Below, piece after piece: positions 1 through 64,000 of a DNA stretch of 64,000 bases. Origin of the DNA: Bacteroidales bacterium. Lineage in GTDB: Bacteria > Bacteroidota > Bacteroidia > Bacteroidales > PWNQ01. The position numbers were made by a program, and so were the translations under genes. The notes under the pieces were generated by a model. The model was given only the letters and a program-made list of their open reading frames with translations. It had not been told where the DNA came from and did not search any database. The stretch's first letter is position 1. Each line of letters begins with the position of its first letter. The DNA is taken from contig JAIPAE010000001.1 in NCBI GenBank assembly GCA_021740245.1, positions 279-64,278 on the forward strand, read 5' to 3'.

Positions 1-2
1 TT

Positions 3-803
3 TGCCCGGATATGACGATAATTACAAATATTTCTTTTGATCATACACGCTTCTTAGGGAATACATTACCCGAGATTGCCCGTGAAAAAGCAGGCATTAT
101 CAAATACAATACTCCTGTTATCATTGGAGAAAAACAGGAAGAGATCAGACAAGTTTTTGAGAATGTAGCATCAAAAATGAATGCTCCGATAATATATGCT
201 TCGGATGAAATTGATTTTGAACAAATTAATTTTACTAATAATGGAATAGGCGTAATATGGAATAAATTTTCGCTGTACTTACCTTTCCCGGTATCATATC
301 AGATTAAAAATTTGAAAACATCTTTAGCTGTGATTACGAATTTAAAGAAACAGGGATGGCATCTGTCTGATAAATCGATATCAGCAGGAATTGAAAAAGT
401 TGTATCAAATACAGGGTTTCAGGGGCGCTTTCAAATACTTGGCCAAAAACCGTTGACTATTGCTGACAGTGCACATAACCCTGCTGGTCTTGAAGAAACT
501 ATGAGACAACTGAAGCATTTTAATACAGCAACAAAACATTTTGTATTGGGAATGGTCAATGATAAAGATATTCAAAAAGCATTGTCGCTGATGCCCAAAG
601 AAGCACAATATTATTTTGCTAAAGCTGATATTCCACGCGGCTTAAAAGCAAAAGAACTGAAAAAGATGGCCAAAGAGATAGGCCTAAAAGGGAAATGTTA
701 TGCATCCGTAAAAGAGGCATTTCAAGCTGCCAGGAAAAATGCTTCTGTGGATGATTTAATCTTTATCGGTGGAAGTACGTTTACGGTAGCCGAAGTTATT
801 TGA
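3..803 (+). CDS. folC: Folylpolyglutamate synthase / dihydrofolate synthase, C-terminal part (5' end lies outside the window)
   Basis: The frame is open to the window edge. The sequence looks like a Mur-ligase family middle/C-terminal region (ITNISFDHTRFLGNTL, LTIADSAHNPAG, FIGGSTF). Confidence 0.85.
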   Translation, partial: CPDMTIITNISFDHTRFLGNTLPEIAREKAGIIKYNTPVIIGEKQEEIRQVFENVASKMNAPIIYASDEIDFEQINFTNNGIGVIWNKFSLYLPFPVSYQIKNLKTSLAVITNLKKQGWHLSDKSISAGIEKVVSNTGFQGRFQILGQKPLTIADSAHNPAGLEETMRQLKHFNTATKHFVLGMVNDKDIQKALSLMPKEAQYYFAKADIPRGLKAKELKKMAKEIGLKGKCYASVKEAFQAARKNASVDDLIFIGGSTFTVAEVI

Positions 804-878
804 AAGGTGTTATGCTTCATAAAGCTAAAATATTCTATGTATAGCTTTTGATTACTTCAAAGCAAAGTCATAGATATA

Positions 879-2219
879 TTAGTCTTCTTTCTTTAATGAA
901 TTTACTTTCTCAACGGCAATCAATTTGTCATAATTTTCACCGCCAGGGCGATGGTATACAAATATGGTATAATCGTTTTCAGTTTCATAATGTTGCCCCT
1001 CAAACAAGCTGGCATCCCCGGTGTTTGAGCCATTCGGCAAAAAAACGTATTGGTAATTATAATAGCCCTGCTTCAGATACATGGCTAATTCATATCCTTT
1101 AGCTTCGTAGTTGTAATTCATCTTCGCTTTATCGATAAATTGCCATTTACTGAGTTCTCCCATAACATAAATATTGCCATCTGTCATCGGTGCGGGATAT
1201 GGCAGGAAAAAATGTACCCAGGCATAATCTGCTTCTAACTCTTTTTGACGGTTCACGTCATACGAAATAATGTAATAATTGCCATTAATATCTTCCACAG
1301 AAACATAGCCGGCATAAGGATTTATTTTATCGCTTTTCAGCTCTACATGGTTTCCCAGTGAATCATAATATATTCTTTTTATCCCGGGAACCTGATGTTT
1401 TAAAGAGCGGGTATCAAAAAAACGGAATTCATTTAATCCGCTGAATATGAGCTTTCCGTCAAAATTAAAATCCAGTTTGTCAGGCATTATCGATCTGGGC
1501 TCTATATTTTTAATCATCTTATCCCAACGCATATTTTGCATTAACTGTATTTTCAAATTCCCTGAGGGGTCTGCGATATAGTAATCACCCGGTTTGATAG
1601 CAAAATCTACCTCCTGATGTGTATAACGTTTTCCGGGCGTTATCGCTTGTTTTACAACGGCCTCTACGGTAAGTTTTGGTTCATAGACCATAAAGCGATG
1701 TGTAAGTACTGGCCTGTCGCGCTTACCGGTTTCATAAACCGATAAAATATAATTTCCAGATATAGAGGGCACAACTTCACCTTGCTTTGGGAATTTGAGT
1801 GTGTAATGTGTGAAGTCTTCCATAGTATTAAACGAAAAGGAATGATTTTCGATAAGGCCATCTGTATATCCATTGACATAATCACTTTTAAACAAATCAG
1901 ATACCTGCCAGTCCGAGGTGCAATGAATAATTTCGTAACGGTAAGATTTTACATCAGCATCAAGGTCATCAAATGACAAAACAAGCTGATCATTGCTATT
2001 CAGTTTTATAATTGGCATGGATAAAGCAAATCCGGCTTTATGAAGGCGAACCGAACGTATATTTTCCTGATAGACATAATCCTGACAGCGGAAATAATCC
2101 TCTTCATAGTATCCTTGCTGCTCCTGTTGTTTCTCGGGACTAACAGTTGTTTGTTCCAGCGAAGTACATCCTGAAAAAAACAGAGTACCCAATAATAAGA
2201 ATTTTATAATATTGTGCAT
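879..2219 (-). CDS. Lipoprotein resembling the DUF5103 / T9SS plug-protein family
   Basis: 446 aa ORF with an ATG start. The signal peptide has a lipobox (LLLGTLFFSGC). The N-terminal region (IRSVRLHKAGFALSMPIIKLNSNDQLVLSFDDL) resembles the Bacteroidota DUF5103 family as I recall it. Confidence 0.55.
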   Translation of the reverse strand: MHNIIKFLLLGTLFFSGCTSLEQTTVSPEKQQEQQGYYEEDYFRCQDYVYQENIRSVRLHKAGFALSMPIIKLNSNDQLVLSFDDLDADVKSYRYEIIHCTSDWQVSDLFKSDYVNGYTDGLIENHSFSFNTMEDFTHYTLKFPKQGEVVPSISGNYILSVYETGKRDRPVLTHRFMVYEPKLTVEAVVKQAITPGKRYTHQEVDFAIKPGDYYIADPSGNLKIQLMQNMRWDKMIKNIEPRSIMPDKLDFNFDGKLIFSGLNEFRFFDTRSLKHQVPGIKRIYYDSLGNHVELKSDKINPYAGYVSVEDINGNYYIISYDVNRQKELEADYAWVHFFLPYPAPMTDGNIYVMGELSKWQFIDKAKMNYNYEAKGYELAMYLKQGYYNYQYVFLPNGSNTGDASLFEGQHYETENDYTIFVYHRPGGENYDKLIAVEKVNSLKKED

Positions 2220-2238
2220 ATATAACAGATGTTTTTTC

Positions 2239-2577
2239 TTATTTAAGTTCTTTTAACGGATCCCAGAAAAAATCATTATAGTTTTGAATCCGGTCATTAA
2301 TAACAGTTAAACCTTCGTTTTCAAGCAATTCTCTCATTAATCCGGGATGATCGAAATGATATTTCCCTGTGAGTTGACCATTTCTGTTTACAACCCGATG
2401 TGCAGGTATCTCCTTATCATGAGCATAGGAATGGTTCATAGCCCAACCTACCATCCGTGCACCGGAGCGCATTCCCAGATATGCTGCAATGCTGCCATAA
2501 TTCGTAACACGTCCTTTCGGTATTTGAACAACGATGTCATATACTTTTTTAAAATATGTTTGGCTTTTGTTACTCAT
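2239..2577 (-). CDS. MGMT-family DNA-binding protein, alkyltransferase-like (ATL), lacking the acceptor cysteine
   Basis: At 112 aa it contains only the MGMT C-terminal DNA-binding domain. The active-site motif reads PAHRV instead of PCHRV. It overlaps trmB by 8 nt. Confidence 0.8.
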   Translation of the reverse strand: MSNKSQTYFKKVYDIVVQIPKGRVTNYGSIAAYLGMRSGARMVGWAMNHSYAHDKEIPAHRVVNRNGQLTGKYHFDHPGLMRELLENEGLTVINDRIQNYNDFFWDPLKELK

Positions 2578-3256
2578 CCATACTTGATTTGTTCAATGTA
2601 AAACTAATATACTTTATTCTTTTACCTTTTTCAAGCCACATTTGTTCATAAAATGTTTGAATATCAGTAACAGGGCCCTGTACTTTATCCCGATAAACGT
2701 CTTCTGAAATCAGATGAATATTATGTTTATATTCATAAATCACTTCTTTTGTGAATTCAAATAACACGTCATCATCTGTTTTTAAATGAATAATCGCATC
2801 CTCTTTAAGCAAGGGTTTATATCGTTGCAAAAACTGTGGTGATGTCAGTCTTTTTTTTCTTCTCGACTTGCGCAGGTGCGGATCAGGAAAAGTGATCCAT
2901 ATCTCATCAACCTCATGTTTCCCAAAGAAGAATTGTATAAGCTCTATTTGTGTTCTGATAAACGCAACATTATTTAGATTTTCCCCATTAGATTTTTTAC
3001 AACCCTTCCACATTCGAGCGCCTTTAATATCCAGGCCTATAAAATTTTTCTGTGGAAATTTCCTGGCCAGCTCAACAGTATATTCGCCCTTGCCGCATGC
3101 CAATTCGAGGATCAAAGGATTTTGATTATGAAAAAAACCGGAGCACCATTGCCCCTTATTCTCAAAACCTTCTTCTTCCAGTTCTTCATATGACCTTTGA
3201 AACATATTTTCAAAAGTGGCATTTTCTGCAAAACGCCTTAATTTTTTCTTACCCAC
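2570..3256 (-). CDS. trmB: tRNA (guanine46-N7)-methyltransferase
   Basis: 228 aa. N-terminus is GKKKLRRFAEN, the SAM-binding motif is ILELACGKGEY, and the FPDPH motif is present. The start codon appears to be GTG. Confidence 0.85.
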   Translation of the reverse strand: MGKKKLRRFAENATFENMFQRSYEELEEEGFENKGQWCSGFFHNQNPLILELACGKGEYTVELARKFPQKNFIGLDIKGARMWKGCKKSNGENLNNVAFIRTQIELIQFFFGKHEVDEIWITFPDPHLRKSRRKKRLTSPQFLQRYKPLLKEDAIIHLKTDDDVLFEFTKEVIYEYKHNIHLISEDVYRDKVQGPVTDIQTFYEQMWLEKGKRIKYISFTLNKSSMDE

Positions 3257-3299
3257 GATATGCTACTTTAATAGTTTAATATCAGGATTCAGGGATAGG

Positions 3300-4385
3300 T
3301 TAATAACGGTCCAGCCAGGCACCGCTGTTTTCTTTTGCCCGGATTTGGTGAAGTGTCTTTATAGCTGTTTGTTTATCCGTGTGAAAGCTATAGACAACCC
3401 TTTGTAATCCTTTCGGAGTTTGGCCCTGAATAGTGGCTTGATATCCTTTTCCCTTTAACTCCTCTACCAGTTCTTCCGCATTTTTTTGCGACCGGAAACA
3501 ACCGGCTATTATTAAATAATCTCCTTCAGATGCTTGTTTATGGAAAGTTTCTGTTTCTTTTTTTTGATTACCCTGCTTCTGTTCCGGTATAGGAATTTGC
3601 CCGGATGCATTATCTGATTTTAATGTGTCAGAGTTATCCGTACTGGTTATTGTATCCTTTTTTGAAACTTCTGCTGTAGTGTCTGCTTCAGCAATAGCTG
3701 TCTTTTCAGGTTTCTTGTTAAAACCAAGCCATGGCTTCCAGACATCCTGAAAGTACCAACCAGCTACACCAATCAGGATAAGAATCAAAAAAGGAATTAT
3801 CCAGGAGGTATCTTTTTTGTGTTGTTTTTTCTTATTCCCGGATTTTGTTTTTCCCGGACTTCTTTGAGCAGTTTTTTCTTTGACTTTTTTATCTTGTTGT
3901 TTTGGATTTGTTGCATTTTTCTTTTCTTTTTTGATCGTTGTAGTTGCAGTCGTTTTTTTATCGGTTGATTTTATGAGATCAGCTTTAAATGAAGGCAGCC
4001 CGTATGTTTCTTTACTGTAATTAACGGATTTATCCACATCCAGTTTTATATCTCCCTGAAAATCATAAAATAAAAAACCTATATTCTGCAATTGTACTTT
4101 TTTCCCGGCTTTCAGTTCTGATTTAATGTGTTCGACCTGCTGTTTTATTCCTTCCAGCGCCTCTTCTTTTGAAATTCCTTTTTTTTCTGCGATAAAACCG
4201 GCAAGCATATCATCTTTGATATTTGGATTATTCTCAAAATTAACCGTCCGTTCAGCAGGTTGGAATTGATGATCTCCGGGGTGAATACTGGTACATTTAT
4301 CAACAGGATGGAACGTTCCGAGATTTTCCACATTAACGGATATACCCTGGTATAATTTTTCAATAATAAACGGTTCAAGTTTCAT
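3300..4385 (-). CDS. SPOR domain-containing membrane protein with an HU-like N-terminal domain
   Basis: 361 aa. It has a lysine-rich linker, one TM segment (WIIPFLILILIGVAGWYF) and a C-terminal SPOR-like fold (YLIIAGCFRSQKNAEELVEELKGKGY). Confidence 0.7.
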   Translation of the reverse strand: MKLEPFIIEKLYQGISVNVENLGTFHPVDKCTSIHPGDHQFQPAERTVNFENNPNIKDDMLAGFIAEKKGISKEEALEGIKQQVEHIKSELKAGKKVQLQNIGFLFYDFQGDIKLDVDKSVNYSKETYGLPSFKADLIKSTDKKTTATTTIKKEKKNATNPKQQDKKVKEKTAQRSPGKTKSGNKKKQHKKDTSWIIPFLILILIGVAGWYFQDVWKPWLGFNKKPEKTAIAEADTTAEVSKKDTITSTDNSDTLKSDNASGQIPIPEQKQGNQKKETETFHKQASEGDYLIIAGCFRSQKNAEELVEELKGKGYQATIQGQTPKGLQRVVYSFHTDKQTAIKTLHQIRAKENSGAWLDRY

Positions 4386-4437
4386 TCGGCAGTATTTTTT
4401 TTGTTCTGCTGTAAAATTATAAATGTTTTATGGACTT

Positions 4438-5157
4438 TTACAAATCCTTTAAATCTTCAGGAGAATCTATTCCAATCGTTTCCTTGTCAGTAATATCAAC
4501 TATAATTCTATAACCATAATCAAGCCACCGCAATTGTTCAAGGCTTTCTGCCTGTTCGAGCCAAGAAACGGGTAACTGAACCAGCTTGTTTAATACATCT
4601 GTCCTGTACCCATAAATACCTATATGTTTATAATGGATGGTTTTTTTTGAATCTTTATCTAAGGTTTTTCGCAAATAAGGAATTCCAAAGCGGGAAAAAT
4701 ACAACGCTTCTTTCTTTTCGTTGATGATAACTTTTACTATATCGGGATTATCGATATCTTTATTACGATCAATTATTTTAGCAAGGGAAGCAATATCTGC
4801 ATTTTTTTCAAGCAACCCAGCAACGGATTTTATATGATCGTGATGAATGAAAGGTTCATCGCCCTGTATGTTAATAATTGCATCAAACGATTCATTCATC
4901 AATTCCAGAGCAGCAGCACATCTTTCCGTACCTGAGTTTAAGTTATGAGACGTTAACACACATTTCCCTCCGGAATTCTCTACAACTTTCTGAATTCGTT
5001 CATCATCCGTAGCAACTAATACCTGATTCAGTATGTTTGAAGATTTCACATTTTCAAGCGTATGCAAAATCATAGGTTTCCCCCGGATTTCTGCCAAAGG
5101 TTTTCCCGGAAATCTGGTTGAATTGTATCGTGCTGGTATGATGCCTGCTATTTTCAT
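4438..5157 (-). CDS. kdsB: 3-deoxy-manno-octulosonate cytidylyltransferase (CMP-KDO synthetase)
   Basis: 239 aa. N-terminus is IIPARYNSTRFPGKPL, and the NIQGDEP motif is present. Confidence 0.9.
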   Translation of the reverse strand: MKIAGIIPARYNSTRFPGKPLAEIRGKPMILHTLENVKSSNILNQVLVATDDERIQKVVENSGGKCVLTSHNLNSGTERCAAALELMNESFDAIINIQGDEPFIHHDHIKSVAGLLEKNADIASLAKIIDRNKDIDNPDIVKVIINEKKEALYFSRFGIPYLRKTLDKDSKKTIHYKHIGIYGYRTDVLNKLVQLPVSWLEQAESLEQLRWLDYGYRIIVDITDKETIGIDSPEDLKDL

Positions 5158-5160
5158 GTA

Positions 5161-5772
5161 CTAAAATAAACCGTGTATTTTTCCCTGAACTTTTTCAATT
5201 ACCTGGGATAGGTCTTCCGGATTGTTAAAATCTTTATCATCAACATCAATAATCAAAAGGTTACCTGCCTGATAATTATCAATCCAGTCTTCATAGCGTT
5301 GATTCAAACTTTTCAGATAATCCAGGCGAATAGAGTTTTCGTAATCGCGGCCACGTTTCTGGATCTGATCTACTAATGTAGGAATCTCTGCACGAAGGTA
5401 GATTAACAGATCAGGGGGCTGAATAAAACGGTTCATCAATTCAAATAAAGACTGATAGTTTTCAAAATCACGTGTCGGCATCAAACCCATCTCGTGGAGG
5501 TTAGGTGCAAAGATGTATGCATCTTCATAAATTGTCCGGTCTTGTACAATGGTTTTTTTCTTTTCCCTGAATTTTATGATCTGCCGGAAACGACTATTCA
5601 AAAAGTAAATCTGCAAATTAAATGACCATCTTTGCATATCCTCATAAAAACTGTTCAAATAAGGATTTGATTCAACATCTTCATAATGAGGCTCCCAGTT
5701 GAGGCGTTTAGCCAAAAGCCTGGTGAGTGTTGTCTTTCCTGATCCGATATTTCCTGCTATAGCTATATGCAT
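5161..5772 (-). CDS. Deoxynucleoside kinase
   Basis: 203 aa with P-loop IAIAGNIGSGKTTL and a dNK-family ERS-like region (QDRTIYED). Confidence 0.85.
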   Translation of the reverse strand: MHIAIAGNIGSGKTTLTRLLAKRLNWEPHYEDVESNPYLNSFYEDMQRWSFNLQIYFLNSRFRQIIKFREKKKTIVQDRTIYEDAYIFAPNLHEMGLMPTRDFENYQSLFELMNRFIQPPDLLIYLRAEIPTLVDQIQKRGRDYENSIRLDYLKSLNQRYEDWIDNYQAGNLLIIDVDDKDFNNPEDLSQVIEKVQGKIHGLF

Positions 5773-5882
5773 GATTCAAATTTTTTGAAGCAATAAAATT
5801 AAAAATAAATATTGTAAGCGTATGCTTTGTTCGCACATCAATCTTAAACAACTTAAAGTAAAACTTCTGTTGCTTCTGAAAA

Positions 5883-6650
5883 TCAAATCTTAGCGCGAAA
5901 TATTCCTTTGTTGTTCTGATAATATATTAGATTTTGACTGTATCTGATGTTTTTGGTGGAATCGTAGGGCCAGGAAACCGTTTTTACCTGGTGCTTATCC
6001 ACATCATAGTGAATTAATTGTTGATTTGAAATATATAAGATCGTTTTTTTAGCCCACGTTAAAGCCTGATGATCCGGTAATGGGATGGACTTATCAAATG
6101 ATCCGAAACGATCAAAAACTAGTAATTTTTTGTCTAAGGCAAAAAATATATGCTCACCTGATTGATAGATAAACTCAACCCGGGCATAGGTGTCCAATTG
6201 GAGTGGGCTGGATTCATGGGAAACAGCAAGATTTTTATCAAGCCGGATGATTTTTCCGGCAGATTGATCGTAGACCCAAATACCATTATCATATGCCAGA
6301 GCAGATGCCTGAGAGGAAATGATTCCATATTCAGTCAGATCGATTACTTTTGAACGAACAGAAAAATATTTATCCAAAAACAAAACCTGATCAAAACTCT
6401 GATAGTATACCAGGATTTTTAATGGGTTTGATACATCCAGCCAGCTTATGCTCCCATTGATAAAACTGGTGAATTCTTCAGTTTTTATTCCGGCAGAGTT
6501 ATACTTTTGTACGGTATTACCTTTAATGGTATAAAAATTACCTAAGGCATCAATGAAGAAGTTATCAAAATTACCGGGAATTATAGCTTTTTGTGCTCCG
6601 GCTCCCAGAACAATAAACATTAAAAGTGATATCAGGATACATTTTTTCAT
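5883..6650 (-). CDS. Hypothetical secreted protein, possibly a beta-propeller-like fold
   Basis: 255 aa with a signal peptide (MKKCILISLLMFIVLGAGAQ). Its start overlaps the stop of the upstream GH3 gene by 4 nt. I recognise no motif. Confidence 0.6.
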   Translation of the reverse strand: MKKCILISLLMFIVLGAGAQKAIIPGNFDNFFIDALGNFYTIKGNTVQKYNSAGIKTEEFTSFINGSISWLDVSNPLKILVYYQSFDQVLFLDKYFSVRSKVIDLTEYGIISSQASALAYDNGIWVYDQSAGKIIRLDKNLAVSHESSPLQLDTYARVEFIYQSGEHIFFALDKKLLVFDRFGSFDKSIPLPDHQALTWAKKTILYISNQQLIHYDVDKHQVKTVSWPYDSTKNIRYSQNLIYYQNNKGIFRAKI

Positions 6651-8158
6651 AATCCGGCAATGGATTTGATTTCATCAACGTAATTACGATTATTGGATAA
6701 CCGGGGGACCTTATTCTGCCCTCCCAGCTTACCACGCATTTTCATCCATTTGTAGAATATTCCGTCATCGAGAGGCTGGATAATAGGTGGTTGTAAAAGT
6801 ATATCATTATAGCGTTTTGCTTCATAATCGGAATTGATAGATTTTAAGGCATTATCAAGTGTATCCTTAAAATAGTCACAGTTTTCGGGTTTTTTCTCAA
6901 ATTCAATAAGCCATTCGTGCGCAGCTTTTTGGTTATCTCCCAGATAAACCGGCGCTGCTGTATATTCATTAATAATGGCACCGCTTTTACGACAGGCTAT
7001 ATCTAAAGCATTTTCAGCATTTTCCACGATAAGCTCTTCACCAAAAGCATTGATAAAATGTTTGGTTCTGCCTGTTATTTGTATACGGTATGGATTTTTT
7101 GAAGTAAACCGGACAGTATCACCAATAAGATATCGCCACAAACCGGCATTGGTTGTGATTATCAAAGCATAGTTAACTCCTGTTTCCACCTGATCGAGTG
7201 TCAGTGCTTTAGGATTTTCTTTATCCAGTTCGGACATAGGCAGGAACTCGTAATAAATGCCGTAATCCAGCATCAATAATAACTCATCAGATTCTTTTTG
7301 ATCCTGAATACCAAAATAGCCTTCAGAAGCATTATAATTTTCCACATAGTGAAGATTTTCCGGGACAATTTTTTCAAATTGATCCCGGTATGGAACAAAG
7401 TTCACACCACCGTGAAACAGTGCTTCAAAGTTGGGCCAGACCTCCCCGATATTGGATTTTCCGGTCTTGTCAAGCACCCGCTGAAGCAATAGCAAACCCC
7501 AGGAAGGCACACCGGCCAGGTTCGTTACATTTTCTTTAATAGTAATCTCAGCCATGCGTTCAATTTTTTCTTCCCACTTGTCCATTAATGCAACTTCCAT
7601 GTTGGGTGTCCGGCTAAATTCAGCCCAGAATGGCAGATTTTGAATAATAATAGCTGATACATCTCCATAAAAAGACATATTATCATATTCATTGATATAA
7701 TGACTGCCGCCCAGGCCCAAAGCTTTTCCATCAAATAACCTGGTATCCGGGTAATTTGTGCAATAAAATGAAAGCAAATCCTTACCTCCTCTGAAATGAG
7801 TTTCTTCTATAGCTTCCGTACTAACTGGAATGAACTTGCTCTTTCCTGCTGTAGTACCGGAAGATTTGGCAAACCAACGTATTTCTGTGTTCCATAATAT
7901 ATTTTGTTCTCCTTTGCGAATACGGTCGATGTATGGCTTGAGATCATCGTAAGTGCTTATGGGAACACGTTCCTGGAATTGATCACGGTTACGGATAGTA
8001 GAATAGTCGTATTTCCTTCCCCATTCAGTGTAACGGGCTTCTTTTATTAACTGTTGAAACCATTCTTCCTGCACATCATGCGGATAGCGAACAAAAAGTT
8101 CAATCTGATGCATCCGCTTTTTCATAAACCAGGAAATTAAAGAATTGAATATGGGCAT
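6647..8158 (-). CDS. GH3 auxin-responsive-promoter family protein (adenylate-forming enzyme superfamily)
   Basis: 503 aa. The motif FAKSSGTTAGKSKFIP and the overall length and organisation are typical of bacterial GH3 proteins. Confidence 0.85.
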   Translation of the reverse strand: MPIFNSLISWFMKKRMHQIELFVRYPHDVQEEWFQQLIKEARYTEWGRKYDYSTIRNRDQFQERVPISTYDDLKPYIDRIRKGEQNILWNTEIRWFAKSSGTTAGKSKFIPVSTEAIEETHFRGGKDLLSFYCTNYPDTRLFDGKALGLGGSHYINEYDNMSFYGDVSAIIIQNLPFWAEFSRTPNMEVALMDKWEEKIERMAEITIKENVTNLAGVPSWGLLLLQRVLDKTGKSNIGEVWPNFEALFHGGVNFVPYRDQFEKIVPENLHYVENYNASEGYFGIQDQKESDELLLMLDYGIYYEFLPMSELDKENPKALTLDQVETGVNYALIITTNAGLWRYLIGDTVRFTSKNPYRIQITGRTKHFINAFGEELIVENAENALDIACRKSGAIINEYTAAPVYLGDNQKAAHEWLIEFEKKPENCDYFKDTLDNALKSINSDYEAKRYNDILLQPPIIQPLDDGIFYKWMKMRGKLGGQNKVPRLSNNRNYVDEIKSIAGL

Positions 8159-8215
8159 ATACCATTATTTGATGCAAAATTCGTACAATTTTGTAAATTT
8201 AACAAAATCTAACTG

Positions 8216-9481
8216 CTATGGTTTATAAGTTAGCTGCAATCCTGTTTTTTTTATTTCCTGCCAAAACCCAGGATAGGACTTATCAACAGTTAATGGATTC
8301 AGAATTTCAATTGATGAATGTCTTAAAACCATTGGTGCAAAAGCCATTGCTATACGATGATCATTATGGGAGTTTATGAGAACTGTTTTTCCTGAAGATT
8401 TTATCTTGTTTGATTGTAAGTGGATTGTATTACCATCAATTTCATTTATAATATTGTTTGTTTTTTGTAATTCCGATTTCATAACAGCTATCCGGTCGGA
8501 TTCTTTATACCTGAGATGAGAAACCCCTTTTAAAATACAGTTTATACCCAGGCCTGCACATGTTGTTAATATAAAAGGAACCAGATCAGGTGTATCCGTC
8601 ACATCCAGTGCGCATTGCTGATGGGTGGAAACAATACCATTATTAAGTATTTTTATACTACCCTCCTGAAAAATTGTCTGAACACCAAACCTTGAAAATA
8701 TTTCACTTATCCTCTTGTCTCCTTGTACACTGTCCTGCCGAAGTCCGTTTATTGTTACTGAATAACCTTTATCCTCCAACGCTGTTAAAACATACCACGG
8801 CGCTGCACTACTCCAGTCATATTCATTGAATATCAACTGTTCCCTTATCTGCTGACGAGGAATATAAATCGTATTTTCTGCATTAAAATGATACTGAATA
8901 TTCAGTTGATCAAATAAAGCAGTTGTCATATCTATGTAAGCACCGGATACTTTTTTATTGTCTATCTGAAGTTCTAATCCATATTGCGGCCCTGTCAGTA
9001 ATAAAGCATTGATAAACTGGCTGCTTTTCGTTCCGTCTATTGTGACTGATAAAGTCTTTTCTGGTTTTTTTCCGTATATTTTAACAGGAGGCTTTCCCGC
9101 ATCTTCTAAAAACCGGATTTTTACACCAGCCTTAATCAAAGCCTTAAACAAAGGTGATTGTGGACGATTTTTCATGCGTTCACTGCCGGTTAGAATAAAC
9201 TCCCCGTTTTGGAAACTAAAATAAGCTGTTAAAAAGCGGAAAACGGTGCCTGCATTATTACAATTATAGAAAAATGAAGACCCCGGGCTTTGAGAATAAT
9301 CATCTAAAATATATTTGAGTAAAACTGTATCGCCTGAACTGGATAAGTTTTGGATAACAATCCTTTTACCTGACAATGCACTCAGGATCAGAAGCCTATT
9401 GCTTATGCTTTTAGAAGCCGGTATATTCAGGGTTGCATGCCGGTTGATTGTTCCGTTTTTATTAATTGTAAGTTTATCCAT
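8216..9481 (-). CDS. aroA: 3-phosphoshikimate 1-carboxyvinyltransferase (EPSP synthase)
   Basis: 421 aa with PASKSISNRLLIL and NSHNDHRIAMAFA motifs. It overlaps aroB by 8 nt. Confidence 0.9.
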   Translation of the reverse strand: MDKLTINKNGTINRHATLNIPASKSISNRLLILSALSGKRIVIQNLSSSGDTVLLKYILDDYSQSPGSSFFYNCNNAGTVFRFLTAYFSFQNGEFILTGSERMKNRPQSPLFKALIKAGVKIRFLEDAGKPPVKIYGKKPEKTLSVTIDGTKSSQFINALLLTGPQYGLELQIDNKKVSGAYIDMTTALFDQLNIQYHFNAENTIYIPRQQIREQLIFNEYDWSSAAPWYVLTALEDKGYSVTINGLRQDSVQGDKRISEIFSRFGVQTIFQEGSIKILNNGIVSTHQQCALDVTDTPDLVPFILTTCAGLGINCILKGVSHLRYKESDRIAVMKSELQKTNNIINEIDGNTIHLQSNKIKSSGKTVLINSHNDHRIAMAFAPMVLRHSSIEILNPLTVDKSYPGFWQEIKKTGLQLTYKP

Positions 9482-10547
9482 GAATGTAATAATTCAAAGC
9501 TTCAATCAGAAGCTCTTCCGGAATTAACTGATCGTATTTGCCTTCTCCAATTTGGTTTAATAATGAACAGTTGATTTTATCCTGCTGGTTCTTTTTATCG
9601 TTTTTCATAATGGAAATAAGTTCCTGATCATTGTTTTCTCGAATTAATAATTTAGGGAAATTAAGATGAATGGTAGTCGTAATTGCTTCAAATTCTTTTT
9701 TCTGAAGTTTGTTGATTCTCATTGAAAGATATGATTCACACAATATTCCTGCAGCGACTGCATATCCATGGCTGACGGGCCGGTTCATACGGTTTAGAAA
9801 AGTCTCAAATGCATGTCCTAGCGTATGTCCGAAATTAAGTGTTTTTCTAATTCCTTTTTCCCATGGGTCTTGTTCAACAATTTCTGCTTTGATCAAAACA
9901 GAATATGTGATCAGGTCTTCCAGACTTTCAAAAGCTGTGAAAGATTTTTTCTTTAATATTTCCCATAATCCGGAATCGTTAATCAAAGCATATTTGAAAA
10001 TTTCAGCATAACCGGATAGAATTTCAGATTGAGGTAACGTTTTCAGAAAAACAGGGTTAATATAAACTGAATCGGGTTGCCTGTATGTTCCGATTGAATT
10101 TTTTATTTCATTCAGATTTACCGCATTTTTCCCTCCGATAGCAGCATCTACCATTCCCATCAATGTAGTGGGAATATTAATAAACGAAATACCTCTTTTA
10201 TAATTGGAAGCAACAAACCCACCTATGTCTGAGATGGTTCCTCCTCCCAGATTAATCAAAACAGAGTTCCGGTCAGCATGTTTCTGATTTAATTCTTTCC
10301 AGATAAACTCAGCAGTATTTATGCTTTTATTTTTTTCTCCTGCAGAAATACTTATAACAGAAATAACAGTTTTTTCAGGTATGTAATCCCGCAGGATTTC
10401 CAGACAATATTGCGATGTGTTTTCATCGGTCAGAATAAAAAATGATCGGTCTTTATAATCCCCGGATTCCAGCAAAGTTTTAAATACTGTAAGAGAGTCT
10501 TGCCCGGTAATGATATAATGATCAAGTAATTTTACCTGTTTATACAT
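9474..10547 (-). CDS. aroB: 3-dehydroquinate synthase
   Basis: Motifs GGGTISDIGGFVA, DAAIGGKNAVN and FGHTLGHAFE are present. The supplied ORF starts at a TTG (10574). I prefer the first ATG at 10547, but the start is uncertain. Confidence 0.88.
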   Translation of the reverse strand: MYKQVKLLDHYIITGQDSLTVFKTLLESGDYKDRSFFILTDENTSQYCLEILRDYIPEKTVISVISISAGEKNKSINTAEFIWKELNQKHADRNSVLINLGGGTISDIGGFVASNYKRGISFINIPTTLMGMVDAAIGGKNAVNLNEIKNSIGTYRQPDSVYINPVFLKTLPQSEILSGYAEIFKYALINDSGLWEILKKKSFTAFESLEDLITYSVLIKAEIVEQDPWEKGIRKTLNFGHTLGHAFETFLNRMNRPVSHGYAVAAGILCESYLSMRINKLQKKEFEAITTTIHLNFPKLLIRENNDQELISIMKNDKKNQQDKINCSLLNQIGEGKYDQLIPEELLIEALNYYIHG

Positions 10548-10677
10548 TGATGAAATTACTTTATTTTTGAACAAAATTAATCATTTTTACCTTGTATATA
10601 CAGAAATCAGAATAGCTTTAAACTTATAGGTCTTTTTGGCTTGTTTTAAGCATCACATTTAATGAAAAACATTGATT

Positions 10678-11844
10678 ATGATAGATTTTGAGAATACAGA
10701 AATAGGATTTAAAAGCAAATCAAACAGCGACTTGAGGAGAGCAGAGTTTTTGTTTAAAACCTTATCCAATCCATCAATCGTTAAACTGGGGAAAATTTTC
10801 ACAAATGCTGCCTTATCCATAGGTTTTCCTGTTGGCTGGGCTGTAAAACCAACTGTTTACAAGCATTTTGTCGGTGGAGAAACTATAGAAAAATGTCAGC
10901 CTGTTGTTGAGGTATTAGGCCAGCACAATGTAAAGGCCATTCTTGATTATTCGGTAGAGGGGACGGATGATCCTGAAACGATAGAAAGTGCTTTGGAAGA
11001 AACCCAGCGCTCCATTGATAATGCTTCCCGTGAAAATAATATCCCTTTTGCTGTTTTTAAACCCACAGCTTTTGGTGATTCTTTGATGCTCCAAAAAGCT
11101 TCTGTTGATTCACCTTTATCCGAATCGGACAAAAAAGAAAAAGCACTTTTTTTTGATCGAATAGACCGTTTATGCAAAACAGCTTTTGAAAAGAAAGTTC
11201 CGGTTTTAATTGATGCTGAAGATTACGCTTTTCAGAAACATATTGACCATGTTGTAGAGGAAATGATGAAAAAGTATAACCGGGAAGAAACCATAGTATT
11301 TAACACTTTGCAGATGTATCGTAAAGATCGTTTGGACTTTCTGAAAGAAAGCATTGCAAAGGCAAGAACCGACAGTTATTATTACGGAGTAAAATTTGTG
11401 CGGGGAGCTTATATGGAAAAAGAACGGGAACGTGCAGAACGCATGGGGTATGAAGATCCTGTTCAGCCGGATAAAGAATCAACAGACCGGGATTACAATG
11501 CTGCGCTGAAGTATTCAGTGGAAAATCTGGATATAGTAACTGTTTTTAACGGAACTCATAATGAGTATAGCTCTGAATATCTTACGAAACTCATGAAAGA
11601 ACACAATATCAATAAAGATGACAAAAGGGTTTGGTTCTCGCAGTTGTACGGAATGAGTGATCATATCAGTTTTAATCTTGCTGAAGAAGGATATAATGTG
11701 GCTAAATATGTTCCTTACGGGCCGGTAAAACATGTTTTGCCTTACCTAATCCGGAGAGCAGAAGAAAATACTTCCGTAAAAGGGCAGACCGGAAGGGAAC
11801 TAAAATTAATACTTCAAGAGAAAAAACGTCGCCGGAATAAGTGA
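10678..11844 (+). CDS. Proline dehydrogenase (monofunctional)
   Basis: About 388 aa with the C-terminal motif YVPYGPVKHVLPYLIRRAEENTS typical of proline dehydrogenases. ATG at 10678 is preferred over TTG at 10672. Confidence 0.85.
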   Translation: MIDFENTEIGFKSKSNSDLRRAEFLFKTLSNPSIVKLGKIFTNAALSIGFPVGWAVKPTVYKHFVGGETIEKCQPVVEVLGQHNVKAILDYSVEGTDDPETIESALEETQRSIDNASRENNIPFAVFKPTAFGDSLMLQKASVDSPLSESDKKEKALFFDRIDRLCKTAFEKKVPVLIDAEDYAFQKHIDHVVEEMMKKYNREETIVFNTLQMYRKDRLDFLKESIAKARTDSYYYGVKFVRGAYMEKERERAERMGYEDPVQPDKESTDRDYNAALKYSVENLDIVTVFNGTHNEYSSEYLTKLMKEHNINKDDKRVWFSQLYGMSDHISFNLAEEGYNVAKYVPYGPVKHVLPYLIRRAEENTSVKGQTGRELKLILQEKKRRRNK

Positions 11845-11987
11845 TATAATTAAAAGTTGATATTTTGAATTGATTTACAAAATTGTTGGTTTGTTAATGT
11901 TAAATTAAAATTAGTGTATCCAAAGTGACTTTGAACCGATTTATTTTTATTTTTGTCCGCTATAGAAACTTAACTAACATTTTTATT

Positions 11988-12977
11988 ATGAATCGTAAAG
12001 TATTTTACAGTTTAATGATTCTTGCACTGGCTTTTGTATTTTCAACGGGATGTGACAAGGATGATGATGATGACAATTCCAATTTAACAGCCAAACAGAA
12101 AGCCGTAAAGGATTATGAAGATAATTATCTGGCGACAGAACTTTCTGATCCGGGCTGGACAGGAAGCGTAAACGGATGTAATGCCGGTTCGGTAAGCCAG
12201 GAATCGCATAACAAAGTAGTTCAGCGAATTAACTATTTTCGCCGCATTTGTGGATTGAATGATGATATAGCGCACAATGCATCTCAAAATGACATGTGCC
12301 AGGAATGTGCACTAATTATGAAAGCAAATAACAGCTTGAGTCATTATCCGCCTCAAAGCTGGCAATGCTGGACACAGGACGGTTATGATGCAGCAGGAGC
12401 ATCTAATATTGCCTGGAGCTCACAACCTGGTACCATGCATTCTACTTATGCTGTTACTGGTTATATTGAAGACCCGGGTGCCAACAACAAATCCGTAGGT
12501 CACCGTGCTGCATTGTTATTGCCTGGACTTGAAAAAGTAGGTCATGGGTCTACTGATCAGACGAATGCTATTTTGTGGATGGAAGGAAATTATAACCAAA
12601 ATGGAACATCTGATCCTTTTGTAGCTTATCCTCCTGATAATTATATCCCCGGTGAGCTGGTTTTCCCACGCTGGTCCTTCAGTATTACTCAGGCGAATTT
12701 TGACAATGCCCAGGTTACTGTTTCCTCAGGTGGACAGAATTATAATGTGAGTTATGAAGACCGCATTACATTCCAGGGATGGCCGGATTCACGTATTGTT
12801 TGGAAAGTGCAGGGACTCACTTATCCAATTACAAAAGATATGGATTTTGATGTAACAGTTTCCAATATTCAAAATGCTGCCCAGGATTCATACAGCTACA
12901 CCGTGAAAGTATTTGCAACCTCAGCAGCTAAGAAAATTGCCAAAGAAGGTAAAAAATACGACTACATCATTAAATAA
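11988..12977 (+). CDS. CAP/SCP domain-containing lipoprotein
   Basis: The internal ATG at 11988 gives a signal peptide plus lipobox (MNRKVFYSLMILALAFVFSTGC). A CAP-like core follows (VVQRINYFRRICGL ... GHRAALL). Confidence 0.7.
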   Translation: MNRKVFYSLMILALAFVFSTGCDKDDDDDNSNLTAKQKAVKDYEDNYLATELSDPGWTGSVNGCNAGSVSQESHNKVVQRINYFRRICGLNDDIAHNASQNDMCQECALIMKANNSLSHYPPQSWQCWTQDGYDAAGASNIAWSSQPGTMHSTYAVTGYIEDPGANNKSVGHRAALLLPGLEKVGHGSTDQTNAILWMEGNYNQNGTSDPFVAYPPDNYIPGELVFPRWSFSITQANFDNAQVTVSSGGQNYNVSYEDRITFQGWPDSRIVWKVQGLTYPITKDMDFDVTVSNIQNAAQDSYSYTVKVFATSAAKKIAKEGKKYDYIIK

Positions 12978-13003
12978 TAATAGTTTTACATCTAATTGAA
13001 AAG

Positions 13004-13036
13004 GCAGGATTATTCTTCATAAATCCTGCTTTTTTT
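13004..13036. terminator. Bidirectional intrinsic terminator between the convergent CAP-domain gene and ald
   Basis: The stem is GCAGGATT (13004-13011) / AATCCTGC (13022-13029). It is preceded by AAAA and followed by a T7 run. Confidence 0.7.
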
Positions 13037-14261
13037 ATCCGTGAAATGCAGCCATTAACAAATCTATATCTTTATATGGAAGATTAAAATAGTCACTGAT
13101 ATATTTATTAGTGATAACCCCATTATAAATATATGTACCATTTCTGAGACCTTTGTTTTTTCGCAGCATATTTTGAATACCGCCTTCTTCAGCAATATTA
13201 AGCATCATAGGGGCAAAATAATTACTGAGAGCATGTGATGCTGTATTTGGAACCTTTGATGCTATATTTGGAACCCCATAATGAATCAGTCCATGCTTGA
13301 TAAATATCGGGTCTGCATGTGAAGTGATGCGTGAGGTTTCAAAACATCCTCCCTGATCAATGCTGATATCAATAATCACTGAGCCTTTTTGCATTCCCTG
13401 CAACATTTCTTCTGTCACAATCACAGGTGAGTGGTTATTTTGTGTGTGCATGGCTCCAATTACGACATCGGCTTCTTCCAATATTTCCTTCAGGTTATTA
13501 TTTTGAATAATAGACGTATAAACCTTTGTATTCAGCAGGTGCTGGATACGCCTAAGCTTACTGATTGTGTGATCAAATATCTTGACAGAAGCTCCCTGAG
13601 CAATTGCTGCCCGGGAAGCTGCCTCCCCTACATTACCGGCACCCAGGATAACAACTTCTACCGGAGGAATACCGGGAAAGCCACCTAACATTTTGCCCTT
13701 TCCAATATCCGGATTACTAAGATATTCGCTGGCAACCAGCATAGCCGTGTTTCCAGCTATTTCACTTATTGACATTCGTATTGGATACACATCGTTTTCA
13801 TCTTTAAGATGCTCAAATGATACAGCCGTGACTTTTTTCGGCAACATTTGCTTGAAATATTCTGATGTTTGGGCTGTAAGATGCAGTGCTGATATTATCG
13901 TTTGCCGCTCCTTAAAAAGCTCTATATCACTTTCTACTGGTGGTGCAATTTTCAAAATAATATCTGCCTGATAAACTTCTTTGCGTGTAGCTACAATATA
14001 AGCTCCGGCTTCACTGTATTCCGAATCACTGAAGTTGGCCGATGTTCCGGCATCTTTTTCTATAATTACCTGATGACCGTTCTCGGTGAGTAACTCAACT
14101 GCTGAGGGAATTAATGCTATTCGCTTTTCCTGATATGTGTTTTCGCGGGGCAAGCCTATGATAAGCTTGTCTTTTTTCTTCTCTACTTCAAGCATCTCTT
14201 CCTGGGGAAGAAGTTTGCCTTGTTGTCCATAAGAAAATATTTTCTTACTGCCGGTACTCAT
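13035..14261 (-). CDS. Alanine dehydrogenase / NAD(P) transhydrogenase alpha-like dehydrogenase
   Basis: 408 aa with Rossmann motif VVILGAGNVGEAA and an AlaDH/PNT N-terminal domain (GLPRENTYQEKRIALIP). Confidence 0.8.
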   Translation of the reverse strand: MSTGSKKIFSYGQQGKLLPQEEMLEVEKKKDKLIIGLPRENTYQEKRIALIPSAVELLTENGHQVIIEKDAGTSANFSDSEYSEAGAYIVATRKEVYQADIILKIAPPVESDIELFKERQTIISALHLTAQTSEYFKQMLPKKVTAVSFEHLKDENDVYPIRMSISEIAGNTAMLVASEYLSNPDIGKGKMLGGFPGIPPVEVVILGAGNVGEAASRAAIAQGASVKIFDHTISKLRRIQHLLNTKVYTSIIQNNNLKEILEEADVVIGAMHTQNNHSPVIVTEEMLQGMQKGSVIIDISIDQGGCFETSRITSHADPIFIKHGLIHYGVPNIASKVPNTASHALSNYFAPMMLNIAEEGGIQNMLRKNKGLRNGTYIYNGVITNKYISDYFNLPYKDIDLLMAAFHG

Positions 14262-14707
14262 ATGTGCTGTTTTGACCGGATTGAATCAGTTCTTTGATAA
14301 CTTATCAATCGTTGTTTATTTCCTGTTATTTCAATGCTTAAATATACGAAATTTTCCGGTAAAAGTTCAGCAATTTGTTCAGGCCATTCTATAAAACAAT
14401 AGTTACCCGAGAAAAAATAATCTTCATACCCGATATCAAAAGCTTCTTCAATAGTCTCCATACGGTAAAAATCAAAATGATAAATATTCCCGAATTCTTC
14501 TGAATAATATACATTGATCAAAGAAAACGTAGGTGAACTGGGCTCTTCCAAAATATTCAATGCTGAGCAAAATGATTTTATAAAAGTAGTTTTGCCCGCT
14601 CCCATTTTACCTTGAACAGCAAATATCCTTTGATTTGGATATTCTTCAAGAATTTCTTTTGCAGCTTTGTCCAGATCCAAAGGAGAAAATACTTCTATCT
14701 TTTTCAT
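14258..14707 (-). CDS. tsaE: tRNA threonylcarbamoyladenosine biosynthesis ATPase TsaE
   Basis: 149 aa with P-loop VQGKMGAGKTTFIK and an HFDFYR motif. The 4-nt ATGA overlap with ald suggests coupling. Its ATG lies inside the repeat junction motif. Confidence 0.85.
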   Translation of the reverse strand: MKKIEVFSPLDLDKAAKEILEEYPNQRIFAVQGKMGAGKTTFIKSFCSALNILEEPSSPTFSLINVYYSEEFGNIYHFDFYRMETIEEAFDIGYEDYFFSGNYCFIEWPEQIAELLPENFVYLSIEITGNKQRLISYQRTDSIRSKQHI

Positions 14708-14813
14708 CTGTTTATAATTTTGATTTTAGCGGTCAGATGGAACTCACGATGAATTTTAATCATTCTCGTGTGTGTATTTTAGAATGCTAAAATTCATGTT
14801 CGTTTCATCTGTT
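14703..14813 (-). repeat. Intergenic repeat, type B unit (111 bp, identical to 58210-58320)
   Basis: My position-by-position comparison shows identity with 58210-58320. It contains a 78-nt imperfect palindrome (14734-14811) and the junction 20-mer at 14703-14722. Confidence 0.9.
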
Positions 14814-14821
14814 AAGTTTAT

Positions 14822-16378
14822 TTATTTAGGATTTAAAACCGCAAAAGGAATTAATAATTCTTCCATTGAAATTCCACCATGCTGGAATGTATCTTTGTAC
14901 ATATTTACATATTGATTGTAGTTATTGGGATATACCAGAAAATCAAAGTTGCGGGTAAATACGTATGATGTTGAAACATTGATTTTTGGCAGGAACAATT
15001 TTTCGGGTTCTTTTACTTCATACACTTCTTTGGCTTTATATTGCAAATTTTTCCCGAATTTATAGCGCAGATTGGTATTTGTATTCCTGTCGCCCAGAAT
15101 TTTGACCGGATTTTTTGTTTTTACCGATCCGTGATCAGTAGTGATAATTACTCTGACATTCTCATCAGAAAGGTCTTCCAGTATTTCTTTTAATGGGGAA
15201 TGCATGAACCAGCTCTTGGTAATCGACCGGTAAGCCATTTCATCTTCAGCAAGTTCTTTAATCACTTCCATATCCGTGCGGGCATGCGACAATGTATCAA
15301 TGAAGTTATATACAATAATGTTTAGTTTATTATTAATTAGGTTTGGGAGTTTATCAACCAGTTTACGCCCGGCATTTAAGTTAAGTATTTTATTATAAGA
15401 ATATGACAAATCACTTTTCCCAAAACGTTTTAACATCTCACCCAGAAGTTGTTCTTCATATTTGTTTTTCGTTTCCTCTTCATACTCATCTACCCAGTAA
15501 TCCGGATATTTTTTCTTGATCTCATTAGGTAGCAACGCTGAAAAAAGGGAATTTCTGGCATATTGGGTAGCTGATGGGATGATACCGTAATAAATATCAT
15601 CCAGTTCAGTAGTATAATTTTCTTCGATGACAGGCTGTAGCGTTTTCCACTGATCATAGCGCAGGTTATCTATCAATATGAAGTATGTTGGAATATCATC
15701 ATTCAGAAAGGGAAAAAGTTTGTCCCTTAGCAAAGTATGTGATAATGTCGGTATGTTTTCCTGATTACCATGCAACCAATCTTCATAATGATGCTCATAG
15801 AATTTACTGAATACCTGATTGGCTTCTTCTTTCTGGGAATCGAGTATATCCTGAATGCTGCTATCTGTAGTTGCTTCCAGCTCCAATTCCCATTTTACAA
15901 GCTTTCTGTAAACATCAATCCAATCATTGTGGTCAAGGTTCTGATTGATCTCCATACCAATTCTGGTAAATTGTTGTTGGTACGAGTGCGTAGTTTTATC
16001 ACTAACAAGTTTTTTTGTTTCCAGAATTTTCTTGAGAGAAGACAGGATTTGTTTAGGATTGACCGGTTTGATCAGGTAATCCTCAATCCGGGAGCCAAAA
16101 GCTTCTTCCATTATATTTTCTTCCTCACTTTTGGTAATCATTATTACAGGAAGGTTGGGCCGGATATTTTTAACCTCTTCCAATGTTTCTATGCCTGACA
16201 TACCAGGCATTTGTTCATCCAGTAAAACAACATCGAAATTTTCTTCTTTTATTAATTCAAGAGCATCGCCTCCATTATTGACTGTAATCAGTTCATAGCC
16301 TTTTTCTTCTAAAAAAATGACATGTGCCTTAAGCATATCTATCTCATCATCGGCCCATAAAATCTTTATTTTATTCAT
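14822..16378 (-). CDS. porX: PglZ-domain response regulator (PorX-like regulator of T9SS)
   Basis: 518 aa. The N-terminal receiver (ILWADDEIDML ... VLLDEQMPGMSG) is followed by a PglZ/alkaline-phosphatase-like domain (ITTDHGS). This architecture is typical of Bacteroidota PorX. Confidence 0.8.
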   Translation of the reverse strand: MNKIKILWADDEIDMLKAHVIFLEEKGYELITVNNGGDALELIKEENFDVVLLDEQMPGMSGIETLEEVKNIRPNLPVIMITKSEEENIMEEAFGSRIEDYLIKPVNPKQILSSLKKILETKKLVSDKTTHSYQQQFTRIGMEINQNLDHNDWIDVYRKLVKWELELEATTDSSIQDILDSQKEEANQVFSKFYEHHYEDWLHGNQENIPTLSHTLLRDKLFPFLNDDIPTYFILIDNLRYDQWKTLQPVIEENYTTELDDIYYGIIPSATQYARNSLFSALLPNEIKKKYPDYWVDEYEEETKNKYEEQLLGEMLKRFGKSDLSYSYNKILNLNAGRKLVDKLPNLINNKLNIIVYNFIDTLSHARTDMEVIKELAEDEMAYRSITKSWFMHSPLKEILEDLSDENVRVIITTDHGSVKTKNPVKILGDRNTNTNLRYKFGKNLQYKAKEVYEVKEPEKLFLPKINVSTSYVFTRNFDFLVYPNNYNQYVNMYKDTFQHGGISMEELLIPFAVLNPK

Positions 16379-16488
16379 CTTCTGTTTTTTGTTTTTTAAA
16401 TTACGGTTATCTAAACCATTTATTGTAATGATTTCCTTTTATTTTTACAAATTAAAACGGATTTATCAGGACAAAAATAATACAGGAA

Positions 16489-17739
16489 ATGTCAGAATAC
16501 TATTTAAATAAAAAGAAAATTCTCAATGATCCGGTTTTCGGTTTTATAACAATTCCGTATGACTTAATATATGATATCTTAGAACATCCGTGGTTTCAAC
16601 GTTTGCGTAGAATCAAACAACTGGGATTAACCTATTTGGTATATCCCGGAGCCCTGCATACACGTTTTCATCATGCAATTGGTGCAATGGGATTGATGCA
16701 GGAGACTATTAAGGTTTTAGAGGATAAAGGACATCCGATCACCGATGAAGAAAAGCTTGGTGTTTATTTAGCAATTTTGCTGCATGATATTGGCCATGGT
16801 CCTTTCTCTCATGCATTGGAATATTCCATTGTAAATTCATTGAAACATGAGCAGGTTTCGTTGCTTTTTATGGAAAAACTTAATAAAGATTTTGACGGAC
16901 AATTAGAAACAGCGATACAAATATTTAAAGATGAATATCCTAAAAAGTTTTTGCATCAACTAGTGTCAGGTCAGCTTGATATCGACCGTTTGGATTACCT
17001 CAAACGAGATTCCTTTTTTACAGGAGTTTCCGAGGGGGTTATCGGTACCGAGCGAATTATTAAAATGTTAAATATTGTTGATGATCAGTTGGTAATTGAG
17101 GCAAAAGGAATTTATTCAATAGAAAAATTTATACTGGCCAGGCGACTGATGTATTGGCAGGTTTATTTGCATAAGACGGTTTTGAGTGCGGAAAAAATGC
17201 TGGTTAAAACATTAACCAGAGCCAAAGAATTATCTCTGAAGGGGGAGCATTTATTTGCTACACCGGCTTTGTCATTTTTCTTAAAAGGAAATTATAACCT
17301 TAACGATATTATATCCGACGAGCATGTATTGCAAAATTATGCCCGGTTGGATGATTCAGATATTACTTCTGCAATTAAAGTTTGGAGTGATCATAATGAT
17401 AAAGTGCTGCGAAATTTTTCTTTTGATCTGTTAAATAGAAATCTCTTTAGAATTGAATTGCAAAATACCCCTTTTGATGAAGAAAAAATTTTACAACTAC
17501 AGGAAAAATGGATAAGTATGAATCCCGGTTATGGAGATTTAAAAAATTATTATGTGTTCAAAGGAATAACTGAAAACAATGCATATAATCCAGATATGGA
17601 AAATATCAAAGTTTTAATGAAAGGAGGCATCTTAAAAGACCTAATGGATGCTTCAGAAGAATTAAATGTTACAACTGTTACTCAAACTGAACATAAACAT
17701 TATCTTTGCTATCCAAAGATACTGGTGAAAAATAACTGA
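16489..17739 (+). CDS. HD-domain phosphohydrolase (dNTPase/SAMHD1-like family)
   Basis: 416 aa with HTRFHHAIG and LLHDIGHGPFSH motifs. Confidence 0.8.
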   Translation: MSEYYLNKKKILNDPVFGFITIPYDLIYDILEHPWFQRLRRIKQLGLTYLVYPGALHTRFHHAIGAMGLMQETIKVLEDKGHPITDEEKLGVYLAILLHDIGHGPFSHALEYSIVNSLKHEQVSLLFMEKLNKDFDGQLETAIQIFKDEYPKKFLHQLVSGQLDIDRLDYLKRDSFFTGVSEGVIGTERIIKMLNIVDDQLVIEAKGIYSIEKFILARRLMYWQVYLHKTVLSAEKMLVKTLTRAKELSLKGEHLFATPALSFFLKGNYNLNDIISDEHVLQNYARLDDSDITSAIKVWSDHNDKVLRNFSFDLLNRNLFRIELQNTPFDEEKILQLQEKWISMNPGYGDLKNYYVFKGITENNAYNPDMENIKVLMKGGILKDLMDASEELNVTTVTQTEHKHYLCYPKILVKNN

Positions 17740-17787
17740 ATTTTACATTTTATATCATAATTATTTCTATTTATAACTAAGTTACAC

Positions 17788-17795
17788 TACTTTTG
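17788..17795 (+). promoter_or_regulatory. Bacteroidota -7 promoter box (TAnnTTTG) upstream of lpxD
   Basis: TACTTTTG lies 23 nt upstream of the lpxD ATG. Confidence 0.5.
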
Positions 17796-17817
17796 CAACA
17801 GTTTTAAAAATGCATAG

Positions 17818-18861
17818 ATGAAGTTTACAGCAAATGATATTGCCAATCTAATTGAAGGCAAACTGGAAGGAGACCCAGGTGTAATTGTCAATAAAGTATC
17901 TAAGATAGAAGATGGGCAACCTGGCTCAGTTTCTTTCCTTGCTAACCCGAAATATACTCCCTACATATATACCAGCAATGCTTCCATTGTGATTGTTGAC
18001 GATCATTTCGAACCTGAAAAGCCGGTTAAACCAACGCTAATAAAGGTTAATGACCCATACGGAGCTTTTGCAAAGTTGCTGGAGATATACAATAATATTA
18101 AGCATAAAAAATCAGGGATTTCTGACAAATCGGATATAGCAGAGACTGCAAAAATCGGTAAAAATGTTTTTATCGGGCCTTTTGTAAGCATTGGAGAAAA
18201 TACAGAAATAGGAGATAATGTAAATATCTATGCAAATACGTTTATTGGTGAAAATGTAAAGATTGGCGCTGATTGTTTGATATTCAGCAATGTAAATATT
18301 TATCCGGATTGCATGATCGGAGCTAATGTCACCTTGCATGCCGGTGTGGTAATAGGAAGTGATGGTTTTGGTTTTGCTCCTCAACAGGATAATAATTATA
18401 AGAAGGTGGCTCAGATTGGAAATGTGATTATTGAAGATCATGTTGAGATAGGTGCAAATACGACAATTGACCGTGCAACAATGGGTTCGACCATCATAAG
18501 AAAAGGTGTTAAACTGGATAATCTGATTCAGATCGCTCATAATGTTGAAGTTGATGAGAACACTGTAATAGCTGCACTTACAGGTGTTTCCGGTTCCGCT
18601 AAAATAGGCCGTAATTGCATGATCGGAGGACAAGTAGGTATAGTTGGCCACCTTCAAATTGCTGATGAGGTCAGAATAGCAGCACAGGCAGGCGTTTCCT
18701 CTTCAATAAAAGAAAAAGGATTTACAGCTCTGGGGTCTCCGGCTATAGATTATAACAATTATAAAAAATCTTATATACACTTTAAAAATCTACAAACTCT
18801 TGTAGATAAAATTGCATACCTGGAAAAAGAACTTAAAAAACTTAAAGCAAAGAATAATTAA
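17818..18861 (+). CDS. lpxD: UDP-3-O-(3-hydroxyacyl)glucosamine N-acyltransferase
   Basis: 347 aa with a left-handed beta-helix of hexapeptide repeats. It is the first gene of the lpxD / lpxC-fabZ / lpxA cluster. Confidence 0.9.
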   Translation: MKFTANDIANLIEGKLEGDPGVIVNKVSKIEDGQPGSVSFLANPKYTPYIYTSNASIVIVDDHFEPEKPVKPTLIKVNDPYGAFAKLLEIYNNIKHKKSGISDKSDIAETAKIGKNVFIGPFVSIGENTEIGDNVNIYANTFIGENVKIGADCLIFSNVNIYPDCMIGANVTLHAGVVIGSDGFGFAPQQDNNYKKVAQIGNVIIEDHVEIGANTTIDRATMGSTIIRKGVKLDNLIQIAHNVEVDENTVIAALTGVSGSAKIGRNCMIGGQVGIVGHLQIADEVRIAAQAGVSSSIKEKGFTALGSPAIDYNNYKKSYIHFKNLQTLVDKIAYLEKELKKLKAKNN

Positions 18862-18882
18862 AGCATGTTATAATAAAGATTT

Positions 18883-20286
18883 ATGAGTGACAAACAGAAA
18901 ACCATTAAGAAGCCGGTTTCATTGCAGGGAGTGGGCTTGCATACAGGCAGGGACGTTGTAATGACTTTTAAGCCGGCTCCTGAGAACCACGGATTTAAAT
19001 TCCTAAGAACTGATTTGGAGGAAAAACCGGTTATAGACGCACTTGCTGAAAATGCAGCGGATACTACACGGGGTACTACAATTGAAAAAGATGGAGTTCG
19101 CATTGCTACGGTTGAACATTCTTTAGCAGCACTTGCCGGACTTGAAATAGATAATGCTATTATAGAAATCAATGGGCCGGAAACCCCAATAATGGATGGT
19201 AGTGCAAGGTTTTTTGTGGAAGCATTACTCGAAGCTGGCATAGAAGAACAGACAACTGACCGTAATTACTATAATATTACAGAACCAGTTGAATATCGTG
19301 TAGATGAAAAGGATTCGGAAATTGTGGCTGTTCCTGCCGACCGGTTTAAGATATCCAGCATGATTGATTATAATACAAGCGTATTGAAAATTCAGCATGC
19401 ACAAATGGATGATATCAGCGAATTTAAAGAAGGTTTTTCAAGAGCAAGAACTTTTGTTTTCTTGCATGAGCTGGAACAGTTGTTTACACAGGAACATCTG
19501 ATACGCGGAGGTAATCTGAATAATGCTATTGTTTTTGTAAACAAAAAGATCAGCCAGGGAGATCTGGACCATATTGCTGAAAAATTAGGCCGTGACAGTG
19601 TTGACGTTATGGAAGAAGGTATCCTCAATAACCTGGAACTGGAATACGAGAATGAACCAGCGCGTCATAAATTATTGGATATATTGGGAGACCTGGCTTT
19701 AATCGGACGTCCATTGAAAGGCTACTTTATTGCCAAGCGGCCCGGTCATAAAACTAATGTGGAATTTGCTTCTATGATCCGCAAGAAAATTATGAAAGAT
19801 GAACATCAAAAAGAAAAAGAAGCTCCGCAAATAGATTGGTTGAACCCACCATTATATGATATCAATAAAATAAAAAATATTTTACCGCACCGGCCTCCAT
19901 TTTTGCTTATTGATCGTGTATACAGCATTACCGGTAATGAGGTGATAGGGATGAAAAATGTGACTATGAATGAATCATTCTTTGTTGGTCATTTCCCGGA
20001 AGAGCCACTTATGCCCGGGGTTCTCCAGATTGAAGCTATGGCACAGGCCGGTGGTATTCTTGCCTTGCACCAGGTAGAAGACCCACAGGAATATAGTACT
20101 TATTTTTTAAAGATAGATAAAGTTCGTTTTCGTAAAAAAGTTGAACCAGGTGATACACTTGTATTTAAACTAACGCTTGTTTCTCCTATCCGGCGAGGGT
20201 TATGCCACATGGAAGGTAAAGCATTTGTTGGGGATACCATTGTTACGGAAGCCGATCTGTTAGCGCAAATTACCAGGAAAAAATAA
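18883..20286 (+). CDS. lpxC/fabZ: Bifunctional UDP-3-O-acyl-GlcNAc deacetylase / 3-hydroxyacyl-ACP dehydratase
   Basis: 467 aa. The N-terminal LpxC part (TVEHSLAALAGL, KRPGHKTN) is fused to a C-terminal FabZ hot-dog domain (LPHRPPFLLIDRV, GHFPEEPLMPGVL). This fusion is characteristic of Bacteroidota. Confidence 0.95.
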   Translation: MSDKQKTIKKPVSLQGVGLHTGRDVVMTFKPAPENHGFKFLRTDLEEKPVIDALAENAADTTRGTTIEKDGVRIATVEHSLAALAGLEIDNAIIEINGPETPIMDGSARFFVEALLEAGIEEQTTDRNYYNITEPVEYRVDEKDSEIVAVPADRFKISSMIDYNTSVLKIQHAQMDDISEFKEGFSRARTFVFLHELEQLFTQEHLIRGGNLNNAIVFVNKKISQGDLDHIAEKLGRDSVDVMEEGILNNLELEYENEPARHKLLDILGDLALIGRPLKGYFIAKRPGHKTNVEFASMIRKKIMKDEHQKEKEAPQIDWLNPPLYDINKIKNILPHRPPFLLIDRVYSITGNEVIGMKNVTMNESFFVGHFPEEPLMPGVLQIEAMAQAGGILALHQVEDPQEYSTYFLKIDKVRFRKKVEPGDTLVFKLTLVSPIRRGLCHMEGKAFVGDTIVTEADLLAQITRKK

Positions 20287-20301
20287 TTCACAAAAGTGTC
20301 T

Positions 20302-21093
20302 ATGAATCAACCATTAGCATATGTGCATCCACAAGCCAAAATTGCAGACAATGTGGTGATTGAACCATTTGTTACTATTCATAAAAATGTGGAGATAGGA
20401 GAAGGTACATGGATCGGGTCGAATGCTACGATCATGGAAGGTGCCAGAATCGGAAAAAACAATAAAATATTCCCTGGGGCTGTTATTTCGGCCATTCCCC
20501 AGGATTTAAAATATAAAGGTGAAGAGACATTTGTCCGGATTGGAGATAACAATATTATCCGTGAATTTGCAACCATAAACAGAGGAACAAAAGCCAATAA
20601 TGAAACAGTGATTGGTAAAAATAATCTGATAATGGCTTATGTTCATATAGCACATGATTGTATTGTAAACGATAATTGCATTTTAGCTAATAATGTTGCA
20701 CTGGCCGGACATATAGAAATCAAAAACTGGGCAATAATCGGAGGCCAGGTTGCAGTTCATCAGTTTGTTAATATCGGAGCACATAGCTTTATTTCAGGCG
20801 GTACTCTGGTCAGGAAGGATGTGCCTCCTTATACGAAAGCAGCCCGGGAACCCATTTCTTATTCGGGGATAAACTCTATCGGATTAAGACGAAGGGGATT
20901 TACTACAGAAGCTATCAATCAGATACAAGATATATACAGACATATTTATTTGAGACAAATGAATGTTACCCAGGCAGTAGAGTACATAGAAGCGGAAGTG
21001 CCTGCTACACCTGAACGAGATGAGATACTCGACTTTGTTAACAAATCCAGCCGGGGGATTATGCGAGGCCCTGTTAGAAAAAATAATAGTTAA
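20302..21093 (+). CDS. lpxA: Acyl-ACP--UDP-N-acetylglucosamine O-acyltransferase
   Basis: It has hexapeptide repeats and the typical LpxA C-terminal helical domain. ATG at 20302 (MNQPLAYVHP) is preferred over GTG at 20296. Confidence 0.9.
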   Translation: MNQPLAYVHPQAKIADNVVIEPFVTIHKNVEIGEGTWIGSNATIMEGARIGKNNKIFPGAVISAIPQDLKYKGEETFVRIGDNNIIREFATINRGTKANNETVIGKNNLIMAYVHIAHDCIVNDNCILANNVALAGHIEIKNWAIIGGQVAVHQFVNIGAHSFISGGTLVRKDVPPYTKAAREPISYSGINSIGLRRRGFTTEAINQIQDIYRHIYLRQMNVTQAVEYIEAEVPATPERDEILDFVNKSSRGIMRGPVRKNNS

Positions 21094-21319
21094 GGAGTAA
21101 TTCCTATTTGAAACAGAAATATTCTTTTATCCATTTTTTGTTTCAAACAAGCTTTTTTATCTTTACGAAAGCAAAAATCTAACTTGTATTATTCATGCAT
21201 TAAGTTTAGGTCAGATGCAAGGCGTCGAAAGTCATAGACATAGTAATCTGTTTCAAAATTTTTTCCGACTCTTTGGCAGGACAGATGGACTGAAATTAAT
21301 GCAATCGTAAAAAATAAAA

Positions 21320-21532
21320 CAGATGAAACATCCATGATCCGCCTAAGGCAGAACACACACGAGAATGATTAAATGGTGTAATGAGTGATGCGATGATGCG
21401 AAAGGGCGAACGAAGCGACTAAAGCGACTTAAGCGAACGAAGAGGCGAAGAGACTGAGAGACTGAGAGAAACAACGAACAAGCACAGAACACCGAACAAC
21501 GAACACCGAGCAATATTATAAACAGATGAAAC
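21320..21532 (+). repeat. Intergenic repeat, type A unit (copy 1 of a tandem pair)
   Basis: It is bounded by CAGATGAAAC at 21320 and 21523. It aligns to the reverse complement of 58311-58530 with a few substitutions and 9-10 nt indels. Confidence 0.85.
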
Positions 21533-21684
21533 ATTCATGATCCGCCTAAGGCGGAACACACACGAGAATGATTAAATGGCGTAATGAGTAATGTGATGAT
21601 GTGATGATGCGAGAGGGCGAACTGAGCGAACTAAGCGATTTAGAGAAAAAGCGAACAACGAACAAAATTATAAACAGATGAAAA
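21523..21684 (+). repeat. Intergenic repeat, type A unit (copy 2, shorter core)
   Basis: It has the same 5' block as copy 1 (CAGATGAAACATTCATGATCCGCCTAAGGCGGAACACACACGAGAATGATTAAATGG). It ends in the exact junction 20-mer 21663-21682, which contains the ATG at 21678. Confidence 0.85.
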
Positions 21685-22826
21685 AACGAGTATATACAAC
21701 CGGCAGATTGCTTTCAATATTGATTATTTTTATAATCTTATTGGGTTTGTTTTATCTGATTGCCCCAAAATATGTAAGCCGTGCATTAATTTATCAGAAA
21801 GCTAATATTGATGATCATAAAATATTTGATAACCGAAAAGTAGCTGCCGGTAAACATAAGCCCTGGCCTCTTAAGAAAACAAAACTGGAAATACCGGAAC
21901 ATCATTTAAAAAAAATGAAAGAATATGATCCGGTAGCATTTTTGATATCCAGGCATGATACCTTAATATGCGAAAATTATTGGGACGGTTACAGCACCTC
22001 TTCTTATTCCAATGCATTTTCTGCAACGAAAAGTATTGTTTCGCTCATGGTTGGAATTGCATTGGAAAAAGGTTACATCAAATCACTGGATCAGTCGGCC
22101 GGTGATTTCTTTGTACAATACTCACAAGAAGAAAAATCTGAAATAACAATTAAGGATTTATTGAGCATGAGTTCCGGGTTAAGCTGGGATGAAAGTTATG
22201 GCAGTCTTTTTTCTACAACCACACAAGCATACTATGGGACAGATATCAAAAAGCTGGTCATGGATTTGGATGTAATTACAAAGCCTGGCAAAGAATATAA
22301 ATATCTCAGTGGAAACACTCAACTCTTAGGTTTATTGCTTTCCAAAGTAGCGCCGGAAACCCTGAGCGAGCTTACATCTGATAATCTATGGAAACCTATT
22401 GGGGCAAAACATGATGCTTTATGGTCACTGGATAAAAAAGGCGGATATGAAAAAGCATACTGTTGTTTTAACTCAAACGCAAGAGATTTTGCCAGAATTG
22501 GTCAACTGGTACTGGATAGCGGTAAAGCTTATGGAAAACAAGTAATCTCTTCAGACTATATCCTGAAAGCAACAGAACCGGCAACCTGGTTGGTTGATGA
22601 AGATAAAAAACCGGTGGATTTTTATGGCTACAGTTGGTGGATATTGAATTATAAAGGGAAAACAATTAAATATGCACGGGGCATTAAAGGACAATATATT
22701 TTTGTGATTCCTGCATACGACGCTGTTGTTGTCCGGCTGGGCCATAAACGCAGCGATGAATATTTGGATCACCATCCCAAAGATGTATACATATATCTGG
22801 ATGCTGCTTTTGATATATTAGATTAA
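21678..22826 (+). CDS. Serine hydrolase, beta-lactamase (class C / PBP-like) family, membrane anchored
   Basis: 382 aa with an N-terminal TM helix, an SxxK motif (SATKS) and a YSG-like motif (YLSGN). Confidence 0.8.
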   Translation: MKKRVYTTGRLLSILIIFIILLGLFYLIAPKYVSRALIYQKANIDDHKIFDNRKVAAGKHKPWPLKKTKLEIPEHHLKKMKEYDPVAFLISRHDTLICENYWDGYSTSSYSNAFSATKSIVSLMVGIALEKGYIKSLDQSAGDFFVQYSQEEKSEITIKDLLSMSSGLSWDESYGSLFSTTTQAYYGTDIKKLVMDLDVITKPGKEYKYLSGNTQLLGLLLSKVAPETLSELTSDNLWKPIGAKHDALWSLDKKGGYEKAYCCFNSNARDFARIGQLVLDSGKAYGKQVISSDYILKATEPATWLVDEDKKPVDFYGYSWWILNYKGKTIKYARGIKGQYIFVIPAYDAVVVRLGHKRSDEYLDHHPKDVYIYLDAAFDILD

Positions 22827-25132
22827 AATTCCCAGGAAACACCCAAAGAAGGCATTACAGGTAATTGGTCTACCCGGTTACCTGTAATTCTGTCAATATA
22901 AAAAATGTTTTGCCTGTTATACACATTGGTAACACTTACCTTAATTTCAAATTTGGAGTTTACAGTTGGATAAAATATCCGGGTTGCCCCTATGTCAAGG
23001 CGATGATAAGTGGGAAAACGTTTGCTGTTGATATCCCCGTAAAAAATGGTAAAATCACCATTGGAACTTGTATAATCACTGTTAATTCCATCACTGAATG
23101 TTACTTTAGGATAATAACCAGCACTAGGCGTAAAAGGGAATCCGGAACCAAAATTCCAGCGGGCATTGACCTCCCAGTTCAGGTCTTTCCCAAGCTTATA
23201 TGATCCTACTAAGTTTATATTATGACGCCTGTCGTAATGGGGATTATAAGTGATAAAATCATCTGTTTTTTCCACATATCCCAAAGAATATACAGCCCAC
23301 AAGTAAAGCCTCAGGTCTCGGTATCTTATATTAATATCTACTCCTTTTGCATGACCCTTTTCAATAATAAAATCTTTTTTCAGGTAATCCGGCTTATCCT
23401 TATATTCCGGTGAATCATTGTATATTTTATTCCTGTTGAGATTTGTTAATTGAGAGAAGTTTTTATAATAACCTTCCAAATTAACGGTAATATGATCATT
23501 AATATCAACTTCTGCACCTGCTACGATATGCTCTGCTTTCTGAAGTTTTGAAGTTATCTCCTCACCCTGAAATTTCGAGGGCAGGTTTTCCGGGCCGGAA
23601 ACAAAGCCATAAAAGAGATTCACAACATCCCGGTCATATTTTGTGCTTATTAAGTTTTGGCTGTATAAGCCACCAGCCAGTTTGAGACGTAAAAAATCTG
23701 AAACATTATACTTTGCTGCAAAACGTGGCTCTGGAGAAAACTCAGACAATGAAGCATAATAATGCGCCCGGAAACTGGGTTCCAGAATTAAATCACCAAA
23801 GATCATTTTATAAACCAGATAACCAGATAATTCTGTTGTATTTTCTGTTTGTTCTATTTTCCGGTTCAAACTATTATAGAATTCAAGACTTGTTTTAAAG
23901 CCCTGCATGGCAATGCCATATTTCAGTTTGTTTTTACCCAAAAAGTATGTAAAATTCAATCCAAGATTAAAGCCATTAATTGAGCTTTGCCGTGGATTTT
24001 GCTCTGGATGGTTTTGAGTTATAATGTACTGAGAATAGGCAAAATTACCATCCATCAGCATATCAGAATTCTCAGGAACAACAACAAAATTCGTTCCTCC
24101 ACCGCTGTTCGTCCAGTCATATTCACTTATACCACGATATAAAACATTATCACTGAAATTAAACCCAAATAAGTTAATTTTGCTTCCATTGCTCCCATTA
24201 ATAGATAGTTTTCCGTAGATATCGGTATAGTTAAAAGGTAAGCCATCATCATTAACATAATCGTAAAGAATATCAGAACTTTCTTCCAACAACGAACGTT
24301 TTGCTGAAAAAATAAAGGAAGAACTGGAAGCCGATGAATCTGTTTGTTTTTTTAAAGGTCCTTCAAAAAGTGCTTTAGTCTGGAAAGGACTGGCTGACAA
24401 TTTCACTTTAGTTTCTCGCTTATTCCCGTCCCTGGTGGTTATATCCATTACCGAAGAAATTCTGCCGCCATATTCGGCTGTAAAACCTCCGGTATGAACA
24501 TCTGCATGCCGGAGAATATCTGTGTCGAAAACTGAAAATAATCCAATCGAGTGAAACGGATTATAAACAACCATCCCGTCCATTAAAACCATATTCTGAA
24601 CCGGTGAGCCCCCACGTATGTATAGTTGCCCTCCCTGATCGCCGGTAAAGATCACACCCGGCAGAACCTGCAGGTATTGCGCAATATCTGGGTCTCCTCC
24701 TATGGAGGGAAGTTGTTTGATCTCTTTTGGTTGTATCTTAACTACTGATGTTTGTGTCTCTGTTCTGGCAGCCTGCCGGCTGGCAGAAATATTTACTCCT
24801 TTTAACTGGTAAGTTCCGGGTTGAACATATAACTCTTTGTTGATGACTTTATTGGCTGTAAGGTTTATGGGCATACTAAGAGAATCATATCCCATGGCTG
24901 TTATCAAAAGCGTATATTCACCTGGTGGAATTTTAGTGATAGAAAAAAAGCCGTTTACATCTGTTGATGCCCCAATGCTTGTGCCCTTAAAATAAACATT
25001 TGTAAAGATGACCGGCTCTCCTGTTTTCTTATCATATACAAACCCCTTTAGCGTTCCGGTTTGAGCAAATAAATTATTTAAAGACAGTAATATTGATATT
25101 CCTATGATAATTGTTACAGTAAAACGTTTCAT
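22823..25132 (-). CDS. TonB-dependent receptor with N-terminal carboxypeptidase-regulatory-like domain
   Basis: 769 aa. A signal peptide is followed by a CarboxypepD_reg-like region (GTLKGFVYDKKTGEPVIFTNVYF), a plug domain and a C-terminal beta-barrel ending in an aromatic residue (WEF). Confidence 0.85.
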   Translation of the reverse strand: MKRFTVTIIIGISILLSLNNLFAQTGTLKGFVYDKKTGEPVIFTNVYFKGTSIGASTDVNGFFSITKIPPGEYTLLITAMGYDSLSMPINLTANKVINKELYVQPGTYQLKGVNISASRQAARTETQTSVVKIQPKEIKQLPSIGGDPDIAQYLQVLPGVIFTGDQGGQLYIRGGSPVQNMVLMDGMVVYNPFHSIGLFSVFDTDILRHADVHTGGFTAEYGGRISSVMDITTRDGNKRETKVKLSASPFQTKALFEGPLKKQTDSSASSSSFIFSAKRSLLEESSDILYDYVNDDGLPFNYTDIYGKLSINGSNGSKINLFGFNFSDNVLYRGISEYDWTNSGGGTNFVVVPENSDMLMDGNFAYSQYIITQNHPEQNPRQSSINGFNLGLNFTYFLGKNKLKYGIAMQGFKTSLEFYNSLNRKIEQTENTTELSGYLVYKMIFGDLILEPSFRAHYYASLSEFSPEPRFAAKYNVSDFLRLKLAGGLYSQNLISTKYDRDVVNLFYGFVSGPENLPSKFQGEEITSKLQKAEHIVAGAEVDINDHITVNLEGYYKNFSQLTNLNRNKIYNDSPEYKDKPDYLKKDFIIEKGHAKGVDINIRYRDLRLYLWAVYSLGYVEKTDDFITYNPHYDRRHNINLVGSYKLGKDLNWEVNARWNFGSGFPFTPSAGYYPKVTFSDGINSDYTSSNGDFTIFYGDINSKRFPTYHRLDIGATRIFYPTVNSKFEIKVSVTNVYNRQNIFYIDRITGNRVDQLPVMPSLGVSWEF

Positions 25133-25352
25133 AATATGCTGCTTATTTCTGATCCTTTTTACGAATCAATTACTTAAAATAGAACTGGTGTTGTCCAGTT
25201 TATTTTAAGTCACGAATGTAATTATAAAATTTGAGTTTATAGATTTGAGTTTCTGTTTTCCATATAACATTCATTGTTGAAGGCACTACATTAATTTGAA
25301 AAACACAGTGGACTTATAAAAGGTTCAACCCGAATAACCATAACAGAAAGTA

Positions 25353-26447
25353 TTATTCATTTTTCTGTGAAGAATCATCTTTTAGTATTTCCTGCTGCAG
25401 TCGTACAGATTCTTTATGCACTTGCTGGAGTAGTTTCAGCAGGAAGGACCTTTCAAGTTTGTATTTTTCAGCTCTTTCCAGTCGGTTACTGATCATTTCG
25501 CGAAAGCGGCCGGATTGTAGTATGGTAATATTATGCTTCTTTTTGTAGAGTCCGATTTCTCTTATGATCTCCATTCTTCTTGTTAGTATTTCAAGTAATT
25601 CCGTGTCGATTTTATCAATTTCAAGTCTTAATCTGTCTAATCTGTTGCTATGCTGCTCCTTCGCATTAACATCTCTTATCTTTAACCGGCCCAGAATGCT
25701 TGTTAGCTCTTCAAACGAAAGCTGTTGAGCAGCATCAGTAATAGCTTTTCCGGGTTCCGGATGCACTTCAATCATCAGGCCTTCCATTTCCAGGTCCAGG
25801 GCTTTTTGAGCAATTTCGGGAATATTTTCCGTTGAGCCACAAATATGGCTGGGGTCACAAACAACCGGGATATCAGGGAAGCGCCTTTTCAGTTCAATGG
25901 GAATCTCCCACATTGGTGCATTGCGTAAAGGAGACTCTTCAAAAAAGTAAAAACCACGATGAATAGCAGCAACAGCAGGGACTCCGGCATTAATCAAACG
26001 CTCCAGGGCTCCTGTCCATAGGTTAATATCAGGGTTTACCGGGTTTTTAACCATAACGGGAACTGGATTGTCTTTTAAAGCACCGGCAATTTCCTGTACC
26101 GAGAAAGGATTTACTACCGTTCTTGCCCCCAGCCACAAGACATCCATTCCCGCATCCAGAGCTTTTTCAACATGTCCGGCCTGGGCCACTTCAACAGCAA
26201 CCGGAAGATTATATTTTTTTTGTATTTCCTGAAGCCATGGTAAAGCTTTTTCACCTAATCCTTCAAACTGTCCTGGTCGAGTGCGGGGCTTCCATACACC
26301 GGCACGATAAATAGCCATCTGTGGTAAACCAGATAAAAAACCGGCTGTTGACATTGCTTGATCATAATGCTCAATGCTACAAGGACCCGCTATCAGATAA
26401 CGATTGCGAGTTATCCACGGAAATTTTTTATCAGAGATTGGATTCAT
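25353..26447 (-). CDS. Bifunctional 3-deoxy-7-phosphoheptulonate (DAHP) synthase / chorismate mutase type II
   Basis: 364 aa. An N-terminal type I-beta DAHP synthase (IAGPCSIE, CDPSH) is fused to a C-terminal CM_2 helical domain (LRLEIDKIDTELLEILTRRMEI). Confidence 0.85.
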   Translation of the reverse strand: MNPISDKKFPWITRNRYLIAGPCSIEHYDQAMSTAGFLSGLPQMAIYRAGVWKPRTRPGQFEGLGEKALPWLQEIQKKYNLPVAVEVAQAGHVEKALDAGMDVLWLGARTVVNPFSVQEIAGALKDNPVPVMVKNPVNPDINLWTGALERLINAGVPAVAAIHRGFYFFEESPLRNAPMWEIPIELKRRFPDIPVVCDPSHICGSTENIPEIAQKALDLEMEGLMIEVHPEPGKAITDAAQQLSFEELTSILGRLKIRDVNAKEQHSNRLDRLRLEIDKIDTELLEILTRRMEIIREIGLYKKKHNITILQSGRFREMISNRLERAEKYKLERSFLLKLLQQVHKESVRLQQEILKDDSSQKNE

Positions 26448-26514
26448 CTACTTGTTCTTTGACGCAAAATTAGTTAAATTTGTTCGTACCACTAACCAAT
26501 TAAAAAGGCCCTGT

Positions 26515-27291
26515 ATGAATAAAATTCACTATCGTATAAAAGGAACAGGACCTGCTCTGGTGTTGCTACATGGCTTTATGGAATCCTCTGAGATGTGGCA
26601 TCCGTTCCTGCCTTCGCTCGTAAAAGATTTTTCTGTTGTCATGATTGATCTGCCCGGCCACGGGAAAAGTTATAATCTGGGTAGCATTCACAGTATGGAG
26701 GCTATGGCAGAAACAGTAAAATCAGTCCTTAATAAAGAAAGCATAAGCAAATGCACCATGACCGGACATTCCATGGGGGGATATGTGGGATTAGCTTTTG
26801 CTAAAAAATACCCGACAAACCTGAACGGACTGGTTCTGTTACATTCTCATCCGGATGAAGATTCTGAAGAAGCCCGTAAAAACAGGGATAAAACAATCGA
26901 TATTATTAAAAAAGACAAAAAAGACTTTATCAGTACGTTTATTCCATCACTTTATTTTGAAATTAACCGGAAGCCACTAATTCACAAAATTGAAAAACAA
27001 ATCCAGATAGCCCGTTCCATGAAACCGGAAGGCATCATTGCAGCACTACGCGGAATGAAAGAAAGGAAAAGTTCCGTTGATTTCCTGCATAAAACAAATA
27101 TTCCGGTCCTGTTCATTGTTGGAAAACAAGACAGCCGGGTTAACATTAATAGACTTCTGGAACTGATAGCAATCCCAGAACATTGTGAATGTCTGATTCT
27201 GGGCCATGTAGCCCATATGGGGTTTCATGAAGCGGAATATAAGACTATGAGTACGATCCATCATTTTGGCCTCAAGTGTGCAAAGGTCTGA
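26515..27291 (+). CDS. Alpha/beta hydrolase
   Basis: Starting at the internal ATG 26515 (MNKIHYRIKGTGPALVLLHGF) removes the overlap with the divergent gene. The nucleophile elbow GHSMGG is present. Confidence 0.8.
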   Translation: MNKIHYRIKGTGPALVLLHGFMESSEMWHPFLPSLVKDFSVVMIDLPGHGKSYNLGSIHSMEAMAETVKSVLNKESISKCTMTGHSMGGYVGLAFAKKYPTNLNGLVLLHSHPDEDSEEARKNRDKTIDIIKKDKKDFISTFIPSLYFEINRKPLIHKIEKQIQIARSMKPEGIIAALRGMKERKSSVDFLHKTNIPVLFIVGKQDSRVNINRLLELIAIPEHCECLILGHVAHMGFHEAEYKTMSTIHHFGLKCAKV

Positions 27292-27454
27292 TGATATTTT
27301 GTCTATACGTAACATATTGACATCGCCTTAACCGTTTATCCGGAAAATTAAAAGCCTGGCAAAGGCAATACTGTACAGGTTGCAATTGATTGTTAGAAAC
27401 TTAACAATCGGTTGATTGTTTAGCAAAAGTAAAAACAACAAACCATTTACCCTA

Positions 27455-29119
27455 ATGAAATCAGACATCGAAATTGCAAGAGAAGCCAAAATAAGCCATA
27501 TCAGCGAGATAGGTGAAAAACTCGGCTTAAAAGAAGACGACCTTGAATTATATGGTAAATACAAGGCCAAATTACCGTTACGTCTTATTGATGAAAGTCA
27601 AATCAGTAAGAAAAAGCTGATTCTTGTAACAGCAATGACACCAACGCCGGCGGGAGAAGGTAAGACAACAACTTCCATTGGCCTGACTATGGGCTTGAAC
27701 CGTATCGGGACCAAGACCACGGTTGTTTTGCGCGAACCCTCTTTGGGGCCGGTATTTGGGATCAAAGGAGGAGCAGCCGGTGGTGGCTACTCCCAGGTTA
27801 TTCCCATGGAAGATATAAACCTGCATTTCACCGGAGATATTGCAGCAATTGAAAAAGCGCATAATCTGCTTTCTGCATTAATTGACAACAGTTTACAACA
27901 TCGAAACAAAGACTTTAACCTGGACCCGCGCCAGATCAAATGGAAGCGTGTCATGGACATGAATGAGCGGGCGCTGCGTCATATTACAATTGGCCAGGGA
28001 GGTCGAACTCAAGGCGTCCCAAGAGAAACTGGCTTTGATATTACTGCTGCATCGGAAGTCATGGCTACTCTAACACTGGCCAAAGACCTTAATGACCTGA
28101 AAGAACGCTTAGCCAATATTTTTATCGGCTATACATGGGATAAAGAACCAGTATATGCCCGTGATTTGAATGCGCAAGGTGCTATGGCAGCTCTTCTGAA
28201 GGATGCTATAAAACCAAATCTGGTACAGACACTGGAAGGGAATCCGGCAATTATACACGGAGGGCCATTTGCGAATATTGCAACAGGAACAAACTCCCTG
28301 ATTGCAACAAAAATGGGACTATCGCTCAGTGATTATGTAGTAACCGAGGCCGGTTTTGCCTCTGATCTTGGTGCTGAAAAATTCCTGAATATAAAATCGC
28401 AATACGGTGGTCTTTCGCCTAATACTGCAGTGGTTGTAGCTACTGTAAGGGCTTTAAAGCATCATGGCGGCGCAAAAGATTTCAATAAAACTGATCCGGA
28501 AGCAGTTAAAAAAGGACTGGCTAATCTTGATAAGCACATGGAAAACATGAAGCTTTATAATCTCTCACCGGTAGTTGCGATCAACAGGTTCCCTACCGAT
28601 ACCGAAGAAGAGCTTCAGATCGTGAAAGACTATTGCGATAAGCAAGGGGTGGAATCATCAGTTGTTGAAGGATTTGCCAGAGGTGGCGAAGGCGCTGTTG
28701 ATCTGGCAGAGAAAGTAATCAAAACAGCAGAAGCATGTACAACCTGTTTCGAGCCATTATATGATTTCGACTGGAGTATTGAGAAAAAAGTGGATACGAT
28801 CGCACAAAAAGTTTATGGTGCCGATCATGTGGAGTACTCATTAAAGGCCAAAAAAGATATACAGTCCATTACAGAACTTGGTTTCGTCAAACTGCCTGTT
28901 TGTATTGCCAAGACTCAGAATTCTTTGTCGGATGACAAGAAACTCTTAGGCCGGCCGGAAGGCTTCACAGTGAAAATCCGGGAAGTAGAACTGAATGCCG
29001 GTGCAGGATTTGTCGTTCCTATTGCCGGAAATATTATGAGAATGCCCGGATTGCCAAAACAACCCTCTTCGGAGAAAATCGATGTGGATGAGGATGGAAA
29101 CATAACCGGTCTGTTCTGA
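27455..29119 (+). CDS. fhs: Formate--tetrahydrofolate ligase
   Basis: About 554 aa with the MKSDIEIA N-terminus, PTPAGEGKTTTSIGL and GGPFANIA motifs. Confidence 0.95.
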   Translation: MKSDIEIAREAKISHISEIGEKLGLKEDDLELYGKYKAKLPLRLIDESQISKKKLILVTAMTPTPAGEGKTTTSIGLTMGLNRIGTKTTVVLREPSLGPVFGIKGGAAGGGYSQVIPMEDINLHFTGDIAAIEKAHNLLSALIDNSLQHRNKDFNLDPRQIKWKRVMDMNERALRHITIGQGGRTQGVPRETGFDITAASEVMATLTLAKDLNDLKERLANIFIGYTWDKEPVYARDLNAQGAMAALLKDAIKPNLVQTLEGNPAIIHGGPFANIATGTNSLIATKMGLSLSDYVVTEAGFASDLGAEKFLNIKSQYGGLSPNTAVVVATVRALKHHGGAKDFNKTDPEAVKKGLANLDKHMENMKLYNLSPVVAINRFPTDTEEELQIVKDYCDKQGVESSVVEGFARGGEGAVDLAEKVIKTAEACTTCFEPLYDFDWSIEKKVDTIAQKVYGADHVEYSLKAKKDIQSITELGFVKLPVCIAKTQNSLSDDKKLLGRPEGFTVKIREVELNAGAGFVVPIAGNIMRMPGLPKQPSSEKIDVDEDGNITGLF

Positions 29120-29145
29120 TATTAGAATTGAGCACTATATTTTAC

Positions 29146-29174
29146 AAAAGGCTGCTTATAAGGCAGCCTTTTTA
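29146..29174. terminator. Bidirectional intrinsic terminator between the convergent fhs and histidine kinase genes
   Basis: AAAAGGCTGC ... GCAGCCTTTTT forms a hairpin flanked by an A-run and a T-run. It overlaps the kinase stop codon. Confidence 0.7.
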
Positions 29175-30248
29175 TTTTTTATATGCCTTTGCCTTTTTCA
29201 GGGTAAAAGCAAATGTAGTGCCATAGCCAAGCTTACTTCGCACATTGATGGTTTCACCATGTGCCTCAATGATGTGTTTAACAATAGAAAGGCCGAGTCC
29301 TGAACCGCTTTTCCCCATTTCGCGGGCCAATTTTGTTCTGTAGAACCGTTCAAACAATCGTGAAATATCTTCTTCAGCAATCCCTGAGCCATTATCTGTC
29401 ACTTCGATCAGTATGTGTTTGTCCATATCAAAAAAGCTGATCTTAGTCTTTCGTCCCTCAGATTTTGGTTTGCTATTGTACTTCATGGAATTATCGATCA
29501 GGTTGGTCATTACCTGCCTCATGCGTTCCCGGTCAGCATTTACCATAATAGGAACTTCATAGGTTTCCGCATAAAAAATATTGGTTTCTTTCTTAGCAAT
29601 TTTATCCTCCAGCATCTCGAGTACCTCATCTGTAAGTTCTTTAAGATCAAAACTATCTTTCTCCATTTTCAACTCTCCAGCTTCCAAATTAGCAATCGCT
29701 TCCAAGTCTTCCACAATAGTTATCATCCGGTTGATGCTTTTTTCCGTACGGAGCAGGTATTTTTTATTGATGTTCGCGTCTTCCAGTCCACCATCGAGCA
29801 AGGTTAATACATATCCCTGAATATTAAAAATGGGTGTTTTTAATTCGTGAGAAACATTTCCCACATATTCCCTACGGTAATCAGCCAGCTCTTTCAGGCG
29901 TTCAATCTCTTTCCTTCGGTCTGAAGCCCAATTCAAAACCTGTTGATTTACTTCTTCAATGACATCGGAGTTACCTCCGTATTGCATTTTTTCTTTTTTC
30001 TCTGCAGCAGTGGCTTTCTGGCTTAATATTGTTTTGTAGATCAGCTTTATTTTCTCATAGATAAAACGCTCCAGAATATAATGGAAGATCAAATAGCCAC
30101 CTAAAAACAAGATAAGAAGTGTCATCAACAACTCAATCCAGCTAAAAGAATCCTGAATACTGGAAATCAATACATATACAACAGCAACAACTGTACTAAG
30201 TATCACGCTGGATAGCAAGGCAAGATTTTTCGGATTATTATATTTCAT
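29172..30248 (-). CDS. Sensor histidine kinase (HisKA + HATPase_c) with minimal extracytoplasmic loop
   Basis: 358 aa. Two N-terminal TM helices are separated by about 8 residues. The H-box is SHELKTPI and the G-boxes are DNGSGI / GSGLGLSIV. Confidence 0.85.
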   Translation of the reverse strand: MKYNNPKNLALLSSVILSTVVAVVYVLISSIQDSFSWIELLMTLLILFLGGYLIFHYILERFIYEKIKLIYKTILSQKATAAEKKEKMQYGGNSDVIEEVNQQVLNWASDRRKEIERLKELADYRREYVGNVSHELKTPIFNIQGYVLTLLDGGLEDANINKKYLLRTEKSINRMITIVEDLEAIANLEAGELKMEKDSFDLKELTDEVLEMLEDKIAKKETNIFYAETYEVPIMVNADRERMRQVMTNLIDNSMKYNSKPKSEGRKTKISFFDMDKHILIEVTDNGSGIAEEDISRLFERFYRTKLAREMGKSGSGLGLSIVKHIIEAHGETINVRSKLGYGTTFAFTLKKAKAYKK

Positions 30249-30940
30249 TCAGTAACTTCAAACTTATAGCCAACGCCTTTAACGGTTTTTATACAATCAC
30301 TGCCGACTTTCTCTCTGAGTTTCCTCACATGGACATCTATCGTTCGGTCTCCAACAATCACATTTTCGTCCCAGACTTTAGCAAAGATTTCATCACGCGA
30401 AAATACTTTATTTGGTTTTGATGTCAATACCTGAAGTAATTCAAATTCCTTTTTTGGTAATATAATCTCTTCATTGTCTTTTTTTATAAGGTAGCGTTCT
30501 TTATCGATTATCAAACTTCCAATCTCATATTTATCGGGGTATTCTTCTTCTATTTTCACATTACTTCTTCTGAGAAGAGCTTTCACCCGGCTAATTAGCA
30601 CCCGTGGTTTGACAGGCTTCGTGATATAATCATCAGCACCTGCCTCAAAACCTGCTATTTGGGAATAGTCTTCCCCGCGGGCAGTGAGAAAGAGAATAAT
30701 CGCATTTTTCATATTAGACAATGTCCGCAATTCTCTACAGGTTTCAATGCCATCAAACTCAGGCATCATAACATCCAGAATAACCAGATGTGGTGACCAT
30801 CTGTCCGCTATTTCTATTGCTATCAACCCATTGTTTGCTGTTTTAACCTCATATCCTTCTTTTCTTATGTTGTAAGACAGAAACTCAAGTATGTCTTTCT
30901 CATCATCAACAAGCAATATGCGGTAATCTTTTTTTTCCAT
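30245..30940 (-). CDS. OmpR/PhoB-family response regulator transcription factor
   Basis: 231 aa. A receiver domain (ILLVDDEKDI, ILDVMMPEFDG) is followed by a winged-helix trans_reg_C domain (VHVRKLREK, GVGYKF). It overlaps the kinase gene by 4 nt. Confidence 0.9.
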   Translation of the reverse strand: MEKKDYRILLVDDEKDILEFLSYNIRKEGYEVKTANNGLIAIEIADRWSPHLVILDVMMPEFDGIETCRELRTLSNMKNAIILFLTARGEDYSQIAGFEAGADDYITKPVKPRVLISRVKALLRRSNVKIEEEYPDKYEIGSLIIDKERYLIKKDNEEIILPKKEFELLQVLTSKPNKVFSRDEIFAKVWDENVIVGDRTIDVHVRKLREKVGSDCIKTVKGVGYKFEVTE

Positions 30941-30972
30941 GATAATGAAGGATTATTTACATAAAGTTTCGT

Positions 30973-30980
30973 CAAAGTTA
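30973..30980 (-). promoter_or_regulatory. Bacteroidota -7 promoter box upstream of the two-component operon
   Basis: CAAAGTTA on the + strand is TAACTTTG on the - strand, 33 nt upstream of the response regulator ATG. Confidence 0.45.
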
Positions 30981-31147
30981 TGAAAATATTTAATGATCAG
31001 TAGGATGTAGTTATTTTTTAGTATTGTGCTTTTTTTATAATTTTCTGATATTGTTTGGATTTAATATTTGCTTAATATGTATTTTGCAAAAAAATAATAT
31101 TGAGGTTAATGAATAATCAGGATGACCAGAATCTTAAAAAGTTTCAC

Positions 31148-32962
31148 TTAATGAAAGTAGCGATAAATAATAGATGCTTTATTGTGACCAATAACCTTGT
31201 CCAGTTCTTCTTTTGAAGCGTTTTTAATTTGTTTTACAGATTTGAAGTGGCCTAAAAGCTTATCTGTTGTTTTTTTTCCTATACCCTTAATATCGGATAG
31301 CTGGGTTCTGGATACGGATTTTTTGTGCCGGTTTCGATAATGGGTAATTCCAAACCGGTGAGCTTCATCACGTGCCCGTTGAATAATCTTTAAAGATTCT
31401 GATTTTTTATCAATATAAACAGGGATACTATCACCGGGAAAATATATCTCTTCAAGTCTCTTAGCAATGCCAATAACCGTTATTTTACCTCTTAAATTTA
31501 TCTTTTCCAGGCTTTTAACAGCAGCATTCAGTTGACCTTTTCCCCCGTCAATTATAATGAGTTTCGGCAAGGGTGCAGATTCATCTTTTAACCTTTTATA
31601 CCTGCGATAGATTACTTCCCCCATGCTCGCATAATCATCAGGGCCAGTCACTGTTTTGATATTAAAATGACGATAGGATTTCTTTTCAGGTTTACCGTCT
31701 TTGAATACAGCCATAGCAGCCACGGGATAATTGCCCTGCATATTGGAATTATCAAAGCATTCAATATGTCTGGGTTGCTCTTTCATTCTCAAATCCCTGC
31801 GCATAGTCTCCATGATCCGATCCGTATGTCTTTGCGGATCGACAAGTTGCCGTTGTTTGTCTTTATTTTTGCGATAGTATTTCACATTACGCCATGACAA
31901 ATCCAGCAGGCTTTTCTTATCGCCACGTTTTGGAATAATGATTTTAGCATCACGGAAATTTACATCAATTTTGGTGGGTAAAATGATCTCCTTTGCATAA
32001 CTATTGAATCTTTGTCTGAAATCGGTAACGGCCATCGCAAGCAACTCTTCGGTCTTTTCATCCAGCTTTTTTTTTAATTCCATGGTATGGGATTGCACGA
32101 TTGCTCCGTTGATCACCCTTAAATAGTTTGCACAAAATGTTTTTTCATCTTCTTCAAAGCTGACAACATCAGCATTTTTTATGGAGGGATTAACTACTGT
32201 TGAACGGCTTTGATACTTTTCAAGTGTTTCAATTTTTTCTTTATAAACCTGTGCCTGTTCAAATTCCAGGTTTTCGGCATGGACATTCATTTGTTTTTTT
32301 AATCGCCTTAAAACGCCATTTATATCTCCTTTCAATATTTTTTTTATTTGACGTATGGATTCATTGTAATCTTGTTCGCTTTGTAAACCCTCGCATGCTC
32401 CTTTACAATTTCCAATATGGTATTCCAGGCATACCCTGAATTTACTCTGTTCGATGTTTTCCCGTGTAAGGTTGTATTTGCAGGTTCTTAATTTGAATAT
32501 TTTACGCACCAGGTCAAGCAAAGTATTCATCATTTTGACATTGGCATAAGGGCCAAAATATACCGAACCGTCTTTAACGGGATTACGCGTGGAAAATACT
32601 CGTGGAAATCGTTCATTTTTAATGCATATCCAGGGAAATGTTTTATCATCTTTAAGCATCACATTATAACGGGGCTGATGTTTCTTGATAAGATTGTTTT
32701 CCAACAACAAGGCATCCAGTTCGGTATCAACGACAATGTAATTTATATCATAGATTTTTTTTACCAGCACTCTGGTTTTTCCAGTATTCTCCTGGTCTTT
32801 TGTAAAGTAAGATGCAACACGCTTCCGGAGGTTTTTAGCTTTGCCTACATAAATAATTTTCCCTTCGGTACCGATATATTGATAAACGCCTGGTTTATCA
32901 GGTAAGGCAGCTATCAAAGGCTTTAATTTCTGATCATAATATGGATTTAAATGACCTGCCAT
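31148..32962 (-). CDS. uvrC: Excinuclease ABC subunit C
   Basis: It has a GIY-YIG N-terminus (PGVYQYIGTEGKIIYVGKAKNLRKR), a UVR domain and a C-terminal HhH. Using ATG 32962 removes the overlap with the upstream lipoprotein gene. Confidence 0.95.
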   Translation of the reverse strand: MAGHLNPYYDQKLKPLIAALPDKPGVYQYIGTEGKIIYVGKAKNLRKRVASYFTKDQENTGKTRVLVKKIYDINYIVVDTELDALLLENNLIKKHQPRYNVMLKDDKTFPWICIKNERFPRVFSTRNPVKDGSVYFGPYANVKMMNTLLDLVRKIFKLRTCKYNLTRENIEQSKFRVCLEYHIGNCKGACEGLQSEQDYNESIRQIKKILKGDINGVLRRLKKQMNVHAENLEFEQAQVYKEKIETLEKYQSRSTVVNPSIKNADVVSFEEDEKTFCANYLRVINGAIVQSHTMELKKKLDEKTEELLAMAVTDFRQRFNSYAKEIILPTKIDVNFRDAKIIIPKRGDKKSLLDLSWRNVKYYRKNKDKQRQLVDPQRHTDRIMETMRRDLRMKEQPRHIECFDNSNMQGNYPVAAMAVFKDGKPEKKSYRHFNIKTVTGPDDYASMGEVIYRRYKRLKDESAPLPKLIIIDGGKGQLNAAVKSLEKINLRGKITVIGIAKRLEEIYFPGDSIPVYIDKKSESLKIIQRARDEAHRFGITHYRNRHKKSVSRTQLSDIKGIGKKTTDKLLGHFKSVKQIKNASKEELDKVIGHNKASIIYRYFH

Positions 32963-32966
32963 AATC

Positions 32967-33416
32967 TTACACAGGCTTAAGCACCAATTCAATACGTTGT
33001 ATTCCTTTCACTTTATAAGCAGGCATCCGGTTGCGGGCTACAAATTCATAAAACCCTTCCCGGGATAAGTCTAATTCCTTAAAAAACTCCATCGTAAACT
33101 CATAGTATCCCTCTTCATTTTGTTCACCTGTAGCCTGCCCTTCCACAAACAATTTTTCGTTTTGCTCCAGGTAGCGCTCTTCCCCTGTCGGAGCATACAT
33201 CATCAAACTCATAGCAAAATAATTGCCCTGCATTTCATCATTATAATAAATACGCACAAAAACATCATACTTTCCCGGATTTTCCATGACAACCTGAAAC
33301 TTTACCGTTTCCATACGTTTCCATTCATTTGATGTAAAGTTTATTTTTTTGTTATAAGTAGGCCGGCAACCCATTAATGTATAAAGCATTACAATCAGGA
33401 ATACAAGTTTTTTCAT
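32967..33416 (-). CDS. Small lipoprotein, possibly the gliding-motility / T9SS lipoprotein GldH
   Basis: 149 aa with lipobox LMGC. Size and general pattern resemble GldH. This is recalled similarity only. Confidence 0.5.
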   Translation of the reverse strand: MKKLVFLIVMLYTLMGCRPTYNKKINFTSNEWKRMETVKFQVVMENPGKYDVFVRIYYNDEMQGNYFAMSLMMYAPTGEERYLEQNEKLFVEGQATGEQNEEGYYEFTMEFFKELDLSREGFYEFVARNRMPAYKVKGIQRIELVLKPV

Positions 33417-33489
33417 GATGCTTTTTTTTCAAAGGTACAACAACAAAGTTATATTATTATTTAAAGAAAAAACGATTTATAAATTCTGC

Positions 33490-33497
33490 TATTTTTG
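33490..33497 (+). promoter_or_regulatory. Bacteroidota -7 promoter box immediately upstream of rnhA
   Basis: TATTTTTG ends 5 nt before the ATG at 33503, which implies a leaderless or near-leaderless mRNA. Confidence 0.45.
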
Positions 33498-33502
33498 CAA
33501 AT

Positions 33503-34138
33503 ATGGCAAAAAAGAAAAAATATTACGTGGTATGGAGGGGACATGAGACCGGAATTTATGAGAGTTGGGAGGCATGCCGTAACTTAATACAAGGTTATCC
33601 TAATGCTTTGTACAAATCTTTTTCTGATTTGGAGTCAGCGAGAGAAGCTTTTTATGGTAATCCGCATGAATATTTGGGTAAATCCAAGCCATCCACAAGT
33701 TTAAGTAAAGCAGATAAGGAACGAATAGGTGAGCCTGTTGAGGAAAGTTTGGCAGTAGATGCTGCATGTAGCGGAAATCCGGGAGTTCTGGAATACCGGG
33801 GTGTAATTGTTGCCAACCATAAAGAAATATTTCATAAAGGCCCCTTCCCGCAGGGAACTGTGAATATCGGAGAGTTTCTGGCTCTGGTACACGGTCTGGC
33901 ATGGCTTAAACAAAACAATTACAGAATACCTGTATATTCCGATTCAAAAACAGCTATAAAATGGGTTTCCCAGAAAAAGGCCAACACAAAACTGGAAATC
34001 AATGAGCTAAATCAGGAACTCTTCAAATTAATCAGGCGTGCTGAAAACTGGTTGAAGCAGAACAGTTGGGAAAATAATATTCTTAAATGGGAAACCGAAG
34101 CCTGGGGCGAGATACCTGCTGATTTTGGCCGGAAATAA
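33503..34138 (+). CDS. rnhA: Ribonuclease HI with N-terminal hybrid-binding (caulimovirus viroplasmin-like) domain
   Basis: 211 aa. The N-terminal YYVVWRGHETGIYESWEACRNLIQGYPNALYKSF motif is followed by an RNase H core (AVDAACSGNPG ... YSDS). Confidence 0.85.
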   Translation: MAKKKKYYVVWRGHETGIYESWEACRNLIQGYPNALYKSFSDLESAREAFYGNPHEYLGKSKPSTSLSKADKERIGEPVEESLAVDAACSGNPGVLEYRGVIVANHKEIFHKGPFPQGTVNIGEFLALVHGLAWLKQNNYRIPVYSDSKTAIKWVSQKKANTKLEINELNQELFKLIRRAENWLKQNSWENNILKWETEAWGEIPADFGRK

Positions 34139-34175
34139 AAAAGCCTCATTGTAAAAACAATAAGGCTTCTTTTTG
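34139..34175 (+). terminator. Intrinsic terminator after rnhA
   Basis: The stem is AAGCCTCATTG / CAATAAGGCTT with one mismatch, followed by CTTTTT. Confidence 0.6.
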
Positions 34176-34189
34176 CTGCGAACAAAAAA

Positions 34190-34498
34190 CTAACGAATCC
34201 CCTCACATTTTTCAACACACTCAATAACTTGAGCAATAGACTGTTGCTTAAGTGAGTAATACGTATTTTTACCATCTCTCCTGGATTGAAGAACACCTTT
34301 ATTCTTTAGAATATTCAGATGATGAGAGGCAGAGGCCTGCTCTATCTTCAGATGTTCATAAATCTCTGTTACATTCATCTTGGGGCGGTCCTCCAAAAGG
34401 CTGATAATGGCAATCCGCATTGGGTGAGCTATTGAACGCAATTTACTGGCTGCATCCTCCAGCTTAACAATGTCCAATCCGCTTTTTGTTGTTTCCAT
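34190..34498 (-). CDS. ArsR/SmtB-family transcriptional regulator
   Basis: 102 aa winged HTH (LRSIAHPMRIAIISLL ... VTEIYEHLKIEQASASHHLNILK). Confidence 0.85.
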   Translation of the reverse strand: METTKSGLDIVKLEDAASKLRSIAHPMRIAIISLLEDRPKMNVTEIYEHLKIEQASASHHLNILKNKGVLQSRRDGKNTYYSLKQQSIAQVIECVEKCEGIR

Positions 34499-34596
34499 AA
34501 GTTGTTGTTTTAAAGTGCTTATTCCTTATTATATTATCTTACTTGTACAAATATAGTATATATATACTTTTTAAACAAATATTTTAATGTTATTTT

Positions 34597-36237
34597 TTAA
34601 TCCGGAATAAGTGGTGTAAAACTGAAGGTATCGCCGTCAAAAAGCCCTAAATCACTTATTTTTAGCGAAGGTATTACCAATAACGCCATGAAAGATAATG
34701 ACATAAAAGGAGCCGAAAGCTTTGATCCACTGTTTTTAACCATTGCATCAATGCGCTTGTATTCCCGGGAAACAGCAGCAGCATCCTGATTTGTCATTAT
34801 TCCAGCAACCGGCAGAGCCAGAAATGCTGATTCATCTTCACTTATGAATCCTATTCCTCCTTTTCTTTCAGATATCCCTTCTATTGCTTTAATGATCATT
34901 TGATCTTCTACACCAACAGCTATAATATTATGACTGTCGTGAGCCACGGTAGATACTATTGCCCCTTTTTTCAAACCTATATTATGGATAAATCCTACAG
35001 ATGGTTTAGATTTATTATACCGGTTTACAACCACTATTTTAAGAATATCATTCTCCGTATCACTTATTATCTTTCTATCTTTCACAAGTGGATCAACCAG
35101 TAATTTATGAGTCACTAACTGCCCGTCTTTCACATCAATAACCTGAAGTTTCCCACCAGAAGCCTCAACCTGAATATCCTCCACCATGATATCCGAAGCC
35201 ACGAATTTGTTAGGTATTTCGGAATCTACTTTTGAGATACAGGATTCACCATTTTCAGCCACTTTTTGACCATCAATAAATGTTTTGAGGATATTAAAAT
35301 TTTCAGGATCATCAATGATAATAAAATCTGCAGGATCATCTTTCTGCAGTAAGCCATTATGCAATTTATAATGTTTCCCGGGATTTACAGTACAAGGTAA
35401 TAGAGCTGTAATTAGATCATACCCATAATCCAAAGCCCGCTTAACAAGTTGATTTATATGTCCTGTAAGTAATTCATCCGGATGTTTATCATCCGAACAG
35501 AACATGATCTTATCCGGATAATCTTTTAATAAAGGAATAAGAGCTTCAAAGTTTTTAGCGGCGCTACCTTCCCTTATTTGTATATACATGCCAGCATTCA
35601 GTTTATCCTGGGCTTCTTCCATTGTATAACATTCATGATCAGTAGAAATGCCTGCCTCAGCATATGCCCGGGCATCTTTCCCTCTTAGCCCTGGTGCATG
35701 ACCATCCACAGGTTTACCATATTTTTCTGCTGTTTGAATTTTGTCTCTTATCTGTGGATCATCATTTAATACTCCCGGATAGTTCATCATTTCAGCAAGG
35801 TATTTAACCTGGTCTTTTTTCAGCAGTTCATCTATATCGTTAACATTAATTTCTGCCCCGGATGTTTCGAAAGGTGTAGCCGGCACACATGATGGTGCAC
35901 CGAAATAAAACTTAAAGGGGACCTGTTCTCCGTTTCTGATCATAAAGTTCACACCTTTTCTGCCAAGAACATTACCAATCTCATGGGGATCGGAAACCGT
36001 AGACACAGTTCCGTGCGTCACAGCTAACCTTGCAAATTCAGAAGGGATCAACATAGAGCTCTCAATATGCACATGCGCATCAACAAGTCCGGGTAAAATA
36101 TATTGCGCCGGAACATTATCTTCATGGATTTCTTTTATGGATTTTATCTTCCCCGAAGAGACAGTTATCTCCCCCGGAAAAATACGTTTTCCTATAACAT
36201 CAACAATCTTTCCACTGTATGTAAATTCGTTACTCAT
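34597..36237 (-). CDS. ade: Adenine deaminase
   Basis: 546 aa amidohydrolase with LPGLVDAHVHIESS metal-binding motif and length typical of Ade. Confidence 0.9.
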   Translation of the reverse strand: MSNEFTYSGKIVDVIGKRIFPGEITVSSGKIKSIKEIHEDNVPAQYILPGLVDAHVHIESSMLIPSEFARLAVTHGTVSTVSDPHEIGNVLGRKGVNFMIRNGEQVPFKFYFGAPSCVPATPFETSGAEINVNDIDELLKKDQVKYLAEMMNYPGVLNDDPQIRDKIQTAEKYGKPVDGHAPGLRGKDARAYAEAGISTDHECYTMEEAQDKLNAGMYIQIREGSAAKNFEALIPLLKDYPDKIMFCSDDKHPDELLTGHINQLVKRALDYGYDLITALLPCTVNPGKHYKLHNGLLQKDDPADFIIIDDPENFNILKTFIDGQKVAENGESCISKVDSEIPNKFVASDIMVEDIQVEASGGKLQVIDVKDGQLVTHKLLVDPLVKDRKIISDTENDILKIVVVNRYNKSKPSVGFIHNIGLKKGAIVSTVAHDSHNIIAVGVEDQMIIKAIEGISERKGGIGFISEDESAFLALPVAGIMTNQDAAAVSREYKRIDAMVKNSGSKLSAPFMSLSFMALLVIPSLKISDLGLFDGDTFSFTPLIPD

Positions 36238-37286
36238 TTTTTATCGGCCAGTTTGTTTGCCAGTTGCCCACATGCGGCATCAATATCTTTACCGCGGCTG
36301 CGCCTTACATTGACTATAATATTGATCTTATCTCGTAAAAAAGTCACAAATCGCTCCATGTCTTCATCATCAGCCCTTTCTAAAAATGACCGTTCCACAG
36401 GATTATATTCAATAATATTGACCTTTACGGGAAAATGCTTGCAAAAAGCAGCCAGTTCACTGGCATCCTCCAATGAATCATTAAATCCTTTAAATAAAAT
36501 ATATTCGATTGTAATTCTTATTCCTGTTTTTTCATAAAAATATTTAACCGACTCAATCAAATCTTGAATAGGATTACTACGGTTTATGGGGGCAATCTTG
36601 TTTCGCTTTTCATTATTAGCTATATGAAGCGATAATGCCAGGTTGATCTTCAAATCCTCATCAGCCAGTTTTTTTATCTGACCTGCCAGCCCAACTGTTG
36701 ACAATGTTATGCGTTTATGAGATATCCCCAGGCCCTGCTCCGACGTAAGCCATCGCACTGAATCTGCGACATTAGAGAGATTCATCAATGGTTCTCCCAT
36801 ACCCATATATACAATATTGGAAAGTGACTCCTGATAATTCTCCTTTGCAATACGATCGAGCTCCACTACCTGATCTACAATTTCATCCGGAAACAAATTC
36901 CTCCTGAATCCAAGGCCTGCTGTAGCACAAAATTTACATCCCAGGTGACATCCAACCTGAGATGAGATGCAAGCCGTCATGCGATCCCCCGATGGAATCA
37001 ACACACCTTCAACAATACTATTTTCTTCGAGCTTAAAAGCGACTTTAATGGTTTTATCTTTACTTACCTGTGTGTTGCTCACTTTAGCACGGCTGATATA
37101 AAATTCTTCACTTAAGATTGTCCGCAATTGAAGCGATAAACTGGTCATCTCATCAAAATCTGAAACATGCTTTTGCCATAACCATTCGATGATCTGCTTT
37201 CTCCTGAACTTCTTTTCTCCCTTTTCTGACAAAAATTGATCCAGCTCTTCATTAGTAATCCGGCGTATATTTTTCTTTTCGCTCAT
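36234..37286 (-). CDS. rlmN: 23S rRNA (adenine2503-C2)-methyltransferase, radical SAM
   Basis: 350 aa with CxxxCxxC cluster motif (GCHLGCKFCATA) and the C-terminal catalytic Cys context (DIDAACGQL). Confidence 0.95.
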   Translation of the reverse strand: MSEKKNIRRITNEELDQFLSEKGEKKFRRKQIIEWLWQKHVSDFDEMTSLSLQLRTILSEEFYISRAKVSNTQVSKDKTIKVAFKLEENSIVEGVLIPSGDRMTACISSQVGCHLGCKFCATAGLGFRRNLFPDEIVDQVVELDRIAKENYQESLSNIVYMGMGEPLMNLSNVADSVRWLTSEQGLGISHKRITLSTVGLAGQIKKLADEDLKINLALSLHIANNEKRNKIAPINRSNPIQDLIESVKYFYEKTGIRITIEYILFKGFNDSLEDASELAAFCKHFPVKVNIIEYNPVERSFLERADDEDMERFVTFLRDKINIIVNVRRSRGKDIDAACGQLANKLADKK

Positions 37287-37414
37287 AATTACAAAAATAG
37301 TTATTTTAAACGATTTAGCCGCTTCTTACTTCCCCTTCTAATCTAAATAAAAAGTACCCGCAAAGGCTTTATAATGTATCCATTGTTCAGCATTTTGCGG
37401 GCAGAAGAATAATT

Positions 37415-37571
37415 AATAAATGAACCAGTCAAATATCCGCCGGTAGGCGAAAACACACACGGGTATAATAATAAAGGAACACATAAATAGTGTGTGCCGG
37501 ATATTTAACTTATCATGGCGAACTCCTGCTTACAGCAGGGAGCAATGAAATCAAAATTATAAACGGATGAA
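37415..37571 (+). repeat. Degenerate member of the intergenic repeat family
   Basis: It shares ATCCGCC-loop-GGCGAAAACACACACGGG with type A. It ends in the junction 20-mer with one mismatch (37552-37571, CAAAATTATAAACGGATGAA). Confidence 0.65.
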
Positions 37572-37580
37572 GGGTGTAAT

Positions 37581-39392
37581 CTACCGGATAATCAGTTTTC
37601 TGGTTTCAAGTCCGTTTTCATTATAAAATTTCAGGAAATATATTCCGGATGACAGATGGTTTATCTTCAAAGACAATTCATTTTCACCGGGAGCCATTCG
37701 GACATCATTTTTTTCAAGCAGCTTTTTACCTGACATGTCCAAAACTGCTATGTTTATCACCTGATTTTTCTTAGCACTGAGCCTGCAAGTAATCATTTCA
37801 CTGGCAGGATTGGGAAACAACTGTGTAATAGTGAAATCTTTGTTCATACTAGTAAGGCGTTCAACCGATAGGCTGTTTTTATTGACAAAAGCAGCATAGA
37901 TATCAAGGTCACCACTGTTTTTTCTTCCGTCAGCCCACACGGGTATAATATAATCATTAGTGGATAACACAGCATTATACTCCCCAACACCAAATTCATT
38001 ATTCAGGTTTCCTACGGTGGAGAAATCAGTGGCCATGCCTGTGATCCTGGTATTTTGACCAAATGTTTGTCCGTTATCATAGGAACTGTTAATGTAATAA
38101 TGCGTATTGATATTCAAAGAATCATCGGCTCTTCTGTCATACCATGAAATATCCACCCTTCCGTGAGGTGAAACATTAATAGCTGAATAATACTGATGTA
38201 TGGTTTTATTTGTATCATCATTAATGATCACAGGAGCTTCAAAAGTATTTCCTCCGTCTGTGGATCGTGAGAAATAAATATCCAAGCCGTCAGAATCTTT
38301 CTGCATAAGTCCATTGGCCGTCCAGGTTATATAAACATGATTTGAATTGGAAGAAGAGGCATTATAAACCGAAGGATAAAGTCTGTCATCCGATATTCCC
38401 TCTACCGAAACATTTAGTTGATTTGCCGAAAATTGCGGTATCTGTATATCAGAGACCTTCAAGGGCGCCGTAAAATTCTTTGCTCCGTCATCAGAATAAC
38501 AATGATAGATTCCATAATTAGACCCATCCCTGGAGCCAAAAAAGCTGACATGAACGCGTCCGCTTTGTCCGACACTAATGCTCCCAAACTGGACAATAGC
38601 AAAGGAGGTATCAGTCAGATATGCTTTTGTGGTGTCGAAATGCGTGGAATCGGAAGGTTTTCTTGCCACTGTAACTCTGTATGCCTGGCTCTGAATATCA
38701 ATTTCAACATAGCTTATATAAATATCATTATAATGCGGTGAAGAAGGATTTATATCCGCTGCCATCCATTGTTTATCGGTAAGCGGGCCATTAAAAGCTG
38801 CAATATTATTTAAGCTTCCCTGTGATTCTTCAATAACCTGAGTTGTATCATAATTCCAGGTTTGCCCGTTGTCATCAGAATAAGCCCAGTACATCCCCCA
38901 GTATGCATTATCCAGATTCATGTTTTTGATTGAAAGATCAATCCAGGAAAAATAAACGCGGTTTCCGTCATCATAAACAAATACGGGGTCGCCTCCTCCA
39001 ACAGACATGTTTCCGGGAAGGGAGGGCATATTTGTGAAACTGCTATTATTCCAGTTTGCTCCGAAATCATTACTATAATATACCGGACAGTTTAGGCCGG
39101 CCATACCGCTATGAGCTATCGGGCTGACAACGATCTGATTGCTGTCATTTGGATTGATGGCTGCATGCACTTCCGATTCGGCTGTATTATCACCGGAAAT
39201 AACAACATTCGTTGATTTTAACCCCTTTAGCTGTCTGATTTTTTTATCTTGCTTCCAGCCTTTTTGAGGATTATTAAGGTCAACTTTAATTTTTTCTTCC
39301 AGAGAGCGGTTTAGCATCTCTTCAAATGTTGTCTTCTGCGAAAAAACAGTTAATGAGAACAACATTCCTAAAAGTAATACAAAATGTTTCAT
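37581..39392 (-). CDS. Secreted BNR/Asp-box repeat (sialidase-fold) protein with T9SS C-terminal sorting domain
   Basis: 603 aa with a signal peptide and several Asp-boxes (SDDNGQTW, STDGGNTF, SYDNGQTF). The C-terminal T9SS type A tail is LFPNPASEMI ... SGIYFLKF. Confidence 0.8.
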   Translation of the reverse strand: MKHFVLLLGMLFSLTVFSQKTTFEEMLNRSLEEKIKVDLNNPQKGWKQDKKIRQLKGLKSTNVVISGDNTAESEVHAAINPNDSNQIVVSPIAHSGMAGLNCPVYYSNDFGANWNNSSFTNMPSLPGNMSVGGGDPVFVYDDGNRVYFSWIDLSIKNMNLDNAYWGMYWAYSDDNGQTWNYDTTQVIEESQGSLNNIAAFNGPLTDKQWMAADINPSSPHYNDIYISYVEIDIQSQAYRVTVARKPSDSTHFDTTKAYLTDTSFAIVQFGSISVGQSGRVHVSFFGSRDGSNYGIYHCYSDDGAKNFTAPLKVSDIQIPQFSANQLNVSVEGISDDRLYPSVYNASSSNSNHVYITWTANGLMQKDSDGLDIYFSRSTDGGNTFEAPVIINDDTNKTIHQYYSAINVSPHGRVDISWYDRRADDSLNINTHYYINSSYDNGQTFGQNTRITGMATDFSTVGNLNNEFGVGEYNAVLSTNDYIIPVWADGRKNSGDLDIYAAFVNKNSLSVERLTSMNKDFTITQLFPNPASEMITCRLSAKKNQVINIAVLDMSGKKLLEKNDVRMAPGENELSLKINHLSSGIYFLKFYNENGLETRKLIIR

Positions 39393-39436
39393 AACTAATA
39401 AATATAAAATTATTCTTGTTTAGCTGTATTCATATA

Positions 39437-40000
39437 CTACCAGTCATCACCGGAATTATCTTCTTCTTTTTTCATTCCTTCTTTCATGCTGTCAATAACT
39501 TGTTGAATTTCTTCAGCAATAATGCGCATGGTTTCAGGGTCTCTTTGGTCATAATAACGGCTTTCCGGATTTATCCAACGTTCCAGGGGAAAAGGTGATG
39601 TTTTTAACAGTTTAATATCTGTAATCGTATACCGGAATCGTCCATCGCGAAATTCCATTTTCAAAATATAAGCCATTCTCCCCGATTGTATTTTCACACC
39701 TTCTTCATTTTCTTTTTTTATATCAAAGCGTGGCCGGGCTTTAATCACACCATTCATGCGGTCTTGTTTTTCAATAATTCCTCTCGGGTTATCCCAGTAA
39801 TCGTTCATCCAGGTTACTGCTCTATAGAAAAGCTCATTAGCAGCGCCTTCTGCTTGTACAACTTCCTGGTAAGTGATTATTTTGGTATCTTCATCAACCG
39901 GAAAAGAGACTGAATCCTGTGTTTGAGTAAATACAGTATTTGTGAGCACTAATATAAACACGGGAGCTAAAATCATTTTAATATCAGACATAACGATCAT
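39437..40000 (-). CDS. DUF4468-like secreted protein
   Basis: 187 aa with a signal peptide. The region FPVDEDTKIITYQEVVQAEG ... LFYRAVTWM resembles the DUF4468 family as I recall it. Confidence 0.55.
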   Translation of the reverse strand: MIVMSDIKMILAPVFILVLTNTVFTQTQDSVSFPVDEDTKIITYQEVVQAEGAANELFYRAVTWMNDYWDNPRGIIEKQDRMNGVIKARPRFDIKKENEEGVKIQSGRMAYILKMEFRDGRFRYTITDIKLLKTSPFPLERWINPESRYYDQRDPETMRIIAEEIQQVIDSMKEGMKKEEDNSGDDW

Positions 40001-40069
40001 ATTTTGTTTCAGTGAGTAAAATTAAAAAATCGGGCCAAACTATGATTAAAACATAACGATTTTTAACAT

Positions 40070-40098
40070 TAAAAAAGGGGAACCATACTGAGTTCCCC
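40070..40098 (-). terminator. Intrinsic terminator of groEL
   Basis: On the - strand, GGGGAAC-loop-GTTCCCC is followed by TTTTTT, 31 nt after the groEL stop. Confidence 0.8.
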
Positions 40099-40128
40099 GT
40101 AATATAATATCATTTATTATTTGGCGGT

Positions 40129-41799
<1,671 letters not shown>

Positions 41800-41833
41800 T
41801 TATGTTTATTGTTATTTTCTTTTTCTGTTACCA

Positions 41834-42112
41834 CTAAATAATACCGTAAATTTCATCTTCTTTTAGGATAAGGTAGTCTTCATTTTCAAAAGAGATTTCC
41901 GTACCGGCAAATTTTCCGTAGATAATCACATTACCGGGTTTAACAGTCATCTCATGTCCTTCTGTCCCGCTTCCAACAGCCACTACTTTTGCTTTTTGCG
42001 GTTTCTCTTTAGCTGTATCCGGGATAATAATTCCACCACTGGTTTTATCATCTGCGGACAAAGGCTTAGCAAGAACCCTGTCTCCCAGGGGTTTAAATTT
42101 TATTTCTGCCAT
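41834..42112 (-). CDS. groES: Co-chaperonin GroES
   Basis: 92 aa with canonical GroES sequence (KPLGDRVL ... GGIIIPDTAKEKP), directly upstream of groEL. Confidence 0.97.
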   Translation of the reverse strand: MAEIKFKPLGDRVLAKPLSADDKTSGGIIIPDTAKEKPQKAKVVAVGSGTEGHEMTVKPGNVIIYGKFAGTEISFENEDYLILKEDEIYGII

Positions 42113-42213
42113 CTTTTTTTTATTTTAGTTTATCACAGAACCAAATCATCATATTTTATGCCAAAGAGCATAGACCAGGATTTTTATGTCATTATTTCAG
42201 CAATTAAAAAGTG

Positions 42214-42256
42214 CAAAAAAATAATGTCAGATTGTTTGTGACAATCTGACATTATT
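42214..42256 (-). terminator. Intrinsic terminator of secG
   Basis: A perfect 15-bp stem, AATAATGTCAGATTG (42220-42234) / CAATCTGACATTATT (42242-42256), is followed on the - strand by a T7 run. Confidence 0.8.
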
Positions 42257-42279
42257 TGTATTTGAGAATTTATGATTTC

Positions 42280-42663
42280 CTATTCAGGTTGAACAGGCTC
42301 CTGTTGTCCAGAACCTTCTTGCTGGACAGGTAATTGATTTTGTCCCGTATTATAGTTTATACTAGCATCTGGATTATCCTGATAAAATTCCTGGGATTCG
42401 GAGACTGTTGTTTCTTGTGGTTGATTTCGGGGAATAACAAATACTGATGATAAACTTAACACCAACAGAATAATAGCCAGTGCCCAGGTTGCTTTCTCCA
42501 AAAAATCAGTGGTTCTTTTTACACCCATAATTTGATTGGATGATGAACTTCCACCAAATGCTGAGGAAAGTCCTCCACCTTTTGGATTTTGAACTAATAT
42601 GATCAAAACTAACAATACACATGTGATAAGTACTAATGCCGAAACTATTATATATCCGCCCAT
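42280..42663 (-). CDS. secG: Preprotein translocase subunit SecG
   Basis: 127 aa. The first TM helix is followed by LVQNPKGGGLSSAFGG, then a second TM helix and a Q/E-rich tail. Confidence 0.85.
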   Translation of the reverse strand: MGGYIIVSALVLITCVLLVLIILVQNPKGGGLSSAFGGSSSSNQIMGVKRTTDFLEKATWALAIILLVLSLSSVFVIPRNQPQETTVSESQEFYQDNPDASINYNTGQNQLPVQQEGSGQQEPVQPE

Positions 42664-42699
42664 AATCTTTTGATTTTAAGAAAAATAATGGTATTTCTT

Positions 42700-43386
42700 C
42701 TATTTCTTTTTTAGTTCTTCAATAAGGTTTGCAAAGTAACGCTTTTTTTCTGGAAATTTCAAGCTAAGTTTTTGATAAATTTCTATTGCTTTGTTAATTT
42801 TACCCTGTCGCTGATAAATCATAGCAAGTGTTTCCGAAATAAATTCATGATCATCCTTTAAGCTTTGATCAGCAACTTCGGCTTCCTCTGAATAATCTTT
42901 TTCCTTGTCAGGAATTATTCGCGGTTCATTTTGCATGAACTTGTCTATTAATTCTGTTGTATAGGAAGTGTCGGAAGATTCTTTATTAAAAGTTGTTTTT
43001 TCCGGATTTTGTTGACCTGAAAAATCTTGTTCCTTTTCAATTTGTCTGAGTCTTTCCTGATAATATGTTTCTTTTTCCTGTTCGGTATATCCTTCAGATT
43101 TTTGTTTGGCTGTATCATTATCTATGGAAACTGTTTCTTTATCTACTTTTTTATGAAATGTATGCACCCAATCATAAAAATAAGGCCTGTTATGAATAAA
43201 CATAGCAGACTCCTGCAGCATTTTTTGAAATTCGTGATGTCCCGTATTTTTCAGTGATTTCAACCATAGCACATGAAATGTTGCACAAAACGGATATTGT
43301 TTAATATATCGGTATAGTTCTTCCTTTTGCGCCTGGTCAAGATTTCCGGGTTTATTAATATAGTCAATTATTTTTTGAAGTTCCAT
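42700..43386 (-). CDS. Hypothetical protein with C-terminal TPR-like motif
   Basis: 228 aa. The C-terminus LAMIYQRQGKINKAIEIYQKLSLKFPE looks like a TPR. It sits between lptE and secG. Confidence 0.6.
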   Translation of the reverse strand: MELQKIIDYINKPGNLDQAQKEELYRYIKQYPFCATFHVLWLKSLKNTGHHEFQKMLQESAMFIHNRPYFYDWVHTFHKKVDKETVSIDNDTAKQKSEGYTEQEKETYYQERLRQIEKEQDFSGQQNPEKTTFNKESSDTSYTTELIDKFMQNEPRIIPDKEKDYSEEAEVADQSLKDDHEFISETLAMIYQRQGKINKAIEIYQKLSLKFPEKKRYFANLIEELKKK

Positions 43387-43396
43387 AATTTCAAGT

Positions 43397-43915
43397 TTAC
43401 CAGTTTACAACAGATTTATTAAAAATATCATCCACCAGATAATCAACAATCTGCTCAATAAGTTGATCTTCTACGGATGCAAGGCTGGCTGAGCTTGAAT
43501 AATCTTCATATCTGGAAAATGTGGTTTCAAAGTTCATCTTTTCCTGATATCGATTTACAAACTTAACATTAACTGTTATTGTAAGTCTATTCATAGCAGC
43601 CTGATCATTTCCCTGAATAGCCACAGGCTTTGTTTTATAATCAACAATTTCTCCTTCAAAGTATAAATCTCCACCTGTATTAGTAAGTGAAAGTGATGTT
43701 TGAGATTGAAAACGGTCTTTTAGAGCATCCGTTAATATCTGACTTAAATTCGAATTAACAAGTGAAGCTTTATTAGGAAAATACTGAATGGTTACTGTTT
43801 CTGCCTCAGGCGGGATTGATGCTCCGGTAAAACTGTAAATTCCACATCCGCTGAAGGGAACAAAAATAAAAATCAACCAAACCAGAGAAATATGTTGTTT
43901 TATTAGTCGTTTCAT
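43397..43915 (-). CDS. lptE: LptE-like LPS-assembly lipoprotein
   Basis: 172 aa with lipobox FSGC. Its size and its position after the sigma-54 activator match the conserved Bacteroidota arrangement as I recall it. Confidence 0.6.
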   Translation of the reverse strand: MKRLIKQHISLVWLIFIFVPFSGCGIYSFTGASIPPEAETVTIQYFPNKASLVNSNLSQILTDALKDRFQSQTSLSLTNTGGDLYFEGEIVDYKTKPVAIQGNDQAAMNRLTITVNVKFVNRYQEKMNFETTFSRYEDYSSSASLASVEDQLIEQIVDYLVDDIFNKSVVNW

Positions 43916-45183
43916 GATTCGATATTATATTCTTTAATTTTACGGTAAAGTGTTCTCTCAGAAATACCTAATTCTTTAGCTGCCTGTTTTCTTCTACCCT
44001 GATGCTTTTCTAACGCTTTTTTGATCAAATCTATTTCCTTTTTTTGAATTGATAATGATTCTTCAACAACTTCCGAGTCCTGAATTGGTTCCGAGCTATC
44101 TTCTATTTGTTCTGAATAATAATTTCCGGGAACAAAGGATTCATGCTGTATATCAGGGACATCTTTACGTGGCTCTCTATGCTTTGTTGTTGAATGACCA
44201 TAGCGGGAATTCATTTCATAATACCGTTCATCACCCATACTTTGCCTGACATCTTCTTCTTTATTCAGATCAAAGACTACTTTTTTCAGGTCATTGATAT
44301 CTTTACGCATATCAAAAAGTATCTTATACAATAATTCACGTTCACTAAGGTGTTTGTTTTCTTCCTGTTCTTCTTTAAAAAGAACGGGAAGTTTACTCGT
44401 TCCGCTAGCGGGCAAATATCTCCGGATTATTTCCCTGTCGATTTCTCTTTCTTTTTCAATAACCGCCAGTTGTTCCGTAATATTTTTAAGTTGTCTGACA
44501 TTTCCAGGCCATCGGAAATTCATTAACTCCTGCCTGGCATCTTCTGTTAATCGTATTACCGGCATACGGTATTTCTCAGCCAGATCAGCAGCAAACTTGC
44601 GAAATAAAAGGATAATATCATCTTTTCGCTCGCGTAATGGCGGTACATAAATGGGTACTGTGCTAAGACGATAATAAAGGTCTTCCCTGAATTTACCCTG
44701 GTTAATTGCCTTTTCCACATCTAAGTTCGTTGCTGCTACAACCCGGACATCAGTCTTGATCACTTTTGATGATCCAACCTTCAAAAATTCACCGGATTCC
44801 AAAACCCTGAGCAAACGAACCTGCGTAGATAAAGGTAACTCAGCTACTTCATCCAAAAATATCGTCCCTCCGCTCACTTCTTCAAAATAACCTTTACGGG
44901 AATCTGTTGCCCCTGTAAATGAACCTTTTTCATGCCCAAAAAGCTCTGAATCTATTGTGCCTTCTGGTATTGCTCCACAGTTTACTGCAATATACGGACC
45001 ATGTTTCCTTGAACTGAACTGATGAATAATCTTAGGAAATACCTCTTTACCAACTCCGCTTTCTCCTGTTATTAGTACTGATATATCTGTCGGGGCAACC
45101 TGTAATGCTTTATCGATGGCCCTGTTTAATAATTCTGAATTCCCGATTATTCCAAAACGTTGTTTTACCGACTGCAATTCCAT
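43912..45183 (-). CDS. Sigma-54-dependent transcriptional activator (bEBP) without N-terminal sensory domain
   Basis: 423 aa. The AAA+ sigma-54 interaction domain starts at about residue 10 (GESGVGKE, ESELFGHEKGSFTGA). A long acidic linker separates it from the C-terminal Fis-type HTH (AAKELGISERTLYRKIKEY). Confidence 0.9.
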   Translation of the reverse strand: MELQSVKQRFGIIGNSELLNRAIDKALQVAPTDISVLITGESGVGKEVFPKIIHQFSSRKHGPYIAVNCGAIPEGTIDSELFGHEKGSFTGATDSRKGYFEEVSGGTIFLDEVAELPLSTQVRLLRVLESGEFLKVGSSKVIKTDVRVVAATNLDVEKAINQGKFREDLYYRLSTVPIYVPPLRERKDDIILLFRKFAADLAEKYRMPVIRLTEDARQELMNFRWPGNVRQLKNITEQLAVIEKEREIDREIIRRYLPASGTSKLPVLFKEEQEENKHLSERELLYKILFDMRKDINDLKKVVFDLNKEEDVRQSMGDERYYEMNSRYGHSTTKHREPRKDVPDIQHESFVPGNYYSEQIEDSSEPIQDSEVVEESLSIQKKEIDLIKKALEKHQGRRKQAAKELGISERTLYRKIKEYNIES

Positions 45184-45204
45184 AGTTTATCCTTCTTTCT
45201 ATAA

Positions 45205-45212
45205 CAAAAATA
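45205..45212 (-). promoter_or_regulatory. Bacteroidota -7 promoter box upstream of the sigma-54 activator operon
   Basis: CAAAAATA on the + strand is TATTTTTG on the - strand, 22 nt upstream of the ATG at 45183. Confidence 0.4.
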
Positions 45213-45425
45213 ATAATTCTTAATGACCGACCGTAATTATGGAACAAAAATAATGACAAAATGTCAGAAACCACAAAAAATATAGTTTTTCAACAATTCA
45301 GAAAATAAAAAAACCTGTAAATTAGCTTACAGCAGAGAATCCAAATTACAAATGTGAATTCAGTACCTGCTGAAAAATACGAAATAATTTCATAATGAAT
45401 ACTATGTATATGCTAAATGCTTATA

Positions 45426-45469
45426 AAATGCAAGGTTTTGACCTACATTTTGCAAATAACCTTGCATTT
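45426..45469 (-). terminator. Hairpin downstream of the SPOR gene (probable terminator)
   Basis: A perfect 12-bp inverted repeat AAATGCAAGGTT / AACCTTGCATTT with a 20-nt loop. The trailing sequence on the - strand is T-rich. Confidence 0.55.
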
Positions 45470-45516
45470 CTTATCCCAATATTTCGTTTGTCTTTAGCAA
45501 GCCCTATTTAAAAGCT

Positions 45517-45930
45517 TTATAAATCAGGTATATCCATCTGCGGTTCTAAAACGATAAAGGCCGCAGGATAAAACTCTTTTATTTGATGTAGATACCGCTC
45601 AGCCTGCAACCTGGACACAAAATTTCCAACTTCAACTTTATAATTCGGTGCTTCAAAAACAACATAAGCTTTTATATCACTGTTTTTCATTTTAAACTTA
45701 GCCTTAGACCTCATGGCATTCTTTCTTGAATTATTTCCCGAATCAGAAAATATCTGTATACGGTATCCCGGGATACCATTCATTTCTTTATTGATGGAAA
45801 TATGTTTCTGCACAAGGCTGTTAGCACTGGTTGCATTTACAAGCTCAATATTTCCCTGATTTTGTGCCAGCAAAGCATAGTTCATCAACAATAAAATACC
45901 AGCACATAAAATTGTCGTCTTTATTTTCAT
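45517..45930 (-). CDS. SPOR domain-containing secreted protein
   Basis: 137 aa. A signal peptide is followed by a SPOR-like region (GYRIQIFSDSGNNSRKNAMRSKAKF ... YKVEVGNFVSRLQAE). Confidence 0.7.
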   Translation of the reverse strand: MKIKTTILCAGILLLMNYALLAQNQGNIELVNATSANSLVQKHISINKEMNGIPGYRIQIFSDSGNNSRKNAMRSKAKFKMKNSDIKAYVVFEAPNYKVEVGNFVSRLQAERYLHQIKEFYPAAFIVLEPQMDIPDL

Positions 45931-45938
45931 TTTATCTA

Positions 45939-46790
45939 CTAATCAACAAGATGGTCATATAAATTACGTGGACGAACAGACAATACAGGAATTGGCGAAT
46001 GGTTAACCATTTGTTGTGCAAAAGGACCAAGTAACAAGTTAGCAGTAGTTGTTTCCTGTTCCGTCATTATAGCAATCAGATCAGCATCTATTTCACGTGC
46101 AAACTCAATTGTTGTATCCGTCAGGTTTCCTGCCTCTCTTCGTTCAATGCTATATCTAACGTCATTTTCCTCCAGATATTTTGCAGTTTGATCAATATAT
46201 CCATTCACCAGCATCTTAACGGCTGTTCCCATAGTAGAGAAAAGTCCCAGCACCGTTATTTCAGCATCAAAAAATTTTGCCAGTTGCATAGTAAATGGGG
46301 TTTTTTGCCGGGTTTGACGGGTGCTGTCTATAGGTAAAATAATTTTATTTAATGGTCTGTCAGCCGATTCACCATATCGTAAAGTAATTACCGGGCATTG
46401 TGCTGAAGTTACAATGCGGTATGCACTTGAGCCAATCCAGAATTCTTCAAATCCTGATGTTCCATGAGTGCCGGTAACTACAAGATAGGCATCGTGATAT
46501 TTGGCCTGATTTGAGATTTCTTTATGTACTTTACCGCTTCGAATCTTATACATAAATTTGCCGCCGGTTAGATTTTTTTTACGTTTTTCTATTAATTCTT
46601 CAAAACGCTTTTTCACTTCATGTTCTGCGGGATTTCGATTATTTGTTGATAATGAAGTGGAACTTCTGTCTTTATCCACCCATACTAACAGAATATTTGC
46701 ATTTAACTTATTCGCAATATTGACCGAATAATTTAAAGCATATTCCGAACCTTCGGAAAAATCCATTCCTACAATAATGATTTTCTTCAT
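45939..46790 (-). CDS. Universal stress protein (tandem UspA domains)
   Basis: 283 aa with two Usp domains (KIIIVGMDFSEGS ... LVVTGTHGTSG and a second copy). Confidence 0.85.
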   Translation of the reverse strand: MKKIIIVGMDFSEGSEYALNYSVNIANKLNANILLVWVDKDRSSTSLSTNNRNPAEHEVKKRFEELIEKRKKNLTGGKFMYKIRSGKVHKEISNQAKYHDAYLVVTGTHGTSGFEEFWIGSSAYRIVTSAQCPVITLRYGESADRPLNKIILPIDSTRQTRQKTPFTMQLAKFFDAEITVLGLFSTMGTAVKMLVNGYIDQTAKYLEENDVRYSIERREAGNLTDTTIEFAREIDADLIAIMTEQETTTANLLLGPFAQQMVNHSPIPVLSVRPRNLYDHLVD

Positions 46791-46994
46791 AGTATTTAGT
46801 TTTGAACATGTTTTTGCTAATTAACTTAACCTTTTCCCTAAGCTGAATTATAACAGTGCATCCTATATTATATGACACATGAAAAAGACAGACTGTTGCC
46901 TGTGAAAGGTAATAAATCAAAAAAATTAAAACCCATAATAAAAGATATTTCTATAAAGCTTAAACTTATGCTGAAATATATAATTCTAAATCAT

Positions 46995-47002
46995 TATTTT
47001 TG
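46995..47002 (+). promoter_or_regulatory. Bacteroidota -7 promoter box upstream of ruvB
   Basis: TATTTTTG lies 18 nt upstream of the ruvB ATG. Confidence 0.5.
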
Positions 47003-47019
47003 CAATTAACAGAACAGCT

Positions 47020-48054
47020 ATGTCATTAAACAAAAACTTAGATGCCAGTGGCCGTCAGATGAATGCACATGAGCAGGAATTTGAGAAAAGTTTACGCCCG
47101 GGATCGTTTTCTCATTTTCATGGGCAGGATTCCGTGGTTGAGAATCTCCAGATATTCACACAGGCTGCATTACAACGTAAAGAGGCACTGGACCATGTAT
47201 TATTACATGGCCCTCCCGGTCTTGGCAAAACAACATTATCTCATATCATCGCAACCCAGATGAATGTAAATTTAAAAATCACCTCCGGGCCTGTATTAGA
47301 CAAACCGGGAGACCTGGCCGGTTTATTAACAAGCCTGGAAAAACGCGATGTTCTATTCATAGATGAAATCCACCGTCTTAGTCCGGTTGTAGAAGAATAC
47401 CTGTATTCTGCCATGGAAGATTTCCGGATTGATATTATGATTGAAACCGGCCCCAATGCACGTGCTGTGCAAATCGACCTGAACCCATTCACTCTTGTCG
47501 GGGCTACCACACGTTCCGGGCTACTTACTGCTCCCTTACGCTCAAGATTTGGTATTACATCACGTCTATCCTACTATGATAAAGATACGTTAGCAGGTAT
47601 TATCAATCGCTCAGCAGGTATTTTGAATGTACCCGTTCATAATGATGCTGCATTGGAAATTGCGCGCAGAAGCCGTGGTACGCCTCGCATTGCCAATCTT
47701 CTGTTACGCCGCGTCAGGGACTTTGCCCAAATAAAAGGCGATGGTAAAATTGACTTAAAGATTGTTCGTTTTTCACTTGATTCACTTAATGTAGATAAAT
47801 ACGGACTTGATGAGATGGATAATCGTATTTTGATCACCCTCATTGACAAGTTTCGCGGCGGCCCGGTAGGCTTAAATACACTGGCTACTTCTTGTGGAGA
47901 AGATGCCGGAACACTGGAAGAAGTGTATGAACCTTTTCTTATTCAGGAAGGATTTCTTGATCGTACACCCCGCGGACGCAAAGTAACCTTAAAAGCCTTT
48001 GAACACCTTGGACGAAAACCAGGTGATGAACAAAAAAAACTGTTTAGCTTATGA
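47020..48054 (+). CDS. ruvB: Holliday junction branch migration helicase RuvB
   Basis: 344 aa with Walker [11 protein letters not shown], Walker B FIDEIHR and a sensor region. This is canonical RuvB. Confidence 0.97.
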
Positions 48055-48992
48055 GTTCTCATTATGAGCTATTCAATAAAAGATCACGAATAACAAAATA
48101 TCTGGCTAAAAAACATGGCTTTTCCTATTGTGGAATTGCTCAAGCCAGAAGGCTTGATGAACATGAAGAAGCTCTGCAAAAATACCTGGATAATCATTTG
48201 CAGGGTAATATGCACTATATGCAAAACCATTTTGAAAAACGTCTTGACCCGGCAAAACTGGTTCCAGGAACAAAAACTGTTATTTCACTGCTTTATAATT
48301 ATTATCCCGAAAAATATTTTGAGGAAGATGCTCCGTTTAAGATCAGCCGGTATGCATTAGGTAAAGATTATCATTTTGTTTTGAAAGACAAGTTGAAAAT
48401 GCTCACCCGTGAAATGTCGGAGCAATTAGGTGAATTTTCATCCAGATATTTTGTAGACAGCGCACCAATCCTGGAACGTGCATGGGCACGGGAATCAGGG
48501 CTTGGATGGATCGGCAAAAATACGATGCTGATTAACATGAAACATGGATCCTATTTTTTTCTGGCTGAAATACTCCTCGATATGGAAATGGTTTATGATA
48601 AACCCATGAATCATGATTTTTGTGGCTCCTGCCATAAATGTATCGATGCCTGCCCCACGTATGCACTCTCTCCTTATAAAATTGATGCTTCCCGGTGTAT
48701 TTCATACTTTACTATTGAAAACAAAGATGATCATATCCCGGAAGAACAAAAGCATAAATACAAACAATGGATTTTTGGTTGTGACATCTGCCAGCAAGTA
48801 TGTCCCTGGAACAAATTTTCCCTATTTCATAATGAACCGGAATTCAAACCTAATGAAGAAATGCTTGAACTCACTGAAGAGCAATGGCTAAAGCTTACGA
48901 AAGATAACTATCAAAAGCTTTTCAGTAAAAGTGCAATCAAAAGAGCAAAATACAAAGGATTAAAACGTAATATCCATTCCCTGAACGATTAA
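48051..48992 (+). CDS. queG: tRNA epoxyqueuosine(34) reductase
   Basis: 313 aa with ferredoxin-type clusters [12 protein letters not shown] and CDICQQVCP. It overlaps ruvB by 4 nt. Confidence 0.92.

Positions 48993-64000: not shown

Follow-up and report, generated by a model that had tools for sequence, protein, structure and literature searches.

The 111-bp sequence that occurs twice, without a mismatch, in the 64-kb stretch of DNA analysed here (the window) is most probably a non-autonomous mobile element, a type B unit that inserts one way 5' of ATGAA(A) and belongs to a modular repeat family of Bacteroidota. Units of this family have a fixed orientation and lie directly 5' of an ATGAA(A) sequence, whose ATG starts a co-oriented gene in about 60% of cases. 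The gene's native leader is kept ahead of the unit, and new units can land before the ATGAAAC of an existing unit, giving rise to tandem arrays. The family is best explained as belonging with the small interspersed bacterial repeats rather than with sRNA genes, and it is apparently undescribed, as a literature search for both the motif and the concept returned no description of it.

The duplicated unit and its relatives in the window

Positions 14703-14813 and 58210-58320 are identical at 111/111 positions. The original prediction had placed the two copies in unrelated contexts, and their flanks are indeed dissimilar past both ends, where the identity stops. Copy 1 occupies the gap between porX (14822..16378, - strand), which encodes a response regulator with PglZ, and tsaE (14258..14707, - strand; PF02367), with porX as the upstream gene of the same operon and tsaE immediately downstream in the orientation of the unit. 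The tsaE start codon (14705..14707, - strand) falls within the 111 bp, and the repeat is therefore not confined to intergenic DNA. The type B unit itself is 101 nt long (14708..14808, - strand; nhmmer E=6.7e-12) and runs from the left-end ATGAAAC to the right-end ...TATAAACAG. The identity beyond it consists of AACAG upstream (14809-14813) and the ATGAA of tsaE downstream (14703-14707), and the porX stop codon lies 13 nt ahead of its left ATG.

The family orientation at 14.7 kb is the - strand of the window, the same sense as tsaE. Read this way, copy 1 begins with the left-end motif ATGAAAC (14802..14808), which is invariant in the B subfamily, and ends with the right-end module CAAAATTATAAACAG (14708..14722), which directly abuts the tsaE ATG. 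The ATG of the left-end motif occupies the place of the would-be native start codon. The B-type hairpin is a 78-nt imperfect palindrome at 14734..14811 (- strand), and its parts lie where the original prediction had put them: outer pairs CAGATG/CATCTG and GAAC/GTTC, a 10-bp stem formed by ATGAATTTTA (14750-59) and TAAAATTCAT (14788-97), an inner stem of CATTCT (14762-67) and AGAATG (14782-87), and a 14-nt loop CGTGTGTGTATTTT (14768-81). The family core ACACACACGAGAATGATTAAA (14755..14775, - strand) spans the loop's 3' portion together with the 3' arm of the inner stem, and its sequence is conserved in all subfamilies.

Copy 2 (58215..58315, - strand) does not differ from copy 1 and lies in a tandem array of two units, in the promoter-distal position; the ATGAAT that follows it opens just a 6-codon ORF. 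Its partner is a type A unit (58316..58527, - strand) with the same left end, core and right end and with a purine-rich, minisatellite-like tail in place of the long hairpin. The shared block ACACACACGAGAATGATTAAA joins the B unit to these longer type A units, found at 58.3-58.5 kb and again at 21.3-21.7 kb, where the first of a tandem pair (21323..21525, + strand) is followed by a second (21526..21677, + strand) whose right end is directly followed by the ATG, at 21678, of a gene of the beta-lactamase family. A profile search of the window returned these 5 canonical units together with a diverged sixth unit (37420..37566, + strand), which reads ATGAACC...ACACACACGGGTATAATAATAAA...CAAAATTATAAACGG and then ATGAAG. 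This is the only unit in the window that is antisense to its neighbouring genes, the remaining 5/6 being co-oriented. The 21-nt junction motif TTTCATCTGTTTATAATTTTG occurs 6 times in the window against 0.02 expected, and CAGATGAAA occurs 8 times, each time at a unit boundary. A Pfam scan of 40 window ORFs gave housekeeping genes throughout and no mobile-element genes, so the window is not a mobile-element island.

A repeat family with conserved ends and a conserved core

On the strand of the downstream gene, the units share a common layout consisting of ATGAAAC-NNN-CATG, a variable segment, the 21-nt conserved core ACACACACGNGNATGATTAAA, a variable tail and AAATT(A/T)TAAACAG, followed by ATG. 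In summary form, the unit end reads ... ACACACACGNGNATGATTAAA ... AAATTNTAAACAG directly before ATG. In type B, the variable segment after the left end is a 30-bp imperfect hairpin; what is conserved family-wide is the sequence of the two ends and the core. The possibility that the unit codes for protein was rejected because the reading frames of the core differ among subfamilies.

The core pattern was found at 101 loci in total, of which 75 come from GTDB contigs (one genome per species), with L046 and L052 lacking the unit layout and representing chance core matches, and 26 come from metagenomes, with the same layout. About 30 core-pattern loci belong to Puteibacter caeruleilacunae; other carriers are Marinifilum, Labilibacter, a Prolixibacteraceae MAG, Paludibacter, Paludibacteraceae MAGs, a Balneolales MAG and several unclassified Bacteroidota. 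The related copies, more than 100, span Marinilabiliales, Paludibacteraceae, Balneolales and other Bacteroidota.

The B hairpin of the window is 93-99% identical to copies in Puteibacter and Marinifilum, and when the rest of the 64 kb is compared with those 600 kb, only related A-type units and one gene at 70% match are found. In a census of prokaryotic MITEs, 97% of the bacterial elements were genus-specific (PMC11602168); against this background, the identity of the B hairpin in different bacterial families is unusual and suggests that it has recently spread horizontally. A BLAST search of phages and plasmids with the units and a pattern scan of viral contigs gave no match to the family, so no vehicle for horizontal spread was identified.

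Units abut start codons in one orientation

An ATG with an open frame of 60 or more codons directly follows 30 of the 49 terminal right ends, whereas 19.5% of random ATGs open such a frame (p=2e-10). About 39% of terminal right ends have no abutting long ORF, and 9 further right ends run directly into another unit. The sequence after the right end is nearly always ATGAA(A), also where no gene is present. The second codon is AAA in 23/30 abutted genes versus 12/50 genes of the window (p=5e-6). For 59 assessable units, the nearby genes could be compared with the orientation of the unit: for 49 the 5' end of a co-oriented gene lies no more than 600 nt downstream and another 3 point to a 3' end, leaving 7 undecided, so that 49/52 decided units point toward the 5' end of a co-oriented gene (p=5e-12). 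The genes downstream of units are functionally unrelated and include tsaE, argG, lipoproteins, kinases and a thiolase-like gene.

ATGAA(A) stands at both junctions of the unit. As the left copy always reads ATGAAAC, regardless of the gene's own codons, it may belong to the element and not represent a target-site duplication. Tandem stacking is expected if this ATGAAAC resembles the target of new units. In about half of the copies, the left end is preceded by (C/A)AG, which is not a native start context in this window.

Filled and empty sites in related genomes

Comparison of orthologous sites at porX-tsaE and argG, where units are present in some genomes and absent from others, indicates that the units arose by insertion. 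The gene order LpxA-LpxC/FabZ-LpxD-HD-PorX-TsaE-Ald... is preserved in relatives whose PorX is 81-86% identical, and their porX-tsaE spacing is 6, 24 or 86 nt, with no unit; throughout 82 kb of these relatives no units were found. The N-terminus of TsaE is MKKIEV in the window and MKTIEL in L078, from which it follows that the start codon was not moved.

The argG site in Paludibacteraceae shows several states. In two loci (L012 and L023), a tandem pair of units separates a 29-nt native leader from ATGAAAGAA, and 8 contigs with the same ArgG variant begin inside the last unit. One argG contig (L137) has the first, degenerate unit only, and 20 contigs whose ArgG is 94% identical have the stop codon, a 27-nt leader and ATGAAAGAA, with no unit. 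This comparison indicates that units insert precisely at start codons, with the native leader retained on their upstream side; the flanks of the filled and empty pairs are too diverged for nucleotide-exact breakpoints or an exact target duplication. Both cases place co-oriented units between the genes of one operon (porX-unit-tsaE and X-units-argG). There are practical consequences for gene-start annotation, as existing gene calls give ArgG 21 extra residues that are encoded in the unit, and for MAG assembly, as contigs break at units.

The original prediction had read the duplicate as a sign of recent copying or strong constraint, and had offered a DNA-level recombination or insertion structure as the alternative to its main reading. 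Both recent copying and this alternative are supported by the empty sites in relatives and by a multi-copy family whose presence varies among related genomes. The two perfect copies probably reflect recent transposition or amplification, not constraint on an sRNA.

The hairpin and the strand on which it is kept

Folding gives the hairpin on both strands, at -26.6 kcal/mol (z -2.7) on the + strand and -26.4 kcal/mol (z -6.2) on the - strand. In the - strand fold, the last ~35 nt and the AUG are unpaired. Across homologous copies, the B-type stems are kept by compensatory and G-U changes and are not broken, a pattern of covariation that the original prediction had named as a check. Pairing was counted from a hand-specified structure and per-sequence folds: in the B subfamily, 82% of cells are paired versus 40-50% with the partners slid. 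Pair 17-66 is G-C in 10, G-U in 8 and A-U in 2 sequences, pair 31-50 is C-G in 8 and U-A in 7, and L002 and L010 keep the helix with a different sequence. The gene-sense strand folds better in 22/24 variants, with a mean gain of 2.5 kcal/mol, and it is on this (-) strand that the hairpin has its G-U pairs; on the + strand they would become C-A mismatches. Because the compared sequences are related, the strand and pairing evidence is supportive and not decisive. RNAalifold applied to a MAFFT alignment returned no consensus structure, since indels put the inner stem out of register.

A stem between the left end and the sequence after the core is present only in some subfamilies. Average energies were -7.2 kcal/mol for cognate and -5.2 kcal/mol for non-cognate arms, and the sense strand had no advantage. 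The hairpin thus characterises subfamilies and not the family as a whole. In type B the arms are internal, with about 26 nt of tail past the 3' arm. Type A and other subfamilies lack inverted ends, and no terminal inverted repeats are shared family-wide. Two resemblances to known structured elements were also discarded: a hammerhead ribozyme, suggested by CAGAUGAAAC in comparison with the hammerhead core, has no Rfam support, and an integron attC site, suggested by AAC/GTT at the base of the stem, has none either, the unit boundaries not lying at GTT.

Proposed mobility and effect on the host transcript

We propose that the unit is mobilised in trans by a putative recombinase or transposase, either site-specific or guide-directed, for which the conserved ends and core would be the recognition sequences. 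Once inserted, the 14.7-kb unit would be transcribed within the porX-tsaE mRNA, with the hairpin forming in the RNA. The gene tsaE would receive a fresh, unstructured, A-rich leader ending ...AAACAG-AUG, the unit probably being co-transcribed as a replacement leader. Little harm to the host would be expected, and polarity would be avoided because no U-tract lies past the hairpin in the sense direction. Other co-transcribed hairpin repeats affect mRNA stability or processing, and by analogy the hairpin of the B unit may also influence either of these.

Neither a transposase or integrase nor an autonomous copy with the same ends was found next to the units or in the window. An autonomous copy was also sought among long ORFs downstream of units, which proved to be ordinary cellular genes only, and tblastn with an IS200 TnpA query found nothing in about 700 kb around the units, a small part of each genome. 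The case for mobility accordingly comes from the distribution of the units only. Candidate mechanisms, none of them established, are HUH single-strand transposition, guide-RNA DEDD transposition, a tyrosine-recombinase-like exchange in the shared ATGAA core and passage through an RNA intermediate.

A more specific form of this proposal, which we regard as tentative, is that the units form a class of mobile leader cassettes, not recognised before, that home on start codons. A dedicated recombinase would read the 21-nt core together with the ATGAAAC/TAAACAG junction; the element would insert precisely ahead of ATGAA(A), replace the leader and cross bacterial families, and the right end in lineages like that of the window would perhaps serve as an antisense promoter. 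Such a recombinase could be site-specific or guided by RNA or structure. If the broader reading as a mobile element is correct, the combination of asymmetric ends, single-nucleotide start-codon precision and near-identical copies across families would imply a targeting mechanism, and many Bacteroidota genes, including the operon-internal tsaE and argG, would carry translation-initiation leaders replaced by mobile cassettes. It would also bear on how the leaderless-like, Shine-Dalgarno-poor mRNAs of Bacteroidota tolerate inserted structure.

Alternative explanations

Another reading, which we consider unlikely, is that the unit is a host cis-regulatory leader RNA on the sense strand and not a selfish sequence. 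Its core and hairpin would bind a protein or an sRNA, or its mini-ORFs would couple translation, and copies would have spread because they are useful. The sense orientation of the units and their abutment to start codons fit such a role, as does the conservation of the core sequence across orders, and selection acting on the RNA is suggested by the G-U pairs of the sense strand. Type B also contains three mini-ORFs that overlap as a chain from the left ATG to the gene ATG: the first two, read from the sequence, are ATG AAA CGA ACA TGA and ATG AAT ... GAT TAA, and the third, ATG ATT AAA ... AGA TGA, has a TGA that overlaps the tsaE ATG. However, several B copies (L020, L038, L051 and L055) have a 1-nt deletion that cuts this chain, which is missing altogether from type A; with indels breaking it in several copies, a mini-ORF relay was rejected as a conserved feature. 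In addition, the downstream genes have no common function, close relatives manage without a unit at the same sites, and the tandem arrays and broken assemblies are like those of selfish repeats.

Derivation from an HUH single-strand transposon, either as a palindrome-associated element of the IS200/IS605 type or as a REPIN moved by a RAYT, appears improbable. It would account for the asymmetric ends without family-wide terminal inverted repeats, for the covarying hairpin and for fixed-orientation insertion beside a fixed pentanucleotide, the units following TTCAT on the + strand. On that strand, insertion would be 3' of TTCAT, and the right end of the unit also finishes TTTCAT. The strand bearing TTCAT is, however, the one that turns the wobble pairs into C-A mismatches, and hairpins at both ends are missing: type B has a single hairpin, and type A, like several other subfamilies, has no matching pair. 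The IS200 TnpA query had no tblastn match in the 700 kb or so around the units. REPs usually lie at gene 3' ends or between convergent genes, whereas 49/52 decided units lie at gene 5' ends.

The main reading of the original prediction, a compact sRNA gene on the + strand with a -7 box, a hairpin and a U tail, is also very doubtful. Transcription would start ~7 nt past TAATTTTG, run through the hairpin and end in the T-rich flank; by extension, each unit of this lineage could emit an RNA antisense to unit-derived leaders. The box TAATTTTG is present at 14715-14722 (+ strand), within the reverse complement of the right-end module CAAAATTATAAACAG, and has its counterpart in copy 2 at 58222-58229. 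Since the right end of this lineage, CAAAATTA, gives the box when reverse-complemented, all six units of the window have it, as does the closest relative, L036. Across the family, however, TAnnTTTG is found on the sRNA strand in 6/36 right ends, all six from this lineage, and is missing from the other 30/36. Its frequency is also near chance, with 94 occurrences in the window versus 84 expected and a probability of ~0.14 that a unit contains one match. A -33 element, TTTG, would be expected about 19-21 nt upstream of the box, but neither 14685-14700 nor the equivalent stretch of copy 2 contains it.

The 3' part of the proposed gene fares no better. The hairpin folds on the + strand too, and the + strand is often T-rich past it, as it is the complement of the A-rich native leader in most insertions. 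At copy 1 the T-rich stretch does begin at 14812, but it is moderately T-rich, lies nearly all outside the repeat and differs between the copies, so the supposed U-rich tail is flanking DNA; a terminator scan of 14400-15100 gave 0 sites. The G-U pairs that preserve the hairpin in relatives lie on the strand opposite to the proposed sRNA, and the family is oriented with its downstream genes, by 49 to 3. An Rfam scan of the window returned nothing at the gathering score and nothing relevant at E<=10, the best hit being a microRNA hairpin at 18.5 bits, and no Rfam family was matched by the unit. A lineage-specific antisense transcript from the TAATTTTG box is possible, with no comparative support. 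More generally, these results caution that a promoter-like box and a hairpin inside a repeat are insufficient for calling an sRNA gene.

Comparison with known repeats and mobile elements

Several known repeat families share features with the units. The Correia elements of Neisseria are short, non-coding, multi-copy and intergenic; they form long hairpins, vary among strains and join neighbouring mRNAs. Like Correia/NEMIS, ERIC and RUP elements, the units are short non-coding intergenic repeats that are present in many copies, can form hairpins, vary in presence and are probably co-transcribed (cf. PMC11602168). In contrast to these elements, the units have asymmetric ends (ATGAAAC... / ...TAAACAG) without family-wide terminal inverted repeats, and a fixed orientation to the downstream gene with the right end exactly at the start codon. 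The B hairpin is also 93-99% identical across bacterial families, unlike the 97% of bacterial MITEs in the census that are genus-specific (PMC11602168). With classical MITEs in general, the units have in common that they are short, non-coding, dispersed (6 units in 64 kb) and present or absent at orthologous sites; terminal inverted repeats, a further classical trait, are lacking.

The mycobacterial interspersed repetitive units (MIRUs), attributed to Supply et al. 1997, are reportedly intercistronic, oriented with the operon and often tandem, with small ORFs that overlap the flanking stop and start codons. The units likewise lie between operon genes, co-oriented and often in tandem, and the TGA of the third B mini-ORF overlaps the tsaE ATG. 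The two are unrelated in sequence, however: MIRUs, which are tandem minisatellites, have neither a long hairpin nor a conserved 21-nt core, and the mini-ORF chain of B units is not conserved across copies.

Within Bacteroidota, the BrickBuilt MITE of Porphyromonas gingivalis is intergenic, has many copies and consists of a leader, an internal minisatellite and a tail (PMC4596501), an architecture that resembles the type A units and their relatives with expanded GAGACTTAA repeats. Unlike the units, BrickBuilt is restricted to one species, has small inverted repeats at its ends and is found 49-591 nt away from coding sequences (PMC4596501). No shared sequence was seen between BrickBuilt and the units. 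A modular build is likewise common to the units and the pneumococcal BOX elements, in which conserved end modules surround a variable number of internal modules. BOX differs in sequence and has neither start-codon abutment nor spread across families.

A further parallel is with the IS110/IS1111 insertion sequences and their mini-derivatives, whose DEDD transposases are guided by seeker or bridge RNA and can act in trans on cargo that has nothing but the IS ends on either side (bioRxiv 10.1101/2024.04.26.591405). This group and the units both show strict specificity for target and orientation, but the units are far shorter than any known member, neither a DEDD transposase nor a guide RNA turned up in the window or next to units, and the link is one of analogy only. 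The IS110 group also has no inverted terminal repeats and makes no target duplication, and IS900 inserts between the ribosome-binding site and the start codon.

Consequences for annotation and assembly

Units of this probably mobile repeat family leave their mark on public sequence records, both in where genes are said to begin and in where contigs end. Because the unit tail contains an in-frame ATG without a stop, gene callers carried ArgG 21 residues too far, into the unit (P0124, P0155, P0166 and P0170, 420-421 aa; loci L012 and L023), and one cluster of such extended ArgG proteins holds 44 member sequences; the units therefore cause wrong N-termini in public annotation. Metagenome-assembled genomes (MAGs) are also fragmented by the unit repeats. 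In short-read assemblies, contigs repeatedly end inside units (L107-L114 and L136; L005, L015, L018, L027, L029, L053, L062 and L071 in JBNJHE01), as exemplified by contigs starting 24 nt upstream of argG and by core matches lying less than 300 nt from contig ends.

L085 shares its left flank and unit with L040, L099 and L101 but has a different downstream gene; either units have recombined here, or the repeat has given rise to a chimeric assembly. Complete Bacteroidota-type units also occur in contigs binned as an archaeon (L002, in a MAG labelled Methanohalobium) and as a CPR bacterium (L031, in a MAG labelled Nealsonbacteria), where mis-binning is presumably more likely than transfer.

Internal features and boundaries of the units

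In the hairpin-bearing type B unit before tsaE (14708-14808, - strand), three overlapping mini-ORFs form a chain in the tsaE sense: ATG AAA CGA ACA TGA overlaps ATG AAT...GAT TAA, which overlaps ATG ATT AAA...AGA TGA, whose stop in turn overlaps the tsaE ATG. The last frame is intact in the Puteibacter B copies despite a 3-nt difference in the tail; a 1-nt deletion breaks the mini-ORF frame in L020, L038, L051 and L055.

Type A units carry purine-rich, minisatellite-like tails built from GCGATGATGCGA, GAGACTGAGAGACT and GAACA[AC]CGAAC (21390-21510 and 58330-58450). In other MAGs (L005, L015, L034 and L037), the tails have grown into arrays of GAGACTTAA, GAGACTAA or GAACATT repeats that exceed 300 nt, with CCCCGTTAAATC...GATTTAACGGGG hairpins inside the expanded tails. 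Together, these tails and their expanded relatives resemble BrickBuilt of P. gingivalis, which is built as leader-minisatellite-tail.

Across many loci, roughly half of the units have CAG or AAG as the three bases directly preceding their left ATGAAAC, as do all three window arrays (14809-14811, 21320-21322 and 58528-58530). Among 50 long ORFs in the window, no unit-free gene start has CAG at that position. This bias and absence suggest either a broader target preference, (C/A)AG directly followed by ATGAA, or remnant right ends of lost units.

The divergent intergenic region 58051-58671 contains two antisense TAATTTTG boxes, one in the B unit and one in the A unit; these are -7-like boxes opposite to the family orientation (58222-58229 and 58323-58330, + strand). 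Both are directed at the + strand gene at 58672 and, if active, could contribute to its transcription.

The sixth, diverged unit (37420-37566, + strand; ATGAACC...ACACACACGGGTATAATAATAAA...CAAAATTATAAACGG, then ATGAAG beyond the right end) lies 14 nt beyond the stop codon of a gene for a T9SS-CTD protein. Both neighboring genes run antisense to it, and no other unit in the window departs from the rule of co-orientation with the downstream gene.

Follow-up and report, generated by a model that had tools for sequence, protein, structure and literature searches.

A repeated 20-mer carries the start codons of a hydrolase gene and of tsaE

The window analysed here, a 64,000-nt stretch of DNA from a Bacteroidales metagenome-assembled genome (NCBI), carries on the plus strand a gene of the serine hydrolase/beta-lactamase family (PF00144; positions 21678-22826, an ORF of 382 aa) and on the minus strand tsaE (14258-14707, 149 aa); the NCBI names of the two proteins are beta-lactamase family protein and TsaE. 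The start codons of both genes lie inside the same 20-mer, CAAAATTATAAACAGATGAA, which is present in the window in four exact copies (14703-14722, 58210-58229 and 58311-58330 on the minus strand and 21663-21682 on the plus strand) and in two copies with one mismatch (21511-21530 and 37552-37571, both on the plus strand). The number of matches expected by chance, calculated from shuffles, was 0.06, versus the 6 found. A preliminary description of this DNA had proposed that the ATG of the 20-mer is the sole plausible start codon of the two genes. The ATG at 21678-21680 is indeed the earliest start past a stop in the hydrolase ORF, the ATG at 14707-14705 of the minus strand is the earliest start in the tsaE ORF, and the same methionine opens orthologous proteins (MKKRGY, MKTIEV, MKHIEV). 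The assertion that no alternative start exists was slightly overstated, because an in-frame TTG occurs at codon 10 of tsaE and at codon 11 of the hydrolase gene. At 58214-58210 of the minus strand, reading of the frame bore out that the same ATG opens a mere six codons (ATG AAT ATA TTT ATT TGG TGA).

Six repeat units are present in the window

The 20-mer forms the 3′ module of a longer repeat unit, about 60-220 nt in length, that has ATGAA at either end; six of these units, A to F, were located in the window. Their 5′ ends read ATGAA(A/C)C and their 3′ ends CAGATGAA, except for unit F, which diverges to CGGATGAA. Since ATGAA stands both at the start and at the end of a unit, adjoining units share one ATGAA. 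Unit A (14703-14808, minus strand, 106 nt), upstream of tsaE, is canonical: it runs from ATGAAAC to CAGATGAA and includes an internal anti-start, TTCCATCTG (14734-14742, minus strand), which is complementary to CAGATGAA at the gene start and at the 5′ copy alike. Unit E (58210-58315, minus strand), also canonical, is 100% identical to unit A across 111 nt; it ends on the six-codon frame and is not at a gene start, the next gene on the same strand lying 160 nt downstream. A covariance model built from other genomes only matched units A and E (72.8 bits, E = 4.5e-11) and no further canonical unit in the window.

Units B, C and D represent a derived subtype whose low-complexity tail is poor in T (fraction 0.12-0.18). 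In unit C (21526-21682, plus strand, 157 nt), located upstream of the hydrolase gene, a 5′ module (ATGAAACATTCATGA..ACACACACGAGAATGATTAAA) is followed by this tail and by the 3′ module, that is, the junction 20-mer at 21663-21682 containing the hydrolase ATG; the unit has no anti-start. Unit B (21323-21530, plus strand, 208 nt), of the same subtype as C, stands in tandem with it, the ATGAA at 21526-21530 being common to both. The minus strand holds a second tandem pair, formed by unit E and unit D (58311-58527, 217 nt), which is of the B type and shares 91% identity with B across 150 nt. Unit F (37420-37571, plus strand, 152 nt) is divergent: it begins with ATGAACC and ends with CGGATGAA, its orientation opposes both neighbouring genes and it lies off any gene start. 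Units B, C, D and F scored only about 14 bits in the covariance model because they lack the anti-start. Lastly, the segment 21179-21322 is extra sequence with respect to the intergenic region of the relative described below, and on its minus strand degenerate pieces weakly resembling the 3′ module (TCCATCTGTCC..AAACAGATTA and GCATCTGACC..ATGAATAA) were noticed by eye.

Repeat-free orthologues show that the start codons are native

In a syntenic relative (L001; 84% and 81% protein identity), the hydrolase gene has no upstream repeat. Its empty site reads ...gccttATGAAAAAAAGAGG, with a 98-nt intergenic region ending in ...gcctt ATGAAAAAAAGAGG, and encodes MKKRG, which shows that the ATGAAAAAA start of the gene is native. 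The same relative has a different, F-like unit upstream of tsaE that ends in the same 20-mer, and the empty site of tsaE was found in a more distant relative (L243). There it reads TAA-tcaggcaccc-ATGAAGCAC and encodes MKHIEV, TAA being the stop codon of the upstream gene, a PglZ response regulator that is the syntenic neighbour; a further relative, again without the repeat, has ATGCAAAGC. Filled sites show the order TAA, 12-13 nt, ATGAA, unit, ATGAA, gene. Thus, a single ATGAA is present in the repeat-free orthologues, compared to one at both ends of every unit.

The repeat-free orthologues lack the 20-mer at both the hydrolase and the tsaE loci compared, so the motif is not a native leader, which is what its conservation in repeat-free orthologues would have meant according to the preliminary description. 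At the same time, these orthologues already begin with ATGAA at the same codon, and for this reason the start codons of the hydrolase gene and of tsaE are native, with the repeat contributing the leader and not the codon. The proposal to assign the ATG to the repeat and not to the genes is thus not supported at either empty site. ATGAA is a 5-nt direct repeat common to target and element, either as a true duplication or through identity between the target and the element end.

The repeat ends on gene starts in many lineages of Bacteroidota

We scanned one genome per GTDB species with the exact 19-mer and obtained at least 117 stretches. The matches listed came from Bacteroidales and Marinilabiliales-type genera (Marinifilum, Labilibaculum, Prolixibacteraceae, Carboxylicivirga), from Cytophagales (Lunatibacter, Lunatimonas, Algoriphagus, Cyclobacterium) and also from Flavobacteriaceae, Lentimicrobiaceae, Balneolales and Ignavibacteriales. 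Carriers for which complete genomes exist include Marinifilum sp. NZ_OZ246019, Marinifilum flexuosum DSM 21950, Labilibaculum spp. and Lunatibacter salilacus. Among the matches listed, 84 of 122 motif ATGs opened an ORF of at least 60 aa, versus 23% of the other ATGAA sites in those loci; the rest opened short frames (34, about 15 of which were the next tandem unit) or were cut by the end of the locus (4). The N-termini encoded behind the motif look genuine and include signal peptides, MKLLIIEDE response regulators, MKKNIIVTGASRGIG dehydrogenases, P-II and dUTPase. The downstream genes are unrelated: 63 proteins contained 107 Pfam families, and the commonest one, SusD, was found in 4 of them. 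Functional coherence of the kind expected downstream of riboswitches was absent across these 63 proteins.

A second, independent search, run on metagenomes with a probe free of the motif, AATGATTAT-N-AGTTCCATCTGAC, returned at least 113 units. The motif (A/C)AATTATAAACAGATGAA was found, with up to 3 mismatches, 8-12 nt downstream of the probe in 94 of the 113 units listed. A looser pattern placed the motif in 89 listed units, where it opened long ORFs (56) or short frames (18), ran into another unit (10) or met the contig end (5). As a baseline, among ATGAA sites that belong to no element and do not fall inside a gene, only 18% are gene starts by crude gene calls, and 37% of genes start with ATGAA. 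Genes were called by ORF length alone, both scans were seeded by exact strings, and many of the loci are metagenome-assembled genomes or metagenome contigs. Overall, about 70-80% of terminal copies, at more than 200 loci listed and in many Bacteroidota lineages, have a start codon exactly at their end. This census of copies on starts versus chance, run across the genome and metagenome sets, supports the central claim of the preliminary description, namely that the repeat ends exactly on the start codon and supplies the sequence just upstream of it, and extends it far beyond the window.

Two conserved helices, one of them predicted to pair the start codon

The canonical unit is about 90-135 nt long. 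Its 5′ part consists of ATGAA(A/C)(C/T)-NNN-CCATG, a hairpin with an ACACACA loop and (G)AATGATTAT; its 3′ part consists of CATGG-NNN-GTTCCATCTGAC (the stretch after CATGG-NNN being also written G(T/A)TTCCATCTGAC), an A-rich spacer of 8-12 nt and AAAATTATAAACAG-ATGAA. Identity between copies begins at ATGAA and stops at ATGAA(A). The 5′ flank of the first unit is variable and A-rich and is the native leader; TAnnTTTG occurs in 16% of these flanks versus 7% of random sequences, about twice as often.

The first helix, P1, pairs the 5′ end of the unit with ...CATGG-NNN-GTT. Compensatory changes were found at position 7 (C-G 34, U-A 10), position 10 (G-C 18, C-G 8) and position 12 (A-U 21, C-G 17), next to a conserved A.C mismatch and frequent tandem G.A/A.G mismatches. 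Two-sided changes in P1 amounted to 82 cells versus 42 ± 5 after shuffling, a value reached in 0 of 500 shuffles; P1 and P4 taken jointly gave the same 0 of 500. The second helix, P4, pairs the internal anti-start CCATCTG with the CAGATG of the start. According to the list of units, and among those that neither probe constrained, P4 has C:G as its central pair in 12, G:C in 6 and A:T in 2, and the covariation of this pair is significant (Fisher test on the C/G classes, p = 0.0015). P1 and P4 therefore covary and are two conserved helices. Thermodynamic folding with ViennaRNA placed the AUG of the gene inside P4 in 71% of 76 units, and the predicted probability that this AUG is unpaired had a median of 0.04. 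From a plain MAFFT alignment, RNAalifold predicted no structure; P1 and P4 emerged only with anchor-based registers and a cleaner alignment. As regards the folded strand, the comparison of G.U with A.C pairs (11 versus 9) was uninformative, and the excess of tandem G.A/A.G mismatches on the sense strand (98 cells versus 10 C.T/T.C cells) hints at the sense strand.

Searching the whole window against Rfam 15 gave no match at gathering thresholds, and E-value scans of units B/C, A and L069 returned sub-threshold chance matches only (C/D-box, miRNA, PYLIS-like). Likeness to a hammerhead, a K-turn or an integron attC site was considered by eye and dropped, since core positions do not fit.

The complementary strand carries a local promoter-like box

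The complementary strand of the 20-mer reads TTCATCTGTTTATAATTTTG and contains TAATTTTG, noted in the preliminary description as a perfect TAnnTTTG box pointing the other way. Within the window the box is real, as it is found at a fixed position in 5 of the 6 units. It depends on a C preceding AAAATTA, and this base is present in 20% of the copies listed from the genome set and in 7% of those from the metagenome set; moreover, inspection by eye of the window copies revealed no -33 TTTG partner at the right spacing. For these two reasons the box is not a feature of the family but a local variant, incidental to its design. On the sense strand, one of 104 units contained the Bacteroidota -7 box TAnnTTTG, and the 6 units of the window all lacked it.

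Signs of mobility and of a role in the host

In the cultured species Lunatibacter salilacus, two three-unit arrays located upstream of different genes share an identical gene-proximal unit of 98 nt, and the identity ends right after ATGAAA. Arrays B-C and D-E are missing from the nearest relative; for D-E, the exact empty site could not be recovered, as the flanks of the array-free relative have diverged by about 220 nt. Subfamilies are lineage-specific, and tandem arrays combine unit types both in the window and in L. salilacus, a mixture that fits repeated insertion at a regenerated ATGAA better than tandem duplication. Three of the arrays suggest that newly arrived units may be added on the side nearest the gene. 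Copies lying off starts or opposing their neighbours look decayed (unit F and possibly 21179-21322). Taken together, identical copies at different loci, presence/absence differences and mixed arrays point to mobility. A search of about 1.7 Mb of loci for an autonomous copy, in which a gene would separate the 5′ module from the 3′ module, or for a transposase or integrase gave nothing convincing, the pattern hunt being noisy. Carriage by phages was also considered as a route of spread and rejected, as only 2 of 19 viral matches were true units.

Other results suggest a function at the level of the host: the 19-mer is identical across orders and classes, and orthologous copies persist between species (L029/L065, L037/L061, L190/L191). 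MITE clusters, for reference, are mostly genus-specific (PMC11602168). Copies sit on starts about four times as often as a passive process would predict. Random insertion at ATGAA followed by loss of the disruptive copies would yield about 18%, compared to the observed 75-80%, and additional targeting or selection must thus be assumed. In addition, the predicted pairing of the AUG would come at a cost that is hard to square with a purely harmless insert.

Comparison with known systems

A literature search by sequence strings and keywords found no paper containing these sequences or describing the family. The closest precedent is the Neisseria REP2 repeat (CREN), together with IR-A/IR-B of Borrelia plasmids: these are 120-150 nt long and have internal stem-loops and no terminal inverted repeats; REP2 lies immediately upstream of unrelated ORFs with its ATG fused to them, within the 5′ leader of the mRNA, and it is said to contain a promoter and a Shine-Dalgarno site/RBS and is known from one genus in about 25 copies (PMC3184786). 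By description, the Bacteroidota units likewise fuse an ATG to unrelated ORFs and likewise combine internal stem-loops with a lack of terminal inverted repeats. In contrast to REP2, which would bring its own promoter, they have no TAnnTTTG promoter box on the sense strand, and they span many orders plus Balneolales and Ignavibacteriales instead of a single genus. The ATGAA direct repeat, the anti-start pairing and the mixed tandem arrays belong to the Bacteroidota units and do not form part of the review's description of REP2 (PMC3184786). The bcr1 repeats of the Bacillus cereus group, of about 100-400 nt, show traits of mobile elements, and their mobility has been tied to a terminal TTTAT; a mechanism resembling site-specific recombination has been suggested, with no known transposase (PMC6542083). 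They resemble our units in being small and in having pentanucleotide-linked ends, but the pentanucleotide and the host clade are different, and start-codon fusion is not reported for bcr1.

As to other mobile DNA, the Bacteroidota units share with MITEs a small size, non-autonomy, an intergenic location, RNA foldability and, putatively, frequent co-transcription in 5′ leaders and strain-variable presence. Classical MITEs such as Correia, ERIC and RUP end in inverted repeats and duplicate a short target, for example TA. The units differ from them in having neither inverted termini nor a generic target: the consensus 5′ end, ATGAA-ACGNCCATGA, and the reverse-complemented 3′ end, CTGTTTATAATTT, show no complementarity, and the only inverted repeats are internal (P1 and P4). 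This lack of terminal inverted repeats counts against the explanation that we prefer below. A flanking repeat consistent with the target-site duplication of MITEs is found, in that ATGAA bounds every unit and is single in repeat-free orthologues. By analogy only, the units also resemble the palindrome-associated elements of the IS200/IS605 type, which have no terminal inverted repeats, a strand-specific folded structure, a fixed 4-5-nt target resembling the element end, and internal sequence complementary to the cleavage sites. The ATGAA immediately 5′ of every unit corresponds to the IS200/IS605 type of insertion 3′ of a fixed short target. What sets the units apart is that their two ends do not each have a subterminal hairpin of their own; P1 links the left end with a position some 35 nt short of the right end, and P4 includes the right end. 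Finally, the anti-start is reminiscent of start-sequestering RNAs (thermometers, riboswitch platforms), since it pairs with the AUG region and the upstream copy could free it. Such RNAs, unlike the units, are not interspersed repeats, have no phylum-wide invariant leader and precede functionally coherent genes.

Proposed explanation and alternatives

The explanation that we prefer, and consider reasonably probable, is that the units form a family of small, non-autonomous, structured repeats across Bacteroidota that integrate at ATGAA, usually where a gene starts with Met-Lys or Met-Asn, and then remain in place. Insertion would leave the old native leader and one ATGAA upstream, while a second ATGAA would arise anew downstream and be fused to a coding sequence left intact. 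In this way, the gene would retain its own start codon and acquire a highly conserved, invariant A/U-rich leader. Integration would be site-specific; recognition may rest on complementarity between the internal TTC(C)AT(CTG) and ATGAA, both the copy at the target and those at the two ends, in analogy with the pairing between guide and cleavage site in IS200/IS605. The unit would then be transcribed within the mRNA leader, where P4 would sequester the start codon and the 5′ ATGAAAC copy would compete for the anti-start; through this competition the unit may modulate translation initiation. Copies on starts would be preferentially kept, being either harmless or useful.

The main alternative, which we regard as possible yet rather unlikely, is that the unit acts first of all as a cis-regulatory RNA leader (a thermosensor, a protein- or sRNA-binding leader, or a decoy/anti-start switch) that hosts recruited, its spread being secondary and its conservation reflecting a trans-acting partner. 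The covariation of P1 and P4, the predicted pairing of the start with the anti-start in 71% of units, the identical 19-mer across classes, the orthologous copies retained between species and the tandem G.A/A.G mismatches on the sense strand (98 versus 10 cells) would all fit such a leader. Against it, the downstream genes have no common function, no Rfam family matches, and copies are more alike within than between genomes, some being 100% identical at unrelated loci; besides, some copies are off starts or antisense to their neighbours (units F and E), and subtypes B, C and D as well as the 84-nt units of Flavobacteriaceae sit on starts without having an anti-start. A different leader, in the form of a REP2-like cassette with its own promoter, translation initiation region and ATG that drives the downstream gene, would account for the same placement, the same fusion of ATG to ORF, and the internal stem-loops without terminal inverted repeats. 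We judge it very improbable, because the sense-strand TAnnTTTG is almost absent (1/104 units, 0/6 in the window), many copies lie inside operons, for instance between PglZ and tsaE or in susC-susD-type pairs, and the native leader is kept in the 5′ flank, where TAnnTTTG reaches the above-mentioned 16% versus 7% in random sequence.

Translational coupling deserves equally little credence: ribosomes would start at the old ATG, cross the unit, stop at or near the new ATG and reinitiate. Within the 3′ module, a TAA does lie at -7 and a TGA overlaps the ATG (ATGA), a 42-codon frame of some subfamilies ends on that TGA, and the upstream frame is stopped before the gene in 72 of 74 units; but unit length modulo 3 is uniform (26/25/23), and the upstream frames stop early in 33 units and internally in 28, with only 8 ending on the overlapping TGA. 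As neither frame nor length is conserved, a conserved coupling frame was rejected. Even less probable is an antisense transcription unit in which the complementary TAnnTTTG fires an antisense RNA through the repeat; although the box holds a fixed position in 5 of the 6 window units, it is present in only 20% and 7% of the copies listed elsewhere, the -33 TTTG was not seen at the right spacing, and the conserved helices and boxes are independent of TAnnTTTG. To a native conserved leader, or a chance likeness of gene starts, we assign virtually no weight. The high proportion of genes that start with ATGAA (37%) and have A-rich leaders could favour such a likeness, but it is refuted by the shuffle expectation (6 matches versus 0.06) and by the repeat-free hydrolase and tsaE orthologues, in which the 20-mer is missing; furthermore, copies remain identical for about 100 nt upstream, as far as ATGAA(A).

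Beyond the preferred explanation, that of repeats integrating and persisting at ATGAA gene starts, a more far-reaching version, possible yet rather unlikely, would make the family a mobile module of translational control that has spread through the whole phylum. The anti-start TTCCATCTG would find ATGAA starts by pairing, the unit would insert harmlessly, and dozens to hundreds of unrelated genes per genome would come under one shared post-transcriptional switch, with the start held in P4, the 5′ decoy competing for it, and the 19-nt leader read by a conserved factor. Bacteroidota are known not to depend on Shine-Dalgarno pairing. If the module existed, it would amount to a transposable regulon for translation initiation in a phylum where initiation is not led by Shine-Dalgarno sequences. 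If the preferred explanation is right, a sizeable share of Bacteroidota genes would owe their leader and initiation context to a mobile unit and not to their own history. For gene-start annotation, the 5′ ATGAA copy would be a decoy start. For translation, an invariant 19-nt leader beside a paired start codon would be directly testable in such a phylum. For mobile DNA, a non-autonomous element would have found a "safe harbour" at the start codon, possibly through guide-based target choice. The unit could also serve synthetic biology in Bacteroidota as a portable, nature-tested initiation cassette, and REP2 of Neisseria, little studied so far, could be set beside a much larger comparable system for addressing the origin and spread of start-fused repeats.

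Besides the canonical and derived units, reduced forms were found: a 58-nt unit on a viral contig, 84-nt tandem units in one Flavobacteriaceae genome, and 28-nt units in which ATGAAACAT is joined straight to the 19-mer.

Order of units in tandem arrays

In Lunatibacter salilacus, two three-unit arrays of the structured repeat lie on the minus strand of different loci (L006, about 6700-7010, and L051, about 4440-4750) and precede different genes. Their gene-proximal units (98 nt) are identical and their distal units differ. Within the window, the array formed by units D (58311-58527, minus strand) and E (58210-58315, minus strand) has the youngest-looking unit, E, in the gene-proximal position, and this unit is identical to unit A (14703-14808, minus strand). 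Read from their sequences, these three arrays hint that new units join an array at its 3′ end.

Variation in unit length

Tandem arrays of 84-nt units were found in the Flavobacteriaceae MAG S141_30 (L014, L032 and L070). These units contain the 5′ and 3′ modules and lack the CCATCTG anti-start; nonetheless, the final unit of the arrays terminates on a gene start. Two ‘solo’ forms of ∼28 nt (L083 and L115), in which (AT)GAAACAT(T) is fused directly to the 19-mer of the 3′ module, also retain the gene-start position and, judging from sequence, resemble full units that have lost their interior.

Regarding viral contigs, a minimal 58-nt unit, ATGAAAC-GCAT-GTTCCATCTGAC-N-AAATTATAAACAGATGAA, lies ∼60 nt ahead of the 18-mer match in an IMG/VR contig (L250). 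The TGA of the upstream ORF overlaps the 5′ ATG of this unit, and therefore the insert split a native stop-start overlap. A second viral contig (L247) carries a canonical unit. Most IMG/VR matches (L248-L265), as well as the match in a Methanobacteriaceae MAG (L018), were isolated exact 18/19-mers within AT-rich or coding sequence, and no unit was present upstream. These are chance matches, and they illustrate how much background such string scans produce.

Some units are enlarged by GC-rich hairpins. A mini-hairpin, CTCCCG-loop-CGGGAC, occurs in the 3′ strand of P1, the helix that involves the 5′ end of the unit, at five loci (L027, L030, L064, L065 and L096). Its insertion point, between GAGTTC and (AGG)CTATCTGAC, is the same in several lineages, and the orthologous insertions L029 and L065 differ by this mini-hairpin. 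Other GC hairpins, such as GCGCCCTGAAGGGGC, are found in the long units L053, L081 and L105.

Sequences flanking and extending the window units

Both flanks of the D-E array (58075-58209 and 58531-58630, ∼220 nt in all) have no counterpart in the 132-nt intergenic region of the syntenic relative lacking this array, and thus the difference at this locus exceeds two units. Similarly, intergenic comparison revealed an extra segment of ∼144 nt (21179-21322), absent from the relative, which separates unit B (21323-21530, plus strand) from the conserved portion of the lpxA-hydrolase intergenic region. This segment may be a graveyard of inverted unit copies. On its minus strand, we observed pieces resembling decayed 3′ modules, TCCATCTGTCC...AAACAGATTA and GCATCTGACC...ATGAATAA.

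The tails of units B, C (21526-21682, plus strand) and D are T-poor (21390-21510 and 58330-58460; T fraction 0.12-0.18) and are built from the short tandem repeats AAGCGACTA, AGAGACTG and CACCGAA. Because unit tails contain GTGATGA and CTGA strings, 21564-21627 gave weak Rfam matches to archaeal C/D-box sRNAs, which scored 13-19 bits, far under threshold, and were treated as chance. A comparable GTGATGA-rich tail precedes the 19-mer in a Flavobacteriaceae contig (L011).
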